A stretch of DNA of 64,000 nucleotides, taken from the NCBI GenBank assembly GCA_045863335.1, contig BTVY01000007.1:105932-169931 (forward strand), in the 5' to 3' direction. Position 1 is the first letter of the stretch. The number at the start of each line of letters is the position of its first letter. Below are positions 1-64,000 of the stretch, one piece after another. The notes under the pieces are model-generated. The model did no database searches. It was not told the origin of the DNA and worked only from the letters and a program-made list of their open reading frames with translations. The position numbers were made by a program, and so were the translations under genes. Source of the stretch: Candidatus Hydrogenedentota bacterium (GTDB lineage Bacteria > Hydrogenedentota > Hydrogenedentia > Hydrogenedentales > SLHB01).

Positions 1-310
1 TCACGCAATCCACGATAACGTCGAATTGGCGCAGAACTCCATCCGGGCCCGTCATCCGCGAGAAAAACAAGCCCGTCATGGCGCGGTAGAGCGCCTTTGC
101 ACCGAGACGGGCGATCTGGATGCCGTCCACTTGCTCCAAGGTCTGGCTCTGTGGATGAACCAGGGGTATTCCGCCATGGTTCTGGCACAGCCACGCCACG
201 TAATTGCCTTCGGCGGCAACGCGGCGGAACACCTCGTAGACGTATCGTTCGACGCCCGTTGCGCGAGGGTGTTGCCAATCGCGCGCACACAGGACCAATA
301 TCCGAAGCAT
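1..310 (-). CDS. Glycosyltransferase family 4, N-terminal part (runs off the window start)
   Basis: Manual translation from the ATG at 310: MLRILVLCARDWQHPRATGVERYVYEVFRRVAAEGNYVAWLC..., open to position 1. Matches the GT4 N-terminal pattern RILV..RD..HP..GG.E. Absent from the ORF track because it has no stop in the window. Confidence 0.7.
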   Translation of the reverse strand, partial: MLRILVLCARDWQHPRATGVERYVYEVFRRVAAEGNYVAWLCQNHGGIPLVHPQSQTLEQVDGIQIARLGAKALYRAMTGLFFSRMTGPDGVLRQFDVIVDCV

Positions 311-672
311 GATGAATACCCTTGAACTGGCCGGAAGAGTGAGGTTACCTGCGCTCTCCAATCCCAGTCTGTCCCATTAATTGTGTCAGGATACGGCCGA
401 TTTTGGCAACGTCCGGGACGAAGTTTTTGTGGGAACGGAGGATCTCTACGGTTGATTCTGGGGCGAATCCCGTGCAAAATACGTTCGCCGACAAGTATTT
501 ACCTCTACGTGCGCGAACACGCGAGGCTGAGGTTTCCACGAATGGGCTGGGGGAACGGCGGAGCAGCCTACGGGCGAGTTGGCGGGTGCGCGATGTTGCG
601 CAATGCGACGCGGGGTTGTGTTACTGTACGAGAATGTCGTTCACTGCGGCCGAACGGAAGGTAGATTAGCGT

Positions 673-1398
673 TTGCGATACGCGATCATATCAGATCTGC
701 ATGCCAACCTCGAAGCGGTAGAAGCGGTGCTGCAACGAATTGCACAACATCGGGTCGACCAAATTGTTTGTCTGGGCGATGTGGTTGGCTACAATGCCAG
801 CCCAAACGAATGTGTCGATCGTGTCCGCGAAGCGGGTATCCCCACGATTTGTGGCAATCACGACGCCGTGGCTTGCGGTATCGAGGAACCCTGGGGGTTC
901 AATCCGGTTGCCCTCCATGCGGCACTGTGGACTCGGGAACAATTGACGGAAGACAACCTCGCGTGGATCAAACACCTCCCCGACAACATTCGCTTCGACC
1001 ATTTTCTTGCGACCCACGGATCCCCAAGCGACCGCGACTGCTATCTCTTTACGTGGGAGGATGTCGTACCGCATCTGTCCTATGTGGAGGATCTCGATTA
1101 CGATCTGTGCTTTTTCGGCCACACCCATAGCCCGGGCATTTTCTCGGCAGACGGCCTGTATACGGTCGACGACAATTCCCGGTTTGCGTTGGGCGAGGGC
1201 AAGACGTTCTTCATCAATCCGGGTTCGGTAGGACAACCTCGGGACGGTGACCCGCGGGCGGCCTTCGGCATTTTCGATACCGACAAGAATGAGTATGAAC
1301 ATGTCCGCGTGGACTACGACATCCGAAAAGCCGCCGACCGGGTTGTCGAAGCGGGACTCCCCCCGTTCCTGGGTGAACGTCTGTTCTTGGGCCGGTAG
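673..1398 (+). CDS. Metallophosphoesterase (calcineurin-like, YfcE/MJ0936 type)
   Basis: Motifs SDLHAN, GDVVGY, GNHD, HGSP, GHTH, NPGSVGQPRD. TTG start. Confidence 0.9.
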   Translation: MRYAIISDLHANLEAVEAVLQRIAQHRVDQIVCLGDVVGYNASPNECVDRVREAGIPTICGNHDAVACGIEEPWGFNPVALHAALWTREQLTEDNLAWIKHLPDNIRFDHFLATHGSPSDRDCYLFTWEDVVPHLSYVEDLDYDLCFFGHTHSPGIFSADGLYTVDDNSRFALGEGKTFFINPGSVGQPRDGDPRAAFGIFDTDKNEYEHVRVDYDIRKAADRVVEAGLPPFLGERLFLGR

Positions 1399-1473
1399 GC
1401 ATAGACCTCGGTATCAGGGGTCCAGGACGACGCCGCGGAACGCGGCGGCATCGTTGAAAGAAGGAGTTGCCAA

Positions 1474-2064
1474 GTGCGAACAAGCGAGGTCGTACGCGAC
1501 ACGAATGAGACGAAGATTCGCGTGGCCGTTGCGCTAGACGGAACGGGCGCGTCAGATTTGGAAACGGGGATCGGGTTCTTCGACCACATGTTGAACCATG
1601 TGGCCCGGCACGGGCTATTCGACCTCACCGTGAAAGCCAAAGGTGACCTCGAGATCGACGGGCACCACACGGTCGAGGACGTGGGGATCAGCCTCGGAAA
1701 AGCGTTCCTGCAGGCATTGGGCGACATGAAGGGCATCGCGCGCTTCGGTCATGCGGTTATTCCCATGGACGAGGTGTTGGCCGAAGTCGCCATCGATTTC
1801 AGCGGGCGCCCATTCTTGTCGTTCCAGGCGGACTTGCCGCGGGGGCGCGTCGGGGAGTTTGATTCGGAACTGACGGAAGAGTTCTTCCGCGCATTCGCAG
1901 TCAACAGCCGCAGCACGCTGCATATCGTCCTTCGCCGGGGCGGCAACCTTCACCACTGCATCGAAGGGATATTCAAGGCCTTCGCACGCGCCCTGGATCG
2001 CGCCACTCAACTCGACCTCCGAATTGAGGGGGTGCCGTCGACCAAGGGCATGTTGGAAACCTGA
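1474..2064 (+). CDS. hisB: Imidazoleglycerol-phosphate dehydratase
   Basis: TGIGFFDHML, DGHHTVEDVG, PMDE and NLHHCIEGIFKAF motifs. GAAGGAG RBS upstream of the GTG. Confidence 0.97.
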   Translation: MRTSEVVRDTNETKIRVAVALDGTGASDLETGIGFFDHMLNHVARHGLFDLTVKAKGDLEIDGHHTVEDVGISLGKAFLQALGDMKGIARFGHAVIPMDEVLAEVAIDFSGRPFLSFQADLPRGRVGEFDSELTEEFFRAFAVNSRSTLHIVLRRGGNLHHCIEGIFKAFARALDRATQLDLRIEGVPSTKGMLET

Positions 2065-2094
2065 CGTGGGCGACGGCGCGGGGCGTGACTTCGC

Positions 2095-3018
2095 ATGAAT
2101 CGAGAATTCACGGCCGGCGTGTCGCCGGAACGCGGCGAGAACGCGGATAGCGCACCATATTCCCCCACGGACGATTGCGTCGGCGTGTTGATCGTCAACC
2201 GCAACAAGCGGGACTATCTTCTGCGCGCGCTTGAGCATGTCTTCGCCTCCACGCACCCACACCTCAAGGTCGTTGTGGCCGATGACCATTCAGTCGACGA
2301 TTCGGTCGCCGCGGTTCGCGAGCGGCACCCGGATGTGCATGTCATAGTGACACACGAACGGCGGGGTGCGCCCGGCATTCGAAACGACGGGATTCAACCT
2401 TTGCTGGAGGATTCGTCCGTCCGCTTCGTGGTGTTCCTGGACAATGATGCGTTCGTCGATCCCGGTGCTATTTCCGCGATGATGGAGGCCGCAAACCGCG
2501 ACCCCTCGATTGGAATCGTCGCACCAAAGGCTTTCCGCAATCGATCGGAGCGAATCCTGTATTCCGCCGGCGAACTTCGCGTCAATTTCTGCACCGGGAC
2601 CGTGCGTGATGTGGGCGCCGGAGAGGTGGACAAAGGCCAGCACGACGTGGCCCGTGCCATTCAAGCCTGCGCTTCGTTCGCCATGCTGGTGCGCCGGGAG
2701 GTTATCGAGGTTTGCGACGGATTCGATGAAGCCTTCTATCCCTATGGATGGGAGGATGTGGACTTCACGCTGCGCGCGCGACAGCACGGGTACACGATAT
2801 GGTACGCTCCGGCCGCGACGGTGGAGCACCTCGGTGGAAAGATGGGGCGCGGTCTGGTACTTGACTACGAAATCGCGAAGGCAAGAAACCTCTTCCGGCT
2901 CATGGCCCGCCACGCCTCGTGGCTGCAGTGGGTTAGCTTCCTTATTGTCCTGCCATGGCGCGCAGCGCTCATGGTCCTTTCACGAATCCTTGGCCGTGTT
3001 ATGATAGGGTCCAGGTAG
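2095..3018 (+). CDS. Glycosyltransferase family 2
   Basis: VVADDHSVD, FLDNDA (DxD), GFDEAF..GWEDVDF motifs. Confidence 0.9.
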   Translation: MNREFTAGVSPERGENADSAPYSPTDDCVGVLIVNRNKRDYLLRALEHVFASTHPHLKVVVADDHSVDDSVAAVRERHPDVHVIVTHERRGAPGIRNDGIQPLLEDSSVRFVVFLDNDAFVDPGAISAMMEAANRDPSIGIVAPKAFRNRSERILYSAGELRVNFCTGTVRDVGAGEVDKGQHDVARAIQACASFAMLVRREVIEVCDGFDEAFYPYGWEDVDFTLRARQHGYTIWYAPAATVEHLGGKMGRGLVLDYEIAKARNLFRLMARHASWLQWVSFLIVLPWRAALMVLSRILGRVMIGSR

Positions 3019-3087
3019 GCCGTTACTTAGCAGACACATCAGCCGGACCAAAATGGGCAATTGGGCCGGACGTTGGGGAGAGTGACC

Positions 3088-4665
3088 ATGTCATTGCGCG
3101 TACTTGCGTTGTCCGTCGAGACAGCCAGCCCGGAAGCGATAGACCGCGGTTGTGCGGAAGGGTTCATGCCGAACCTGAGCGCGCTTCGCGAACGTGGCGC
3201 CTACGGCCCGCTGGAGAGTGTTTCAAACATCTCGAGCGGTTCCATTTGGCCTTCCATGTATACGGGCTGCATGCCGTCGAAACACGGCATCGCAAATTTT
3301 CATATGCATTTCGTGAACGGGACCTACCACATCGACCGGTACGGTCCCAACCAGGTGATGCGGCCCGCCGTGTGGGACCATCTGGCGAAAGCCGGAAAAC
3401 GATCGGTCATCATGGACGTTCCATTAACGCGACCGCACCCCGGAATGAACGGAATCATGATCTCCGCGTGGGGAGTCGAAGGTCCCGCGTGGCGACGTCA
3501 GACGCACCCCTCCGAGTTGCTGAGGCAATTGGATCGCCAATTCGGACCCTATCCGCTGCCGAACGACGATTACCGCCGAAGCATCCGCTCCACAGAGTTG
3601 GACAAGGTGCGCGAGCTACGTGACATCCTGTTCAATGGCATGCGCCTGAAAACCCGCGTGTTGAAACACCTCATGAGAACCGAACCGTGGGATTTCGTTC
3701 TGGGCGTATTCTCAGAAACCCATTGGGCGGACCACGTCATGTATCACGTCATCGATCCGGCCCATCCGGATTACCGTCCGGAGTTCAAGGATGAGTTCGG
3801 GAGTTTCTTCGAAGACTTGTTCGCCCTGCAGGACGCATGCATTGGCGAACTGATCGACGGTCTCGATGACGACGTCATCGTGCTGGTGTTCTCGGGTTCG
3901 GGGGTCCGCCCCAGTTACTACGGAAATCACCTTCTGCCCGACGTGCTCGAGCGACTCGGGTACGGTTCTGGCCCGGGCGGCGCGCCGGAACCAGAGGAAA
4001 GTGCCGAGTCCACGAAATCCTGGAGTTACTATCGCATCCGGCAGATTCAAGATACCGTCTCCACTCCGGTCATCATGACCCTGAAGAAGCTCGCACCAAC
4101 GCGCCTTTGGGAGAAGTGGACGCGGCGGCTGATTTTTGCCCGGGAACGCTGGGCCGATAGCCGGGCGTTCTGTCTTCCCAACGACTACTGCGGCAGCATT
4201 CGCATCAACCTCGAAGGGCGCGAGCCCAACGGCAAAGTGCGGAAAAACGAATACGACGCGGTCTGCGCCGAACTGACCAACGAAATGCTGGCGCTAGAGA
4301 ATCCGGACACCGGCAGTCCCGCAGTGGAAGCGGTCTTGAAGATTCGCGAGTGCTGCCCCGGCGAGCACGCGGATCGCCTGCCCGATCTTTCTGTAGTCTG
4401 GTCGGACAAGCACCCCATTCGCGCACTGCGATCTCCGCGCGTGGGCACGGTGCGCGGAGAAAACCCCGAACGCAGGCCCGGCGCCCACAGCAATGTCGGT
4501 TTCGTTACCGCGGCGGGACGCGGAGTCCGCGCCGGCGCACCGCTCGAAAACGCCCGGCTCATCGACCTCGCGCCTACAGTGCTTCACGCGATGGGGATCG
4601 AGCCAGGGGAGGAGATGGACGGCCGGCCGCTGCCCCTATGGGACCGGGTCGCAGTGCCGAATTGA
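3088..4665 (+). CDS. Alkaline phosphatase superfamily / type I phosphodiesterase-like protein
   Basis: MPNL...GAYGPLES, IWPSMYTG...HG, INLEGREPNG and GAHS...IDLAPTVL motifs. Start taken at the ATG at 3088 after GGGGAG. Confidence 0.8.
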   Translation: MSLRVLALSVETASPEAIDRGCAEGFMPNLSALRERGAYGPLESVSNISSGSIWPSMYTGCMPSKHGIANFHMHFVNGTYHIDRYGPNQVMRPAVWDHLAKAGKRSVIMDVPLTRPHPGMNGIMISAWGVEGPAWRRQTHPSELLRQLDRQFGPYPLPNDDYRRSIRSTELDKVRELRDILFNGMRLKTRVLKHLMRTEPWDFVLGVFSETHWADHVMYHVIDPAHPDYRPEFKDEFGSFFEDLFALQDACIGELIDGLDDDVIVLVFSGSGVRPSYYGNHLLPDVLERLGYGSGPGGAPEPEESAESTKSWSYYRIRQIQDTVSTPVIMTLKKLAPTRLWEKWTRRLIFARERWADSRAFCLPNDYCGSIRINLEGREPNGKVRKNEYDAVCAELTNEMLALENPDTGSPAVEAVLKIRECCPGEHADRLPDLSVVWSDKHPIRALRSPRVGTVRGENPERRPGAHSNVGFVTAAGRGVRAGAPLENARLIDLAPTVLHAMGIEPGEEMDGRPLPLWDRVAVPN

Positions 4666-4726
4666 TCCGGTTCGGGAATCGCTCCATTCGTCCGCTACGG
4701 CGTCGTAATCGAGCGCATACGACGGC

Positions 4727-4755
4727 GTGACAACCCCGTGTGCCTTCGTTATAAT
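4727..4755 (+). promoter_or_regulatory. Sigma70-type promoter of the USP-HDOD operon
   Basis: GTGACA (4727-4732), 17 nt, TATAAT (4750-4755). Confidence 0.6.
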
Positions 4756-4814
4756 AATCATTCGCAAGTGCGGTTAGACCGACGACCCGGGAAGGAGTTC
4801 AAGAGCGCCGTTTT

Positions 4815-5648
4815 ATGATTAAGCACATTCTTGTACCTACCGACGGCAGCGAGCAAGCGGTATGTGGCGTGCGGTACGCAGTCGCGGTTGCCAAGCAGTA
4901 CGGCGCTAAAATCCACGGCTTGCATGTAATTGACCTGAAACTCCTGGAAGGTCCGATTCTGCGCGACGTATCGGCCTCCCTCGGCACGGCGCCCTACGCG
5001 AACTACGAGGGCAACATCAGCATGATCCTCGAAGAACGCGGAAAGGTCGCGCTCCAAGTATGCGAGCGGCTGGCCAAGGAATCCGGCGTGGACGTTACCG
5101 TCCAGAATGTTACCGGGCTTGTCGAGCGCACGATTCTCGAAAAGAGCGAGCTGGTCGACCTGGTCGTGATGGGCCGTAGTGGGGAACACAGCGAGTGGCT
5201 GGAAGGCGTGCTTGGTTCAACGACGGAATCGGTGGTGCGCCGGACTACAAAGCCCGTGCTGGTAACCGGCCGGGAGACGCCCGGCAACGATCGTTTTGTC
5301 ATCGCCTACGACGGCTCCACCCATGCACGGCGCGCGCTGAGCGTTGCCGCGGACGTGAGTGGCAGTTGGAAGGCTCCGCTGGACGTGCTCGTCGTGGGAA
5401 ATGGAACCAAGTCGGAAGCGGCGGTAGCGGAAGCGCGCAATTACCTTGAACCTCACGAGCTTACGGTCCGTTACGTGCTGCGGGAGGGCGACCCGAGCGA
5501 GGTCATCGTTGGCTACGCCCGGGAATGCAACGCGGATTTGCTTGTGATGGGCGCCTACGGGCACACCAAAGTGCGGGCATTGGTTGTGGGAAGCACGACT
5601 GCGTACGCCATGAATCACGCGCCGTGCCCGCTCCTCCTCACCCGATAA
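4815..5648 (+). CDS. Universal stress protein (two USP domains)
   Basis: ILVPTDGS, DLVVMGRSG...LGSTTESVVR and DLLVMGAYGH...VGSTT...APCPLL. Confidence 0.92.
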   Translation: MIKHILVPTDGSEQAVCGVRYAVAVAKQYGAKIHGLHVIDLKLLEGPILRDVSASLGTAPYANYEGNISMILEERGKVALQVCERLAKESGVDVTVQNVTGLVERTILEKSELVDLVVMGRSGEHSEWLEGVLGSTTESVVRRTTKPVLVTGRETPGNDRFVIAYDGSTHARRALSVAADVSGSWKAPLDVLVVGNGTKSEAAVAEARNYLEPHELTVRYVLREGDPSEVIVGYARECNADLLVMGAYGHTKVRALVVGSTTAYAMNHAPCPLLLTR

Positions 5649-5675
5649 CGGCAACACGAAGGAACGCGAACGCAA

Positions 5676-6548
5676 ATGGAACCGATTCGGAATCTTGATC
5701 AGATTATCGAGCGCGTCGGCGATCTTCCGGCAATCCCGGAAGTGGTCGCCGAGGTGCTCAGGGCGACCGACGATCCGTTGGTCGATATGGCGGATGTGAC
5801 TGAGATCATCGAGCGGGACCCTGCGATGACGGCGAAGATACTTCGCATCAGCAATTCGCCCTACTACGGAATGAAACAGTACGTGGGCACCCTCAAACTC
5901 GCCCTGGTGATCCTGGGCGTCCGGGAAGTGCGAAACATCGTCCTCGGAGTGTCTGTATTCGACACGTTGAAGGATGGAAAGCACAACAAGCTGATACCCG
6001 ATTCGTTTTGGAACCACTCCTTTCTCGTCGGTGGTCTGTCGAAACAATTGGCGACCACCATGCGCCTGGGCATGCACGGTGAAGCCTTCATCTGCGGGCT
6101 CTTGCACGATATGGGCAAACTCGTCTTGCTCCGGCAAATGTCGACGCCGTATGCGAAGCTGCTGGAATCGGCGCGGGAACGCCCGGAGTCGCTCTGCGAA
6201 GCCGAAGTCTCCCAGTATGGGTTCACCCATGCCGACGCGGCGGCCGCGCTCGCCGAGCGGTGGAACTTCCCGAAGACCCTTGCCGACGCGATCCATCTCC
6301 ACCATCCGGCCCGCGATACGGCACTGAGCACCGCAAAGGACCCCAAGCTCGCCGCCATCGTAAGGCTTGCCAACGTTGCCGTGCACGAGGATCTGGATGA
6401 AGCGGATGGTCCTTCCGCGGCAACGTCGGACAGCGAGATCTGGACCGTCCTCAGCGCCTCGCCGGCTCCAATCGATGCTGCCGATCGCCGCAAGGTATTG
6501 GCGGAAATGATCGAGGAACTGAAAGGCAATCCGACGCCCCAGTTCTGA
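5676..6548 (+). CDS. HDOD domain signal-transduction protein
   Basis: LPAIPEV, IERDPAMTAKILRISNSPYYG, FWNHS, GLLHDMGK, WNFP...AIHLHH. Confidence 0.92.
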   Translation: MEPIRNLDQIIERVGDLPAIPEVVAEVLRATDDPLVDMADVTEIIERDPAMTAKILRISNSPYYGMKQYVGTLKLALVILGVREVRNIVLGVSVFDTLKDGKHNKLIPDSFWNHSFLVGGLSKQLATTMRLGMHGEAFICGLLHDMGKLVLLRQMSTPYAKLLESARERPESLCEAEVSQYGFTHADAAAALAERWNFPKTLADAIHLHHPARDTALSTAKDPKLAAIVRLANVAVHEDLDEADGPSAATSDSEIWTVLSASPAPIDAADRRKVLAEMIEELKGNPTPQF

Positions 6549-6617
6549 CGGTTGAACACCAAGCATTCGGCCCTCCACTTCACGGTGCGCGGGGTCTTCA
6601 GGAGTCAGTACACCACC

Positions 6618-6878
6618 ATGGCAAAGAAGGAACGAATTCCAATCCAACGCTCGGACGGCTTGGAATCGATTGATTTGGAACTGGACGAAGCGCTTGGCAG
6701 ATTGGACGGCGCCAACGAGCGGATCGTGAACCTGTTGCAGTCTATCGAAACGGCAAATGCCGCCGACGAGACGAAGGTTTATGCGGAAGAAGGCGACGAC
6801 GACGAGGAGCATGTCGAACCGGCGGCAAACGAACCGCCGGAGTCGTCGGATGAGAACGCCCGAACTCCCGCTGAATGA
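6618..6878 (+). CDS. Small acidic hypothetical protein (86 aa)
   Basis: ATG after AGGAG. Helical N-terminal half and D/E-rich tail. No recognised family. Confidence 0.65.
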   Translation: MAKKERIPIQRSDGLESIDLELDEALGRLDGANERIVNLLQSIETANAADETKVYAEEGDDDEEHVEPAANEPPESSDENARTPAE

Positions 6879-6944
6879 GGTTGCGATCCTGAGCGCTCGA
6901 TTCCCCCGCGGGCGTGTCGATTCGCGGAGGAACCACCGCGTCCC

Positions 6945-7008
6945 GTTATCCAAATCGGGATCGATATCGAAGCATGTTCCCGATGCCGATTTCGATGTTG
7001 ATTTTGAC
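6945..7008. repeat. Inverted 6-nt-period array (ATCNNN)n / (NNNGAT)n
   Basis: ATC at 6948, 6954, 6960, 6966, then GAT at 6982, 6988, 6994, 7000 and GAC at 7006. Related copies at 37114 and 56017. Confidence 0.75.
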
Positions 7009-7064
7009 ACGGGCAAATGCGCAGCAGCCAATCGGAACAATCGGCCAATTGCGCTCAGTTGGCA

Positions 7065-8276
7065 ATGAGCGGCGAGACGCACGTAGTGACCATCCCTATT
7101 GACACTGCACCCGCCGAGAACGGCGCACTCAAGATTCTTATGACCGATCCCCATCTCAAAGGCGGGGGGCAGGTGCGCTACGTCGTCAATCTTTCCCGGG
7201 AACTGGTGCGGTTGGGACACCAGGTGACTATCGGCTGCAAGCCGGACAGCGTACTTGCCGAGGGCGCTCGCGACGCGGGATGCGGCGTCTTGAACGAATT
7301 CAGTTACCGCGGCGGGCTGCGCCCACGCTGCTGGCTGCGCGATATCGCACGAGCACGGCGGTTCATAGCCGAAGCAAAGCCCGACATTCTTCATGCCAAC
7401 GGATCGCAGGACCATTGGGTCAGCGCGGTGGCCAACCGGCTCGACGGGTTCCCCGCGACCATGGTGCGAACGCGCCACAATACGTACGCGGTCAGCGAAA
7501 GCTGGGCAAACGGGACGCTCAATCGCGCGTGGACGGACTACCAGATCGCCGTGTGCGAAGCCGTATTCGAACTCCGGGCGACCCGGCCGGTGTTCGACGC
7601 GACGCGCATGTGCGCGATTCACAATGGCGTCGACCCAGACGCGTTCAAACCGAACCCGGAAACGCGGCGGCGAATGCGTGGCGCGTTTGGATTCGACGAG
7701 GACCAGGTGGTGCTTGGCATGGCCGCACGGCTGACCGAAGCGAAGGGACATCAATTCCTGTTTCGCGCGGTTACGGGATTGAAAGCGCGGCACCCGGCAC
7801 TCCGGCTCCTGATTCTCGGACAAGGCGATCTCGAGAGTCACCTCAAGCGCCTTGCCGGCGAACTGGGAATCGCCGACATTACGACCTTCGCCGGTTTCCG
7901 CACTGATATTGCAAACTGCGTGCAGGCTTTCGATGTCGGTGTACAACCGTCCATCGACTGCGAGGCGTCCTCCTTCAGCGTAATGGAACAGATGGCGACC
8001 GAGGTGCCCATGGTAGCTTCCGACCACGGCGGCACCAAGGAGATCGTGCGCGACGGCCAGGACGGCTACATCGTCCCGCAGGGGACGGTGGAGCCGCTCG
8101 CAGAAGCGCTTGAGAAACTGATGGCCGATCCCGCCCTGCGAAAACAAATGGGGGTCTCCGCGCGGCAACGGATCGCCGAGGAATTCACGCTGACCAAACT
8201 CGCCGAACGAACGGTCGCCGCATACCGGCGCGCCCTCGATGTACACGGCGCGCGGCGCCACAATGTTGTGCCGTGA
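7065..8276 (+). CDS. Glycosyltransferase family 4
   Basis: GGGQVRYV, IHNGVD, ARLTEAKGH, EASSFSVMEQMA, SDHGGTKEIV. Start chosen at the ATG at 7065. Confidence 0.9.
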   Translation: MSGETHVVTIPIDTAPAENGALKILMTDPHLKGGGQVRYVVNLSRELVRLGHQVTIGCKPDSVLAEGARDAGCGVLNEFSYRGGLRPRCWLRDIARARRFIAEAKPDILHANGSQDHWVSAVANRLDGFPATMVRTRHNTYAVSESWANGTLNRAWTDYQIAVCEAVFELRATRPVFDATRMCAIHNGVDPDAFKPNPETRRRMRGAFGFDEDQVVLGMAARLTEAKGHQFLFRAVTGLKARHPALRLLILGQGDLESHLKRLAGELGIADITTFAGFRTDIANCVQAFDVGVQPSIDCEASSFSVMEQMATEVPMVASDHGGTKEIVRDGQDGYIVPQGTVEPLAEALEKLMADPALRKQMGVSARQRIAEEFTLTKLAERTVAAYRRALDVHGARRHNVVP

Positions 8277-8359
8277 TAACGCGCGTGCAATTCCACCGGG
8301 CCAATCGAAACGCTCCTGCCAAATCGGTAACGCCGTCGCGTCATTGCGCGATGGCGGAC

Positions 8360-8415
8360 TTGTGGTGCAGGCTTCCAACCTGCGCAGGTCGCCGGGCTGG
8401 AAGCCTGCACCACAA
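8360..8415. repeat. REP-like inverted repeat with GTGG foot
   Basis: TTGTGGTGCAGGCTTCCA (8360-8377) is the perfect reverse complement of TGGAAGCCTGCACCACAA (8398-8415). Confidence 0.85.
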
Positions 8416-8490
8416 TGCTCACAACGCCGGAATCAGTAGTGAGACCGGTTCACGGAGACAAGGGATGAACCCTCCGAAAGGACACTGCGC

Positions 8491-9576
8491 GTGAGGATTC
8501 TCCACATCGACGAGCAGCGGGGCTGGCGGGGCGGCGAGCAACAGGCGAGTTATCTCATTCGCGGGCTCGTTGAAAGAGGCCATGATTGCGCCATCGCGGG
8601 CCGCACAGGGAGCGCCTTTGTCACTGCCGACCACGGACCTGGGTTGTTCGAAATCGTGGAAGCGCCCTTCCGTGGCGAGGCCGACCTTTGGACCGCATTC
8701 AAACTTTCGCGCGCCGTGCGCCGCCTGGACATCGACATCCTGCACGCACACACGAGCCACGCGCTGACGTACGCCGTGCTCGCGCGGAAATTGGCGGGGC
8801 GGGGTAAGGTGGTCGCATCGCGCCGGGTGGACTTTCCTCCGCGGCAGAACGCCTTCAGCCGATGGAAGTACGGCGCGGCCGACCACATCATCGCCATCTC
8901 CGGGAAGATTGCGGAAGTCATGCGGACGTTCGGCGTGCCTGAGTCCCGGCTCAGCGTGGTCTACAGCGGGATCGACCCGGCACGGCTCGACGTGCCGCCG
9001 CTGTCGCGCTCGTCGCTGGGCGTTCCAGAAGGGGTTCCCCTGCTGGGCAATGTGGCGGCGTTGGTGGGGCATAAGGATCACCAGACCCTGATCGCCGCCA
9101 TGGCCGAAGTCCTGCGCGCCGTACCCGAGGCACATCTGGTTGTCGCGGGCGAGGGCCCCCTGCGGCCCGAATTGGAACGGCAGATTGCGGGGTTGAATCT
9201 CGGCCACGCCGTACACCTGCTTGGGTTCAGGAATGATGTGCCGGCGATTTTGAAAGCGCTCGACGTCTTTGTCATGTCCAGCAAGGAAGAAGGCCTGGGC
9301 ACCTCCGTACTCGACGCCATGGCCGCCGGCGTTCCCGTGGTCGCCACCGCCGCCGGCGGGATTCCCGAAATGGTGCGGGACCGGTCGACGGGGCTGCTGG
9401 CAACAGCGCGCAACCCGCGGCAGTTGGCGGATCAAGTCATCGAGATGGTCCGCGATTGCCGGCTGGCCGAGCGGTTGCGCGAGAACGCATTGACGCTCGT
9501 GTACGATCGTTTTACAACCAGTGCCATGGTCGCGGGGAATTCCGAGGTGTACGAAAATGTGGTGCGAAGCGGGTAG
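8491..9576 (+). CDS. Glycosyltransferase family 4
   Basis: WRGGEQQ, HAHTSHA, HKDH, EEGLGTSVLDAMAAGVPVV, GGIPEMV. Confidence 0.92.
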   Translation: MRILHIDEQRGWRGGEQQASYLIRGLVERGHDCAIAGRTGSAFVTADHGPGLFEIVEAPFRGEADLWTAFKLSRAVRRLDIDILHAHTSHALTYAVLARKLAGRGKVVASRRVDFPPRQNAFSRWKYGAADHIIAISGKIAEVMRTFGVPESRLSVVYSGIDPARLDVPPLSRSSLGVPEGVPLLGNVAALVGHKDHQTLIAAMAEVLRAVPEAHLVVAGEGPLRPELERQIAGLNLGHAVHLLGFRNDVPAILKALDVFVMSSKEEGLGTSVLDAMAAGVPVVATAAGGIPEMVRDRSTGLLATARNPRQLADQVIEMVRDCRLAERLRENALTLVYDRFTTSAMVAGNSEVYENVVRSG

Positions 9577-9703
9577 CCGCTCCAAGTCCAGTACGTGGCC
9601 GGGGACGGGATGCCGGTGAACCGAGCATCAGCCGGGCCAGGGTTTCGCGATGGAAGCTTCATTAAAACGAGGCGTGCTCGCTTACCCGTGCAAGCGAACC
9701 AAC

Positions 9704-9732
9704 TTGCAAAGATCCGGAAACTTACCTATACT
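9704..9732 (+). promoter_or_regulatory. Sigma70-type promoter upstream of the small lipoprotein gene
   Basis: TTGCAA (9704-9709), 17 nt, TATACT (9727-9732). Confidence 0.65.
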
Positions 9733-9873
9733 GAACCTCGTTTCGTCAGGACATGAATGAGCCTGCAAGGCTCGCAAGGTCGCTGATGGCGATTCTCAAC
9801 CGGTTAGACTTTTTCGATGCGTTTAACAACAGCTCCCCGTCCGGTGCGGGGGCCTATTATTCAGGAGGTGAAT

Positions 9874-10086
9874 ATGTTGAAGAAAATGGTGTTGGGGCTG
9901 TGTTCGGTATTGTTGGTGTTCGGCGCTGCCGGTTGTGGCGGCTCGGAGGGTGAAGCTGGCCGTACAAACGCGCTCGAGGAAGCCGACAGCCGGCCGGGTC
10001 GCGGCCTGAGCAGGGGCGAGCGCGAGCAGCTCGAAGAAGCGCGGCAGGAAGCGCAGCAGGCGCAGGAAGCCGGCGCAACCGAGTAA
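9874..10086 (+). CDS. Small lipoprotein (70 aa)
   Basis: Strong RBS AGGAGGTG. MLKKMVLGLCSVLLVFGAAGC is a signal peptide with a lipobox (AAG|C). Confidence 0.8.
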   Translation: MLKKMVLGLCSVLLVFGAAGCGGSEGEAGRTNALEEADSRPGRGLSRGEREQLEEARQEAQQAQEAGATE

Positions 10087-10230
10087 GCGTTACCCAGGCA
10101 TGGCAGATTCATCGCCGTGCCTGATCGGCCGTCGCGCGGCGCGTTCTGGTGCCGAACTACGAAATGTATTTGGTAATCCCCGGACTCATATGACGGCCAC
10201 GGGTGCGTCTCGCGTCCGGCACGAGTGAAC

Positions 10231-10275
10231 GCAGGGGGTTCGTCTGGTGCAACCCAGGGAGCCCCCTGTGCTTTT
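10231..10275 (+). terminator. Probable intrinsic terminator
   Basis: GCAGGGGGTTC...GAGCCCCCTGT stem followed by GCTTTT, downstream of the lipoprotein gene. Confidence 0.5.
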
Positions 10276-10651
10276 ATGCCCTATCCCCTGCACTCCGTCT
10301 GCCAAGTCCTTGCACCGATATTGGGAAGGCACCCACCCGTCTTGAATCCGGATTCCTCATCGTCTCATGGCACGCGGGGACATGTCGAACCATGTTAGTG
10401 CTGTGAGAAACGCGCGTTAAGTACCTCATCGAGGCAAGGTGAATCGCAGTTCTTCTTGCCGAAGAATCACAGCGGAACGACAGGGAGACCGGACTGCCTT
10501 CCCCGTCCACGGGAGGGGTGACGTCAACGAAATCCTCGACAAGGCGATTTCGGAACGACGCCAAAGACTTTCCAGATGGTAGCACCCGTGGGGAAGTGGC
10601 CAAGCTTACGTTCACGCAATCATTTCGAAAGCTGGCGCCGCGACGCGCCTT

Positions 10652-10689
10652 ACAAAAAGAATCTGGGGCTCTCTTTCGAGAGCCCCAGA
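10652..10689 (-). terminator. Intrinsic terminator of the DUF1559 gene
   Basis: Perfect 12-bp stem TCTGGGGCTCTC/GAGAGCCCCAGA, GAAA loop on the minus strand, then TTCTTTTTG. Confidence 0.85.
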
Positions 10690-10763
10690 GATCTTCAGTT
10701 CACCTTGAATCCGTTACGTGCGGGCACTTGCGAGAAGTCCGCGCATCGCACGAACCACTCGGT

Positions 10764-11783
10764 TTACCACGAGGAGTTGTTCATATTCTCGGGCGTAAGG
10801 AACCAGGTCCGCGTGGCCAGTTCACCCGGGTACCGGATGAATTCGACGTGGCCGTCCATGAACAGGACGTTCACACCACCCGGAATGTGGTTGAACTCGT
10901 ACGCTTCATCGGTCGCGCCCGTCACGGGATCGTAACCATCGACGAATGCTTCGTCACGCAGCAACAGAATGTCGGACTGGGCTTTCGCCGAGCCGGCAGG
11001 ATTGTTGATGTCGGTGATCATGAAGCGCTCGACGCCTTCACGCATGTTGAAGAGCGTCCATTCACCGGTCGACGTGACTACTTCTTCGATGTCGTCGCCA
11101 CCATCTTCGTGGGTGCGATCGTAGAACGCATCCGAAAGGATCGCGAGGTCATCAAACGCATCGACTTTGTCCGTCGACATGGCCGTCGGCGGAACTACGA
11201 CACCGGTGTAGCAGTAGGTGTCATAGAAGAAGCTGGGGGCGCACACGCCGGCGGCCAGCGCTTCACCACCAGGGGCGCAGCTCTGATCCGGCTTAGCTTG
11301 ACCGTCGGAACCAACCACGTCGTCCTGAGCGTTACCACCCGACTCAGCGCCGAGGACATCGAACATGCGCTGACCAAGGGACTTCAGGCGGAAATGGTTG
11401 CTGTTACGCCACGTGGAGTGAACGCCGCGCATTTCGACGTAGTCGTAGCTCTGACCTTCACCCGGAGGAGTGGAGGGGCAGTCATGCAGATTGTAGTCGG
11501 TGTTGTATTCCGGATAGATTTCGACCCAGCTGATGTTGCTCCACCAGCGGACGTCCGTATACGGACGACGATAGTCCTGATACGGCTGCGGGTATTTCTC
11601 GCCAGTGCTCTCGTTGGCGAACATCTTGATGACCAGACCCAACTGCTTCAGGTTGTTCTGGCAGCTCGCACGACGGGCGGCCTCACGGGCGCGCGCCAGT
11701 GCCGGCAACAAGATCGCCGCAAGAATACCGATGATCGCGATCACGACCAGCAGCTCGATAAGCGTAAAGCCTTTTTTCTTCAT
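10764..11783 (-). CDS. Prepilin-type N-terminal methylation / DUF1559 protein with C-terminal H-X9-DG motif
   Basis: [41 protein letters not shown], and C-terminal [18 protein letters not shown]. Confidence 0.95.
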
Positions 11784-12072
11784 GAGAGAAGTTCTCCTGA
11801 GTTACTTAGAGTATTGGCTATGAAGCACAATAATGCCGTTTGTTTGGAAAAAACAATTCCGAGGGATACGATTCTGACTGATTGGAAAAGGAAATCACCG
11901 AAGCTCGTTTACCCCGATATATCCCTTTCCCTTGCAACACCTCCTTCCCTGACACAAGTGGCAAGTTTGCACGAGGAAAGCGTCGGATTACACCGAATGA
12001 CGGAATGCACCTCGCGCCATTTGCGTCACTGTTCAGCCCTTAACAGAAGGATTATAACTCCGTCGTGCTTTT

Positions 12073-12101
12073 ACTCTAGGGTATGGGAGTCGGATTGTCA
12101 A
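12073..12101 (-). promoter_or_regulatory. Sigma70-type promoter of the DUF1559 gene
   Basis: Minus strand TTGACA (12101-12096), 17 nt, TAGAGT (12078-12073). A second TATAAT lies at 12056-12051. Confidence 0.55.
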
Positions 12102-12280
12102 GTCCTTTTTTTGCCCTCTCATGCTCCGTTTTGGTTATTTCACCGCCGCGATCCTTGACCCGCAATGGGGGATATCCGTATATATGAACGGATTGGCTGA
12201 ACCCATCATCTCCGCGACTGTGCGTCTTGCGGGTGCTGCGTGGCGGGCCAGCAACGGCCAACGGAACTAGCAATACAACA

Positions 12281-14176
12281 ATGAGTTACGTACGGATTGA
12301 TAGCGTCTCCAAATCCTTCGCGGGCGAATGCGTGCTGCGAGAGGTCAATTTCCGCGTCGAAGAGGGCGACAAGATCGGGCTTATCGGCCGCAATGGCACG
12401 GGAAAGAGTACCCTTTTCCGGCTTATCCTCGGTGAGTTTGAGCCGGATTCAGGCACGATCGAACGCATGAAGCGGGCGCGCGTCGCCTGTCTCGCCCAGT
12501 TGCCGGTCTTGAACCCGGGCGACACGCTATTTGACGTGGTCATGCACTCCTTTCGCGAGCTGCTTGACCTGGAGCATCAACTGCGCGCCATGGAAGACCG
12601 GCTAGCCCAGGGCGACAACGGTGTGATGGACAGGTACAGCGCCTTGCAAGAGACCTTCCAGGTGCGGGGCGGCTATGAGTTCCGCACGAATGCGAAGCGG
12701 GTGCTGCACGGACTCGGATTCACCATCGAGGATTTCGATCTTCACGTGTCTGCGTTGAGCGGGGGCCAGCGCACGCGACTCATGCTGGCCCTGGTGCTGT
12801 TGCAGGACGCGGACCTCCTCCTTCTCGACGAACCGGAGAACCACTTGGATCTCGAAGCACGGGAGTGGCTCGAGTCGTTCCTGAAGGATTGGCCGCGGGC
12901 CTTTGCAATCATCTCGCACGACCGCCAGATGCTGAACGCCGTCACCAACCGCATCGTGGAAATCGAACGCGGCGAACTGCGGGGGTTCACGGGCAATTAC
13001 GACGCCTACATGGCGAACAAGGCGTTGGTACAGGAGCAGCAGCAGAAAGCCTTCGAGCGGCAGCAGGAGTTCGTCGAGAAGGAAGAGCGCTGGATCAACC
13101 GGTTCCGCTACAAGGCATCCAAGGCGTCGCAGGTCCAAAGCCGGATTAAGCGCCTCGACAAGCTGGCACGGGTTGATGCGCCGGACAGCGAGGTCTCATC
13201 CGCGCGGTTCTCCCTCGGCGAGGTGGTGCGGAGCGGTGCGGTCGTATTGGAGGCGAAGGGACTGTCCAAGGCCTACGGCGACCTGCGGCTGTACGAGAAC
13301 GTGGCGTTTCAGGTTGAGCGCGGCGAACGGGTAGGCATCATCGGCCCCAACGGAGCGGGCAAGACCACATTGTTGCGGCATATCGCGGGCGAACTGGACG
13401 CGTGCGCGGGAGCGGTGACGCTGGGGCACAAGGTGCGGCTGGGGTTCTACGATCAGCATCACGAAGGCATGAACCCCGCTGGCGACATCTTCAGCGAGAT
13501 CGGCCAGGTCCGGACGGACATGACGCCGGAGAAGGTCCGCACCTTTCTCGGCCGCTTTCTGTTCACGGGCGAAGACGTGTTCAAACCCATCGCGGCCTTG
13601 AGCGGCGGCGAACGCAGCCGGGTGGCCATCGCCAAGTTGATCCTGGAAGGGGCGAATGTGCTGCTGCTCGACGAGCCAACGAACCATCTGGACATCGCGT
13701 CGCGTGAGGCATTGGAATCGGCCCTGGAGGAGTTCCCGGGCAGCATCCTGATGGTGTCCCATGACCGGGCCCTCATCGACCGGCTCGTAACGAAGCTGGT
13801 TATCCTGGAGCATGGGCATACCCGCGTGCATCTGGGCAATTACTCCCACTACAAGTGGAAGCGCGCGGAAACTGAGTCGACCGCGGAACGCAAATCGACC
13901 GGCGAAGTGTTAAAAATCCGGCGCGGCAAGAAACCGCCGCGGGACAAGGCCGCCCAAAAGGAACGGCGCAAGCAACGGAACCAGCTCGAAGATATCGAAC
14001 GGGACATCGCGGAAATCGAAGAGATGATTACCGCCATCGAAGGCCGTTTCCCAACGCTGGACCCCGCCGACTTCCAAGCGCTCCAGGATCTCACCGCCGA
14101 ATACGAGGGCCTGAAGAAAGACCTGGGCGATATGTACCAGGAATGGGAACGCCTCGCGGGGGAGTTGGCGGAGTAG
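12281..14176 (+). CDS. ABC-F family ATPase
   Basis: Two nucleotide-binding domains (GRNGTGKS/LSGGQ/LLDEPENHLD and GPNGAGKT/LSGGE/LLDEPTNHLD), linker, C-terminal coiled coil, no membrane segments. Confidence 0.95.
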   Translation: MSYVRIDSVSKSFAGECVLREVNFRVEEGDKIGLIGRNGTGKSTLFRLILGEFEPDSGTIERMKRARVACLAQLPVLNPGDTLFDVVMHSFRELLDLEHQLRAMEDRLAQGDNGVMDRYSALQETFQVRGGYEFRTNAKRVLHGLGFTIEDFDLHVSALSGGQRTRLMLALVLLQDADLLLLDEPENHLDLEAREWLESFLKDWPRAFAIISHDRQMLNAVTNRIVEIERGELRGFTGNYDAYMANKALVQEQQQKAFERQQEFVEKEERWINRFRYKASKASQVQSRIKRLDKLARVDAPDSEVSSARFSLGEVVRSGAVVLEAKGLSKAYGDLRLYENVAFQVERGERVGIIGPNGAGKTTLLRHIAGELDACAGAVTLGHKVRLGFYDQHHEGMNPAGDIFSEIGQVRTDMTPEKVRTFLGRFLFTGEDVFKPIAALSGGERSRVAIAKLILEGANVLLLDEPTNHLDIASREALESALEEFPGSILMVSHDRALIDRLVTKLVILEHGHTRVHLGNYSHYKWKRAETESTAERKSTGEVLKIRRGKKPPRDKAAQKERRKQRNQLEDIERDIAEIEEMITAIEGRFPTLDPADFQALQDLTAEYEGLKKDLGDMYQEWERLAGELAE

Positions 14177-14193
14177 ATTTCGTGGCATGAGCT

Positions 14194-14315
14194 ATGGACG
14201 GCATGGACCGTCTGGACGCTATGGACGAAACAGATGCGGGTTCGCGGAACCGCGGTCGTATGTGAATCCATAGAACGTTCGAGTCTGACGGGTCCTTATC
14301 GTCCATAATGTCCAT
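14194..14315. repeat. Inverted 9-nt-period array (ATGGACNNN)4 ... (GTCCATNNN)3
   Basis: ATGGAC or CTGGAC at 14194, 14203, 14212, 14221; GTCCTT or GTCCAT at 14292, 14301, 14310. Confidence 0.8.
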
Positions 14316-14389
14316 CCCCCCGAAGTAAATGCGAAGAACCATGCATACCCGCGATAAGAGTATAATCGTTTGTCCCCCAACGTTCCGGA

Positions 14390-15787
14390 GTGCCTGAATT
14401 GAATATCCCGATCCTATCCGGGTTGCGCGAGTTGGACCGCGCGCCGCGCCAGTTCTTGTATTTCATCGTGTTCAACGTGGTTTCCTGGCAATGCATCGTC
14501 GGGAACGCGCTGGTGCTGTTTGCCCGGAGCCTGGATATCCCCGCGTCTTGGGTGGGGTTTCTTATCGCCTTCATGCCCCTGTCCATGTTGCTGGTGTTGG
14601 TCACCGTTCCGCTGGTCACCTACCTGGGACCGCGCCGGCTCATGTCGACGGCGTGGGGTTCGCGTTGCGTGGTCATCTGCGCGGTGTTCCTGATTCCCTT
14701 TGTGATGGACCGCTACGGGCTGAAACCGGCGCAGTACGTGCTCATGGGCGCGACGCTGGGGTTCTGTCTGTTGCGGGCTATGGGCGGGGGCGGCTGGTTT
14801 CCATGGCTCCATGAGGTGGTGCCGGAACACCAGCGAGGCACCTACTTCAGCACGGAATCGGCCATCACGCAGCTCCTCTGGGTCGTGGTGGCCTCGGCGC
14901 AGGCATTCATCCTGCACGAGAACCCGGGCCTGTACCACTTCCTCGCCTTGTACGCCATCGGGATTGCCGCCGGGTTCATCAGCCTCATCTACATGGTTCG
15001 CGTACCGGGCGGCCGGGGTGTGACCGAACGAGTTTCCATGCACTCAAGCTTTGGAGCGTACCGGATTACCCTGTCTGACCGGCCTTTCCTCCAGTTCGTG
15101 GTCGTCGCGACGCTATGCTTTTCGTGCTTGACGTGGCTCTCCGCGGCGCTGGTTCTTTACATGCGCGACGCGCTCGGATACTCGCCGAGGGACATCATGT
15201 TGATTACGGCCGCCGGCGGCGCGGGTATCCTCGTCACGATCCGCCAGTGGGGCCGGTTCGCCGACCACTCGGGCAGCGGCCGCGCCATGTTCCTGAGTCT
15301 CGTGGGACACAGCGTCAGCGCGCTGGTTTTCCTCATGATCGTTCCCGGCGCCTGGTGGACGTGGTGGCTGCTCCCGCCGACGGTGGTCTTTTCGGGCGTG
15401 TTCGCGGCAGCCTATACCATGGCCGCCCACCGCGCCATGCTGAATTTCGTTCGCTCGCCCGGTCGCGTGGCCTACACCAATTTTTGGACCGTGGGGACGT
15501 CACTCGCCTTGGGCATCACACCGATTCTCGTGGGGTACTCGATCGATCATTGGGGACTCTGGGGATACCGCACCTGCTTCCTGGCCTGTGCCATTGGAGG
15601 AATCTGCTGCGCAGTGGCGAGCCGATTTGCCGTCCAGGACAGCACGCCGCTCGAACCTTCGCTGAGCCGGCTCGTCAATCCGGCCTTGCCAGTGCGCACG
15701 CTCGCACGCATTCTGTGGATCACACTGGGACTGCACGAAAGCGGACGGCGCACAGGGGCGGCGCTTCGTCCGTCAGACCGATCGTGA
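14390..15787 (+). CDS. MFS transporter
   Basis: About 12 hydrophobic segments; YLGPRRL and WGRFADHSGSGRA resemble MFS motif A. Confidence 0.8.
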   Translation: MPELNIPILSGLRELDRAPRQFLYFIVFNVVSWQCIVGNALVLFARSLDIPASWVGFLIAFMPLSMLLVLVTVPLVTYLGPRRLMSTAWGSRCVVICAVFLIPFVMDRYGLKPAQYVLMGATLGFCLLRAMGGGGWFPWLHEVVPEHQRGTYFSTESAITQLLWVVVASAQAFILHENPGLYHFLALYAIGIAAGFISLIYMVRVPGGRGVTERVSMHSSFGAYRITLSDRPFLQFVVVATLCFSCLTWLSAALVLYMRDALGYSPRDIMLITAAGGAGILVTIRQWGRFADHSGSGRAMFLSLVGHSVSALVFLMIVPGAWWTWWLLPPTVVFSGVFAAAYTMAAHRAMLNFVRSPGRVAYTNFWTVGTSLALGITPILVGYSIDHWGLWGYRTCFLACAIGGICCAVASRFAVQDSTPLEPSLSRLVNPALPVRTLARILWITLGLHESGRRTGAALRPSDRS

Positions 15788-15850
15788 TTTTCCCGATTCC
15801 TCGGCCGTGGTTCACGGCATAGCCTAGTCTTCGTTAATGCATTGTATTTA

Positions 15851-15904
15851 CTTCATTTATATTGTCAAGAATTTCTCCACAAATGAAGATACATATGATA
15901 TACT
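15851..15904 (+). promoter_or_regulatory. AT-rich promoter region of the 2-oxoacid oxidoreductase operon, with inverted repeat and extended -10
   Basis: CTTCATTT (15851-15858) / AAATGAAG (15881-15888); TG-A-TATACT at 15896-15904. Confidence 0.5.
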
Positions 15905-15950
15905 CGATTTAGTGCCGACGATTGTCACCGTATTCAGGGGGAATGAAGTA

Positions 15951-16271
15951 GTGACTTCGACACCGGGCTACCCGCGTACGCCTATGGACCGGGACACGGC
16001 GTACGTACCAAGGGGGCAAGTATTTGTGATCCCGGGACGCTGCAAGGGCTGCGGCTATTGTATCGAGTTCTGCCCGCAGCTCGTTCTTTCCACGTCCAGC
16101 GACATCAACGCGAAGGGTTACCACTACCCTATCGTCGCGGATGAAAAATCGGACGCATGCATCCACTGCGGCTTTTGCGATGTCGTCTGCCCCGAGTTCG
16201 CCATCTACACGGAAGAGATTGATGCGCCCGGATCTCAGGCGTTGGAGGCGCACGATGCCGGGAACCGTTAG
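15951..16271 (+). CDS. 2[4Fe-4S] ferredoxin, 2-oxoacid:acceptor oxidoreductase delta subunit
   Basis: CKGCGYCIEFCP and CIHCGFCDVVCPEFAI, plus NAKGYHYP. GTG start after AGGGGG; the ATG at 15984 is an alternative. Confidence 0.9.
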   Translation: MTSTPGYPRTPMDRDTAYVPRGQVFVIPGRCKGCGYCIEFCPQLVLSTSSDINAKGYHYPIVADEKSDACIHCGFCDVVCPEFAIYTEEIDAPGSQALEAHDAGNR

Positions 16272-17430
16272 CGCAACATCCAGCACTCCGCCCCGCGTCA
16301 TGACCGGCGAGCACTTCATGGTCGGCGACCACGCCTGCGCGGAAGGCGCCCTCGCGGCCGGTCTGGATTTCTTCGCGGGATACCCGATTACCCCATCCAC
16401 CGAGATCTGCGAACGGCTTGCCCACCGGCTGCCGCAGGTGGGCGGAACCTTCGTGCAGATGGAAGATGAACTGGGCAGCATCGCCGCCATTCTGGGCGCA
16501 TCCGCCGCTGGCGCGCGCACCTTGACCGCCACGTCCGGCCCGGGCTTCAGCCTCATGATGGAGAACATCGGCCTGGCGGCGATGATGGAGATTCCCTGCG
16601 TCATCGTGGACGTCATGCGCGGCTCGCCTTCTACCGGTCTGCCCACCTTGGTCGGGCAAGCTGACGTGTTCCAGGCGCGCTGGGGTTCTCATGGCGATTA
16701 CGGGATTGTTGCGTACTCGCCCTCCTCGCCGCAGGAGTGTTTCGATCTCACAATCCGCGCATTCAATGTGGCGGACCGATTGCGCATTCCCGTGTTCGTG
16801 TTGATGGACGAAGTCATCGGCCACATGACGGAGCGCGTCGTGATTCCGCCGGCGCATCAGATTCCCCGCGTGGATCGAAAGCGGCCGTCCCACGAACCCG
16901 GCGACGCGGTGTTCCTGCCGTTCAAGGCGGACGCCGATTTGATTCCCCCCATGGCCCACGCGGGCGAGGGGTACAACGTGCATTTCACGGGGCTGACCCA
17001 CGACGAACGGGGCTACCCCGCGTTGAACGCGCAGACTCACGAGCAATTGGTCACGCGGCTGGTCAACAAGGTGGCCGTTCACGCGCCCGAAGTTATCCTG
17101 ACCGAGGAAGTCGACCTCGACGACGCGGAAGTAGTGGTCGTCGCGTTCGGCTGCACGGCCCGCTCGGCACGCCGCGCGGTAGCGATGGCGCGTCAGCAGG
17201 GTGTCAAGGCGGGATTGCTCCGGCTGATTTCGTTGTGGCCCTTCCCCGAGGAGCGCGTTCGAGAATTGGGACGGCGGGATGCGGTGAAGCGATTTGTGGT
17301 GCCTGAAATCAACATGGGGCAGATGTGCCGCGAGGTGGAACGCCTTACCCATCTGCCCGTGCAGTCCATCAACCGGGCCGGCGGCGCCATGATCACGCCG
17401 CAGTCGATTCTGGAGGTGCTTGTGTCATGA
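16255..17430 (+). CDS. 2-oxoacid:ferredoxin oxidoreductase alpha subunit (KorA-like)
   Basis: FAGYPITPSTE, QMEDELGS, TATSGPGFSLMME, RGSPSTGLPT. ATG after GGAGG. Confidence 0.95.
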   Translation: MPGTVSATSSTPPRVMTGEHFMVGDHACAEGALAAGLDFFAGYPITPSTEICERLAHRLPQVGGTFVQMEDELGSIAAILGASAAGARTLTATSGPGFSLMMENIGLAAMMEIPCVIVDVMRGSPSTGLPTLVGQADVFQARWGSHGDYGIVAYSPSSPQECFDLTIRAFNVADRLRIPVFVLMDEVIGHMTERVVIPPAHQIPRVDRKRPSHEPGDAVFLPFKADADLIPPMAHAGEGYNVHFTGLTHDERGYPALNAQTHEQLVTRLVNKVAVHAPEVILTEEVDLDDAEVVVVAFGCTARSARRAVAMARQQGVKAGLLRLISLWPFPEERVRELGRRDAVKRFVVPEINMGQMCREVERLTHLPVQSINRAGGAMITPQSILEVLVS

Positions 17431-18347
17431 GCGTTCCGGCTCCAGCCGCTACCCAATTCGTTGAAGAGCACCCAATCGATACCCTCCTCCGCGCCGACCG
17501 CTTTCCTCATATTCTCTGCCCCGCCTGCGGCATTGGCTCCGTAATCCATTGCTACGTACAGGCCATTTCCGAATCGGGCATCGACAAGGCGCAGCACGTA
17601 TGCGTGTCGGGTATTGGGTGCAGTGGACGCGCGGCGGGCTACATCAACGTCGACAGCTACCATACCACACACGGGCGCGCGGTACCGTTTGCGCTGGGCA
17701 TTGCGGTGTACCGGCCGGAATTGTGCGTCACGGTGATCAGCGGCGACGGCGACCTGTCGTCCATCGGCGGCAACCATTTGATCCATGCCGCGCGCCGCAA
17801 TGTGAATCTGAACATCATCTGCATCAACAACTTTAACTACGGGATGACCGGCGGTCAGGCGGGGCCGACGACCCCGGTAAGCGCCAAGTCGTCCACAACG
17901 CCTTTCGGCAGTTGGGAGCGCCCGTTCAATCTCCCCCACCTCGCGCACGCCGTCGGCGCTTCCCTGGTGTCACGGTGGACGGTATTGCATGCGCGGCAAC
18001 TCAAGCAGACGATTCTCAAGGCCATGCATAAGCAGGGCTTTGCGTTTATCGAAGTCCTCTCGCCCTGCCCTACCGGTTTCGGCCGGCCGAACGATCGGGG
18101 CGATGGAATCGAAGACATGCGGCGGTACCGCCAGCGTTGCGTCATTGACGACGAGGCGTACCTTCCGGACATTGACATCGATATAACGGACGACACGAGC
18201 CCGATTGTGGTGGGGAACTTCGTCGACATCGACCGCCCCCCCTTCCAGCCGGTGCTCGGGGCGCCTCGTCGTGAAGTGGCAAAGGTATTGGCGGAAAACG
18301 CAAACCAACGGACGAGATCCCGGGAGTCGATTGGCCATGAGCACTGA
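17427..18347 (+). CDS. 2-oxoacid:ferredoxin oxidoreductase beta subunit (TPP-binding, KorB-like)
   Basis: CPACGIG, SGIGCS, HTTHGRA, GDGD...IGGNH, NNFNYGMTGGQ, SPCPT. ATGA overlap with the alpha gene. Confidence 0.95.
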   Translation: MSVPAPAATQFVEEHPIDTLLRADRFPHILCPACGIGSVIHCYVQAISESGIDKAQHVCVSGIGCSGRAAGYINVDSYHTTHGRAVPFALGIAVYRPELCVTVISGDGDLSSIGGNHLIHAARRNVNLNIICINNFNYGMTGGQAGPTTPVSAKSSTTPFGSWERPFNLPHLAHAVGASLVSRWTVLHARQLKQTILKAMHKQGFAFIEVLSPCPTGFGRPNDRGDGIEDMRRYRQRCVIDDEAYLPDIDIDITDDTSPIVVGNFVDIDRPPFQPVLGAPRREVAKVLAENANQRTRSRESIGHEH

Positions 18348-18900
18348 GACAACGCAGAACGGCCCTGTCCAAATCCGCATCGCCGGTTACGGTGGGCAGG
18401 GCGTCATTCTAACCGGCATGCTATTGGGTAAGGCCGCCAGTCTGTACGATGCGAAGGAAGCGGTGTTTACCCAATCCTACGGACCCGAGGCGCGGGGCGG
18501 CGCATCAAGCGCGGACGTGGTGATCTCGTCCGATCCTATTGACTATCCCCTGGTGACGGAGCCGGATATTCTCGTGACGCTATTTCAGGAGGCGTACAGC
18601 AAGTACCGGCCCAGCTTGAAACCCGGTGGCACGCTTATCGTGGAGAGCGATCTTGTGCATACCAACGGCGACGCCAATGTGGCGGGGCTTCCCGCGTCGC
18701 GCATGGCGGAGACGATCGGCCGCCGCATCGTCGCGAACGTCGTCGTATTTGGCTATCTCGTGGGCAAAACGGGCGTCGTCAGCAAAGAGGCCGCCATGAA
18801 AGCTATTGAAGCGACGGTCAAACCGAAGACTTATGAATTGAATCTGAAGGCGTTTACAGCGGGATACGCGCGGGCCACGGAGGAGTCGGGCCGTGAGTGA
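18337..18900 (+). CDS. 2-oxoacid:ferredoxin oxidoreductase gamma subunit (KorC-like)
   Basis: GYGGQGVILTG and QSYGPEARGG. Confidence 0.95.
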   Translation: MSTETTQNGPVQIRIAGYGGQGVILTGMLLGKAASLYDAKEAVFTQSYGPEARGGASSADVVISSDPIDYPLVTEPDILVTLFQEAYSKYRPSLKPGGTLIVESDLVHTNGDANVAGLPASRMAETIGRRIVANVVVFGYLVGKTGVVSKEAAMKAIEATVKPKTYELNLKAFTAGYARATEESGRE

Positions 18901-20299
18901 TGCCGTACTCGTCGTGGGTGGTGGTATCGGCGGTCTCCGCGCGGCGTTAGACCTCGCGCATGCGGGCGCGCGCGTCGTTCTTGTGGAAAACAAGGCAACC
19001 GTCGGCGGCAAGCTTGCCGCACTATTGGAAGAGGGACGGACGGCCCTGGACCTGCCCGAGGGCGCGTGGCTACCCACCCTGGCGCAAGTGGAAGCCAGTT
19101 CGCAGATCGAGATCCTCACGCTTTCCGAGGTGGTCGCGCTGTCCGGCGAACCCGGCGAGTTTGCGGTGACCATCCGCTCCCGTTCCCGCTTCGTGAGCGA
19201 CGTCTGCGACCATTGCAGCGTCTGTAAGCAGGTCTGCCCTGTCGTGCGTCCGAATGAATACGATGCCGGTCTCTCCTTTCGGAAAGCCATCTTCAGTCCC
19301 TTGAAGAGTCCGGTGCCGTCTTCGTTCGTCATCGATATCGACAGTTGCTTGAACGACCCGCCGAACTACATACCCTGTCAGCGTTGCGTAGAGAATTGCC
19401 ATGTAAGCGCGATCAGTTTCGACACGCCACTGGAGCGGACGATTACGCGGGACGTGGGAAGCGTCGTGTTGGCGGCGGGCTTCGACCTGGACGGCGAGAA
19501 GGCGCTCGTAAGGTTCGGATACGGCAAACACCCCGACGTGGTGACGTCGCTCGAATTGGAGCGGCTCTTCGCGGCGTCGGGCGCGACCGGCGGGTACGTG
19601 GAGCGGCCCTCCGACGAGCGCGATCCGGAACGGGTGCTGATTGCGATAGCCGATCCCACGGACTTCACCTGGACCTACACGGCCCGGCACGCGAAGCGCA
19701 TGCTGGATCAAGCGCTGGAACACGTGACCATTGCGTACGAATCGCCTGCCTCCAGCGGCAAAGGTCCGTCGTCGTTCCTTCCCGGTTCGGTACGGGAGAA
19801 GACACGGCTCGTTCATGCGACGGTCGAATCCGTCAATCCAGACTCGGGCGGCGCATTGCTGGTGACCATGCGGGATGGAAGAACGGGCTCCGTTGTGAGT
19901 GAAGCGTTTGATCTCGTCGTAGTCGCGACGGCCGTACAACCACCAAGGAGTATGCCGACCGTATCAGACGCGTTGGGGGTTCGTCTTGGGCCGGACGGGT
20001 TTGTCCGAACAACGGAAAAGGATGGCGCACGCGTGGTAACCAGCCGCCCCGGCGTTTACGCTTGCGGGTGCGTGACCGGTCCGAAAAACATTCACGAGAC
20101 GCTGACGGAAGCGGCGGCGGCTGTGGAACAAGCGTTTCAACACGCGCGGCGTGGCACGCGGCGGGCAGGTCCGCCAAAGCCCGAACTGGAGCCTTCGGGC
20201 AATGGGATATCGGAAGATGCCTTGCGTCAGCGGATGGGGCAAGTGGTCGAAACGCTAATCTCCATGGGCGAAAAGCGCCTCACCAACGGGAACTCCTGA
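18893..20299 (+). CDS. Truncated/degenerate heterodisulfide reductase subunit A-like FAD/Fe-S protein
   Basis: GGGIGG FAD loop, inserted ferredoxin (CDHCSVCKQVCP; C...CQRCVENC), GYGKHPDVVTSLELERL..ASG.TGG..RPSD, and GVYACG...GPKNI, all HdrA hallmarks. Confidence 0.85.
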   Translation: MSDAVLVVGGGIGGLRAALDLAHAGARVVLVENKATVGGKLAALLEEGRTALDLPEGAWLPTLAQVEASSQIEILTLSEVVALSGEPGEFAVTIRSRSRFVSDVCDHCSVCKQVCPVVRPNEYDAGLSFRKAIFSPLKSPVPSSFVIDIDSCLNDPPNYIPCQRCVENCHVSAISFDTPLERTITRDVGSVVLAAGFDLDGEKALVRFGYGKHPDVVTSLELERLFAASGATGGYVERPSDERDPERVLIAIADPTDFTWTYTARHAKRMLDQALEHVTIAYESPASSGKGPSSFLPGSVREKTRLVHATVESVNPDSGGALLVTMRDGRTGSVVSEAFDLVVVATAVQPPRSMPTVSDALGVRLGPDGFVRTTEKDGARVVTSRPGVYACGCVTGPKNIHETLTEAAAAVEQAFQHARRGTRRAGPPKPELEPSGNGISEDALRQRMGQVVETLISMGEKRLTNGNS

Positions 20300-20304
20300 C
20301 GCGG

Positions 20305-20643
20305 TCAAACCTCGTCCAGCGAATCCAGCATGGCCCGGATCTGATTTTCCATCCGGTCGAGGAGGTCGACCACTTCTTTGCGTGTCTTCGGACGCCCCTC
20401 CCCTTTCAACTCTTGGGCAAGCCGTACGCGCGCGCCTTCGGTGGAAAGCTTTTCGTGCCGCAACAATTGCTTGATGCGCCGCACGATCTCGATGTCGCCG
20501 GAGCGGTAGTATCGGCGATTCGCACGATCGCGCCTCGGTTTGAGCTGAGGAAATCGGCTTTCCCACTGGCGAAGGATATAATCCGGCACGTCGGTTAACT
20601 CGCTGACCTCGCGAATGCTGTATCGTTTTTCGGGATGTTCCAT
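20305..20643 (-). CDS. MerR family transcriptional regulator
   Basis: YSIREVSELTDVPDYILRQWESRFPQLKP...RRYY. Start placed at MEHPEK because the longer ORF reads through a repeat. Confidence 0.9.
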   Translation of the reverse strand: MEHPEKRYSIREVSELTDVPDYILRQWESRFPQLKPRRDRANRRYYRSGDIEIVRRIKQLLRHEKLSTEGARVRLAQELKGEGRPKTRKEVVDLLDRMENQIRAMLDSLDEV

Positions 20644-20679
20644 GTTCTGACCAAGTCTGGTTCTACTACCAAACGCGTA

Positions 20680-20924
20680 AGAACATCCCCCTTGATCCCC
20701 CTTCAAAGGGGGAAAAGCCCACAACGCTCCGCGTTGCGAAGAGCGCGGATCGCAATCTCGGAATTCCCGTTCACCGTCTTCAAAATGGGAATTGAGGAGC
20801 GCGCTCCGCGTGCTCTCTTCTTCGGGTCGCTCGGCGCGCGACGAATTGTCATAGCGCGGTCTTTCGATCCCTCGATCGGGGGACGGCAGATTCCCCGTTT
20901 GAAGGGGGATCAAGGGGGATGTTC
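20680..20924. repeat. REP doublet / MITE-like element with ~35-bp inverted arms (CCCCCTT family, copy 1)
   Basis: AGAACATCCCCCTTGATCCCCCTTCAAAGGGGGAA (20680-20714) and a near-perfect reverse complement at 20891-20924. Confidence 0.9.
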
Positions 20925-20967
20925 AATTGTACTCTCGAGCGTGCCGGCGCAACGTTGCCAGCCCCGA

Positions 20968-21855
20968 TCACGCGCCGAGCCAATCCTGCGGCTTCAGGTA
21001 GACCTCCGTCAACTCGGCTTCGGGCGTGCCCGGTTCGGGGCGCCAATCGTAGCGCCACTTCGCGACAGCCGGCATGGACATGAGGATCGACTCGATGCGG
21101 CCGCCGGACTGCAATCCGAACAGGGTGCCCCGATCGTACACGAGGTTGAACTCCACGTAGCGCGATCGCCGGTAACATTGAAAATCGCGCTGCGCGTCCG
21201 TGTACGGCGCGTCGCGATGGCGCTCGATCAGAGGCCGGTACAATGACGGAAAGGCGTTGCCCAAGGCACAGACAAATTCGAAGTTCTTCTCCGCGTCGTG
21301 CCGGAGGTGATCGAAGAATAGCCCTCCCACTCCGCGCGTTTCGTTCCGGTGCCGGATGAAGAAGTACTCGTCGCAGGCCTTTTTATGTGTTACATAGTCT
21401 TCACCGCAAGCATCGCAGAGTTGCTTCAACTCGCGGTGGAAGGCAACCACGTCTTCGCGTACCGGATAGTACGGCGTCAGGTCGACGCCGCCGCCGAACC
21501 ACCACAGGTCACCCGCCTCGAAATAGCGCACGTTCAGGTGGATCGTGGGCACATGCGGGTTCCAGGGGTGTATGACCAGACTGACGCCGGTGGCCACGAA
21601 GGGAGTGTCCGGCGCGATATTGAATTGCGTCGCGGCGGACGCGGGAAGACTCTCGCCATGGATGGCGGAAAAATTGACGCCGCCCTTTTCGATCAGCGGG
21701 CCGCCTTCCCACACGCGCGTGATGCCGCCACCGAAGCCCTTCTCGTAGGACCACCGGTCCTCGCGGTACGCTGAGCTGTCTGCCTCGACCAGAAAGCTCG
21801 CGATGCGATCTTGTATGTCGCGAAAAGCGGCCTCGATCGCATCAACGCCCGGCAC
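20968..21855 (-). CDS. hemF: Oxygen-dependent coproporphyrinogen III oxidase
   Basis: EKGGVNFS, GVSLVIHPWNPHVPTIHLNVRYF, WFGGGVDLTPYY, RGVGGLFFD, YVEFNLVYDRGTLFGLQSGGRIESILMS. Confidence 0.97.
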   Translation of the reverse strand: MPGVDAIEAAFRDIQDRIASFLVEADSSAYREDRWSYEKGFGGGITRVWEGGPLIEKGGVNFSAIHGESLPASAATQFNIAPDTPFVATGVSLVIHPWNPHVPTIHLNVRYFEAGDLWWFGGGVDLTPYYPVREDVVAFHRELKQLCDACGEDYVTHKKACDEYFFIRHRNETRGVGGLFFDHLRHDAEKNFEFVCALGNAFPSLYRPLIERHRDAPYTDAQRDFQCYRRSRYVEFNLVYDRGTLFGLQSGGRIESILMSMPAVAKWRYDWRPEPGTPEAELTEVYLKPQDWLGA

Positions 21856-21857
21856 GG

Positions 21858-23675
21858 CTACTCCGCGTTGTTATTCTTGGTGACGGTGTAAACAGTCAAG
21901 TCCTCCAACCCGCTATCGCGACGTCGGAAGATGAATTTGCCCGCCACATAGCCGATGACAAACATCAAGGCGTGCCCGAGGAATCCGACGTAGTAATTGT
22001 GAATGTACTGCGGAATTCCGTCGATCTGGCTGGACAGTGCACAGTACAGCGTGAAGCACAACGTTAACGAGATACCGAGCAACATGGCGCGGTCGTCAGC
22101 GACCTTGGTGAAGAAGCCGAGCATGTAGAACCCAAGCAGGCCGCCCGCAGTCAGTGCGGTCAGTACGGTCGCAGTGTCCTGCAACGTTGTGGTCTGGACG
22201 GTCATGAGGATGGTCGCGCCGACGATCATGATTACGGCAACCGCAACGCCAATAAGCTTCGCCACGAGCGTATAGTGCGCGTCATCCCGTTCGACTGCGA
22301 TGTGGCGGCGGTACACGTCCACCACGCCGACAGCGGAAATGGCATTCATGCTCGACGAAATGCTCGACATGGCGGCGGACAAGACCGCGGCGATTACGAG
22401 CCCGGTGAGTCCACGCGGCAGATAGTGGACGACGAAGTACGGCAGGATGGATTCCGCCTTCGCGCCGTTCGCGCCGGTATAGATCTCCATCGCCGTTTCG
22501 GTCGGAGCGTGAAGGAAGAATACGTAGAGTCCGGATCCCAGGAGCATAAAGAGCGCCCACGTGGGTACGCTGAACGCCGTACAGACGAACATGGCTATCC
22601 GCGCTTCCTTCATACTCTTGGAAGCGGCGTAACGCTGGATAACGTTTTGGTTGGCGCTGTATTCATAGAGCCAGTTTCCGAGCCCCATGATGAGAATAAG
22701 CAGGAACGTCTTGTTTCCCAGATCGCCCAGCGATGTCGGCAACGATTTGATGGGTTCCAGCCGCACTTCGCGCACACGGGTAACCTCTTCGGTCACTTCT
22801 GGATTCTCGATCGAGGCCACCTGTTCCTTTACCAAGGCGAAGACATGGGGAGGATCCGCGATTTCGCGAATAACCACGAGGTCGTCTGGATTCCCGTCGT
22901 CTTCTTCAAAGGCGACCCGTTCATAGCCGTGCGCAGCGGGATTCTCAAACAGCGCCAACGTTTCCGCGGGGATCGCTTCGCCTTCGTTAATGGTTGCGAC
23001 GATATCCGCGTGGTGGCTCATCTTGTCTTCTTCCCAAGCCTTGGAAACGATTTCGCCCATGCCGCCGGGTACGTTTGCGATGACGACGAACATGGCGATC
23101 AAGCCGCCAATCCAGAGCACCATGGCCTGGATGAAATCGGTCCACAACACGGCGCGAATTCCGCCGAGCACGGTATAGAACGACGTGACAATCCCGCCGA
23201 CGAGAATGCAGACATAAGGGTTCCACCCCAATATGGCCTCGACGAGCAAGGACACGAGAAACAGGATCAATGCGACGCGGATAGCCTGTCCCACAATAAA
23301 TGCGCAGGCGGCGTATAAACGCGTCTTGGGGCCGAAACGTTCCTCAAGATACTCGTAGGCGGACGTGATGTGGGAACGGCGGAAGAACGGAAGAAAGAAA
23401 TACGCAGCGAATAACACGACAAAGGGAAGCACGTAGTTGGGCGTCATGCGGTACCAGGCCGCCTTGTACGCGTCGCCGGGGTAGGCCACGAAGGTGATGG
23501 AACTGATGGACGTGGCGAACATGGAAAACCCGACCAGCCAGCCGGGAAAGGATCGATCGCCGAGAAAGTACCCCTCGGTGGTGCGTGATTTGCTCGCGAA
23601 CAGCGGCCCCATGGCCGCCATGGCCCCGAAATACGCGAACAACACGATGAAATCTACAGTGGTGAACCCTTCCAT
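21858..23675 (-). CDS. Sodium:solute symporter (SSS family)
   Basis: YFLGDRS, SAYEYLEERFG, GGIRAVLWTD, NQNVIQRY, SAAMSSISSSMNA. Confidence 0.93.
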   Translation of the reverse strand: MEGFTTVDFIVLFAYFGAMAAMGPLFASKSRTTEGYFLGDRSFPGWLVGFSMFATSISSITFVAYPGDAYKAAWYRMTPNYVLPFVVLFAAYFFLPFFRRSHITSAYEYLEERFGPKTRLYAACAFIVGQAIRVALILFLVSLLVEAILGWNPYVCILVGGIVTSFYTVLGGIRAVLWTDFIQAMVLWIGGLIAMFVVIANVPGGMGEIVSKAWEEDKMSHHADIVATINEGEAIPAETLALFENPAAHGYERVAFEEDDGNPDDLVVIREIADPPHVFALVKEQVASIENPEVTEEVTRVREVRLEPIKSLPTSLGDLGNKTFLLILIMGLGNWLYEYSANQNVIQRYAASKSMKEARIAMFVCTAFSVPTWALFMLLGSGLYVFFLHAPTETAMEIYTGANGAKAESILPYFVVHYLPRGLTGLVIAAVLSAAMSSISSSMNAISAVGVVDVYRRHIAVERDDAHYTLVAKLIGVAVAVIMIVGATILMTVQTTTLQDTATVLTALTAGGLLGFYMLGFFTKVADDRAMLLGISLTLCFTLYCALSSQIDGIPQYIHNYYVGFLGHALMFVIGYVAGKFIFRRRDSGLEDLTVYTVTKNNNAE

Positions 23676-23789
23676 ACTACCCCCCGCCCGTTGAGGTGTT
23701 CGTGGTCATGTCGGCGATAAACCCTAGCAGGTTGCCCCCAAGGGTTCAAGACAACGCACGTTTTTCATTCAACATACTTCACGTAATCT

Positions 23790-24932
23790 TCAACCGGTGT
23801 TCAGCGACTCGAATACGTCGAGCAGTTTCCGCTCGTCGTGGTTCCAGTTGTACGTAGACTCCACGGCGCGACGGCCGTTCTCGCCCAGTTGGATTGCCAG
23901 CGCTTCTTCGCGCAGCAATTGGAGAATCGCGTCGGCAATCGCTTCCGGCTTTGAAACGTCGACCAGGAGCGCGCAATCTGAACCCCGGATGATGTGGGCG
24001 ACTTCAATGGCGAATTCCGGCGCGATGAACGGCACGCCTTCGCGCATGTAATCGAACATCTTGTGCGGCATGGCGAGCGTATGGTTCATGGGACCGGGTT
24101 GGAATAGGATGAGACCTACTTTCGCCACCGCGATGTATGGGGGCACCTGCTCGAAAGGGATCTCGTCGTACATGTCGATATTGGGATCGAGCCCCGCGTC
24201 CGTGACCGCCTTGCGAAACGCCGCTTCGTCGCCATAGATGTAGTGGCCGAGCAAGATGCACTTGATGTCCGGCACTTCGCGCACGAGGATCTTCATGGCA
24301 TCGAGCAACTGGTACGAACCGCGCACATCGCCAAACAGTCCCTGGTGAATGATCGTAGGCCGTCCTGCATACTTTTCGCGCAACTCCTCGGGGATCTCGG
24401 CGCAGGGCGGTTGGAGGTGATTGGTATTAAGGACGACCGTTCGCGGAACACGTAAGCCCCGGTAAGGTTCCTCCAGACAATTCTTCGTCAGGATCACGCG
24501 ATCGGTGAACCGCGCCATAAGCCGCATGGCGCGGACCGTCAACCATTGCACAAAGCCGCGCAAGGGACCCGGAAACTTGTCGGCGAATTTGGATGGCACG
24601 TGCTCGTGCTGATCGAAGACGACCTTGCGCCCTGTGAACAGCTTGATGAGCAGGCCCGACACCCACGTTTCGGGTTCAACGCAGAGATACGCGTCGGCTT
24701 TCGCGCGCATGCCGCGGGGCACGATGCGCAGGGATGCGATGAAACGGCGAACCAGCCCCTTTGCCACGGGCGTCGTTTCAATGCGGACGCCGTCCATCAC
24801 TTCCGGCAGCGGATCGTCCGACGGCACGATGGACAGGACCTCGTGACCGGCGGCCACGAGACTCTTGGCTTCCTTGTGAAACACCCGCTTGTCGTTGGGC
24901 GTGTGAATCACTTGCAAAATGCAGATTTTCAT
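23790..24932 (-). CDS. Glycosyltransferase family 4
   Basis: HTPNDKRVFHKEAKSL, FDQHE, PHKMFDYMREGVPFI, YNWNHDERKL. Confidence 0.9.
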   Translation of the reverse strand: MKICILQVIHTPNDKRVFHKEAKSLVAAGHEVLSIVPSDDPLPEVMDGVRIETTPVAKGLVRRFIASLRIVPRGMRAKADAYLCVEPETWVSGLLIKLFTGRKVVFDQHEHVPSKFADKFPGPLRGFVQWLTVRAMRLMARFTDRVILTKNCLEEPYRGLRVPRTVVLNTNHLQPPCAEIPEELREKYAGRPTIIHQGLFGDVRGSYQLLDAMKILVREVPDIKCILLGHYIYGDEAAFRKAVTDAGLDPNIDMYDEIPFEQVPPYIAVAKVGLILFQPGPMNHTLAMPHKMFDYMREGVPFIAPEFAIEVAHIIRGSDCALLVDVSKPEAIADAILQLLREEALAIQLGENGRRAVESTYNWNHDERKLLDVFESLNTG

Positions 24933-24936
24933 CGGG

Positions 24937-27078
24937 TCAGGACTGCGCCGCAGCGCATTGCCGCATGGCTTCCTGAGCGATCCGCGTGGCGCGCAAACCG
25001 TGCGCGGCCGTCACGCTCAATTCCGCCTCGCCGCGAATGGCCATGATCCAGTTCTCCAGCACTTCATACTGGCCCTTGTGCTCTCCCGTCTGCTTCTGGT
25101 TCTTCGCGCTGAACCCAGCGTAGCGGATCCCGCGGAAGTCGTCGATGGCGATCGCCTTGCCACTGCCGAAAACTTCGATGTGCTCCTTGTCCAGACCGGG
25201 GTGGCCGAGACAGCAATACAAGACCGTCGCGAGCGACCCATCCGCGAATCTGAGAATCGTCGAAAGATTGTTACTGTCCGGCAGCGTCTCGCTGGATGAA
25301 TCGAGGTGGTCCGCCTTGATGGAAACGGGATCCTGATTCGCGAACCAGCAGCACAGATCGAAGAAGTGCACCGCCTCGCCCACGATGCGGCCGCCGCCTT
25401 CGACGGGGTCGTTGGTCCAATGATTTGGAGGCAGTGCGCCCGCGTTGCAGCGATAGAGGATCATCTTGGGTCCGGCAACGTGCTTCAACGCGTCTTTCGC
25501 CAACTGGGAGAACTTGGAGAAGCGCCGGTTGAACCCGACGGACAACAGTACGCCCGCCTTCTCGACCGCCGCGCAAACGGTTTCGCAATCCGCCACGGTA
25601 ATGGCAAGCGGCTTTTCCACAAACACGTGTTTCCCCGCTTCCGCGGCACGGATGGCGAGCGCAGCATGGAGGTTGTGTCGTGTCGTGATGACGACGGCGT
25701 TCACCTTGTCATCGGCAAGCACTTCGTTAACATCGGTGGTGCAATATTGGGCGCCGTGTTTTTCCGCGGCCTGTTTGGCTTTGCTGCCGGTGCGATTGAC
25801 GACCGCCACGAGGCGCGCTCCGGGAATCTTCACCGTATTGGGCAGATGGAACGCGCTGGCAAATCCGCCCGCGCCGATCACGGCCACGCCGACTTCACCC
25901 GTCCCGCCGGCATGGGCCTTGACAGCCAGCTTCCGCAGGCTCGGCATGGCCGCCGTCGATTCGTCGGCGCCGTAGGACAACACGGCCGCGATGGCGTTAG
26001 AATCTTTGTTGAGAATGGTGCCGTAGGCCGTCTCGGCTTCGTCGACGGGTTTGCGCACGGAAATCAGGGGTTTCACGCGCACTTTACATTCGGCGATCAT
26101 GCGCAGGAACTCGCCCATATTGCGGCCTTCTGTCCAACGGACGTAGCCGATGGGATAGTCGAGCCCTTTCTCTTCGTACGCGGGATGGTAGCGGCCGGGG
26201 CCGTAGGAGCAGGACAAGCGGAAATCGAGTTCCTTCATGTACATGGATTCGCGGGCCAACTGCATGCCCACCGCGCCCACGATGGCGACGCGCCCTTTCT
26301 GGCGGCACAGATCCAGGGCGGAATTGGCGACCTCGCTTCCCTTGCTCGCCGCGCAGACGATGACCCCGTCCGCGCCGTAGCCCCCCGTCCACTCGTTGAC
26401 CACGCCCGCCAGATCGCCCGGCGCGCTCACGGCATCCGCGCCGAGTTCCAGCGCGAGCGCGCGCTTCTCCTCGATGGGATCGGAGCAGATGACCCGGCAA
26501 CCCGCGGCGCGGAGAATCTGGGCAGCAATCTGGCCAAGCAAGCCCAGGCCCATGACAATGAACGTTTCGCCAAAGGTGGGAAACAACTGCCGGCAGCCCT
26601 GCATGGCGATGGCGCCGAGGGTAACGAAAGCCGCTTCCTCGGTTTCGACCCCATCCGGGATGGGCGTCAGCAACTGCTGCGGCACGAGGTTGTACTCCGC
26701 GTGACTGGCGTAGCCGACACCGGAACAGGCGACCCGGTCGCCAACGCGAAAGCCTTCCAAGCCCTCGCCGCATTCGACGATGACCCCCGCCGTGCTGTAG
26801 CCGGGCGCCTGAAATTCGAAGAGCTTGCTCTTCACGATGTCGATGGTGCCGCGAATGCCGACGCTGGCGATCTTGCGCTTCACTTTCTCCACGTTGAGCG
26901 GGTCGCGGGCCTTCTTCATCACAAACGACGCGGTTCCGCCTTCGGATACGAAGCCGGACTCGGTGCCCGAGCTGATAACCGAATGGCACACCCGTACCAG
27001 TGCATGGCCCGGCGCGGCGCTGGGCGGCGGGACTTCTTCAATCTGGACGTTGCCGCCCTTGACTAGAACCTGCTTCAT
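24937..27078 (-). CDS. Bi-domain oxidoreductase (Zn-ADH-like fused to Gfo/Idh/MocA), typical of polysaccharide loci
   Basis: SVISSGTE, GYSTAG, SCSYGPGRY...YVRWTEGRNM, then HVFVEKPLA, GFNRRFS, GGRIVGEAVHFFD. Start at MKQVLVK. Confidence 0.92.
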   Translation of the reverse strand: MKQVLVKGGNVQIEEVPPPSAAPGHALVRVCHSVISSGTESGFVSEGGTASFVMKKARDPLNVEKVKRKIASVGIRGTIDIVKSKLFEFQAPGYSTAGVIVECGEGLEGFRVGDRVACSGVGYASHAEYNLVPQQLLTPIPDGVETEEAAFVTLGAIAMQGCRQLFPTFGETFIVMGLGLLGQIAAQILRAAGCRVICSDPIEEKRALALELGADAVSAPGDLAGVVNEWTGGYGADGVIVCAASKGSEVANSALDLCRQKGRVAIVGAVGMQLARESMYMKELDFRLSCSYGPGRYHPAYEEKGLDYPIGYVRWTEGRNMGEFLRMIAECKVRVKPLISVRKPVDEAETAYGTILNKDSNAIAAVLSYGADESTAAMPSLRKLAVKAHAGGTGEVGVAVIGAGGFASAFHLPNTVKIPGARLVAVVNRTGSKAKQAAEKHGAQYCTTDVNEVLADDKVNAVVITTRHNLHAALAIRAAEAGKHVFVEKPLAITVADCETVCAAVEKAGVLLSVGFNRRFSKFSQLAKDALKHVAGPKMILYRCNAGALPPNHWTNDPVEGGGRIVGEAVHFFDLCCWFANQDPVSIKADHLDSSSETLPDSNNLSTILRFADGSLATVLYCCLGHPGLDKEHIEVFGSGKAIAIDDFRGIRYAGFSAKNQKQTGEHKGQYEVLENWIMAIRGEAELSVTAAHGLRATRIAQEAMRQCAAAQS

Positions 27079-27222
27079 GTTGGAACTTCCCCACGTGGAA
27101 GGATAGGTCTCCCGCGCATGCAATTGCGCGGGTACTCATTCGGGGTAGTGTACAAACCAAGCGCGACCGAGGGCAACCACGGGCTTGTCTGAGGGCGTAC
27201 TGCACGGCCCCAGTGTCGAAGG

Positions 27223-28704
27223 TCAGTCCAAGGGGACTCGGCGCGGAAGTGGTTCTTCGACCGGCTTGAGCGTAATGAGTACTGTAAATGCCGCAGTCAT
27301 GGCTACAAACACATACCCCTGCGCATAGAGAAGGCGTGGCATCGCGAGACATGCAATCATCTGGCCACAGTATGCGGCCGCAATCCCGCGCATCAGGCAT
27401 CGCTGCCGCCAGTCCGCCAGCGCGGTCAATCTGCGGCACATTTCCACAAAGATGCCCCCGAACCCGAGCAGCACGAGCAACGCTCCAAACACGCCGCCTT
27501 TGAAGAGGTAGTACATCCAGGTGTTGTGAACCGTCTGGTATTCCGTCTGGGCATAGGCGATCTGACTGGTCTTTGACGCCAACCCCAACGCTTCGAAGGT
27601 ACTTCCCATGCCGGCGCCGATGCCGGGGTGCCGTTGAAAGACGCGGTAGGCGCCTTCCATTTCGACGAACCGGGCGCGGATCGAGGTACCCAGCGCGGGG
27701 ACCGCGTCCGCCAGCAGATCGCCGGCCGGTCCCGCTACCAACACCAGGGCCGCGACGAGCGCGAACACCCCCAATCCGGCCACGGCGGCGCGGGTGTGCC
27801 ATCCCGGAAGGGCGAGCCATGCCAAAATGGCCAGCGACACGAAGGCGGAAACATAGGCCGTGCGCATGAAGGTGATGGCGATTGCGAACGTCAACACTGC
27901 GATACACACGATGAAATGTCCGCGTTGCCGTTTGGAGATTTCGTGGCCGATCGCGAAACTCGCGAGCACGGTCAAGGTCACTTCATAGTACACGTGGCCT
28001 GAAGGTCGAACGGACTGGACCAGCCTTCCCGCAAGGCGGCGCGGCACGTATTCGCCCCACACATTCTGAACGTTGATAACGTCGCCGGTCACGAAGGTAT
28101 AAAGAAAGTACGCGATGGCTATCGTGGCCACCGTCATCGTGACGACGAGGAACGCGCGAACACAGAGGGAGAGATCGGCCTCGCGCGCCAGGAACACAAG
28201 CACCACGTAGCTCGCCAGCATGAAGGGGTTGCGCATCTCGCCGATAATGAGATGCAGGTTGTACTGTTGCAGAACGCCGACGACGGTGACTTGAACGAAA
28301 TAGAAGCCGAGCATGAGAACGAAGAAATGGATGGGGTCCGCGATCGGCCGCGCCCGTCCCTGCATGAGTTTGACCATCCCGTGGGCAAGTAACCCGAACA
28401 ACAGCAACTCGCGGGGATGCCACTCCACGCCGCCGGCACTAACCGTCGTAAAGGAGCGCATCTGGTGGGTGAATCCCATGAAAAGCAGGAAGAACAAGAT
28501 CACCCAACGCGACGGGGCGAAAACGAACACGGTGCCCAGCACCAACGCGGCGGCCAGAATCAGCGCCGGCACCGGCCCCAGCGCGCACACGGCCACGACA
28601 ACCAGCGAGACCAGGATGATCTGCTGACCAAGGAGATCGCGCTCCGTCGCGGGGAAAAGCGCGATTCGTACGGTCTGCTGTAAGAGATTGCTGCGTGCGG
28701 CCAC
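27223..28704 (-). CDS. O-antigen ligase/polymerase (Wzy_C-like) membrane protein
   Basis: Multi-pass membrane protein with TFMRTAY, SIRARF, HPGIGAGMG and VHNTWMYYLFKGGVFG. Confidence 0.8.
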   Translation of the reverse strand: MAARSNLLQQTVRIALFPATERDLLGQQIILVSLVVVAVCALGPVPALILAAALVLGTVFVFAPSRWVILFFLLFMGFTHQMRSFTTVSAGGVEWHPRELLLFGLLAHGMVKLMQGRARPIADPIHFFVLMLGFYFVQVTVVGVLQQYNLHLIIGEMRNPFMLASYVVLVFLAREADLSLCVRAFLVVTMTVATIAIAYFLYTFVTGDVINVQNVWGEYVPRRLAGRLVQSVRPSGHVYYEVTLTVLASFAIGHEISKRQRGHFIVCIAVLTFAIAITFMRTAYVSAFVSLAILAWLALPGWHTRAAVAGLGVFALVAALVLVAGPAGDLLADAVPALGTSIRARFVEMEGAYRVFQRHPGIGAGMGSTFEALGLASKTSQIAYAQTEYQTVHNTWMYYLFKGGVFGALLVLLGFGGIFVEMCRRLTALADWRQRCLMRGIAAAYCGQMIACLAMPRLLYAQGYVFVAMTAAFTVLITLKPVEEPLPRRVPLD

Positions 28705-28876
28705 GTGAATCGACTCGTCTCACTTTAAGTTGAGTTGCCTATGGGGTAAGCGAAGGGTAAGGCTATCCGACTGATGGGCGTCTTTCAAGAGGCGGGACGA
28801 TGGGATGGGGTCTTGAGCCGTCGCAAGTTTGGAGGGCATACTCACACTCGGTTTATGGGAGCGCGCGGGGATTTGA

Positions 28877-30469
28877 ATGGCGAATAATGTCAGAAAGCGC
28901 AAATTCTCCTGGTGTCGAATGCTGCGAGATGGCGCGATACTCGTCGCGATTACGGCCGCCTTGGCCGGTGGCGTCGAGCTAGCGGCGCGGATAGCGGTTG
29001 CGCCACCGGAGGAAGACATTCACGACCGGGTGGAGGAGTTCGACGTCGCCCCAAAGGAACCGGGGACGTTTCGAATTCTGACCTACGGCGGTTCGACCAC
29101 CGCGGGATATCCGAGACCTGAACTGGGATTCGCGATGCAACTCGAATCCGCGTTGCGCCGTTCGCGTCCCGAAACGCCGGTAGAAGTCATCAACCTCGGA
29201 TACTCCGGCAAGTCGTCGGTCTACGTCCGGGCGATGGTCGGGCGGGCGGAAGAACACGAACCGGACTTGCTGGTGGTCTTGTCGGGGCACAACGAGTATT
29301 TAAATCGAACCGGCGAGGATCAATCCCTTACTGAGAAATTGGCCAGGGCGGCAGGCCGTCTCGCGATTGTTCGATTCGCGATGGAGAAGCTGCGCGCCAA
29401 CGCACCCGAACCGCTGAGCCCGGACTACTTCCTGCCGGAACAGGTGGTGCCCTATGACCGGTCCTCCCCCTGGTATGCGGGCCGTATCGCCAATCACGAG
29501 GCAAATCTGAAGTCGGTGGCGGACTGGGCGCAGTCGCACGACGTGCCGGTCATCTTCTGTACGCCACCCGCAAACCTGGCCGAGTGGCCGCCGATCTACC
29601 GGCGCATCGACCGGTACGTCAGCAATCCGGACTACTACGAAGACCTGGCGCGCGTGAAAGCGTTGCGAGCCGAAGGCCGGAACGAGGATGCCTTGACTGC
29701 GATCGACAAGGTCATCGCGGAATACGGCGAAGACGCCATGTTCGCCTATCTGCGAGCTTATGCATGCCGCGATCTTGGCCGACTGGACGAGGCGTACGAA
29801 CTTTACTGGCGCGCCATTGAGCTGGACCCCTTTCCGCAGCGCGTGCTGCCGGTGATGAACGAACACATTCGCGCATTGCGCGATGAAGCGAATGGCGTGT
29901 ACATTGCTGACGTGGCGGCGGCGTTTGAGGCCGCATCGGAAAACCGGTTCACGGGATTGCGCCTGGTCGGCGACAACGTGCACCCCACGCTTGCGGGACA
30001 CGCCCTCGTCGCGCGCGAAATCGCCCGGACCATGGCGGAGCAGGGGCTGTTTCTGACAGGTTCGACCGTGCCGGAGAGCACCGCATCCCCGGAGGTCTGG
30101 CTTCAGGCCTTCATGGACGAAATCCCGAGTCCAAGCCTGAAGAAGTGGCAGAACATGAAGGTCGCCCAGTTTTACAGCAATTATTGCCAGAAATACCCGT
30201 TCTACTACTTCGAACTTGCGCTCCAATACCAATTGGAAGTGCTGGAACGCGCCAAGGATCTCGATCAGGACAATTGGGGCATCTACGGCGAAGTGGGGAC
30301 GCTCCTCATCATGAATGGACGCGTCGACGAGGGCATCGAGTACCTGCGCAACGCCACGGCCTTGAAAGGATCGCCCCTCGATCCCGGCGATCACGGTTCG
30401 GTGAACTGGATTCCCGAAGCCCTCCAAATAGCTGGGATAACGCTGGAGTCCCTGAATGGCGAATCGTAA
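28877..30469 (+). CDS. Membrane-anchored SGNH/GDSL hydrolase-like protein with TPR-like helices
   Basis: N-terminal membrane helix; GGSTTAG, INLGYSG, GHNE and DNVHPT blocks; TPR-like LGRLDEAYELYWRAIELDP. Confidence 0.8.
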   Translation: MANNVRKRKFSWCRMLRDGAILVAITAALAGGVELAARIAVAPPEEDIHDRVEEFDVAPKEPGTFRILTYGGSTTAGYPRPELGFAMQLESALRRSRPETPVEVINLGYSGKSSVYVRAMVGRAEEHEPDLLVVLSGHNEYLNRTGEDQSLTEKLARAAGRLAIVRFAMEKLRANAPEPLSPDYFLPEQVVPYDRSSPWYAGRIANHEANLKSVADWAQSHDVPVIFCTPPANLAEWPPIYRRIDRYVSNPDYYEDLARVKALRAEGRNEDALTAIDKVIAEYGEDAMFAYLRAYACRDLGRLDEAYELYWRAIELDPFPQRVLPVMNEHIRALRDEANGVYIADVAAAFEAASENRFTGLRLVGDNVHPTLAGHALVAREIARTMAEQGLFLTGSTVPESTASPEVWLQAFMDEIPSPSLKKWQNMKVAQFYSNYCQKYPFYYFELALQYQLEVLERAKDLDQDNWGIYGEVGTLLIMNGRVDEGIEYLRNATALKGSPLDPGDHGSVNWIPEALQIAGITLESLNGES

Positions 30470-30499
30470 TCCTTTCCCGATACGGCGGGGAGCAGTTTC

Positions 30500-31624
30500 A
30501 TGGTCGTAGGGATTGACGCGCGCGCGGCGAATGTCGCGGCACCGCTGGGCGTGGGCGTGTATTGCCAGGAGTTGATTCGGGCCATAGCCGCGTTGCCCGA
30601 TGCGCCAAGCCTCCGTCTCTATCTGGACGCGGAGCCGAGTCCGGGTTTTCCGGTCGAAAACGAGCAGGCGGACATTCGCATCTTGCCGCGGGGTTTCGCG
30701 TGGACGACGCTTCAGTTGGCGCGAGAACTGCGCCGCGAGCCGCCGGACGTCTTTTTCGCTCCGGTCATGCAAGTGCCGCTCGGAGTGCCATGCCCGGTCG
30801 TCGCAACGGCTCATGGACTTCCGTTCCACAAGTACGGGTCGTCACCGAATCCGCTCCGGCGGGTGTGGGCCGTCTTGCGCACGCTGCTGATCCTGTGGCG
30901 CTGCGATCGTATCATCGCCATCAGCGACAGCATGAAGGCCGATATGGTGAACGTGCTGCGTACTGCCGGGGATCGTGTTGCGGTCATACCCCACGGGTGT
31001 TCGCCGGGGTTCCGCCCCGATGTGGATCCCGGCGCCGTTGCGCGGGTGCGTGAACGATACGAACTCCCTGAGCGGTATGTTCTTTATTGCGGTCGCATCG
31101 GCATGCACAAGAACCTCGTTCGCCTGATCGACGCGTTCACCGCGGTGCGGACCCGGCATCCCAAACTCCACTGTCAACTCGTGCTGGCAGGGTCGATGCA
31201 GCTCGACTCCGGCCCCATCAAGGCGGCTGCGGAGCGATCCTCGGTGAAGGAAGATATCCGCTTCATTGGGTACGTGGACCGAAGTGAATTGCCCATGCTC
31301 ATGGCCGGCGCCCACGCGCTCGCATTCGTATCGTTGTGGGAATCTTTCGGCATGCCCGCCCTCGAAGCGATGGCTTCCGGTACGCCGGTCGTCGCCTCCA
31401 ACTGCGGCGCCCTGCCGGAAGTGTGCGGCGACGCCGCCGTCCTGGTGGATCCGTCCGATACGAAAGCAATCGAATTTGGACTGGAACGACTGCTCACTGA
31501 CGAGGGGTACCGACTCGGTCTGCGAGACTGCGGCCTGCAACGCGCCTCGGAGTTCTCCTGGGACCGAACCGCGCGTGAAACGCTGCGAGTAATCAGGACC
31601 GAGGGCGAGGGCACCGCGCCGTAG
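30500..31624 (+). CDS. Glycosyltransferase family 4 (MtfB-like)
   Basis: GIDAR...GVGVY, HKNLVRLIDAF, SLWESFGMPALEAMASGTPVV, FSWDRTARET. Confidence 0.92.
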   Translation: MVVGIDARAANVAAPLGVGVYCQELIRAIAALPDAPSLRLYLDAEPSPGFPVENEQADIRILPRGFAWTTLQLARELRREPPDVFFAPVMQVPLGVPCPVVATAHGLPFHKYGSSPNPLRRVWAVLRTLLILWRCDRIIAISDSMKADMVNVLRTAGDRVAVIPHGCSPGFRPDVDPGAVARVRERYELPERYVLYCGRIGMHKNLVRLIDAFTAVRTRHPKLHCQLVLAGSMQLDSGPIKAAAERSSVKEDIRFIGYVDRSELPMLMAGAHALAFVSLWESFGMPALEAMASGTPVVASNCGALPEVCGDAAVLVDPSDTKAIEFGLERLLTDEGYRLGLRDCGLQRASEFSWDRTARETLRVIRTEGEGTAP

Positions 31625-31667
31625 CCAATCGTTCATTGCTCCGTGCCTGACGGGTCGTCAGGATCGG

Positions 31668-33149
31668 TCAATCGTTGGCAATTCGAGGACTGCCTGACCT
31701 CGACCGAACCGGTATGAGCAGGCGCGCCAGTTGCACGAGTTGCCCGACGGACACGAGCGATACAGCGAAACTCGCTGCCACAAAAACGAGCAGGGCGCCA
31801 GCCCGCCATCCGAATGCCGGAAACGACTGTCCGAGCGCAAGGCAACCGGCCATTACGGCGTGTGCCATGGCAACTCGACCAAGCCGAAGGCGCATCCCGT
31901 TTCGATGGGCCCAGAATCCCTGGATCCCTGCGGTGACGGCCATGGTGCACAAGTATGCGACGCCGGCGCCGAATATCCCGTAGCGGGGAATGAGTACGAG
32001 ATTGGCGGTCACGCTGAACACCCCCGAGACCAGATTTGCCCACGCGACCAGACCCGGTTTTCCCAGCGCGATAAGCGACTGACCAAAGGTCCCGCTTTGG
32101 ATCGCGAGGCAAGTACCGGTCATCAGCAGCCACAGCACCGACACCGATGGCAGGTATTTCTCGGAAAAGAGCAAGACGATGAGCGGGCGTTCAATCACGA
32201 GTATGGCGAGTACGCTGGTGTAACCGAGGAACAAGATTAGGGCGAGCGTCTTGTTGAGGAGTCTCGCGGCGCCTTCCGTGTCTCCCTCGGCGACCCGCGC
32301 GGAAATTCCAGGAAGATACGGTACGAGCGTCGAAACGAGAATTCGTGTGTACATGTTGGGCAGGCGCTTGGCCATTTCGTAGTACGCCACGACCACGGGG
32401 TTGCCCAGGAGCAGGGCGACCAAAAAGGTGTCGAATCGCTGCGTCGTAAAGGCCATGATGTTGTTCACATACAACGGCTTGCTGAACTGGACGGCGTCGA
32501 AGTAGGCGCGGGCGCAACGCCGCAAGGAGGCCCAGGGAAATGCAAAGGCCCCCAGCCACACTGCGGCGACGGTGTATGCAGTCAGCGTGCAGAGGGCGAG
32601 CGTCAGCAATCCGCCGTCCAGCCAGGCGATGAAGAGGGCGACGAGTGAGACGTTGACGAGCGCGCCCCACACTTGCGCGGCGGCACGGGGTCCGAACCGG
32701 TTCATCCCGGCCAGGGCGGCCAGGGCGGTGTCCCGTTGGGTGGCGACGAAGAAGAAGGGCGGCAATAGCCACAGGTAAGGAAAGAGGCGCGTCCAGCTCT
32801 CGTTCACGGAGATGGCGGCGGGGTCGCGAATGAGGAGCCAGGCGGTGAAGACCGCCGCGCAAATCGCAAGCGACACAAATACTTGAAAGAGCAGAATCGA
32901 TGCGCCAAGCGACCGGCGTTCCTCCTCCGGCGCGGCGGCGAGGATGCGTGGCAAGGCGGAGTGAAGCCCGAAGGTCGTCAGCAACACGAGGCAGTCGCTG
33001 CAGAGGATGAGGAGCCAGAAGGTTCCGATGTCGGATTCGGGAAGGACCCGGCCAAAAATTACGGCCGCGCCCAGTTGCCCCGCCATGGACAGGATCATGC
33101 CGACCCCGGAAAGAAAGGCCCCTCGAACCAAGGTCCGGCCGCTGGTCAT
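31668..33149 (-). CDS. Polysaccharide flippase (Wzx, MOP superfamily)
   Basis: About 12-14 hydrophobic segments; RFDTFLV, YYEMAKRL, LFSEKY, LIPRYGIFGAGVA. Confidence 0.85.
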   Translation of the reverse strand: MTSGRTLVRGAFLSGVGMILSMAGQLGAAVIFGRVLPESDIGTFWLLILCSDCLVLLTTFGLHSALPRILAAAPEEERRSLGASILLFQVFVSLAICAAVFTAWLLIRDPAAISVNESWTRLFPYLWLLPPFFFVATQRDTALAALAGMNRFGPRAAAQVWGALVNVSLVALFIAWLDGGLLTLALCTLTAYTVAAVWLGAFAFPWASLRRCARAYFDAVQFSKPLYVNNIMAFTTQRFDTFLVALLLGNPVVVAYYEMAKRLPNMYTRILVSTLVPYLPGISARVAEGDTEGAARLLNKTLALILFLGYTSVLAILVIERPLIVLLFSEKYLPSVSVLWLLMTGTCLAIQSGTFGQSLIALGKPGLVAWANLVSGVFSVTANLVLIPRYGIFGAGVAYLCTMAVTAGIQGFWAHRNGMRLRLGRVAMAHAVMAGCLALGQSFPAFGWRAGALLVFVAASFAVSLVSVGQLVQLARLLIPVRSRSGSPRIAND

Positions 33150-33206
33150 GCGCAGGAATCTCCCCTCTACCGGCGCGGCGCGTGCGCGATACGACGGCGA
33201 CGCGGA

Positions 33207-34559
33207 TTAGGCCGTCTTGCCGGTCGCTTCCGGCACGGACGAATCCAGGAACGCAGCAAGCCGACGTATTGACAGCAGTGCAAAGAAGTGTATCGGGGCC
33301 ACGAGCGCACCGAGGAACGCGGCCGTCAACACCATCACACTGCGATGGGGGCCGACTTTGGTTTCCGGCGGAACGGCGTTGAAGGCCACTTTCAGGTCGG
33401 ACTCCGTTTCGGCCTCGGCCACGCGCGCGGCCTCGAGGTTCTCCGCGATCCGCTGGTATTGTTGTTCAGAGACGGTCCTGCGGCGCATGAGTTCGGCGCG
33501 AACGCGCTTCTGTTCCGCAAGATCCTGTTGCAACTGAGTTGCCTCTGTCCGCAGACGCTCCAACGCCACGGCGCCCGCCTCCTGCTTCTTTATCAGACCC
33601 GATACCATCGATTGGAGTGCGCTCTTTTTTTCACGAAGGGTCACAAAGACCTGATTGATCACCTCCGATTCCAGTACGTCGGACGAGTCAGGATTCCCCT
33701 TGCCAGCGGCCTCCATCAACCAATACGCTTCGTCGGAAGGCGCCTTGCGCAGGGTGGTCTTTTCACTTGTTGATTGGAGGTCCGTGTCCAGCGCGGCCAA
33801 TTCCGCCTGATGGCTTTCGATGTCGGTGTTCAGGCGCACCTGATCCAGTTCATACTCCGTGATGACCTTCTGGACCTCCTGGAGCCGCAGCGTCATGGAC
33901 TCGATGTCCCACTGGGCTTCGTGCTCCTCAATCAGCGCCTCAATGATTTCGAGTTGTTCGTTCACCTGCTCGAACCGGCCCTGGAGAAACTCCAGCGATC
34001 CGGCTTTTCCTTTAATACCCACTTCTTGGGACAAGGCAATGGCCAGCGTGGCCCATTCGTTCGCCATGGCGGCGGCGATGTCGGGGTCGGTGGCGCGGTA
34101 CGACAGCGTGATAAGGGGAACATACTCCACGTCGTAGGCAGTCTGCTTGAGGATCTCCGTGCGCAGCGTCATGGATTTCCGCACATCTTCCAGCGGAACT
34201 TCGGTATCCTCGTCGCGCTCCGCATTGAGCGCGGTCAGCCGGTCGCGAAGCTGTTTCACCATCTCGTTGTTGCGCAGCAGGATTTCGTAACCACGCACAC
34301 TCAACGGGCGGCCCATCAGGAATCCGATGCGCGCAGCGGGGTTGTCCTCGACCGATTGCTCACTCCCCCAAACGGCCTGCCCCAACGGCAACGGCGCAAC
34401 GAGCAGTCCGCTGTCGGATGCATATTCGTTGTCCAGGGTGAGCGAATATAAGGCGGTAATCGCGCCCGCAAACAGCCCGAACAGGACCGTCCGGCGCACG
34501 ACCTTCACAATCGTAGCGAGACCGGGATCGGTTCTGGCTTGGTCCTTCTTTGATGCCAT
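33207..34559 (-). CDS. Polysaccharide co-polymerase / chain-length determinant (Wzz/GumC-like, no kinase domain)
   Basis: Two terminal membrane helices, long coiled coil, DPDIAAAMAN and AVPPETKVGPHR. Confidence 0.85.
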   Translation of the reverse strand: MASKKDQARTDPGLATIVKVVRRTVLFGLFAGAITALYSLTLDNEYASDSGLLVAPLPLGQAVWGSEQSVEDNPAARIGFLMGRPLSVRGYEILLRNNEMVKQLRDRLTALNAERDEDTEVPLEDVRKSMTLRTEILKQTAYDVEYVPLITLSYRATDPDIAAAMANEWATLAIALSQEVGIKGKAGSLEFLQGRFEQVNEQLEIIEALIEEHEAQWDIESMTLRLQEVQKVITEYELDQVRLNTDIESHQAELAALDTDLQSTSEKTTLRKAPSDEAYWLMEAAGKGNPDSSDVLESEVINQVFVTLREKKSALQSMVSGLIKKQEAGAVALERLRTEATQLQQDLAEQKRVRAELMRRRTVSEQQYQRIAENLEAARVAEAETESDLKVAFNAVPPETKVGPHRSVMVLTAAFLGALVAPIHFFALLSIRRLAAFLDSSVPEATGKTA

Positions 34560-34611
34560 GCGACTCCCCTGCCTTGGGCAAAATCAACCCGCTGTCACAG
34601 TTTGCGTCGCG

Positions 34612-34640
34612 ATTATAGTGACGTGCTTCTGCCGGTGCAA
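34612..34640 (-). promoter_or_regulatory. Sigma70-type promoter of the wzz-wzx unit
   Basis: Minus strand TTGCAC (34640-34635), 17 nt, TATAAT (34617-34612). Confidence 0.65.
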
Positions 34641-34730
34641 ACGTTCGAGTTTGTCTTTCGGGCCAGTGTGCTGGCACTATATGCGGGAATATGCAACCAC
34701 ACGCGCAACGCGCATCGGAATCATCTGCCT

Positions 34731-35477
34731 GTGATCCAAGTTACTGAATTCCAGAAAATCTATCGCGAGACGTTGGCCGTCGAAGCGCTCACCTTCTCCG
34801 TTGAGCCGGGACAAATCCTCGGACTCGTCGGTCCTAACGGCGCGGGAAAAACGACCACGTTGCGGAGCATCGCCGGGATCATCCCACCGACTAGCGGAAA
34901 CCTCCTGGTGGCAGGCCACGATATCGTCAACGACCCCATCGCCGCCAAGTCGAAACTGGCGTACGTCCCGGACGACCCAAAGCTTTTCGACACGCTGACC
35001 GTTTGGGAACATCTCGAATTTATGGCCGCGGCGTACCGCGTTGACGGATGGCGAGAGACGGGTAACGCATTGCTGCAACGGTTTGAGTTGGAAAGCAAGC
35101 GCAACACGCTCGCATCGGAACTGTCGCGCGGCATGCGTCAGAAGGTCGCCATCTGCTGCGCCTACCTTCACGACCCGCGCGTGATTCTGTTCGACGAACC
35201 CCACACCGGCCTCGACCCCCGGGGCATCCGCACCATGCGGGAATCGGTGGAGGAGCGGGTCGCCAACGGAGCCGCCGTCGTCATCAGCTCCCATCTCCTG
35301 GAGATCGTCGAGGACATGTGCACGCACCTCCTCATTCTGCACCGGGGCAAACGCATGTTCTTCGGCACACTCGCGGATGCACGCTCGGCCTTCGGCGATT
35401 TCGACGGCAACGCGCGGCTGGAAGACGTGTTCTTCCGCATCACCGAGGGTGGCGCGACCTTGGGCGCTCCCGAGTAG
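34731..35477 (+). CDS. ABC transporter ATP-binding protein
   Basis: GPNGAGKTT, LSRGMRQK, FDEPHTGLDP, SSH. GTG start at 34731. Confidence 0.93.
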   Translation: MIQVTEFQKIYRETLAVEALTFSVEPGQILGLVGPNGAGKTTTLRSIAGIIPPTSGNLLVAGHDIVNDPIAAKSKLAYVPDDPKLFDTLTVWEHLEFMAAAYRVDGWRETGNALLQRFELESKRNTLASELSRGMRQKVAICCAYLHDPRVILFDEPHTGLDPRGIRTMRESVEERVANGAAVVISSHLLEIVEDMCTHLLILHRGKRMFFGTLADARSAFGDFDGNARLEDVFFRITEGGATLGAPE

Positions 35478-35480
35478 CCC

Positions 35481-37097
35481 ATGCTTCATCCCGCGCTGTA
35501 TAAGCTCCTCGCATTGAAATCCCGTGGTATGAAACGGCGGATGGTGCGCGGTATCAAAACGCCGAAAGGCGCGCTCTTCTTTATTATGGGTCTCGTCATG
35601 TTCGGGACCTGGCTCGGACCCAGCGTCTTCTTCGCCTTCTCCGAGCACACCGGCGACCCGAGCCAGCTCGAAACCACGATGCCCATGATCATCATCGGCA
35701 TGTGTCTGCTCACGCTCATCAGTTCGGCCGGCGAACGGGCCATCTATTTCAGTCCAGGCGAGATCGAGTTCCTCTTCCCTGGACCCTTCGGACGACGCGA
35801 GCTGCTCGGCTACAAGGTGCTGGGCCTGCTCATCGGCGTCTCGTTCAGTTCACTCATATTCTCCGTGCTCTTTCTGCGCTATTCCGCGTCGTGGTTCGCC
35901 GCGTTTGCGGGCGTGTTTCTTTCACTGGCCTTTGTGCAGTTGTTCAGCATGTCGCTCCTGCTGGTAGGACAGATGATGGCGGAACGGGCCTACACGCGGA
36001 TGCGCATGATCGTGCTGATCGCCTTCGGCGGGGTGTTGGCGGCGGCGCTGGGACCGCTCATCGCCATGCGCGGCATGGGCACCTGGGGCGACCGGCTGGC
36101 CAAGGCGCAAGATTCGCCGCTAGTCCACTACGCGTTCCTGCCCTTGCGCCCGTTCGCCAAAACGATTGCCGCGCCGCAGGTCTTTCCCGATTTGCTGCTC
36201 TGGTCGGGAGCGGCGCTGGCGATCAACGGCGCATTGTTTCTCTTCATCCTCTGGCTCGACGCCGAGTACCGGGAAACCGCCATCGGGGTGAGTCAACGCC
36301 TCTATGCGCGGCTGCAACGGGCGCAACGCAGCGGCATGGCGCCCACCACCGCGTCGGCCAAGGGCCGGATTCCGCAATTGCCCTGGTGGGGCGGCGTCGG
36401 CCCGGTCGCGTGGCGGCAAATGACCAACGCCGTGCGCAACGCGCGCAGCCTGATGATGATCCTGCTGCTCGTCGCCCTCGCCATCGGAATCCCGACCGTG
36501 GCCAAGGGCGAAAGCGACGTCAAGATCTGGCCCATGACCATGGCCATGGTCATCTGGTTGACCGTGTTTTTGTCCATGATGATCCGCTTCGACTTCCGCG
36601 CCGATATCGAGCAGATGGACTGGTTGAAGATGATGCCGGTCAAACCGTGGGCGCTGGTCTGTGGCCAAATCGCGGTGCCGGTGTTGATCTGTTCCGCGCT
36701 TCAGATTGCGCTGGTTGCCGTGACCGTGAAAATCGCGGGACGCCCCGAACTGTTGGCCCTGACCGTCGCGTTCGCGCCGCCCTTCAACATCCTCCTCTTC
36801 GGCATCGAGAACGCCCTGTTCCTCTTCGCGCCCACCAAGGTCGTCGCGTTCAGTCCCGGCGATTTTCAGGTCTTCGGACGGCAGTTACTCTTCATGCTCG
36901 TCAAACTCGTGCTCGTGACCATCGCGGGACTCGTCGCCTTCGGCGGCGGCGCGATCGTCTACCTGGTAAGTGGACCAAGCATGATCCCCGCCTTCGCTTT
37001 CGGCTGGGTGCTCGTCACCCTGCAAGCGCTCGCCATGATCCCCCTCGCGTCCTGGGCTTTCCGCCGCTTCGACGTAAGCCTCGACACCCCCGTCTAG
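35481..37097 (+). CDS. Putative ABC exporter permease
   Basis: Multi-pass membrane protein starting 3 nt after the ATPase; FSPGEIEFLFPGPFGRRELLGYK. Confidence 0.8.
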   Translation: MLHPALYKLLALKSRGMKRRMVRGIKTPKGALFFIMGLVMFGTWLGPSVFFAFSEHTGDPSQLETTMPMIIIGMCLLTLISSAGERAIYFSPGEIEFLFPGPFGRRELLGYKVLGLLIGVSFSSLIFSVLFLRYSASWFAAFAGVFLSLAFVQLFSMSLLLVGQMMAERAYTRMRMIVLIAFGGVLAAALGPLIAMRGMGTWGDRLAKAQDSPLVHYAFLPLRPFAKTIAAPQVFPDLLLWSGAALAINGALFLFILWLDAEYRETAIGVSQRLYARLQRAQRSGMAPTTASAKGRIPQLPWWGGVGPVAWRQMTNAVRNARSLMMILLLVALAIGIPTVAKGESDVKIWPMTMAMVIWLTVFLSMMIRFDFRADIEQMDWLKMMPVKPWALVCGQIAVPVLICSALQIALVAVTVKIAGRPELLALTVAFAPPFNILLFGIENALFLFAPTKVVAFSPGDFQVFGRQLLFMLVKLVLVTIAGLVAFGGGAIVYLVSGPSMIPAFAFGWVLVTLQALAMIPLASWAFRRFDVSLDTPV

Positions 37098-37113
37098 TCC
37101 CCCCGTAGCGCCA

Positions 37114-37156
37114 CTCGAAATCGCTATCGGGATCGGTATCGAAATCGACCCGATCC
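37114..37156. repeat. 6-nt-period array (ATCGNN)n, mostly a single arm
   Basis: CTCGAA ATCGCT ATCGGG ATCGGT ATCGAA ATCGAC CCGATCC. Confidence 0.75.
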
Positions 37157-37182
37157 ATCCTCCCTCCAACGAAAACCTCAGC

Positions 37183-37275
37183 ACAAAAATCGGGACAATT
37201 TCCCTTTTCGTTCCAGGGCATCGCGCAGGACAGAGGAAGACTTTGAACGAAAAGGGAAGCTGTCCTTATTTTTGT
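37183..37275. repeat. 31-bp imperfect inverted repeat (REP/MITE-like; could also act as a bidirectional terminator)
   Basis: ACAAAAATCGGGACAATTTCCCTTTTCGTTC versus GAACGAAAAGGGAAGCTGTCCTTATTTTTGT, 27 of 31 complementary, between convergent genes. Confidence 0.8.
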
Positions 37276-37298
37276 TCTGACACCCCGATTTACTCCAC

Positions 37299-38294
37299 CT
37301 ACACCAACGGCGGAATAGCGACAGACGCTTCCTCACGATGAGCAGTGTACGCGTACTCCATCAACTGCGTAAGCTGCCGGCCTTCTTCGATCCCAAACGG
37401 AATCGGCGTCCCCTCAAGGATGCCTTCCACCCACATGCGAATCGGATGCGGCAAGGCCTCCGGCAACCGGCCCGGCGTGATCCACTTGTCCGGGTCGAGT
37501 TTGTTGGACCGGATCTGCACGAGATCCTCGTCTGGGCCGCCGACGAAGAGCGAGCCTTCCGTGCCGGTCAGTTCCATGGAAAAAGACGCGTGGGCCGACA
37601 TGAAACTCGTCTCGACAACCCCAATGCATCCCTCTTCGAACACGATGGTGCAGACCGCATTATCCTCCACGTCGTGTCCGGTCATCTGCACGAACGTGGA
37701 CGAGATTCTAATTGGCTCGCCGCAGATCCATCGCGCGAGATACATGGGGTGCGCGCCCAGGTCCATCATCGCGCCGCCTCCCGTCCCGACGGGGTCCCAG
37801 AAATGAGGCGGCAACCAACCCGCGCTGCCTGCATCGTGGGACTCGCGCACGCGCAGCGAGGTCAATTGGCCGAGCAAGCCCTCGCGTACAGCCTGTTGCG
37901 CGTACAGGGTTGCAGGCCGCGTCCGGAATGGTAACGAGATGCAGAATTTCACGCCCGCCTTCTTCACGGCCGCGCTGACTCGATCGCACTCGGCCACGGT
38001 CAGGCACATGACCTTCTCCGTGAAGATGTGCTTGCCCGCCTCCGCCGCCGCGACCATGATGTCGGCATGCATGTTCGTCGGCGCGTCGATGATCACGCCG
38101 TCCACGTCTTGCCGCGCGATCACGCTGGTCAGATCCGGCACCCAGTCGGCGTTCAACTCCTTCGCCCAGGCTGCCCCGCGTTCCGGGACCTCGTCCCACA
38201 CCGCCGCAATCGCGACCTCGGACATCTCCTGCAGACGTTTCGCATACCCCTTTGCATGGGCATGCCACCCGCTCAACATGGCAACGTTCAACAT
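37299..38294 (-). CDS. Gfo/Idh/MocA family oxidoreductase
   Basis: SGWHAHAKGY, KHIFTEKV, GGGAMMDLGAHPMY. Start chosen at MLNVAML. Confidence 0.9.
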   Translation of the reverse strand: MLNVAMLSGWHAHAKGYAKRLQEMSEVAIAAVWDEVPERGAAWAKELNADWVPDLTSVIARQDVDGVIIDAPTNMHADIMVAAAEAGKHIFTEKVMCLTVAECDRVSAAVKKAGVKFCISLPFRTRPATLYAQQAVREGLLGQLTSLRVRESHDAGSAGWLPPHFWDPVGTGGGAMMDLGAHPMYLARWICGEPIRISSTFVQMTGHDVEDNAVCTIVFEEGCIGVVETSFMSAHASFSMELTGTEGSLFVGGPDEDLVQIRSNKLDPDKWITPGRLPEALPHPIRMWVEGILEGTPIPFGIEEGRQLTQLMEYAYTAHREEASVAIPPLV

Positions 38295-38401
38295 TCCGGG
38301 TATCCCTTCCGTACTACGAGTTTCCACGGCATTATTCGACTAGCGTCATTCCGAGTGTAGACACGCTTCGAGTGCCTATCTACTGCATCTTCGTTTTCCT
38401 G

Positions 38402-38452
38402 TTTTGAACATTCGAATTTGTTTCGGATTTCGAGATTCGGATTTCGGATTTG
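38402..38452. repeat. 7-nt-period array (GGATTTC)n, single arm
   Basis: TTTTGAACATTCGAATTTGTTTC GGATTTC GAGATTC GGATTTC GGATTTG. Confidence 0.7.
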
Positions 38453-38486
38453 GTCTTCCCCATCGGCCTCCTGTGCCGTCGGCCCC

Positions 38487-40838
38487 CTACCCCCGTGGCG
38501 ACCACAAAAACACCCTGCGGTGCAATCCTCCTCGTGGATTCCGCCCCGGAATTTCCGTTTCCACCAGGATCGCCACGTGGTTGGTTTCGCCGGGGCGGAT
38601 GAGGTCGGTCACGTCCACGTCGAAGGGGGCGGTGTCTTCCTGGAATCCGAGGCGCCAGTGGCGGGTGAGTTCGAAGGGCCGCAGGACGCCGTTGACCCAG
38701 ACCCAGACGCCAATGTTGTAGGCCGCGCCGACGGTGAGCCGGTACTCGGTGCCTTTCGGCGCGGTCGGCACGTCGAAGGACGTGCGGTACCAGGCCTTGC
38801 CCCAGTACCCCCAGCCCTTCTCGTCCTGGTACCCCTGCGTCTCCCAGTAGAGCGTCGTGTCGATGGGTTTCCAGCCGGGTTCCACGCCGGGCAGATACCA
38901 CCGGTACAGGATGCCCATGTCTTCGGGGTCGGTCTTGAACTCCCATTCGCGCGGAAGCAGCGCAACGAGGTCGCCGGTGAGCCCGTTCATCTTGTCCGCA
39001 AACGTTTGGTAAGTGTCGCGGCGATATTCGACGCTGGACGTATGGTTCTTCGCAATGTCGGACGAGAACGGGATCAATCCGTGCTTGACGGACTCCGCCT
39101 CCTCGCGTATCGCGAGCATGTTGTCGGCGTGCCGCACAGCCTCCGCGAACTGGCCTTCGGCCGCCGCGGTTTCCATGGCGAGGAATTCCATCATATGGTC
39201 GTGGGTGAGGCGCAGCACGTGGACGTGTTGACGCGTCTTCTCATCGCGCGCCAGTTGCTCCGCGTTCGCGATCAGGCTATCCAACTTGTCCGCCACCGGA
39301 CGCACGATCAGCCGCCATTGCATCAGGCGGCCCCAAGTCTCGTGGGTCGTCGTGTTGTCGACGGCCTTCTCCAGGGTCCAGATGTAGTCTTCGACCGGTT
39401 TCGCGGCGTTGCCATAGAACCGCTGGCAGTATTCATGCACAAGCGCATCCACGTCCGCATCGGCGTCCCACATGAGCTTCGCGCGGACGAAGTAGTTGAG
39501 GTGGGTGGTCATCCAGGAGTTGGAACCTTCGGTCCAGAACCCCCAGATACCGATGTCGCGGAAGTACGGCAAGTCGTGCTTGATGCAGTGGAGCGTCGGG
39601 AACGGCAGGTTCTCCAGCGATTTCGCGGGGTCGTAGTCGTAGATGAAGACCGGGTCGATCATATTCGTCCAGCGGTCCATGACCTGCTTGTACACCAGCC
39701 GCTGCCAGCACCGCGGATCGCCCGTGCGATGGATTGAACAGGTCGCGATGATCGCGGATTGGATGCCGAGGTTTGGTGAGAGTTCGGCGAAAATCTCCGG
39801 CGGCCGCACGCGGTTGGCATATCCGTTAGTCAGCACCCAGCGGTCGGGGAATTCCTTGTTGACCTCGACGGCAATCCGGTTGGCAAAGGAGAACCAGAGA
39901 TCGCTCAGACTCGGATCACCGTAGCCCTTTCCGCCGAACCCGGGATAGAAGCGCTGGCACTGTTCGCAGTAGCACATGGGGAACCCGTCCGGCGGCGCGA
40001 ACCCGAAGCTGAGCACGGCGGGGTCGTCGCGGAAGGTCCGCTTGATGTTCTCGACGGCGATCAGGATGCCATCGGGATTCGACATGCACATCATGTCCCG
40101 CTGGCGTTCGCCGTTCTTGTCGAGGGCGAAGATCTCGGGGTGGCTTTCAAAGTACTCGTCCGGCGGCGCGAGGCGCGAGATGGACCCGTCGCCCGGCAGG
40201 CTGACCTTCAGCGCGTTGAGCTTGTTCCGGTCGAACCATTGGACAAACTCCGCGCGCGCGGTTTCGTCCGCGGGCATCCATCCCGAGTACCACAGGTTGC
40301 GAACGCGAAAGCTCGGACGTTCGATCCGGTCGAGATCGCGGACGATAATCGTGTCGGCCTCGGGCAAGACTTCCCCGTACTCGCCGGGGAAATACCAGCG
40401 GCAACCTAAATCCTGTTCCAGGAAGTCGTATACGGCGAAGAGGGTCCCGCGGTAATTCCAGTCCTCGTTGCCCACCAGTACGAGCGTGTCGCCGACGGTC
40501 TTCAACACGATGGCTTCCTCGTCCATACGCGAGGTGTGCCCACTGGGCACCGCGACGTTCAGCGCCTCCACCGCGGCGCTGCGGCCCACGAGAATGCGAT
40601 TACCCTCGACGTTATCCGAAGCGTTCACGATGGGTAGAACCGCGCCGGTGATCTTCTCCAAGTAACTTCGCAGCACCTCGGCGGCTTCTCGCGCCTGGTC
40701 CGATGGCGCGTCCGCGATGACAATCGTCGCCGCCGGTTGCCCGGCGTCGACCAAGACGAGTTCCGCGTGCGACGCGAGCGAAGACACGAACACGGCGAGA
40801 AACAACCGAAGGAAAAGCCGATTCGAAATGAAGAACAC
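38487..40838 (-). CDS. Secreted DUF4838-type protein, putative glycoside hydrolase
   Basis: Signal peptide; AAEVLRSYLEKITGAVLPI, GTLFAVYDFLEQDLGCRWYFPG, ERPSFRVR, YFESHPEIFAL; C-terminal galactose-binding-like segment (WEFKTDP...WGKAWYRTSF). Confidence 0.8.
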   Translation of the reverse strand: MFFISNRLFLRLFLAVFVSSLASHAELVLVDAGQPAATIVIADAPSDQAREAAEVLRSYLEKITGAVLPIVNASDNVEGNRILVGRSAAVEALNVAVPSGHTSRMDEEAIVLKTVGDTLVLVGNEDWNYRGTLFAVYDFLEQDLGCRWYFPGEYGEVLPEADTIIVRDLDRIERPSFRVRNLWYSGWMPADETARAEFVQWFDRNKLNALKVSLPGDGSISRLAPPDEYFESHPEIFALDKNGERQRDMMCMSNPDGILIAVENIKRTFRDDPAVLSFGFAPPDGFPMCYCEQCQRFYPGFGGKGYGDPSLSDLWFSFANRIAVEVNKEFPDRWVLTNGYANRVRPPEIFAELSPNLGIQSAIIATCSIHRTGDPRCWQRLVYKQVMDRWTNMIDPVFIYDYDPAKSLENLPFPTLHCIKHDLPYFRDIGIWGFWTEGSNSWMTTHLNYFVRAKLMWDADADVDALVHEYCQRFYGNAAKPVEDYIWTLEKAVDNTTTHETWGRLMQWRLIVRPVADKLDSLIANAEQLARDEKTRQHVHVLRLTHDHMMEFLAMETAAAEGQFAEAVRHADNMLAIREEAESVKHGLIPFSSDIAKNHTSSVEYRRDTYQTFADKMNGLTGDLVALLPREWEFKTDPEDMGILYRWYLPGVEPGWKPIDTTLYWETQGYQDEKGWGYWGKAWYRTSFDVPTAPKGTEYRLTVGAAYNIGVWVWVNGVLRPFELTRHWRLGFQEDTAPFDVDVTDLIRPGETNHVAILVETEIPGRNPRGGLHRRVFLWSPRG

Positions 40839-41014
40839 AGGTCGATCTCCTCGCGAGGTTCAAATCAGGCCGCCATCGTAGCACGCGAATAGTCGCAGGG
40901 CGAACCGTTCGCAAACGGTGGGGCTGCGTCTTGGACGTAGGTCTCTATGAATTCTCATTGGTTTCGCGTAATGAATTGTAAATATTCATCTACAATCGCG
41001 CATTGCATCTGTGA

Positions 41015-41095
41015 ATTGGCCACAAAAGAACGCATAGAACGCAAAAAATAGAGAACGAGTCACTTTCGCGTTCTATGCGTTCTTTCGTGGCCAAT
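41015..41095. repeat. Inverted repeat with an internal 9-nt unit (AGAACGCAN)
   Basis: ATTGGCCACAAAAGAACGCATAGAACGC ... GCGTTCTATGCGTTCTTTCGTGGCCAAT. Confidence 0.85.
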
Positions 41096-41197
41096 ACATT
41101 TCTTCCATTGGCAGTGGTGCCGAACCGTAGACGCGGCGATTCCCATTTTGAGTCTGGATGCAGGTATCATTCGATCACATCACGAGGGGATCCCAAG

Positions 41198-42790
41198 ATG
41201 AACTTGTCGCGACGCAACTTTCTGAAACTGGGCGCATCGAGCGCCGCCGCATCGTTGGCGTACCATTCGTGGCCGCGTGTGGTGAACGCGCAATCGGGCG
41301 TTCGCAGCTACCACGTGTGCGCCGCGCCGCAGGTGTTGGAAACGAATCCGGAATTACTGGACGTGTTCGTTGGCTCTGGCGTCGGACACGTGTGGATGGC
41401 CGCGTTCTTCTACGGGTACTGGCCCGTGGAACCCGAGGTCATCGCGAAATGGATCCGCCGCGTCGAAGATAAAGGCCTGGCGCCTCACGTGATCAACATC
41501 CCCCTTGGGCATCCGGGCGACTCGCTGGGGTCGCCGGACGACTCCGTGGCGTTGGCCCCGCCCAGCCATTGGCGCATGGCCGCGCGTCCGGACGGCTCCA
41601 CTTATTCGGGCACGTCGCTCCATCCGCCCGCGACGGAAGAGAACGTGGCGGCCATGAAACGGATCGCGCCGCTGCGCGTTGACCGCGTCTTTCTGGACGA
41701 CGACTTCCGCCTGGCGGTGGGACCCGGCGTGATCGGCGGGTGTTACTGCGACGATCATCGTGACGCGTTCTTGACCAAGTACGGCTACGCGGCGGAACGC
41801 TGGCCGGAGTTGCTGGACGATGTGAACGCCCGGCGTCTCTCTCCCCTGCTCCGCTCCTGGGTTGAGTTCACCTGCGACCAGCTCACCGCCTGTTTCCGCG
41901 CGCAGCAACAGGCCGCGCCCGAGGTCGAACTCGGCAACATGATCATGTATTTCGGCGCGGAAAAGGCGGGCATCCGTCTCAGCGATTACGCCGACAGCCC
42001 CTTCCGCGTGGGCGAACTCATGTTCAACGACGCCAGCTTCGCGCCGGTCAAGGGCAAGACCAACGAACTCTATAGTTGCCTCTTCCACCGGCGCTACGCG
42101 AAACCGGAGTTGGCGTTCAGCGAGACAACCGCGTTTCCGGCGGACCAGTTGTCCGCGCCGAACATGGCCGCGAAGCTGGCCGTGACGACCATCGCGGACG
42201 TGCGCAACACCATGTACATGTCGGGCATCACGCCCTTCCCCGTGAGCCATTGGTACACGCTTGCGCCCGCTATGAAGAAGCACGCGGTCATCCACGAGCG
42301 CCTCGCGGGACACAAGCCCGCCGGACCCTTCAAACACTACTGGGGCGAGGCCAGCCGAACCATCGGCGACGACAAGCCTTACAGTCTCTTTCTGGCGACC
42401 GGCGTCCCCTTCGAAGTCGTCGATCAACCCGGCGCCGACGGCTGGACCTTCCTCTCCGAATGGGAAGCCCGCGACGTGGCGGAAGGCAAACTTAAATCCC
42501 CCGGCACCACCTTCATCGCGCGCGAAACCCCGGCATCGAACGACGCCCTTCGCGCGATCCCGGAAGAACTCCCCGCGCTCTTCGATTTCAAGCGCAGCAT
42601 CGCCGATCACCTCCGCGACATCCCCCACGTCCTCGAAGACGAGCCCGTCGTCTGCGCCTGGTATCCCACCGCCAACGCCCTGCTGCTGTGGAACCTGTCG
42701 GAGGCACGAAAAGAGTTGACGGTGGCGGTTTCCGAACAGCGGAGAACCGTGGCACTGGACGCGCTCGACGTGATGTTGGTGAATCTGTAG
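41198..42790 (+). CDS. Tat-exported hypothetical protein (possible TIM-barrel glycoside hydrolase-like fold)
   Basis: MNLSRRNFLK twin-arginine motif; VFLDDDFRL and GCYCDDH...F..KYG. RBS GAGGGG. Confidence 0.7.
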   Translation: MNLSRRNFLKLGASSAAASLAYHSWPRVVNAQSGVRSYHVCAAPQVLETNPELLDVFVGSGVGHVWMAAFFYGYWPVEPEVIAKWIRRVEDKGLAPHVINIPLGHPGDSLGSPDDSVALAPPSHWRMAARPDGSTYSGTSLHPPATEENVAAMKRIAPLRVDRVFLDDDFRLAVGPGVIGGCYCDDHRDAFLTKYGYAAERWPELLDDVNARRLSPLLRSWVEFTCDQLTACFRAQQQAAPEVELGNMIMYFGAEKAGIRLSDYADSPFRVGELMFNDASFAPVKGKTNELYSCLFHRRYAKPELAFSETTAFPADQLSAPNMAAKLAVTTIADVRNTMYMSGITPFPVSHWYTLAPAMKKHAVIHERLAGHKPAGPFKHYWGEASRTIGDDKPYSLFLATGVPFEVVDQPGADGWTFLSEWEARDVAEGKLKSPGTTFIARETPASNDALRAIPEELPALFDFKRSIADHLRDIPHVLEDEPVVCAWYPTANALLLWNLSEARKELTVAVSEQRRTVALDALDVMLVNL

Positions 42791-42901
42791 CCATTTGCGT
42801 CTGAATGCTCGTTTCGTTTCCAGGGCGAAAGGTATAGAATAGACATCGGATTCGGGGGAATCCGGAGTCCAGTCGGACGCCGATGTACAAAAGGGGGCAC
42901 T

Positions 42902-44056
42902 ATGCGCGAATTCTCCGATGACCTCACCGTGAACCGACGCACGTTTCTTGCCCAAGGCGCCGCGGGCGCGGGATTGGCGTTGACTGCAGGCGTGGCACAG
43001 GCGCAGGAGGCGGCGCCATCACCTCCCGGCGAGGTGCCAATGCGGACGCTGGGCCGCACGGGCATGAAGGTGAGCGAGGTCAGCGTCGGCGCCATGCGGA
43101 CGAGCGAGCCCGCCATCTTGCAGGCGGCGTTCGACCGCGGCGTCAACTACGTCGACACCGCCCGGGGCTACATGGGTGGCCGCAACGAGTCCATCGTCGG
43201 CGAGGCGATCAAAGGCCGACGAGATTCGCTCTTTGTCGCGACCAAGGTCGGCGCCGTAACGCCGAAGGCCGAAATCATGAAGTCCATGGACGAAAGTCTG
43301 CGCGCGTTGGGCACGGACTACGTCGACGTGTTCCAACTGCACATGCCGGTCGTGGCGGACGTGTTGCACCCGGATGCCAAGGAAGCCTGCGCGGAACTCA
43401 AGCAACAAGGAAAGATCAAGTTTTCCGGCGTGACGACCCACAGCGATCAGGCAGCGGTCCTGGACGCGGTGGCGACGGATCCGGACCGCTTCTACGACGT
43501 GGTGCTTGTCGCCTACAACTTCGAGAGTCCGCCCGAAATCGGCGCGGCCATCGATCGCGCGGCCGCGGCCGGCCTCGGCATCATCGCCATGAAAACGCAG
43601 GCGGGCGGGTACAAGACCGACACGATGCCCGGAGCAACGCCCCATCAGGCCGCGATCAAATGGGTGTTGCAGAATCCCAACATCCATTGTTGTGTGCCCG
43701 CCATGGTCAACCTCCAGGAAGTGGTCGAAGACACGGGTGCCATGGGCCTGAAACTCACCCGGGCGGATGAGGAAGCGCTGGCCGAATATGCGCGATACAC
43801 GCGGTCGCGATATTGCCGGTTATGTAAGGAATGTTTAGGGTCCTGCCCGCTTGGCGTCGATATCCCGACGGTGAACCGATCGCTCATGTACGCCGACGGG
43901 TACAACGACTACGGACTCGCGCAGGAAACCTATGCGCGGTTGCCGCTACACCTGTCCGCGGCTGCGTGTACCAACTGTGAGACCTGCACGGCGCGTTGCG
44001 TGAAAGGTCTCAACATCCCGGCGAACATGGCCCGCGCCAAGACGCTTTTCGCGTAG
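42902..44056 (+). CDS. Aldo/keto reductase with Tat-like leader and C-terminal Fe-S domain
   Basis: NRRTFL; RTLGRTG, VDTARGY, ATK, QLH, AMKTQAGG; CRLCKECLGSCP and CTNCETCTARC. Confidence 0.9.
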   Translation: MREFSDDLTVNRRTFLAQGAAGAGLALTAGVAQAQEAAPSPPGEVPMRTLGRTGMKVSEVSVGAMRTSEPAILQAAFDRGVNYVDTARGYMGGRNESIVGEAIKGRRDSLFVATKVGAVTPKAEIMKSMDESLRALGTDYVDVFQLHMPVVADVLHPDAKEACAELKQQGKIKFSGVTTHSDQAAVLDAVATDPDRFYDVVLVAYNFESPPEIGAAIDRAAAAGLGIIAMKTQAGGYKTDTMPGATPHQAAIKWVLQNPNIHCCVPAMVNLQEVVEDTGAMGLKLTRADEEALAEYARYTRSRYCRLCKECLGSCPLGVDIPTVNRSLMYADGYNDYGLAQETYARLPLHLSAAACTNCETCTARCVKGLNIPANMARAKTLFA

Positions 44057-44088
44057 TACGTGTCAACGCAGGAGAATGTGTGGCGGAA

Positions 44089-44253
44089 AGAACATCCCCC
44101 TTGATCCCCCTTCAAAGGGGGAATTGTGCATAACTGTGACAATCGGAGCGTTCTGCGTAACCTGCTCCGACTTCAGGCTGTTCTCGGTCCCGAACGCAGC
44201 GCAACGCGTTGCGATTCATTCCCCCTTTGAAGGGGGATGAAGGGGGATGTTCT
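44089..44253. repeat. REP doublet / MITE-like element (CCCCCTT family, copy 2)
   Basis: AGAACATCCCCCTTGATCCCCCTTCAAAGGGGGAAT (44089-44124) and a reverse complement with one mismatch at 44218-44253. Confidence 0.9.
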
Positions 44254-44319
44254 TCGCACACTGAAGGTATCTGAATGTGCCCTATATGTGTGAGAAGCCG
44301 TTCCTGAGAGGTCTCCGAA

Positions 44320-45252
44320 ATGAAACGCTTTCTATTACGGGCAAGGTCCGCGTTCTGGCTCTGCCTTATTCTGTACGCGGTGAATGGTTGCGCGACGACC
44401 AGCGGATCCGTCGAGTTGGGCACGACTTTGCCAGACTCGGGTTTTGCCGGAAGCTGGCAGGCTTCCGCGCCAGCCGTGGTCTTCGACACGGAAACCATCT
44501 TCAAGCACATCAACGGCGAGGCGGAACTGTTCTTCCCGTACGGCTTTAAGCAGGCCGCTTACGCTTCCTATGAGAACCAACAGTTTCCGGACGCAACCAT
44601 CGAAGCGGACGTCTACGAAATGGGGTCCCCATTGGACGCCTTCGGGATCTACTCCAATTTCCGGTATCCGGATGCGGATTTCATTGACGTCGGATGCGAA
44701 GGGTTTGTCAGCGATCAACAGTTGATGTTCTACGTGGACGTCTACTTTGTGAAGCTGACGACCCTGGGCACGATCGCCAACCCGCGAGATGCGCTACGTG
44801 CCTGCGCGGAAGAGATCCGGAAACGCCTTCCGAAATCGAATGCACCGCCTCCCGAACTTGCGCTCGTCGCGGTCGAAGGTGTCGTCCCGCGTACGGAGAC
44901 CTACATTGCGGACAGCCTGCTCGGATACGAGTTCTTTCCACGAGGCCTGCTGGCGAACGCCGCCAACGGCAACGACTCGTTTCGCATATTCGTCGTAATC
45001 TTTAACGATGAAACCGCTGCCCGCGAAGGCTTGGAAGCCTACGTCGCGTTCCTGGAGAGCAACGGCGCAGCCGTGAAGACCGAGGATACTGGCCCAACGT
45101 CGCGCGCGATTGCGGTGGACCCTTTATACAAGAACGTCGTCGTCGCCCAGGCCGGCGCCTTCACCTTTGGGGCGGTTGGAATCTCGGACCCGGCAAACGT
45201 TCCGCTCGCCTTTGAGGAACTGTCACGACGATTAACAAAGAAACAACGGTAG
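44320..45252 (+). CDS. Putative lipoprotein, DUF6599-like
   Basis: Lipobox VNG|C; IFKHINGEAELFFPYGF, DVYEMGSPLDAFGIYS, LLGYEFFPRG. Confidence 0.75.
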   Translation: MKRFLLRARSAFWLCLILYAVNGCATTSGSVELGTTLPDSGFAGSWQASAPAVVFDTETIFKHINGEAELFFPYGFKQAAYASYENQQFPDATIEADVYEMGSPLDAFGIYSNFRYPDADFIDVGCEGFVSDQQLMFYVDVYFVKLTTLGTIANPRDALRACAEEIRKRLPKSNAPPPELALVAVEGVVPRTETYIADSLLGYEFFPRGLLANAANGNDSFRIFVVIFNDETAAREGLEAYVAFLESNGAAVKTEDTGPTSRAIAVDPLYKNVVVAQAGAFTFGAVGISDPANVPLAFEELSRRLTKKQR

Positions 45253-45329
45253 TTTCACCCCAGCCCATCGCCCAGTCTTCGCAGAACAACGGCAAGCATC
45301 TTCGGTCCTCCCTGTGACTCTGCTCGTGA

Positions 45330-47360
45330 TTACTCTCGCGCGCCGGTGCTCGTCATGAAGGGCACGTTCTTCCATGTTATCGGTTGGATCGGGTACCCGA
45401 TGAGACGGAAACCTTGGATGTTCTGCTTCGAGATGGGCTCGGGAAACCCGAATTTCCACGTGTATTCATGGCCGTGCCGAAGATCGTCCAAGTGAGGATC
45501 GGCGTAGGGCTCTATCGGATTGCCTTCCTGGTCTATCGCCACCACCTGGTAGTTGACCAGCGGTCCGCCCGCCGAAAACGTCAGTGTTACTTCCGGCCTT
45601 TCCTCGTGGGGGATTTCGTCGTCCGGCGTTGTATCGGGAAGCTTCCGGACCGTCGCCGTGAACTTCCATTCCTCCATCTCAATTGCAGACGACCCGGCGT
45701 CTATGGGGATGTCCACGTGGGTATCGAGGGGTGGGCCATAGGAAACAGTAGCCGTAACGTCGGTACGATCCGGCAACTCGAGCGCCCGATCGCTGCGAAT
45801 CTGCATGATCTGAATTCGGTCTTCTGCCCTAGTGCCGGCCGGTCCGCCTACCGTTAGTACCGCGCCCGAGGAGAGATTCCCTCGGTCCAGCTTGGCGTCA
45901 AGGAGTTCATACTCGCGCAAGGTCTGGTCCTCGGGACGGAGGAGAAAGACCAAGCCGATATTGATCCCGTTTTCAGTCGCACCAAAACGCCGTTCACGAA
46001 CATCCTCCCAATGCGTGCGAATAGCGTTTTCGACCCGTTGGCCCCACGCATCAGGCTCCACCCCACGACCATCCGCGCCGATCAAAGTGGGTTCAATGCC
46101 GACCACCCCCAGAAGGTCAACCTGTAAGCCTGGCACTTCTGCGGCTGGTTCTTCGCCTGCGAGACCGGTTTCAATGGACGGGAGGACCCAATCGGGCTTG
46201 GCCGTTGCAACCCGGTTCTCGCTTCGGCCGTCGCTCGCAGGATGCGACTCGGATTCGCTCAGGTCGTCTTCCGCCGGTCGAGCATGCACCAGTTTCAGGC
46301 TACCCAATGTGACGAGCAGACCGGCGGCGACCAGCAGGTTCGCCGCAACCCAGCGGCGGGCGAGGGGTTTGGCGCCGACGCCGCGTCGGATCTTCCGGAG
46401 GCGTTGGACAATTTCGGCGCTGCGGAGCATGGGGACGCCGCCGGGGAGGGGACGCGCGTCGAGGAGGGCTAATGCTTCGCGGGCGAGCGTTTTCGAGTAG
46501 ATTTCCGGGCTACCGAGGTACGCAGCCGCAACGCCATCGCACACGTCTTCGCAAGCGGCGTTATGGGTGGAGCGCATGCGCCACGTGAGCGGATGAAACC
46601 AGAGCAGCGTCGCCGTCAACTGGGCAATGGCCATCCAAAGGGGATCTCGCGTCTTCACGTGGGCCAGTTCATGGGCCAAGATCGCTTTGAGTTGTGTTGC
46701 GTCCGATTCATCGAGACATCGCGCGGGAAGCACGATAACGGGATGCCGTACCCCGGTAAGAAACGGGGAACCGAGGCGCTCCGTGATGCGGACATCGAAT
46801 TGCCCCGCCACGCCGAGTTCGCTCCCAACCCGTCCCGCGAGGGCGTGCACGTATCCGGGCGCGGTCGTCGAACCCGCAACGTTTGCTTGCACGTTGCGCC
46901 ATGCGCGCACGGTACCTAACAAGAGCAGCAGAGAGACCAGGAACCAGACTGCGCCCACCATCGCTCTGAAATGGCCCGCTATCCACGCGCTGAGGGCGAA
47001 AGGTGGCGGTGCGGACTCGATGGGATGTGAATCGGCGGCGCGGAGCGGAGCTTCCACCGGCGCGAACGCTTCCGATCGCGGTGCAAACGTTTCCGCTGTG
47101 ACCGGCGCAACTTGAGGTGGCGGCGCGGTCTCTTCCACGAGGGCTACCTCCAGCCGGGGCAATGCGCACTCCGCGGCGGGCAACACGGCCAATCCCACCA
47201 AGGCCGCGCGCCAAAGGAGCACGCGCCAGCGCGGGTTGCGTCCGCGCAACGCCGCGTGAACTATCCACGCGCAGGCGAGCAGGACCGTCGCTTTCAGCAG
47301 CACGGCGGGTCCGTAGGACAACTCAATCAGCATTGCAGCCCAGTCGAACATAGCGGTCAC
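45330..47360 (-). CDS. BlaR1/MecR1-like M56 peptidase signal transducer with an unknown C-terminal domain
   Basis: ILAHELAHVKTRD (HExxH) and WFHPLTW...EDVCD. GTGA-type overlap with the upstream repressor gene is within 47357-47360. Confidence 0.9.
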   Translation of the reverse strand: MTAMFDWAAMLIELSYGPAVLLKATVLLACAWIVHAALRGRNPRWRVLLWRAALVGLAVLPAAECALPRLEVALVEETAPPPQVAPVTAETFAPRSEAFAPVEAPLRAADSHPIESAPPPFALSAWIAGHFRAMVGAVWFLVSLLLLLGTVRAWRNVQANVAGSTTAPGYVHALAGRVGSELGVAGQFDVRITERLGSPFLTGVRHPVIVLPARCLDESDATQLKAILAHELAHVKTRDPLWMAIAQLTATLLWFHPLTWRMRSTHNAACEDVCDGVAAAYLGSPEIYSKTLAREALALLDARPLPGGVPMLRSAEIVQRLRKIRRGVGAKPLARRWVAANLLVAAGLLVTLGSLKLVHARPAEDDLSESESHPASDGRSENRVATAKPDWVLPSIETGLAGEEPAAEVPGLQVDLLGVVGIEPTLIGADGRGVEPDAWGQRVENAIRTHWEDVRERRFGATENGINIGLVFLLRPEDQTLREYELLDAKLDRGNLSSGAVLTVGGPAGTRAEDRIQIMQIRSDRALELPDRTDVTATVSYGPPLDTHVDIPIDAGSSAIEMEEWKFTATVRKLPDTTPDDEIPHEERPEVTLTFSAGGPLVNYQVVAIDQEGNPIEPYADPHLDDLRHGHEYTWKFGFPEPISKQNIQGFRLIGYPIQPITWKNVPFMTSTGARE

Positions 47361-47743
47361 CTCTTACGGCGTTTACTCGCGGCGGGTTTGGAATCCGTTT
47401 GTGCGATCCGCCGGAGTTCCGTCAACTCCTGCGGCGTGAGTTTTTCAGTCTTGATGAGTTGGGCGATGAGATCCGTGGTCGAACCACCGGAAAACACATG
47501 CGCCATCTGACGCGCCATCCGCGACATCACGCCTTCGCGCGACTTCTTCGCCTTGTAGTAATAGGCTTTGCCCATCCGGCGCCGGGCCACGAGGTCCTTG
47601 TCCATCAGCACGCGCAACACCGACCGCAGCGTGCCGTTGTCGATGGGCCACGAGAACGCCGCCTCGATCTCCGGCGGCTTCTGCTCACCGTCCTCCCACA
47701 GGATTCGCAAGACTTCGAGTTCGTTCGGATTCAGCGCGTCCAT
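47357..47743 (-). CDS. BlaI/MecI/CopY family repressor
   Basis: LNPNELEVLRILW, TLRSVLRVLMDKDLV, AYYY, VFSGGS...LIAQLI, LTPQELTELRRI. Confidence 0.93.
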   Translation of the reverse strand: MDALNPNELEVLRILWEDGEQKPPEIEAAFSWPIDNGTLRSVLRVLMDKDLVARRRMGKAYYYKAKKSREGVMSRMARQMAHVFSGGSTTDLIAQLIKTEKLTPQELTELRRIAQTDSKPAASKRRKR

Positions 47744-47761
47744 GGTGTCTTTCCCTTTTTA

Positions 47762-47819
47762 TTCTGTGAGTATTTCACAGAACACCGGTGATGTCAAGTT
47801 GCCTGTGAACAATTCACAG
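47762..47819 (-). promoter_or_regulatory. Twin operator CTGTGA-N5-TCACAG around the promoter of the BlaI-like gene
   Basis: TTCTGTGAGTATTTCACAGAA (47762-47782) and CTGTGAACAATTCACAG (47803-47819). Minus-strand TTGACA (47797-47792), 17 nt, AATACT (47774-47769). Confidence 0.8.
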
Positions 47820-47839
47820 TTTGGCGATTGGCGCAACAA

Positions 47840-47867
47840 TGGATTCCCGCTTTCGCGGGAATAACGG
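47840..47867. repeat. ATTCCC-N8-GGGAAT hairpin (dRS3-like REP; possible terminator)
   Basis: TGGATTCCCGCTTTCGCGGGAATAAC: 8-bp stem with a GAAA loop on the minus strand. Confidence 0.65.
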
Positions 47868-47900
47868 GAGACCGGTTATCCATACCGAACTCATTGGTGG

Positions 47901-49142
47901 CTACACGAGCTTTTGCTCCAACCACTCGAAGGCCTTGTCCTGCATGGTCGCGTTGAACTCATGGGGTCCGTCGAAGTACACGGCGGTGTAGTTCTGCGGC
48001 ACGCCCGCCTTCTCGAAAATGCGTTCGAGTTTGGAAGTGGCGGCCCGGGCCGCATCCAGGGGGTAGAGTTGATCCTGTAGGCCATTGATGGTCATGAGGT
48101 GGCCGGGAACGTGAAGGCCGCCCACGTCGGGCCAGTCAAGATCGTTGTAGAGCCCGGGGACGAGTTTGGTGAACCCGATGCCGTTGCGGACGTTGTTGCG
48201 GACCATGGGCTGGTACTCGGCCATCCAGCAGACGGCAACAGACGCGCGCACGCGCGGATGAATGGCGCCGAGGAAGATGGACCGGACGGACCCGAGGCTC
48301 AGTCCGCAACACCCGACGCGTTCGGGGTCGACTTCCGGGCGCGTGAGCAGATAATCCGTCACGCGCTGGTCGTCCCACTCGTTGATGCCGGCCCAGGTCG
48401 TGCCGCAGGCGAGTGCCGTACGGCTCATCAACTCTTCATGGGCCCAGGAACGCGCGTTGAAGGCGGTCACGTCGTCCTGCGTCACCTCGAGTGTGCGATT
48501 CTTGATGCGATCCGGGTCGTCTTCAAAATACATGGCGCGCTCGCCCCAGTGGAGCATGTCGGAGACGATCACCACGAACCCGCGCGTGGCCAGTTCGTCC
48601 GCAATGCTGCGGCCGCTGTAGTACGTTTCCTTGAACGCAGTCAACACCGGATTCTCCGGTTCCACCCCAACGACCTTTTCCTTGCCCCAGTAATAGAACC
48701 CGCCATGATCGTGCGGACACACGATGGCTGGCGCAGGTTTCGGCGCGTTTTTGGGTATCAGTACGTACACGGGTATCCGGATATCCGGCGTGGTGTTGAT
48801 GAGCAGGCGTTCCCGGATGAAGGCTCCGCGGTCGACCGTTTCCACCAATTCGGGATTCGGGTCGCACGGGGCAGGCTGGTAATGAAAATCTGCCAAGAGC
48901 GTGGCTCGCGCATCTTCCGCCCACGCGACAGGATCGGAATAGCGATCCTCCAGAAAGCTCATGGACGGCTTGCAACGGCCCGAAAGCTTCTCGAACAGCG
49001 GCCAATGGCTTCCCAAATCGGGATGGGGATTGGACTGCGTGGCCGGCAACTTCGACGGCGTTGCTGCGTGTACGGTGTCGCGCGCCGCAACGGTGAGGCC
49101 CGTTCCAGCGGCGGACCGAGTGATGAACTCCCGTCTGGTCAT
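47901..49142 (-). CDS. Tat-exported alpha/beta hydrolase (dienelactone hydrolase / acetylxylan esterase-like)
   Basis: MTRREFI; PHDHGGFYYWGKEK, GLSLG nucleophile elbow, DQLYP, GPHEF. Confidence 0.85.
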   Translation of the reverse strand: MTRREFITRSAAGTGLTVAARDTVHAATPSKLPATQSNPHPDLGSHWPLFEKLSGRCKPSMSFLEDRYSDPVAWAEDARATLLADFHYQPAPCDPNPELVETVDRGAFIRERLLINTTPDIRIPVYVLIPKNAPKPAPAIVCPHDHGGFYYWGKEKVVGVEPENPVLTAFKETYYSGRSIADELATRGFVVIVSDMLHWGERAMYFEDDPDRIKNRTLEVTQDDVTAFNARSWAHEELMSRTALACGTTWAGINEWDDQRVTDYLLTRPEVDPERVGCCGLSLGSVRSIFLGAIHPRVRASVAVCWMAEYQPMVRNNVRNGIGFTKLVPGLYNDLDWPDVGGLHVPGHLMTINGLQDQLYPLDAARAATSKLERIFEKAGVPQNYTAVYFDGPHEFNATMQDKAFEWLEQKLV

Positions 49143-49379
49143 GTTTACCTCTCCTCCTCGAATACAGGCCCGTTACGCACCTGTGTGGACGTATGCAGAC
49201 GTGGTCATCACGTCCCGGCAAGTGTACCGCAGGTGCCGGGCGTGCAGCCACGAACGCCGGCGTATCGGCTGGCTCGAAATCGGGGTCCTGGGGTAAGATG
49301 ATGACCGTCAGGTTGTGGGTCTGGAGACCGGAGCGATACGCCGCGCCGCGCGCGGACTCTATCGAGTGGGGAGCGAGCC

Positions 49380-51410
49380 ATGGCATCACCGTCCGACCTC
49401 TACTTGCGGATCTTCGAGAGCTTGCACGATCCGATGATTTTGCTCGACCCGGCCGGAAATGTGGTACACCGGAATCTTGCGGCGACAACGTTGTTTGCCG
49501 AAACGCCGGAAACGAATGACCGGGCCGGAGCGGATGACGCCAACCGGCACCTGCCCTCGTGGCTGGACGAAACCCTGCGAAGCCTGATGTCGGGAATCCG
49601 CAGAATGGCGGACGAGTACAAATCCGTCAAGACCCGCACTGGCACCCGTCATTTCGAGATCGAGCTGGAACGGATCGTGGATGACCGGGGCAACTTGCAG
49701 GGTATGGCAGTCATTCTCCACGACATCACGGAGTTGAAGGAAGCGGAGAACGCGGTTCGGTATCGTAGCGAGTTCGGCCGGATTGTTTCCGAAATCTCGT
49801 CCCGGTTCGTGGGTGTGTTCCTGGAAGAATACGACGCCGTGTTGGAGGAATCCTTGCGCGGCGTCGGACAGTTCCTGGAGGCGGACACGGCCTATGTATT
49901 TCAGTTCACGGATTCCGGGGCTCGACTCTCCATGACCCATCTGTGGGATTCGGGCGAGTTCGACGGCCCGATGGAGCGCATATCCGACCTGGATGCTGCC
50001 GCGCTGCCATGGTGGCTTGAACGGCTGCAGCACGCGGAAGTTGTGGCTCTTTCATCGCTTGCCGAGTTGCCGGCTGAGGCCGCGGCGGAGCGTGCTCTGC
50101 TGGAATCGCAGGGGGTCCATTCTCTCGTTCACGTCCCCCTGCACTACAAAGGCGAGGTGCTGGGATTCATGGGCCTGGGCTCGGAGGTCCAGGGGCGAAC
50201 GTGGACGCAGGACGAAATCAATTTGCTCAAGATCGTAGCCCAGGTCTTTACCAACGCGCTGCAACACAAGCGCGCGGAGGAAACGCTGGGATACGAGCGA
50301 AACCTGCTTCGCACCGTGGTCGACAACCTGCCGGATTACATCTACGCGAAGGATGCCAGCAGCCGCTTTGTCTTGAACAATCGCGCACACACTCGCTTGC
50401 TGCGCGCGAACGCGCCCGAAGAGGTCTTCGGCAAGACGGACTACGACATCTTTCCGCGAGGCTTGGCAGACCAGTACTTTGCGGATGAGCAACAGGTGAT
50501 TGAATCGGGACAAGCCCTGGTCAATCGCGAGGAGTCCGTGCTCACGGAGGACGGCACGCCCCGCTGGTTGTTGACTACCAAAGTACCTTGGTTTGACAAG
50601 GAGGGAAAGCCCCAAGGCATTGTCGGAATGAGCCGGGATATTACGCAGCGCAAGGAGCTGGCCCAGGCGCTGGAGTCGCACGCCCAGCTGTTGGAGCAGG
50701 CCAACGAGGAATTGCGGCTGCGCAATCAGGAACTGGACGAATTCACCTATATTGCCAGTCATGACTTGCAGGAACCCCTGCGTAAGCTCATCGCGTTCAG
50801 CGACGTGCTCCAGGAAGACATGAAGGCCGGCGACCAGAAGGAAGTAGTGCGCGACTTGGGAATCATCGCCTCCGCCGCGCAACGGATGCAGACTCTCGTC
50901 AAGGACTTGCTGGCCCTGTCGCGGTCGGGAAGGCAGAGCATGTCTTGGGAGTCAGTCGACCTGGCGGAATGCGTGGCTCTCGTGCTGGATACCCTGGAAG
51001 TCCGCATTCGCGACGAACGGGCCGTCGTCGAGCAGGACTGCCTTCCGACGGTGATGGGTGATCGCACGCTCCTGGCCCAGTTGTATCAGAATCTGATAGG
51101 CAATGCGTTGAAGTTCCACGGTGATAAGAGTCCGGTCATCCGGTTGACTGCGGAAGAGACACCGGACGGGTGGCTATTGGGGGTATCCGATAACGGCATC
51201 GGGATCAAGAAAGAATACGCCGAGCAGATTTTTGCGCCCTTCAAACGGCTCCACGGAAGGAGCGAATATGAGGGTACTGGCATTGGCCTCGCCATCTGCC
51301 GTAAGATTGTGGAACGGCATGGTGGTAAGATTTGGGTTGAATCGGCACCCGGAGAGGGGGCCCGGTTCAAGTTTACCCTGGACACGGAGGAGGGAGCGGC
51401 AGGCAGATGA
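49380..51410 (+). CDS. PAS-GAF-PAS sensor histidine kinase
   Basis: H-box FTYIASHDLQEPLRK; QNLIGNALKF, DNGIGI, FKRLH, GTGIGLAICRKIVERHGG. Confidence 0.95.
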   Translation: MASPSDLYLRIFESLHDPMILLDPAGNVVHRNLAATTLFAETPETNDRAGADDANRHLPSWLDETLRSLMSGIRRMADEYKSVKTRTGTRHFEIELERIVDDRGNLQGMAVILHDITELKEAENAVRYRSEFGRIVSEISSRFVGVFLEEYDAVLEESLRGVGQFLEADTAYVFQFTDSGARLSMTHLWDSGEFDGPMERISDLDAAALPWWLERLQHAEVVALSSLAELPAEAAAERALLESQGVHSLVHVPLHYKGEVLGFMGLGSEVQGRTWTQDEINLLKIVAQVFTNALQHKRAEETLGYERNLLRTVVDNLPDYIYAKDASSRFVLNNRAHTRLLRANAPEEVFGKTDYDIFPRGLADQYFADEQQVIESGQALVNREESVLTEDGTPRWLLTTKVPWFDKEGKPQGIVGMSRDITQRKELAQALESHAQLLEQANEELRLRNQELDEFTYIASHDLQEPLRKLIAFSDVLQEDMKAGDQKEVVRDLGIIASAAQRMQTLVKDLLALSRSGRQSMSWESVDLAECVALVLDTLEVRIRDERAVVEQDCLPTVMGDRTLLAQLYQNLIGNALKFHGDKSPVIRLTAEETPDGWLLGVSDNGIGIKKEYAEQIFAPFKRLHGRSEYEGTGIGLAICRKIVERHGGKIWVESAPGEGARFKFTLDTEEGAAGR

Positions 51411-51856
51411 CTGCGCAAAGGATGAAACCGGCGGTCATTCTGCTCGTGGAAGACGATCCGGATGACCAGGAGTTGACCAAGCGGGCGCTTCGGAGCAGCA
51501 AACTCCTGAATACCCTCAAGATTGTCAGCGACGGCGAGGAAGCGCTGGACTACCTGTATCAGCGCGGCAATTACGCGAACCCCGACGAGGCCCCGCGCCC
51601 GGAGCTGATCCTGCTTGATTTGAACATGCCCAAGCTCGATGGGCGGGCCGTGCTGACTCGAATCAAGGAAGATGAGAACCTGCGCAGCATTCCGGTGGTT
51701 ATTTTGACCACGTCATCGCGGGAAGAAGACGTGGCGCGGAGTTATCATCTGGGTGTGAATTCGTACATCACGAAGCCCGTTCGCATGGAAGGATTCATCC
51801 GGGCCATTCAGGATCTGGAGCATTACTGGTTCGACCTGGTGGTACTGCCGTCCTGA
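51407..51856 (+). CDS. Single-domain response regulator (Rcp1-like)
   Basis: LLVEDDPDD, ILLDLNMPKLDG, LTTS, NSYITKP, HYW. ATGA overlap with the kinase. Confidence 0.95.
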   Translation: MTAQRMKPAVILLVEDDPDDQELTKRALRSSKLLNTLKIVSDGEEALDYLYQRGNYANPDEAPRPELILLDLNMPKLDGRAVLTRIKEDENLRSIPVVILTTSSREEDVARSYHLGVNSYITKPVRMEGFIRAIQDLEHYWFDLVVLPS

Positions 51857-53028
51857 GCCGCTTGCGGCTCCACCGGCAGCGAGAAGAAAAACGTCGAACC
51901 GCCTTCTCCACGGGAATCCACCCAGATATGACCGCCGTGATACTCCACGATTTTGCGGCACAGGGCCAAGCCGATCCCCACGCCCCGAGCTGCCTGACCG
52001 TGACTGCCGCGCGCGAACATGAGGAAGATCTCGTCTGCGTCCTCTTCAGAAACACCCAAACCGTTGTCGTGGATTTCGCAAAACCACTGGTCGCCCTTGC
52101 GGGAAGCGCTGATTTCGACGCTGGGCGGACTGTCCGAGTGGTACTTCAGCGCGTTATCGACCAGGTTTTCGAACACGCCGCGCATCAGTCGCGGGTCGCC
52201 TTTGACGATGGGAAGTTCACCGACTGTCACACGGGCGCCTGCGCGCTGAATGCGATACTCGAGCGCGGCGCATACTTCCCGGGCGATTTGGGCCAAATCG
52301 ATATCGCTGAACGGCTGCCGCTGCCGCCGGGTCAAGGAATAGTCCAGGACCAGTTGGACGAGCATCTCCATGTTGCGCACTTCAAGGAAAACACAGTCCA
52401 TGGAACTGGTCAACGAATCCAACATCTTCTGCGGGTCGGCGCCCATCAATTCCGGCTCGATAATGCGGACGTGCTCGGCCAACATCCGTAATGGCTGCTG
52501 CAAGTCCCGCGCGACGATCTCCGCGAACTGTTCGAGTTCGAGATTGCTTCGATGGAGTTCCGCCGTGCGTTCCCGCACGCGGCTTTCCAGTTCTTCGTTG
52601 GCTTCACGCAAGGCCGCGCGAACGCGGTGGTTCTCGATGGCATAGCGGATCGAACGTTCGATCAGCGCCGGGGTCAGGTGAGACTTCTCAATGTAGTCGA
52701 AAGCGCCCAACTCCATCGCCTGCATGTCGACTTCGACATTGCCATGCCCGGTGAGCAGGATGACGGGCCGCTGGTATCCGCGGCTTCGCATCTCGCGGAG
52801 CAACTCGATCCCGGTGTGTTCGCCGAGTTGATAGTCCAACAGGCAGATCTCGTGGACGTCCTCCGCCACCGTTTCGAGCGCCTTTTCAAAGGTGGACACC
52901 CAATCAACGGAGTAGGTCGCCGTGACGGCCCGGCGGAGGTATTTGTCAACGACGATGTATTCGTCTTCGTCGTCGTCGACCACCAGGACCCGTATGGTTT
53001 GCGACTTCATGGATTCACTCCTAGTCAT
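51823..53028 (-). CDS. Hybrid REC-HisKA-HATPase protein with a degenerate H-box (pseudo-kinase candidate)
   Basis: REC: VVDDDED, LLDYQL, LTG, YIEK. H-box position reads FAEIVARDLQQPLR. N, G1 and G2 boxes intact. Start is 53028 or 53010. Confidence 0.88.
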   Translation of the reverse strand: MTRSESMKSQTIRVLVVDDDEDEYIVVDKYLRRAVTATYSVDWVSTFEKALETVAEDVHEICLLDYQLGEHTGIELLREMRSRGYQRPVILLTGHGNVEVDMQAMELGAFDYIEKSHLTPALIERSIRYAIENHRVRAALREANEELESRVRERTAELHRSNLELEQFAEIVARDLQQPLRMLAEHVRIIEPELMGADPQKMLDSLTSSMDCVFLEVRNMEMLVQLVLDYSLTRRQRQPFSDIDLAQIAREVCAALEYRIQRAGARVTVGELPIVKGDPRLMRGVFENLVDNALKYHSDSPPSVEISASRKGDQWFCEIHDNGLGVSEEDADEIFLMFARGSHGQAARGVGIGLALCRKIVEYHGGHIWVDSRGEGGSTFFFSLPVEPQAAQDGSTTRSNQ

Positions 53029-53075
53029 CAGTATATCAGAGCCTACCAGCACTCATGGGCGCAAATGGGTGCGCG

Positions 53076-53807
53076 TCATTTTCCGCGCTCCAGACGCCGC
53101 GCAAGCTGGGGCGGCAACCCAGCCTCGATTACGCTGCGGGCCGTCACGGCGATGTTGTACTCGACACGGCAGAACTCAAAAATGCGCTTCTCCGTTTCGT
53201 AAATTCCGAAGGCGGCGCGGGGATCGTGGTCCCGGGGTTGGCCGACGGAGCCGGGGTTGATGAAATACCGGTTATTGGAATTCAAGGTGAAACAGTTGGA
53301 CTGGGTGGACTGGGGTCCGCTGCCGCGTTCGCCGAAGAGCGCCGCCCGATGGCTGTGGCCGAAGAAACACACGCGTGCGTTGGCCCGCATGAGGTATTCG
53401 ACGTACCGCATGGCGTCCAGCCAGTCGAGAATGTAGTCGTCGCGGTTACCGGGCGCGCCGTGAACCGCCAGCGTGTCCTCATCGATGCTAATCTCGCGGG
53501 GTATCGCCCGGAGCCAATCGCGGTGTTCGGGCCGCAACTGCGCCGCTTGCCAGTGAATGACCGCTTGGGCGTTCTCATTGAAGAACCAGGGTTCTTCCAG
53601 ACCGCACACGGCGGCGTCGTGATTGCCCATCAACGTAGGTATGTTTCGTTCGCGAACCATGTCGATGACTTCATTCGGGTTCGCGTAATATCCGGTGACG
53701 TCGCCGAGGCACACAACGCGCTCCGGCCGGATTTCGTCGAGTTTACGAAAAACGGCTTTCGTCGCTTCAAGGTTGGCGTGGAGATCGGCGATAATTCCTA
53801 CTAACAT
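53076..53807 (-). CDS. Metallophosphoesterase, paralogue of 673..1398
   Basis: ADLHAN, GDVTGY, GNHD, HGAP, GHSH, NPGSVGQPRD. Confidence 0.9.
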   Translation of the reverse strand: MLVGIIADLHANLEATKAVFRKLDEIRPERVVCLGDVTGYYANPNEVIDMVRERNIPTLMGNHDAAVCGLEEPWFFNENAQAVIHWQAAQLRPEHRDWLRAIPREISIDEDTLAVHGAPGNRDDYILDWLDAMRYVEYLMRANARVCFFGHSHRAALFGERGSGPQSTQSNCFTLNSNNRYFINPGSVGQPRDHDPRAAFGIYETEKRIFEFCRVEYNIAVTARSVIEAGLPPQLARRLERGK

Positions 53808-54002
53808 GGGTCCCCTGACATGGCCGCGACCGCGATCCAATGCTCCATTCGCGCATCTGGAACGAGGAGCGCGATTCCGGCTCTGCTCTCCCGCAGCACA
53901 TTACGATATTATGTGAAGTCCGGGTATCAAATAAAGCCCGAATCCAAGCGGAGGGGTTAGGCAAACCGGATGCGAGAGCGACTTCTTAGGCAGGGACGAC
54001 CT

Positions 54003-55205
54003 ATGCGTGCGAAATTGTGCGGACCGGGCATCCTCGTGGCGCTGTTCCACGGTGTCGTTTTGGCGGGCGAACCAGAACTCTCCTTCGAAAAAACCGTCGT
54101 GGACGACACGTTCCAACAGGGATACCAGGTCAGTCTTGCGGACATAGACGGCGACTCGCGGCGGGACATTGTCGCACTGGCCACAACGCCCACGCGCCTG
54201 GCCTGGTACCGGAATCCCGACTGGACGCGCTTCGAAATCCTCAGCAGCAGCGAGCGCAACATCGACGTGGCGCCCTACGACATCGACGGGGATGGCGACA
54301 CCGATCTAGCCCTGGCTTGCGAATTCAGCCTGGGCGATTCGCTGCGCGGCGGGCTGGTCCGCTGGCTGGAGTGTCCGGAAAACCCCAGCAAACAGACGGA
54401 GTGGATGGCGCACGATATCGACCGTGTGCCGACCGCGCACCGGATTCGATGGGCCGATGTTACGGGGGACGGTGCGTTAGATTTGGTCAACCTGCCCATC
54501 ATCGGCATTGGCGCCTCCCCGCCGGAGTACCAGGTCGGCGTGCAGTTCAAAGCCTACGAGATTCCCAACTATCCAGCGGCGGACGTCTGGCCGGCACATG
54601 TCATCGACGATGGCCTGCACATGGCGCATGGAATCGCGATTGTCGACTGGGACGATTCCCCGTCCGCGGAATTGCTGACGGCCAGCTTCGAGGGCGTTCA
54701 GTTGTTCCGGCGCAGCGCGCCCGATCGCGGCTGGGAGAGCCGGCGTCTTGGCTCCGGCAAACGCGGAGTGCGGCCCGGGCAGGGGTCGAGCGAAGTCGGT
54801 ATGGGAAGACTCGGCGCAAACGGTTCCCGTTACATTGCCGCCATCGAGCCTTGGCACGGGAACGAAGTGGTCGTGTACACGCCCCCGGAAACCGGCGATG
54901 GACTTTGGACGCGTTCGGTGATTGACGACAGTCTGGACGATGGACACGCCCTGGCTTGCGCGGACTTCAACGGAGACGACATTGACGAGATTGTCGCGGG
55001 CTATCGCGGGGCGGAGCATAACCTCTATCTCTATTTCTTCGATACCGATGCCGGTCGGTGGAACCGCGTTACCATCGATGACGGCGGCATGGGCGCCGCG
55101 GGCGTCGTAGTTGCCGACCTGGACGGCAACGACAGACCGGACATCGTTGCGATCGGCACCGCTACGAACAACATCGTTCTGTACACCAACACGTCTGGAG
55201 GATAA
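54003..55205 (+). CDS. Secreted FG-GAP/VCBS beta-propeller protein (aldos-2-ulose dehydratase-like motifs)
   Basis: Signal peptide; repeated DIDGDG/DFNGD/DLDGN motifs; HRIRWAD, IEPWHGNEVVVY, GHALACAD. Confidence 0.8.
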   Translation: MRAKLCGPGILVALFHGVVLAGEPELSFEKTVVDDTFQQGYQVSLADIDGDSRRDIVALATTPTRLAWYRNPDWTRFEILSSSERNIDVAPYDIDGDGDTDLALACEFSLGDSLRGGLVRWLECPENPSKQTEWMAHDIDRVPTAHRIRWADVTGDGALDLVNLPIIGIGASPPEYQVGVQFKAYEIPNYPAADVWPAHVIDDGLHMAHGIAIVDWDDSPSAELLTASFEGVQLFRRSAPDRGWESRRLGSGKRGVRPGQGSSEVGMGRLGANGSRYIAAIEPWHGNEVVVYTPPETGDGLWTRSVIDDSLDDGHALACADFNGDDIDEIVAGYRGAEHNLYLYFFDTDAGRWNRVTIDDGGMGAAGVVVADLDGNDRPDIVAIGTATNNIVLYTNTSGG

Positions 55206-55212
55206 GCGCATC

Positions 55213-55953
55213 GTGGACGCATTCGATCGCGGCGCACGGTACTACGAGCTTTTCGCGAACGCGGCAGGACGCCTGGACCGCGAGGGTCCATATCTTATAG
55301 ACCTGCTGGATCGCACTCCCGGGAAACGCGTCGCGGATCTGGCCTGCGGTACCGGTATGCACGCACTGTTCCTCGCCGAGCATGGCGCGGAGGTGGACGC
55401 GTTTGACCTGCAGGCGGGCATGGTTGCGCAGGCGCAACGGGAAAGGCCTCACGCCAGGGTTCGGTACGCGGTTCACGACATGCGGGAGCCGCTGCAAGGG
55501 ACCTACAATCTCGTCCTGTGTCTCGGGAACTCGCTGACGCTTACGGGCGACTCGGCGAGTGTTCGTCGGACGCTGGCGAACGCGCATTCGGCCTTGGCAG
55601 AAGGCGGCCTCTTCGTGGCGCAGGTGTTGAACTATGGCTTACCGGCGAATCAGAAACCTCGCACGCGAGTCGAGGAACGAAGCATTGACGGCAATAACGT
55701 GGTCGCCGTTAAATGCCTCGCGCCGCGCGAAGCGAAGACCTATCTGACCTTGACGTATTTCATACACTCGGAAGACGGCGTTGAGACCGTGTCCGAGGCT
55801 GCCGTGCAGCTTCATGTCGATCGCGCAATCCTATCCGAAGCAGCACAGGAAGCCGGGTTCTCGGAAATCGAGTTCTTTGGCGGATACGCGCGCCAAGCCT
55901 TCGATCCCGGCACGTCGAGCGACTTGATCGTCGTGGCTCGGCGCGCCGCATGA
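55213..55953 (+). CDS. Class I SAM-dependent methyltransferase
   Basis: ADLACGTGMH, DMR and LCLGNSL motifs. GTG start at 55213 is tentative. Confidence 0.85.
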   Translation: MDAFDRGARYYELFANAAGRLDREGPYLIDLLDRTPGKRVADLACGTGMHALFLAEHGAEVDAFDLQAGMVAQAQRERPHARVRYAVHDMREPLQGTYNLVLCLGNSLTLTGDSASVRRTLANAHSALAEGGLFVAQVLNYGLPANQKPRTRVEERSIDGNNVVAVKCLAPREAKTYLTLTYFIHSEDGVETVSEAAVQLHVDRAILSEAAQEAGFSEIEFFGGYARQAFDPGTSSDLIVVARRAA

Positions 55954-56016
55954 TTGCTTCAGGAGCGCCTCGGTAAGAACGACACCCGCAAGCCGTTTTG
56001 TGTCACTAGCGGCAAA

Positions 56017-56094
56017 TTCAAATCGCTATCGGTATCGGAAGCACTTCGCACTTCTCGCTTCGATACCGATCCCGATCCCGATCCCGATCCCGAC
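56017..56094. repeat. Inverted 6-nt-period array (ATCGNN)n / (NNCGAT)n
   Basis: ATCGCT ATCGGT ATCGGA ... TTCGAT ACCGAT CCCGAT CCCGAT CCCGAT CCCGAC, between convergent genes. Confidence 0.85.
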
Positions 56095-56135
56095 TAACTT
56101 CCTTACCCCTGGGATCCATCAGATTCCGGAGAAAC

Positions 56136-57560
56136 CTAATACTTTCGCTCCGCGATGAGCGATAGTTTCAGCACGATATCGGGGCTGTTGGCTACGACGT
56201 ATACCGATCCATCCGGAGCGCATTTGATGTCCCGGACGCGGCCGATGTTCTTGAGGATCGTCTCTTCGTGCATGACGCGGTGATCCTCGATTTGCAGGAC
56301 GCTTACCTGTTCGTATTTAAGCGCGCCCACGAGCAAGGCGTTTTGCCATCTCGGGAATTGGTCGCCGGTGTAGAACTCCACGCCCGAAACGGCGATGGAG
56401 GGCCGCCAGTACAGGGCCGGTTGCTCTAATCCTTCCTTGCGGCGGTCTTCGGAGACCAGCGCGCCATTGTAGTTCCGGCCGTAGGTGATCAGGGGCCAGC
56501 CGTAATTGTTGCCGGCCTCGATGACGTTCAGTTCGTCGCCGCCCATGGGACCGTGCTCGCTTTCCCATAGCAGGTCATCGGCGGGATTGATGGACAGCCC
56601 CTGGGGGTTGCGGTTGCCGAAGCTGAAGATCGAGGGCAACGCGCCTTCCTTTCCGACGAAGGGGTTATCGTCCGGGATGCTCCCGTCGGGCCAGACGCGG
56701 TGGACTTTGCCGTTGGGACGGCTCAAGTCCTGCGCGTGGTCCTGCTGGCCGCGTTCGCCGATGCCGAAATACAGGTGCCCTTCCGCATCGAAGGCAATCT
56801 GGCAGCCGTAGTGGATGCGTGTGGGCAGGTACGTATCGTGGGGCGCTTCGAAAACCACCTGCTCGCCGGTCCAGGCATTGCCGTCGATCTTCCCGCGCAC
56901 GATGCGGGTCATGGCGAGGGGACGCTCCTGATCGCCAGATACCGGCAGCGCATGGCTGTACGCGAGATAGACCCAGCCGTTCTCGCCGTACTTCGGGTCG
57001 ACCGCCACGTCCATCAAGCCGCCCTGGCCTTCGTGCAGGACTTCGGGCGTGCCTTGCACGGGTTCCGTTTCCAGCTTCCCATCGCGCAAGACGCGGAGGC
57101 GTCCCGGGCGCTCGGTAATCAGGGCTGTCGACGCATCTGGGAAGGCGATGGCCCAGGGGATTTCGAGGCCTTCCGCGACGACGTTCACATCGATTTCGTA
57201 GTCGAGCGTCTGGATGCGGTCAGGGGGAGGCGGTTTGACGGCTCCGGCCTCTTGTTCCCGGCTGAGGATGAAATCGACGATCGCGCGGATTTGTTCATCG
57301 CTCAATGTCGCTTCGTAGGCGGGCATGCCCAGGTGCGTGATTCCATGTTTCGTGTTTCGGAACATGTATCCGGCGCCCTCGCCGAACTGCCAGACGCCGT
57401 CGACCATGCTTTGCGCGTTGCCGCCCTGCAATTCCGCGCCGTGGCACTGCGCGCAATATTGCTTGTACAGGGCGGCCCCGTCGGGCGTCTCTTGCGCCGC
57501 GCATACCACGCTGCCCAGAGCAAGAATCGGACACAACAGCAAGACAAACCGGTTCTTCAC
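56136..57560 (-). CDS. PQQ-dependent sugar (glucose/sorbosone) dehydrogenase with N-terminal cytochrome c
   Basis: Signal peptide; CAQCH with distal GMPAY; PWAIAF, GQGGLMDV, GNRNPQG, EHGPMGGDELN, NYGWP, GRVRD. Confidence 0.92.
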   Translation of the reverse strand: MKNRFVLLLCPILALGSVVCAAQETPDGAALYKQYCAQCHGAELQGGNAQSMVDGVWQFGEGAGYMFRNTKHGITHLGMPAYEATLSDEQIRAIVDFILSREQEAGAVKPPPPDRIQTLDYEIDVNVVAEGLEIPWAIAFPDASTALITERPGRLRVLRDGKLETEPVQGTPEVLHEGQGGLMDVAVDPKYGENGWVYLAYSHALPVSGDQERPLAMTRIVRGKIDGNAWTGEQVVFEAPHDTYLPTRIHYGCQIAFDAEGHLYFGIGERGQQDHAQDLSRPNGKVHRVWPDGSIPDDNPFVGKEGALPSIFSFGNRNPQGLSINPADDLLWESEHGPMGGDELNVIEAGNNYGWPLITYGRNYNGALVSEDRRKEGLEQPALYWRPSIAVSGVEFYTGDQFPRWQNALLVGALKYEQVSVLQIEDHRVMHEETILKNIGRVRDIKCAPDGSVYVVANSPDIVLKLSLIAERKY

Positions 57561-58381
57561 AGGAATCTCCTCAAGAATTGGAATTCAGAATAAGACCGTT
57601 TCACCAGGGCGCGAATCATAGCATGAGCCCCATGCCGGTGTCGCGGGTTCGATGTACGTTCCGGTTTCGTTATGGGGACACCCCCCTACCCTCTTTTCAT
57701 TTTGACGATTCAAGGGGGGTTCCCGGGATATTTAGCATTGTTCGTCGTACACCACATTTCTTCTATTGCTATGGGCGGCAAGGACTTGAACCGGATTGTG
57801 GCCGAAATTCGAAAGCGAGAGGAACAGGGGTGTACCCCCTTCTTCTATGACGAAACAAGGGGGTGGGGTAGGAAATAATGAATTGGGAATCGTAGATGAT
57901 GATTTGCGGGGCGCGATTGGTTTTCACTGGCACGGGCGGATTTCCTCCCATAGTAATGAACCGCGACGTTGCAGTTGAGATGTGCCTACTCGGAATTCGG
58001 GTGGTGTCTGGCGGATGTATCGATGTCATGGAATATTCCCTCACCCCGGGACTCCGGATACACATGCTGATGTCGGGCAATGGCGAGACCTTCGAATGTG
58101 CCACGCTCATCGAGCGAGGCACTTGAACTTCAGGCTTCCCGTTGCGTCAATGAGAAGGAACTCGAGACTCGGGAAACTAAATAGCCGGTACTCATTCTAA
58201 GAGGGCGCTTCAAAAGTGCGATATCGACTAGGCATAGCGAATTCAGGATTCTGCAGGCGGGCGCCCCTTGCGCTACATCTGTCGCACTTCTCTTAAATCG
58301 CGCGAGACCACATTGCACCGATTGGATCAAGGTACGACCATTTTGATCGAGGCCCAGTACGGGCTAGTTCGCGCGTTCTCT

Positions 58382-58565
58382 GCCCCGGAGGGGCGGCAGG
58401 TTGTAGCCCAGGGTGGAGCGAGGCACGAGCGGAACCCTGGGTCGCGGGGATTATTATCCACCAAGCCCCGGAGGGGCGGCGGGTTGTAGCCCAGGGTGGA
58501 GCGAGGCACGAGCGGAACCCTGGGTCGCGGGGATTATTATCCACCAAGCCCCGGAGGGGCGGCAG
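58382..58565. repeat. 83-bp tandem REP array (2.2 copies)
   Basis: Units start at 58382, 58465 and 58548, with one mismatch between the full copies. Each has GCCCC-GGA-GGGGC and GTAG-CCCAGGGT...ACCCTGGG hairpins. Confidence 0.95.
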
Positions 58566-58570
58566 AATGG

Positions 58571-59023
58571 TCAATCCCAGATATATCGTTCGTCGTATTC
58601 AATATCGTGAGCTTTCAGGAGGCGGAGGAACTCGGTTTTGAAGTCCTCCTTCCGATGGTGCGCTTCCTGTGTTTCGAAGTACGTTTTAACGCGGTTGACC
58701 TGCGATGCGCTCACGGTGAATGCGCCGTATCCGCCTTGCCATGCGAAGTCCCGCAGTTCGGGAAAGGTGTCATGCACCCATTTGGAGCTGCCAGCCTTCA
58801 CTTCCCGCAACAGATCGGCGACGGCCACGGTCTGGTGAATCCGCGCGAGGATGTGAATGTGGTCCTCCATTCCGCCGATGGATAACGCGACCCCGTTTTG
58901 GGTTCGGAGGATGCCGCTCACGTAGGGATACAGGCGTTCCCGGATGTCGTTGGCAAGCCACCGGCGGCGGTCTTTGGTCGAGAACACGAGATGGTAAAGC
59001 AGGCAGGTGAAGGATTGGGGCAT
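58571..59023 (-). mobile_element. tnpA: Y1 HUH transposase (IS200/IS605 TnpA superfamily, REP-associated type)
   Basis: YHLVFSTKDR, EDHIHIL (HUH), WQGGYGAFTVS, TYFETQEAHH (catalytic Tyr helix). REPs on both sides; no tnpB. Confidence 0.92.
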
Positions 59024-59037
59024 GGCGACTCTCTTTC

Positions 59038-59137
59038 GCCCCGTCCGGGGCTCGATGGTTGGTGGGGCGGCTGGTGACCCAGGGTTCCGCTCGTGCCTCG
59101 CTCCACCCTGGGCTACAGTCCTGCGCCCCTCCGGGGC
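59038..59137. repeat. Inverted copy of the REP unit upstream of tnpA
   Basis: GACCCAGGGTTCCGCTCGTGCCTCGCTCCACCCTGGGCTACA...GCCCCTCCGGGGC (59076-59137) plus GCCCCGTCCGGGGC (59038-59051). Confidence 0.93.
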
Positions 59138-59148
59138 TAATACGGCTT

Positions 59149-59177
59149 ATAGTATGGAGCCTGGTGTGGAGATGCAA
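59149..59177 (-). promoter_or_regulatory. Candidate promoter of tnpA, outside the REP
   Basis: Minus strand TTGCAT (59177-59172), 17 nt, TACTAT (59154-59149). Confidence 0.55.
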
Positions 59178-59422
59178 GGAAGCCAATTCCGCGTAGGTGG
59201 GCAACGCTGTTCACACGGACAGGGTAAATTGTAGTCGGTACCGAATGCCCCGGATCTAGATTCCCCACATTGGTTTTTCCAGTGAATCCGTCCTAATCGA
59301 CTTGGAACAGCCCAATGTCCTTTATCCCGACCAATACCTACTCTTTGGCTTCTTAGTCGTGGTGCTTGACCCACCGTTCAACGGCGTTGGCTTGGACTTC
59401 GGTGATTCAACCGAGTCGTGCG

Positions 59423-60253
59423 TCAATAGGGCTGCGACTCGTGCGCCTGGACGAACTGGATGCGGTAAGTCTTGGACTTATCGCCCTGCGACACCTGGAC
59501 GTCTAGGTCCGCAGTGGCGACGTTGTTGATGGGGAATACGAATCGGAACGTCGCCATCTGCCCCGGTGGGATATGGACACGCTCCGTTTCCTCTTGATAG
59601 CGCGCACCACCGCCCGTACCTTGTTGAAACACGCGGAGGCCCGGCTTAATTAACCCTTGTGGCGCGTTGTCGTTGGCAACGAGATCTTTGCGCGCCCAAT
59701 ACTCGTCATCCCCCTGCACCCAAAACCATTCAGGCGTCAAGGCTACGTTGAGTTGACCTTCTTGAGGTGCAGTAGGCTCGACGCGCAACGCCGTGGCTGT
59801 AAATGTACAAGTGTCAGGCAAGAAGAATGCGTCTTGGGAACCGTCGTTTCCTACGTACAGTTCCATGAGTACGCTTGAGAAATGATAGCTCGCACTCAAC
59901 GGCAAGATGGTTAACGGTCCGTCCCGAACAAGAAGGCTCGTGTAGCCAGATTCCACACGTGAGGCGAACCCGTCTCCACTTCCCTCGTCTCCTTCGATTG
60001 ACTGCGTGGTCAGTTGAGCGCTTGCGCCTTCGGCGTCCACGGGCAGTGCCCCGCGCGGCTCGAGATATACGTCCGGGCCGCGCCATTGCACGAGTCCGTA
60101 CAACATACCGATGCAAGAAGGCCAGGCTGCAAACATGAGGCAGGCCACCACAAGACAGGAAACGAGAACGCCTATTCGGCGGTTTCTCGGTTTCCTGGCA
60201 TCCGGACTCAGTATCTGAAGTCCAGGAGGTTTCTCGTCTTCGCGGTGAACCAT
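59423..60253 (-). CDS. Hypothetical membrane-anchored protein
   Basis: 276-aa ORF, RBS GAGGGAG, one N-terminal hydrophobic segment, beta-rich remainder. Codons look less GC-biased than in neighbours. Confidence 0.65.
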   Translation of the reverse strand: MVHREDEKPPGLQILSPDARKPRNRRIGVLVSCLVVACLMFAAWPSCIGMLYGLVQWRGPDVYLEPRGALPVDAEGASAQLTTQSIEGDEGSGDGFASRVESGYTSLLVRDGPLTILPLSASYHFSSVLMELYVGNDGSQDAFFLPDTCTFTATALRVEPTAPQEGQLNVALTPEWFWVQGDDEYWARKDLVANDNAPQGLIKPGLRVFQQGTGGGARYQEETERVHIPPGQMATFRFVFPINNVATADLDVQVSQGDKSKTYRIQFVQAHESQPY

Positions 60254-60529
60254 ATCATTGGCACTCCCTCGTTGGCTGGCACCCGAGAACGGTGAGACCT
60301 CTCCTTCTGGACCCGGTGCAATGCTACCCCCGCATAAGCATCCACTTCAAAAGTTAGTAGTAGCGCACCACGCAGGTTCTTTGTGAAAGCAACCTAACAT
60401 TCGGAAGTCTATATAACTGGCCCTGCACCTCGAACAGAATCGTCGTTTCTGGATCTAATCTAGGCAATAGTACTGCACCATCTAATGGACATGCGTTTTC
60501 GCGAAATGTCTGAGAATGAGTACCGCTAT

Positions 60530-61954
60530 TTAAACGATCTCGATGAGGCGGAAGATGCAGACGTAGCTGAAGACCAGGAAGGCGAGTGCCAGGCCGACGG
60601 CGAAGACGGGATGGGGTTTGATGATGGACCGTACTTCCGGGGTGAAGAACCGGGGCATGACCTTGTAGAGAACCCATCCAACCACGACGGCTTGTAGCGG
60701 AGTCAGAAGGAGGCCGTCCAATATCGCGCCGGTCTTTACCAGGAGGACTGGGGTCCGGTTGTAGGTGTACACGATGACCATGTTCGAGACGGCGAACAGC
60801 ACGAGAACGGTGCGGAACTGACGTTTCCAGGTCCATTTGGCCACGCCGGGGATGAGGATGCGTCCGCAATCGGCGAGCAGGCGCGGCCACCCGGCGAACT
60901 GGCCGATCATGGTGCTGACCATGGCGGCGAAACCCGCGAGCACGAAGAGGTGCGCGCCCCATTCGCCCCAGCGGTCGCCAAAGATGCGGGAGAGTTGCAT
61001 GGCCACTTCGGACCCCTCGGGCGCGACTTGTTGCGCGCCGAGCACGCCCGCACCGGCGATCATGAAGGCGGCCGTAACGCCGATCCCGATGAGCACGGCC
61101 ATCGATGCGTCCGCGGTCACCACGCGACGCCATCCGCGGATGCGCTGTGCGTCTTCGGCATTCAGGGAGCGCAACGCGTTTTCGTCCAACGGCTTTCCGT
61201 AGCCGCGGTCGCGCGTCATGCCGTACCCCGCGCCGATCACCCAGTAGGTGTACCAGACCTGGCTGGCGAATCCGCCGGCCGCCCATCCGAGCAGGGGAAG
61301 GATCTCGAGCCAGGGCGATTGCGGGGTCTCGGCCGCGCTGGCCCAGGCGGGCGGTTCGGGGATTTGGAAGCCGAACACGCCGTGGATCAGTGCGCCGAAT
61401 CCGGGCCACGTGGCGATGGCGACAGTGAAGGTCCCGATAATGATCACGAGCACCAACAGGGACATGACGTGCTTGAGGGGTTCGTAGGTGCCGCTCCACA
61501 CGAGTACGATGACGAAGAGCACTACCATCCAGCCGAGGTAAAAGGAAGGAATGGGGATGAAATAGCTGGCAAAGACGCCCGCGACACCAGCGAGGGCGGC
61601 CGTCGAAACGGCGCCGGAGCATAGTTGCCCGGCGAACACGGGCCAGAGCGCCCAATTGCGCGGGCCGGGCATGCGGCCCATCATGTCGATCATGCCTTCG
61701 CCGGTGGTGACCGTGTAATGCGCGCCCGCGAGGCCGATCCAGAACTTGGCAAAGATGGCGATGGTAGGCACCCAGAGGAGCGCGACGCCGTAGATCGCCC
61801 CCGCCCGGGTGGACAGGATGACCTCCCCCGAGCCGATGTATTCGCCGCACCACATGAGCCCCGGACCCAGCGCGAGCACTATCATCATCCCGCGCGGCGC
61901 CAGGGGAACAGAGGACGGGCGCCCGTGGTCCTTCTCTTCTTCCGCCGCTGACAT
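60530..61954 (-). CDS. Nramp-family (YcsG-like) transporter
   Basis: LGPGLMW...IGSGEVIL.TRAGAIYG, TTGEG, about 11 membrane segments. Start chosen at MSAAEEE; 61963 and 61966 are alternatives. Confidence 0.8.
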   Translation of the reverse strand: MSAAEEEKDHGRPSSVPLAPRGMMIVLALGPGLMWCGEYIGSGEVILSTRAGAIYGVALLWVPTIAIFAKFWIGLAGAHYTVTTGEGMIDMMGRMPGPRNWALWPVFAGQLCSGAVSTAALAGVAGVFASYFIPIPSFYLGWMVVLFVIVLVWSGTYEPLKHVMSLLVLVIIIGTFTVAIATWPGFGALIHGVFGFQIPEPPAWASAAETPQSPWLEILPLLGWAAGGFASQVWYTYWVIGAGYGMTRDRGYGKPLDENALRSLNAEDAQRIRGWRRVVTADASMAVLIGIGVTAAFMIAGAGVLGAQQVAPEGSEVAMQLSRIFGDRWGEWGAHLFVLAGFAAMVSTMIGQFAGWPRLLADCGRILIPGVAKWTWKRQFRTVLVLFAVSNMVIVYTYNRTPVLLVKTGAILDGLLLTPLQAVVVGWVLYKVMPRFFTPEVRSIIKPHPVFAVGLALAFLVFSYVCIFRLIEIV

Positions 61955-62043
61955 GGCGCCCATCATCAGGATTTTGTGGGGGCGGTGCAAGCTTGGGCGA
62001 AGACTTCATGGTAAGCTTTGCGCGGACGTGTGTGGAGGAGTTT

Positions 62044-63075
62044 ATGCAAGCACTCGTATTGACGGCATATAACACTTTTGAGATTCAAGATGCGCCGGAA
62101 CCTGAGCTGGGTCCGGAGGACGTGCTGATCCGCGTTGGTGCCTGTGGGATCTGCGGCAGCGACATTCACGGGATGGATGGTTCGTCGGGACGGCGGCGGC
62201 CGCCGATTATCATGGGACACGAGGCGGCGGGAACGGTGGTCCGCGCAGGCGATGGCGTGACGGAGTGGCAGCCGGGCGACCGGGTGACCTTCGACTCGAC
62301 GGTGTATTGCGGGGCATGTGACTTCTGCAAGCGCGGACAGGTCAACCTCTGCGACAACCGGCGCGTGTTGGGGGTCTCCTGCGAGGAGTACCGGCAACAC
62401 GGCGCGTTCGCGGAGTTCATCGCCGTGCCGCAGCGCATCCTGTACCGGCTCCCGGACAAGGTGTCCTTCGAACATGCGGCCATGGTCGAACCGGTGTCGA
62501 TCGTGGTCCACGCGGTGGCGCGCGCGGGAATTGGACCCGAGGATACGGTCGCGGTCATCGGCACGGGGATGATCGGCCTGCTGGTTGTGCCGGTGTTGCG
62601 CGCGCGCGGCTGCAAATGCATCGTGGCGGTCGACCTGGATGAGAGCCGATTGGCGCTGGCGAAGCGGTTCGGCGCTTCGGAAACGCTGCTCGCCAATGCG
62701 AAAAACGTTGCGGAATCGATCCGCGACGCGACCGGAGGCGCAGGTGTGGATGCCACCTTCGAAGTCGTGGGCGCCAGCGCTTCGATCAAAGTGGCGGTCG
62801 AGAGCGTGCGCAAAGGCGGGAGCGTCACGCTGATCGGCAATCTCGCGCCCACGGTGGACTTGCCACTGCAACAGGTGGTGACGCGCGAACTGACGTTGCT
62901 GGGTTCCTGCGCTTCGAGCGGCGAGTATCCGGAATGTCTCGCGCTGATGGCGTCCGGCGCGATTGATGTCGACCCGCTCATCAGCGCGGTCGCGCCATTG
63001 CACGAGGGCGCGGAATGGTTTCACCGGCTGTACCGTCGCGATGGCGCGTTGATGAAAGTCCTGCTGCGACCTTGA
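62044..63075 (+). CDS. Zn-dependent sugar-alcohol dehydrogenase (galactitol-1-P / L-iditol dehydrogenase-like)
   Basis: GICGSD, GHEAAG, CGACDFC...NLC, GTGMIG. RBS GGAGGAG. Confidence 0.92.
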   Translation: MQALVLTAYNTFEIQDAPEPELGPEDVLIRVGACGICGSDIHGMDGSSGRRRPPIIMGHEAAGTVVRAGDGVTEWQPGDRVTFDSTVYCGACDFCKRGQVNLCDNRRVLGVSCEEYRQHGAFAEFIAVPQRILYRLPDKVSFEHAAMVEPVSIVVHAVARAGIGPEDTVAVIGTGMIGLLVVPVLRARGCKCIVAVDLDESRLALAKRFGASETLLANAKNVAESIRDATGGAGVDATFEVVGASASIKVAVESVRKGGSVTLIGNLAPTVDLPLQQVVTRELTLLGSCASSGEYPECLALMASGAIDVDPLISAVAPLHEGAEWFHRLYRRDGALMKVLLRP

Positions 63076-63085
63076 GGAGGCGACG

Positions 63086-63895
63086 ATGAAGAATGCGTTG
63101 TTCGATCTTACCGGCAAGACGGCCGTCGTCACCGGCACCAGCCGGGGGCTGGGGCAGTACATGGCGCGGGCGCTCGCGCTGGCCGGGGCGGACCTCGTGC
63201 TCACGAGCCGGAATGTGGATTCGTTGAAAGATTTTCAACAGGAAATCCTCGCGTTGGGGCGTAAGGCCGTAGCGCTCGAGCTGGATGTGCGGGATTCGGA
63301 CAGCATTGAGCGCATGGCGGACGCGGCAGTGAAGGAGTGTCTGGGTATCGACATTCTCGTGAACAACGCCGGATGCAACGTGCGCAAGCGGGCGACGGAG
63401 GTGAGTTGGGACGACTGGAACCTCGTGCTCGACACGAATCTGCGCGGGACGTTTTTCGTGTCGCAGGCCTTCGCGTCGCGCAATATGATTCCCAACCGCT
63501 ACGGCCGCATTATCAACATTGGGTCCGTCACCTGCGTGGCGGGGTACTCGGGGCTTGGCCCGTACTGCGCGAGCCGGGGCGGGGTGAAACAACTGACGAT
63601 GAGCCTCGCGGATGACTGGGGCGAGTACGGGATCACGGTGAATTGCCTTGCGCCGGGGTGGTTCAAGACGGCGCAGAACGCGGTGCTCTATGAGAACGAG
63701 AAATGGGTGGAGTATCTCTGCGACCGGATTCCGTTGAACCGGCCGGGGCAACCAAACGACCTCGACGGCGCCGTTGTTTTTCTGGCGTCGGACGCCAGCG
63801 AGTACATCACGGGGCAGACGCTGCTGGTGGATGGCGGGATTTCGACAGGCGCCACCAAGGCGACAGTGGAGAGACGCGAAGGGCGAACGCTTTGA
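63086..63895 (+). CDS. SDR oxidoreductase (gluconate 5-dehydrogenase-like)
   Basis: TGTSRGLG, NNAG, NIGS, YCASRGG, APGWFKT, YITGQTLLVDGG. Confidence 0.9.
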   Translation: MKNALFDLTGKTAVVTGTSRGLGQYMARALALAGADLVLTSRNVDSLKDFQQEILALGRKAVALELDVRDSDSIERMADAAVKECLGIDILVNNAGCNVRKRATEVSWDDWNLVLDTNLRGTFFVSQAFASRNMIPNRYGRIINIGSVTCVAGYSGLGPYCASRGGVKQLTMSLADDWGEYGITVNCLAPGWFKTAQNAVLYENEKWVEYLCDRIPLNRPGQPNDLDGAVVFLASDASEYITGQTLLVDGGISTGATKATVERREGRTL

Positions 63896-63931
63896 AGAAC
63901 ATCCCCCTTGATCCCCCTTCGAAGGGGGAAT
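63895..63931. repeat. Left arm of a third CCCCCTT-family element (partner presumably beyond the window)
   Basis: AAGAACATCCCCCTTGATCCCCCTTCGAAGGGGGAAT abuts the SDR stop codon. Confidence 0.88.
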
Positions 63932-64000
63932 TTGCCGAGATGCGACAGTCGGGCCGGCTGACTGTATTCGGCGTATCTCGAGTTCTCGTTCTTCCTGCAC

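Follow-up and report, generated by a model that had tools for sequence, protein, structure and literature searches.

Five genes on the forward strand of a 64,000-nucleotide stretch of Candidatus Hydrogenedentota DNA (the window) probably encode a five-subunit form of 2-oxoacid:ferredoxin oxidoreductase that has not been described previously. The reading we favour, with moderate confidence, is a four-subunit enzyme of the Kor/Oor type with a non-bifurcating, HdrA-derived fifth subunit docked on KorD. The same five genes occur together in several bacterial phyla, and literature searches returned no description of such a fifth subunit. The operon (15951-20299) comprises korD, korA, korB, korG and the gene for a 468-aa HdrA core, all on the same strand:

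15951..16271, + strand: korD, delta subunit (106 aa if the start is GTG 15951), 2x[4Fe-4S] ferredoxin-like
16300..17430, + strand: korA, alpha subunit, 376 aa, POR_N and PFOR_II domains
17427..18347, + strand: korB, TPP-binding beta subunit, 306 aa, TPP_enzyme_C (E 5e-31)
18337..18900, + strand: korG, gamma subunit, 187 aa, PF01558 (E 2.8e-35)
18880..18886, + strand: Shine-Dalgarno-like GGAGGAG, 7 nt before the hdrA-like GTG, within the end of korG
18893..20299, + strand: HdrA-like flavo-FeS protein (P0001), thioredoxin-reductase-like FAD domain with an inserted 2x[4Fe-4S] domain

KorD matched the Fer4_7 and Fer4 domains and has two 4Fe-4S motifs; its best NCBIfam models, OGOR_delta and OorD, both scored under cut-off. 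KorA, which by homology starts at ATG 16300 (the ORF start at 16141 is not supported), passed NF006412 with 544 bits (cut-off 411), and its nearest solved chains are 1yd7, 8ys5 and 6n2n. For KorB the best NCBIfam models were those of OGOR and 2-oxoacid beta subunits, with scores under their cut-offs, and KorG did not reach the cut-off of NF006323 (205.9 versus 235 bits). The preliminary description had spoken of five overlapping genes, which is true of three junctions: korA/korB (4 nt, ATGA), korB/korG (11 nt, with the korG start ATG 18337 within the end of korB) and korG/hdrA-like (8 nt, GTG 18893 versus the korG TGA at 18898-18900). korD and korA, however, lie 28 nt apart. Judged from the nucleotide sequence, the putative translational coupling of korG to the hdrA-like gene supports the fifth-subunit reading.

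The following features of the HdrA-like protein are relevant to its function:

18917..18934, + strand: FAD dinucleotide-binding glycine motif G9-G14, where the Pyr_redox_2 and FAD_oxidored matches begin
19025..19069, + strand: degenerate loop LEEGRTALDLPEGAW, residues 45-59, in place of FPTxDCxxC (8rvu/5odc alignment)
19205..19399, + strand: inserted ferredoxin domain C105-C169, eight invariant Cys, family motif CLNxPPNYxPC
19631..19693, + strand: degenerate remnant of a cluster site (residues 247-267): no Cys, 10 residues fewer than the long forms, R265
20213..20284, + strand: amphipathic helix at the C-terminal end, residues 441-464, preceded by a disordered linker (421-438)

The NCBIfam HdrA2 profile matched with E 2.6e-78, spanning only positions 140-567 of 777, and the score of 263.9 was far under the cut-off of 1100. 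Using phmmer against solved HdrA chains (8rvu, 5odc; E ~1e-56), residues 2-414 aligned to chain positions 151-568. These alignment limits show that the protein lacks both the N-terminal domain and the C-terminal ferredoxin of HdrA, in agreement with the preliminary description. The AlphaFold2 model (pLDDT 80.2) retrieved the HdrA chains 8rvu and 5odc as top Foldseek matches (TM 0.73), followed by sHdrA (6tjr). The FAD motifs, the inserted 2x[4Fe-4S] domain and LELER had been described as retained, which we confirmed, and GPK is retained as well. G9, G11 and G14 are invariant in 26/26 short relatives, as are C105, 108, 111, 115, 152, 162, 165 and 169.

The Cys-containing segments of the FPTxDCxxC and CVGSR types are indeed replaced, with all six Cys of both motifs missing. 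With 5odc residues counted on the phmmer alignment, LEEGRTALDLPEGAW lies opposite C194 and C197, and the Cys-free stretch 247-267 opposite C386, C399, C403 and C404. This stretch is modelled as a confident beta-alpha-beta fold (pLDDT ~90). FPTLDCSIC is found in every long-form row listed and in no short form. Arg265 aligns opposite K409, so the Arg reported at the Lys position is correct for the window protein; as a family trait it does not hold, since 24 short forms have S (12), R (8), A (3) or T (1) there, versus K in 52/52 long forms. The window protein has a Glu (E223) that matches HdrA E356, as do 16/24 short forms, and both K and E occur in 52/52 long forms. A second dinucleotide motif is missing from the protein, with [hydrophobic]-x-D-x-[ST]-x-F standing where GxGxxG used to be, which leaves NAD(P)H binding without sequence support. 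Nor did the cluster-less face of the short forms reveal a new conserved motif; instead, columns around residues 46-65 and 283-311 are less strictly conserved, so that no new active site is visible. The C-terminal helix, conserved among short forms, has a pLDDT of ~85 after a stretch below 50, a net charge of -2 to +1 and few aromatic residues.

This architecture is not peculiar to the window. Among 80 loci examined, which span at least eight phylum-level labels, 26 encode Cys-less short relatives. In 77 loci the gene is immediately preceded, on its own strand, by at least korG, and in 68 by the complete set of four kor genes. Of the three exceptions, two end at a contig edge, and the long-form locus L080 has unrelated upstream genes. 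Since the flanking genes are conserved only between close relatives, the conserved unit is exactly korDABG plus hdrA-like. Within the phylum, strong short-HdrA orthologues were found in 21 of 135 genomes, and KorA orthologues (at least 69% identity, or contig-cut pieces at 82-99%) in the same 21; none of the 135 has the short HdrA without the matching Kor or the reverse. Ten further genomes have KorA paralogues only (46-49% identity), and in the three of these that were examined no hdrA-like gene was found beside kor.

The lost Cys are missing in all 26 aligned short relatives, which form one clade, and in all 14 full-length short representatives from a search of 1.84 billion cluster representatives. 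Across the 26 short sequences, with identity down to 35%, 50 columns are invariant. The window gene has a dN/dS of 0.013 against a 99%-identical orthologue (dS 0.385) and of 0.062 against a 96%-identical one (dS 0.30), values that indicate purifying selection and not decay. The Cys loss is common to the short clade. The preliminary description had named two outcomes that would speak against it, namely close homologues with intact Cys together with relaxed selection on this copy, and a kor linkage that is not conserved; neither was found.

The short forms group together as a single clade in a careful 32-row tree (100/100 support, recovered in 100% of 200 bootstrap trees), and a quick 77-row tree gave this clade an SH-aLRT of 100. 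The clade is nested among long forms, which are ~1130-aa, Cys-retaining, kor-linked HdrA-HdrA-MvhD fusions with HdrCB-like and EtfAB genes after them. Its first branch, L011, retains the loop length with the Cys gone. The short form thus has a single origin inside a Cys-retaining, kor-linked HdrA-HdrA-MvhD/HdrCB-like/EtfAB system, and the window protein is a stand-alone remnant of module 1 of this much larger Hdr-Etf system. The long branches of the short clade in both trees fit a change of function, but partly relaxed constraint as well. By taxon label, short forms belong to Hydrogenedentota, Woeseiaceae and other Gammaproteobacteria, and long forms to Anaerolineae, Elusimicrobia and Methylomirabilota.

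Support for the proposed dedicated fifth subunit also came from complex structure prediction on the KorD/HdrA-like pair only, which implicates two surfaces:

15969..16010, + strand: N-terminal arm of KorD (residues 7-20), R9, P11, D13 and A17 invariant; predicted HdrA-like contact
19229..19285, + strand: predicted KorD docking surface on the HdrA-like protein, residues 113-131 (CPVVRPNEYDAGLSFRK region), interface of the complex model

The median score of three runs was 0.70 (best of three controls 0.00), a mark reached by 58/80 solved complexes and 2/110 mismatched pairs, in a model with 15-row alignments and four riding 4Fe-4S clusters that lies outside what this calibration covered. Part of the pass could be memory, since ferredoxin-like proteins beside the HdrA inserted domain have already been solved. 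The runs share at least 80% of contacts, with partner pLDDT of at least 82. Predicted contacts join KorD R9, P11, D13 and A17 to HdrA-like residues 116-131 and 160-164, in columns invariant on both sides, and the lowest-error ones connect KorD 9-20 with 116-131, where the short family never varies at P116, N121, R130 and K131. Eight Cys and the arm residues are invariant in 15 HdrA-linked KorD sequences. A KGYHY-type insert is present in 21/21 short-form and 39/47 long-form KorD; arm and insert are both absent in 3/3 paralogous KorD from operons in which no hdrA-like gene was found. The predicted model thus supports a KorD contact of the HdrA-like protein.

The absence of hdrB/C and mvhD noted for the window extends to the whole 6.75-Mb genome (99.4% complete), which has no FlpD/MvhD, second HdrA or HdrCB homologue; CCG domains occur in two of its proteins only, fused in one to an FAD oxidase and in the other to a LUD domain. 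Because no Hdr partner remains and both the flavin-side Lys and the Cys beyond the inserted domain have been lost, the protein is best understood as non-bifurcating, as originally proposed. Its FAD would then convert between one- and two-electron transfer and link Kor to a two-electron carrier. In canonical HdrA the low-potential branch leads away from the flavin through the inserted ferredoxin domain, and this is the domain retained here (PMC13518236). We infer the direction of electron flow, the substrate 2-oxoacid and the acceptor. The fifth protein would dock on the delta subunit via the KorD arm and its own inserted domain, and electrons might pass from TPP to the beta-subunit cluster, the two delta-subunit clusters, the two HdrA-like clusters and finally FAD. 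NAD(P)+, binding at the exposed flavin itself, would be a first guess for the acceptor, with a protein partner, a quinone or O2 as other candidates.

A functional precedent for such a mechanism is phenylglyoxylate:NAD+ oxidoreductase (PadEFGHI), a 2-oxoacid oxidoreductase whose fifth, FAD- and FeS-containing subunit hands electrons to pyridine nucleotide. That subunit belongs to the GltD/NfnB type and has a site for pyridine nucleotide, whereas the fifth protein here is HdrA-derived and without a second dinucleotide motif; the window Kor subunits scored 84, 48 and 47.7 bits on the Pad models (cut-offs 700, 700 and 300). Canonical HdrA (HdrABC-MvhAGD and related; 5odc, 8rvu, 7bkb) shares the TrxR-like FAD fold with the inserted 2x[4Fe-4S] domain at 29-30% identity, but the window protein lacks its N-terminal cluster domain, C-terminal ferredoxin, six Cys and K409, and the genome lacks HdrBC and MvhD. 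Another minimal bacterial HdrA-like flavoprotein, sHdrA of Hyphomicrobium denitrificans (6tjr; Foldseek E 1.2e-26, phmmer E 2.5e-23), shows the opposite loss: a [4Fe-4S] cluster remains in its TrxR domain and the inserted ferredoxin domain is missing, and its context is sulfur oxidation with sHdrB and sHdrC instead of kor.

A survey of methane- and alkane-metabolising archaea describes a class A6 HdrA, that is, HdrA1 minus the N-terminal cluster domain and the C-terminal ferredoxin domain, in which the TrxR domains and the inserted ferredoxin remain as in the window protein (PMC12054007). Its type II HdrA with MVH, comprising two TrxR domains and MvhD, resembles the ~1130-aa kor-linked relatives; the window protein differs from the classes described there in having no Cys for a cluster, and the main text makes no mention of oxoglutarate, oxoacid, pyruvate or EtfAB. 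In tubeworm symbionts and Thioflavicoccus, korABCD are interleaved with hdrA and hdrBC, and the authors proposed that the Hdr complex delivers electrons directly to 2-oxoglutarate oxidoreductase (PMC6315080, PMC11636981). Those clusters encode full HdrABC and FlxABCD (an NADH dehydrogenase module), whereas the window has the Cys-less HdrA core without HdrBC or Flx. Aquificae For/Por enzymes likewise have four canonical subunits plus one extra and a gene order that begins with the ferredoxin-like subunit, but the extra subunit (21-28 kDa) is CODH/ACS epsilon-like and neither a flavoprotein nor HdrA-like (PMC10052474, PMC13768988).

Operon membership and co-occurrence would be expected just as well if the HdrA-like protein were a separate soluble flavoenzyme, such as a ferredoxin:NAD(P)+ or ferredoxin:X oxidoreductase, that is co-expressed with Kor and re-oxidises free Kor-reduced ferredoxin without binding the enzyme. 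The inserted domain, the ferredoxin-facing branch in canonical HdrA (PMC13518236), suits this role too. However, the complex prediction passes with an interface on residues conserved in both families, the arm and insert of HdrA-linked KorD are absent where no HdrA-like gene was found, and the linkage (0/135 genomes with one and not the other) is tighter than usual for carrier-mediated partners. We regard a separate enzyme as rather unlikely. It is improbable that the FAD dumps surplus low-potential Kor electrons onto O2 or another oxidant, a protective module that would allow aerobes to use an O2-sensitive oxidoreductase. The three haem-copper oxidase subunit I genes and the 2-oxoglutarate dehydrogenase E1 of the genome are in line with it, as are the adjoining ORF, which we take to be an O2-dependent-type coproporphyrinogen oxidase-like protein, and the different taxon labels of short- and long-form hosts, the latter presumably mostly anaerobes. 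Yet there is no conserved new site near the lost cluster, and it is not obvious why protection would call for strict co-inheritance with a single Kor clade.

That the protein still bifurcates electrons with unrecognised partners encoded elsewhere is highly improbable: E223 is kept and the long relatives look bifurcation-competent with their K and E, but no Cys survives outside the inserted domain, short forms vary at the K409 equivalent, the genome lacks HdrBC, MvhD and a second HdrA, and a single route to and from the flavin remains. A functionless relic carried by the kor operon might account for the long-branched short clade and its two relaxed regions, but it is already contradicted by the low dN/dS and the 50 invariant columns, and the gene is kept across several phyla and in 21/21 Kor-carrying genomes of the phylum; we give it almost no credence. 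We thus prefer the KorD-docked fifth subunit.

The same genome encodes 2-oxoglutarate dehydrogenase E1 alongside its three haem-copper oxidase subunit I genes, so the Kor enzyme is not required for an oxidative TCA cycle.

Five genes on the plus strand occupy positions 15951-20299 of the window, and matches to Pfam and NCBIfam models, by which korD, korA, korB and korG were all recognised, confirmed the order of delta, alpha, beta, gamma and HdrA-like genes proposed in the preliminary description:

korD, plus strand: delta subunit with two 4Fe-4S motifs (Fer4_7 and Fer4 matches; eight Cys invariant in the alignment of HdrA-linked KorD)
korA, start ATG 16300, plus strand: alpha subunit (PF01855, POR_N, E 1.2e-71; PF17147, PFOR_II, E 1.7e-22)
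korB, plus strand: TPP-binding beta subunit (PF02775, E 5.3e-31)
korG, plus strand: gamma subunit (PF01558, E 2.8e-35)
HdrA-like gene, 18893-20299, plus strand: 468-aa protein P0001, strong match to HdrA models in the core region only

KorA exceeded the cut-off of NF006412 (544 versus 411 bits), and its closest solved relatives were 1yd7 (Pyrococcus 2-keto acid oxidoreductase alpha subunit) and the 2-oxoglutarate synthases 8ys5 and 6n2n. KorB stayed below the cut-off of every specific NCBIfam beta-subunit model (best 215 versus 364). Reading of the junction sequences gave overlaps of 4 nt for korA/korB, 11 nt for korB/korG and 8 nt for korG/hdrA-like, the last with GGAGGAG 7 nt ahead of the GTG start. 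All five genes had been described as overlapping; this holds for these three junctions but not for korD and korA, which leave a gap of 28 nt, since translation of korA begins at ATG 16300 and not at the ORF start 16141. Contigs of X2, an RNA-labelled library in which DNA is possibly present, span the whole operon and one crosses the korG/hdrA-like junction with zero differences, but contigs cannot show a transcript and the flanks are covered too, so that this coverage is no evidence for co-transcription. Runs X18-X20 covered the operon in parts only. A promoter and terminator scan yielded counts no higher than in shuffles, and a 9-of-12 promoter-type site ahead of korD (15876-15904) was given no weight.

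The HdrA-like protein is a reduced HdrA. It matched NF040770 with E 2.6e-78, at profile positions 140-567 of 777 only and with 263.9 bits against a cut-off of 1100, and was likewise below the cut-off of NF041778 (206.2 versus 1400 bits). In a phmmer search against solved structures, residues 2-414 aligned to residues 151-568 of the HdrA chain (8rvu, 5odc; E about 1e-56). The match is thus limited to the HdrA core, and the N-terminal cluster domain and the C-terminal ferredoxin domain are absent, as first described. Facing residues were counted by hand on the phmmer alignment, using the numbering of canonical HdrA (5odc). C194 and C197 of the FPTxDCxxC loop lie opposite LEEGRTALDLPEGAW, and C386, C399, C403 and C404 lie opposite a shorter Cys-free stretch (residues 247-267), with Arg265 at the position of K409; both replacements read from the window were therefore recovered. 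Within the short, Cys-less family the K409 position is S in 12, R in 8, A in 3 and T in 1 (n = 24), and that of E356 is E in 16 and Q in 8 (E223 in P0001). Conservation is relaxed on the face that lost the cluster, where a column comparison of short forms revealed no new motif.

The thioredoxin-reductase-like FAD fold is present (Pyr_redox_2 and FAD_oxidored matches) with invariant FAD glycines, and all 26 sequences compared share the two [4Fe-4S] motifs of the inserted ferredoxin domain without change of any Cys (105, 108, 111, 115, 152, 162, 165 and 169). An AlphaFold2 model (mean pLDDT 80.2) was confident for the thioredoxin-reductase-like body, including the beta-alpha-beta unit that once held the Cys, and scored low for the inserted domain, which was modelled cluster-less. 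Foldseek ranked the HdrA chains 8rvu and 5odc first (TM 0.73), with the minimal sHdrA 6tjr next. The model also contains a confident C-terminal helix (441-464) after a disordered linker. We considered this helix as a monotopic membrane anchor for quinone reduction, a role weakly opposed by a net charge between -2 and +1 and by a scarcity of aromatic residues.

The lost motifs might simply reflect decay of one gene copy, in which case close homologues should retain the Cys and selection should be relaxed. Neither was found. A search of 5.8 billion proteins returned 105 matches, roughly three dozen of them 437-489 aa long at 34-83% identity. All 26 aligned short relatives lack, like P0001, both the CxGSR...CxxxCC Cys of the thioredoxin-reductase domain and the FPTxDCxxC Cys, and all have intact FAD glycines, an inserted domain with its eight Cys, and CLNxPPNYxPC, a motif specific to the short family. 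Searching 1.84 billion cluster representatives with a profile brought up 14 short, full-length representatives and 2 fragments with CLNxPPNYxPC, all without the three Cys motifs; other stand-alone HdrA of about 430-470 aa among the matches retain the Cys and are without CLNxPPNY. For the window gene, dN/dS was 0.013 (dS 0.385) and 0.062 (dS 0.30) in comparisons with orthologues of 99% and 96% identity, respectively. Among more distant orthologues, for which dS is saturated, the HdrA-like protein evolves faster, with dN of 0.16-0.32 compared with 0.06-0.18 for the Kor subunits. Judged by these sequence comparisons, the short HdrA-like gene is a family member and not a decaying copy. Two orthologues in the phylum set (G079:C149:11856-13247 and G095:C15:15023-16417) are each reported with one in-frame TGA.

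Linkage to kor is conserved as well. We scanned one genome per species, which gave 259 relatives among 273 pattern matches, kept 80 loci, and counted kor neighbours by tblastn with the window's Kor proteins. Of the 80 loci, 77 have at least korG immediately upstream in the same orientation, and 68 carry the complete set of four kor genes. Two loci (L002 and L005) are cut within the hdrA gene, the remaining incomplete ones begin inside the operon, and only L080, a long-form locus, has unrelated genes upstream. Since the flanking genes (MFS transporter, MerR regulator and others) are common to close relatives only, the conserved unit is the five genes. Among 135 genomes of the phylum (G000 of this set included), strong orthologues of the short protein occurred in 21, and KorA orthologues (at least 69% identity, or contig-cut pieces) in exactly these 21; as related genomes are not independent, we treat this agreement as consistent evidence rather than a statistical test. 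Ten further genomes held only KorA paralogues of 46-49% identity. An hdrA-like match was absent in all three paralogous korDABG operons fetched, in which the DNA downstream of korG extended for only 705, 771 and 2,774 nt. In a few long-form loci (L021, L026, L055, L072 and L030) about 0.6-1.6 kb of extra DNA sits between kor genes or before hdrA, for example between korB and korG in L021 and L026 and between korG and hdrA in L055. The HdrA-like protein of L002, titled an uncultured Nitrospiraceae MAG, is 99% identical to that of the window and its downstream genes 93%; as the window's other nearest relatives carry Hydrogenedentota titles, one bin label is probably wrong.

The 80 loci comprised 54 with a Cys-retaining form, about 1130 aa long where the contig permits, and 26 with the Cys-less form. 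The first 440 residues of the long form equal the short-form module with FPTLDCSIC, CVGSRD...CSRFCCMYSIKHA and the Lys intact, and are followed by an HdrA N-terminal domain, a second thioredoxin-reductase domain with its own Cys motif, a ferredoxin domain and an MvhD/FlpD domain. Equivalents of K409 and E356 were present in 52 of 52 long forms. In the locus scanned (L031), the fusion is followed by a 392-aa Fer4 and 2xCCG protein (best NCBIfam match TfrB, below cut-off), EtfA and EtfB, and similar-sized ORFs follow the fusion in most other long-form loci. The whole layout (L031:4167-13373: korDABG, fusion of ~1130 aa, TfrB/HdrCB-like protein, EtfA, EtfB) recurs in most of the 54 long-form loci (for instance L018, L021, L029 and L038), with hosts in Chloroflexota, Methylomirabilota/Rokubacteria, Elusimicrobia, Planctomycetota and Sysuimicrobiota, and is a candidate Etf-Hdr-Kor bifurcating system.

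A careful tree was built on 32 rows after omission of 37 long forms, 5 short rows that were near-duplicates, L066 as the short row with the longest branch, and two outgroups. All 16 short rows fell into a single clade, with ultrafast bootstrap/SH-aLRT support of 100/100 and recovery in 100% of 200 bootstrap trees. Rooted on canonical HdrA, this clade lies inside the long forms beside Elusimicrobia and Planctomycetota sequences, and a quick tree of 77 rows agreed. The short form thus has a single origin, through fission and loss. The first branch of the clade, L011, kept the loop length and has Gly and Ser at the former Cys positions; L011:3919-5388 and L008:1887-3365 represent evolutionary intermediates in which the cluster loop is full length and every Cys replaced (LGIGSRKRFGMLHSSGFSWNY in L011). 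By record titles, hosts of the short form are Hydrogenedentota, Gammaproteobacteria (Woeseiaceae and others), Nitrospirota-labelled MAGs and one FCB-group MAG. ORFs of 1340 and 1334 aa in L012 and L019 resembled KorG-HdrA fusions and were rejected as over-extended, because PF01558 was absent from the 25 families listed for each and, by our own arithmetic, the L012 ORF start is off-frame from korG.

The window's genome (6.75 Mb, 99.4% complete) encodes P0001 as its sole HdrA. The lack of hdrB/C and mvhD noted for the window extends genome-wide: neither an MvhD/FlpD nor an HdrCB homologue was detected in this 99.4%-complete genome, and its two CCG proteins belong to families other than HdrB/HdrC. 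It also contains three more POR_N loci, a 2-oxoglutarate dehydrogenase E1 and three haem-copper oxidase subunit I genes; the ATP-citrate lyase domain PF16114 had no match, as was equally the case for the controls. The host looks like an aerobe or facultative aerobe whose TCA cycle does not depend on the five-gene Kor enzyme.

A contact between the HdrA-like protein and Kor was predicted at the delta subunit. The complex with KorD was modelled with our own alignments and four riding 4Fe-4S clusters; the score was calibrated without riding ligands or user alignments, and its mark was attained by 58 of the 80 solved complexes used and by 2 of the 110 mismatched pairs. The scores of the three runs were 0.70, 0.69 and 0.73 (best control 0.00); prior exposure of the predictor to solved Hdr complexes, which put ferredoxin-like proteins near the inserted domain, may contribute to them. 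Contacts agreed by at least 80% between runs, partner pLDDT was at least 82, and the lowest-error contacts joined KorD 9-20 with HdrA-like 116-131, in columns invariant in both families. The model supports KorD binding by the HdrA-like protein at the level of a prediction. The KorD arm (residues 7-20) and a KGYHY-type insert were absent from all three KorD of the fetched paralogous operons; the insert occurs in all 21 KorD linked to short forms and in 39 of the 47 linked to long forms.

According to PMC13518236, the flavin of canonical HdrA passes its low-potential electron to the inserted ferredoxin domain and the high-potential one via further HdrA clusters to HdrC and HdrB; K409 and E356 serve as a bifurcation criterion in PMC12054007. 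P0001 retains only the flavin and the low-potential branch and is therefore read as a relay that would connect Kor and FAD without bifurcating. Our favoured explanation, which we consider reasonably probable, is a four-subunit Kor enzyme with an HdrA-derived, non-bifurcating flavo-FeS fifth subunit docked on KorD. The non-bifurcating fifth subunit of the preliminary description is thereby supported and extended, given the lost Cys and K409, the missing Hdr partners and the KorD prediction (0.70 versus 0.00).

A further-reaching proposal, which we regard as rather unlikely though worth stating, takes the five genes as the stripped remnant of an Etf-Hdr-Kor super-module. This widespread and undescribed module would comprise korDABG, the HdrA-HdrA-MvhD fusion of ~1130 aa, the TfrB/HdrCB-like protein and EtfAB, and its bifurcating flavin would supply the 2-oxoacid synthase directly with low-potential electrons, bypassing free ferredoxin, in much the way that Hdr of methanogens serves formylmethanofuran dehydrogenase. 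The fusion would have broken in one lineage, where module 1 would have lost its extra Cys and Lys while retaining the KorD dock. The product, now spread among Hydrogenedentota, Gammaproteobacteria and others, would be a ferredoxin-independent five-subunit oxidoreductase using 2-oxoacid and NAD(P)+ (or another two-electron acceptor), and a new enzyme class.

For a flavoprotein fifth subunit the Pad enzyme, an NAD+-dependent 2-oxoacid oxidoreductase, is the functional precedent, its fifth subunit having an FAD site and a pyridine-nucleotide site of the GltD/NfnB type. P0001 differs in having one dinucleotide motif only, and the window's Kor subunits are far under the Pad cut-offs. A second glycine-rich or dinucleotide motif was sought in P0001 and its relatives and none was found, the sole one being N-terminal; a GltD-type domain was absent among 13 Pfam families with E up to 0.01, and the sole GltD-like NCBIfam match (NF009409) was weak (21.4 versus 343 bits).

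Compared with known systems, the fifth gene resembles HdrA in its thioredoxin-reductase-like FAD fold with an inserted two-[4Fe-4S] ferredoxin domain, but lacks the further Cys motifs, K409, the terminal domains and the HdrB/HdrC/MvhD partners, and falls below the NCBIfam cut-offs. According to PMC13768988, 2-oxoacid:ferredoxin oxidoreductases have one, two, four or five subunits, and no fifth subunit is accepted other than a protein resembling the CODH/ACS epsilon subunit, which belongs to the five-subunit For/Por enzymes of Aquificae (also described in PMC10052474); the window operon has an HdrA-like protein in its place. The korABCD and flxABCD-hdrABC genes are interleaved in tubeworm symbionts and Thioflavicoccus, for which it has been proposed that electrons pass directly to the oxidoreductase (PMC6315080 and PMC11636981); those clusters hold a full Hdr-Flx set, whereas the window operon holds a lone Cys-less HdrA core. 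Literature searches returned no description of a Cys-less HdrA beside kor, a novelty on which review literature on bacterial HdrA modules may bear, and the cluster of kor, HdrA fusion and Etf genes was likewise not found described. We file the finding as an HdrA subclass and a new subunit composition within the 2-oxoacid:ferredoxin oxidoreductase family. A second five-subunit form conserved across phyla would alter the annotation of such operons, since the fifth gene is now labelled 'heterodisulfide reductase subunit A'. If wired to the delta subunit as predicted, the extra flavoprotein suggests a route by which electrons from 2-oxoacids reach a two-electron carrier without soluble ferredoxin. 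With flavin and low-potential branch only, the short clade is a natural experiment on HdrA, in which the contribution of the missing cluster and Lys to bifurcation can be tested directly. The long relatives, which retain the Cys and are accompanied by HdrCB-like and EtfAB genes, represent a candidate new carboxylation-coupled bifurcating complex.

Immediately 5' of korD on the same strand lies an MFS transporter (14390-15787, plus strand, 465 aa), which may import the substrate 2-oxoacid; it occurs at 70% identity in two related loci (L001 and L004), and its conservation is limited to close relatives. A MerR-family regulator (20305-20913, minus strand, 202 aa), convergent with the operon end and kept in position only in close relatives (L001-L005), could control the operon or its neighbours. 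Further downstream, ORFs of 295 aa (20968-21855, minus strand) and 605 aa (21858-23675, minus strand), which we take from their sequences to resemble oxygen-dependent coproporphyrinogen oxidase and a sodium:solute symporter, respectively, form a pair conserved in L001-L005.
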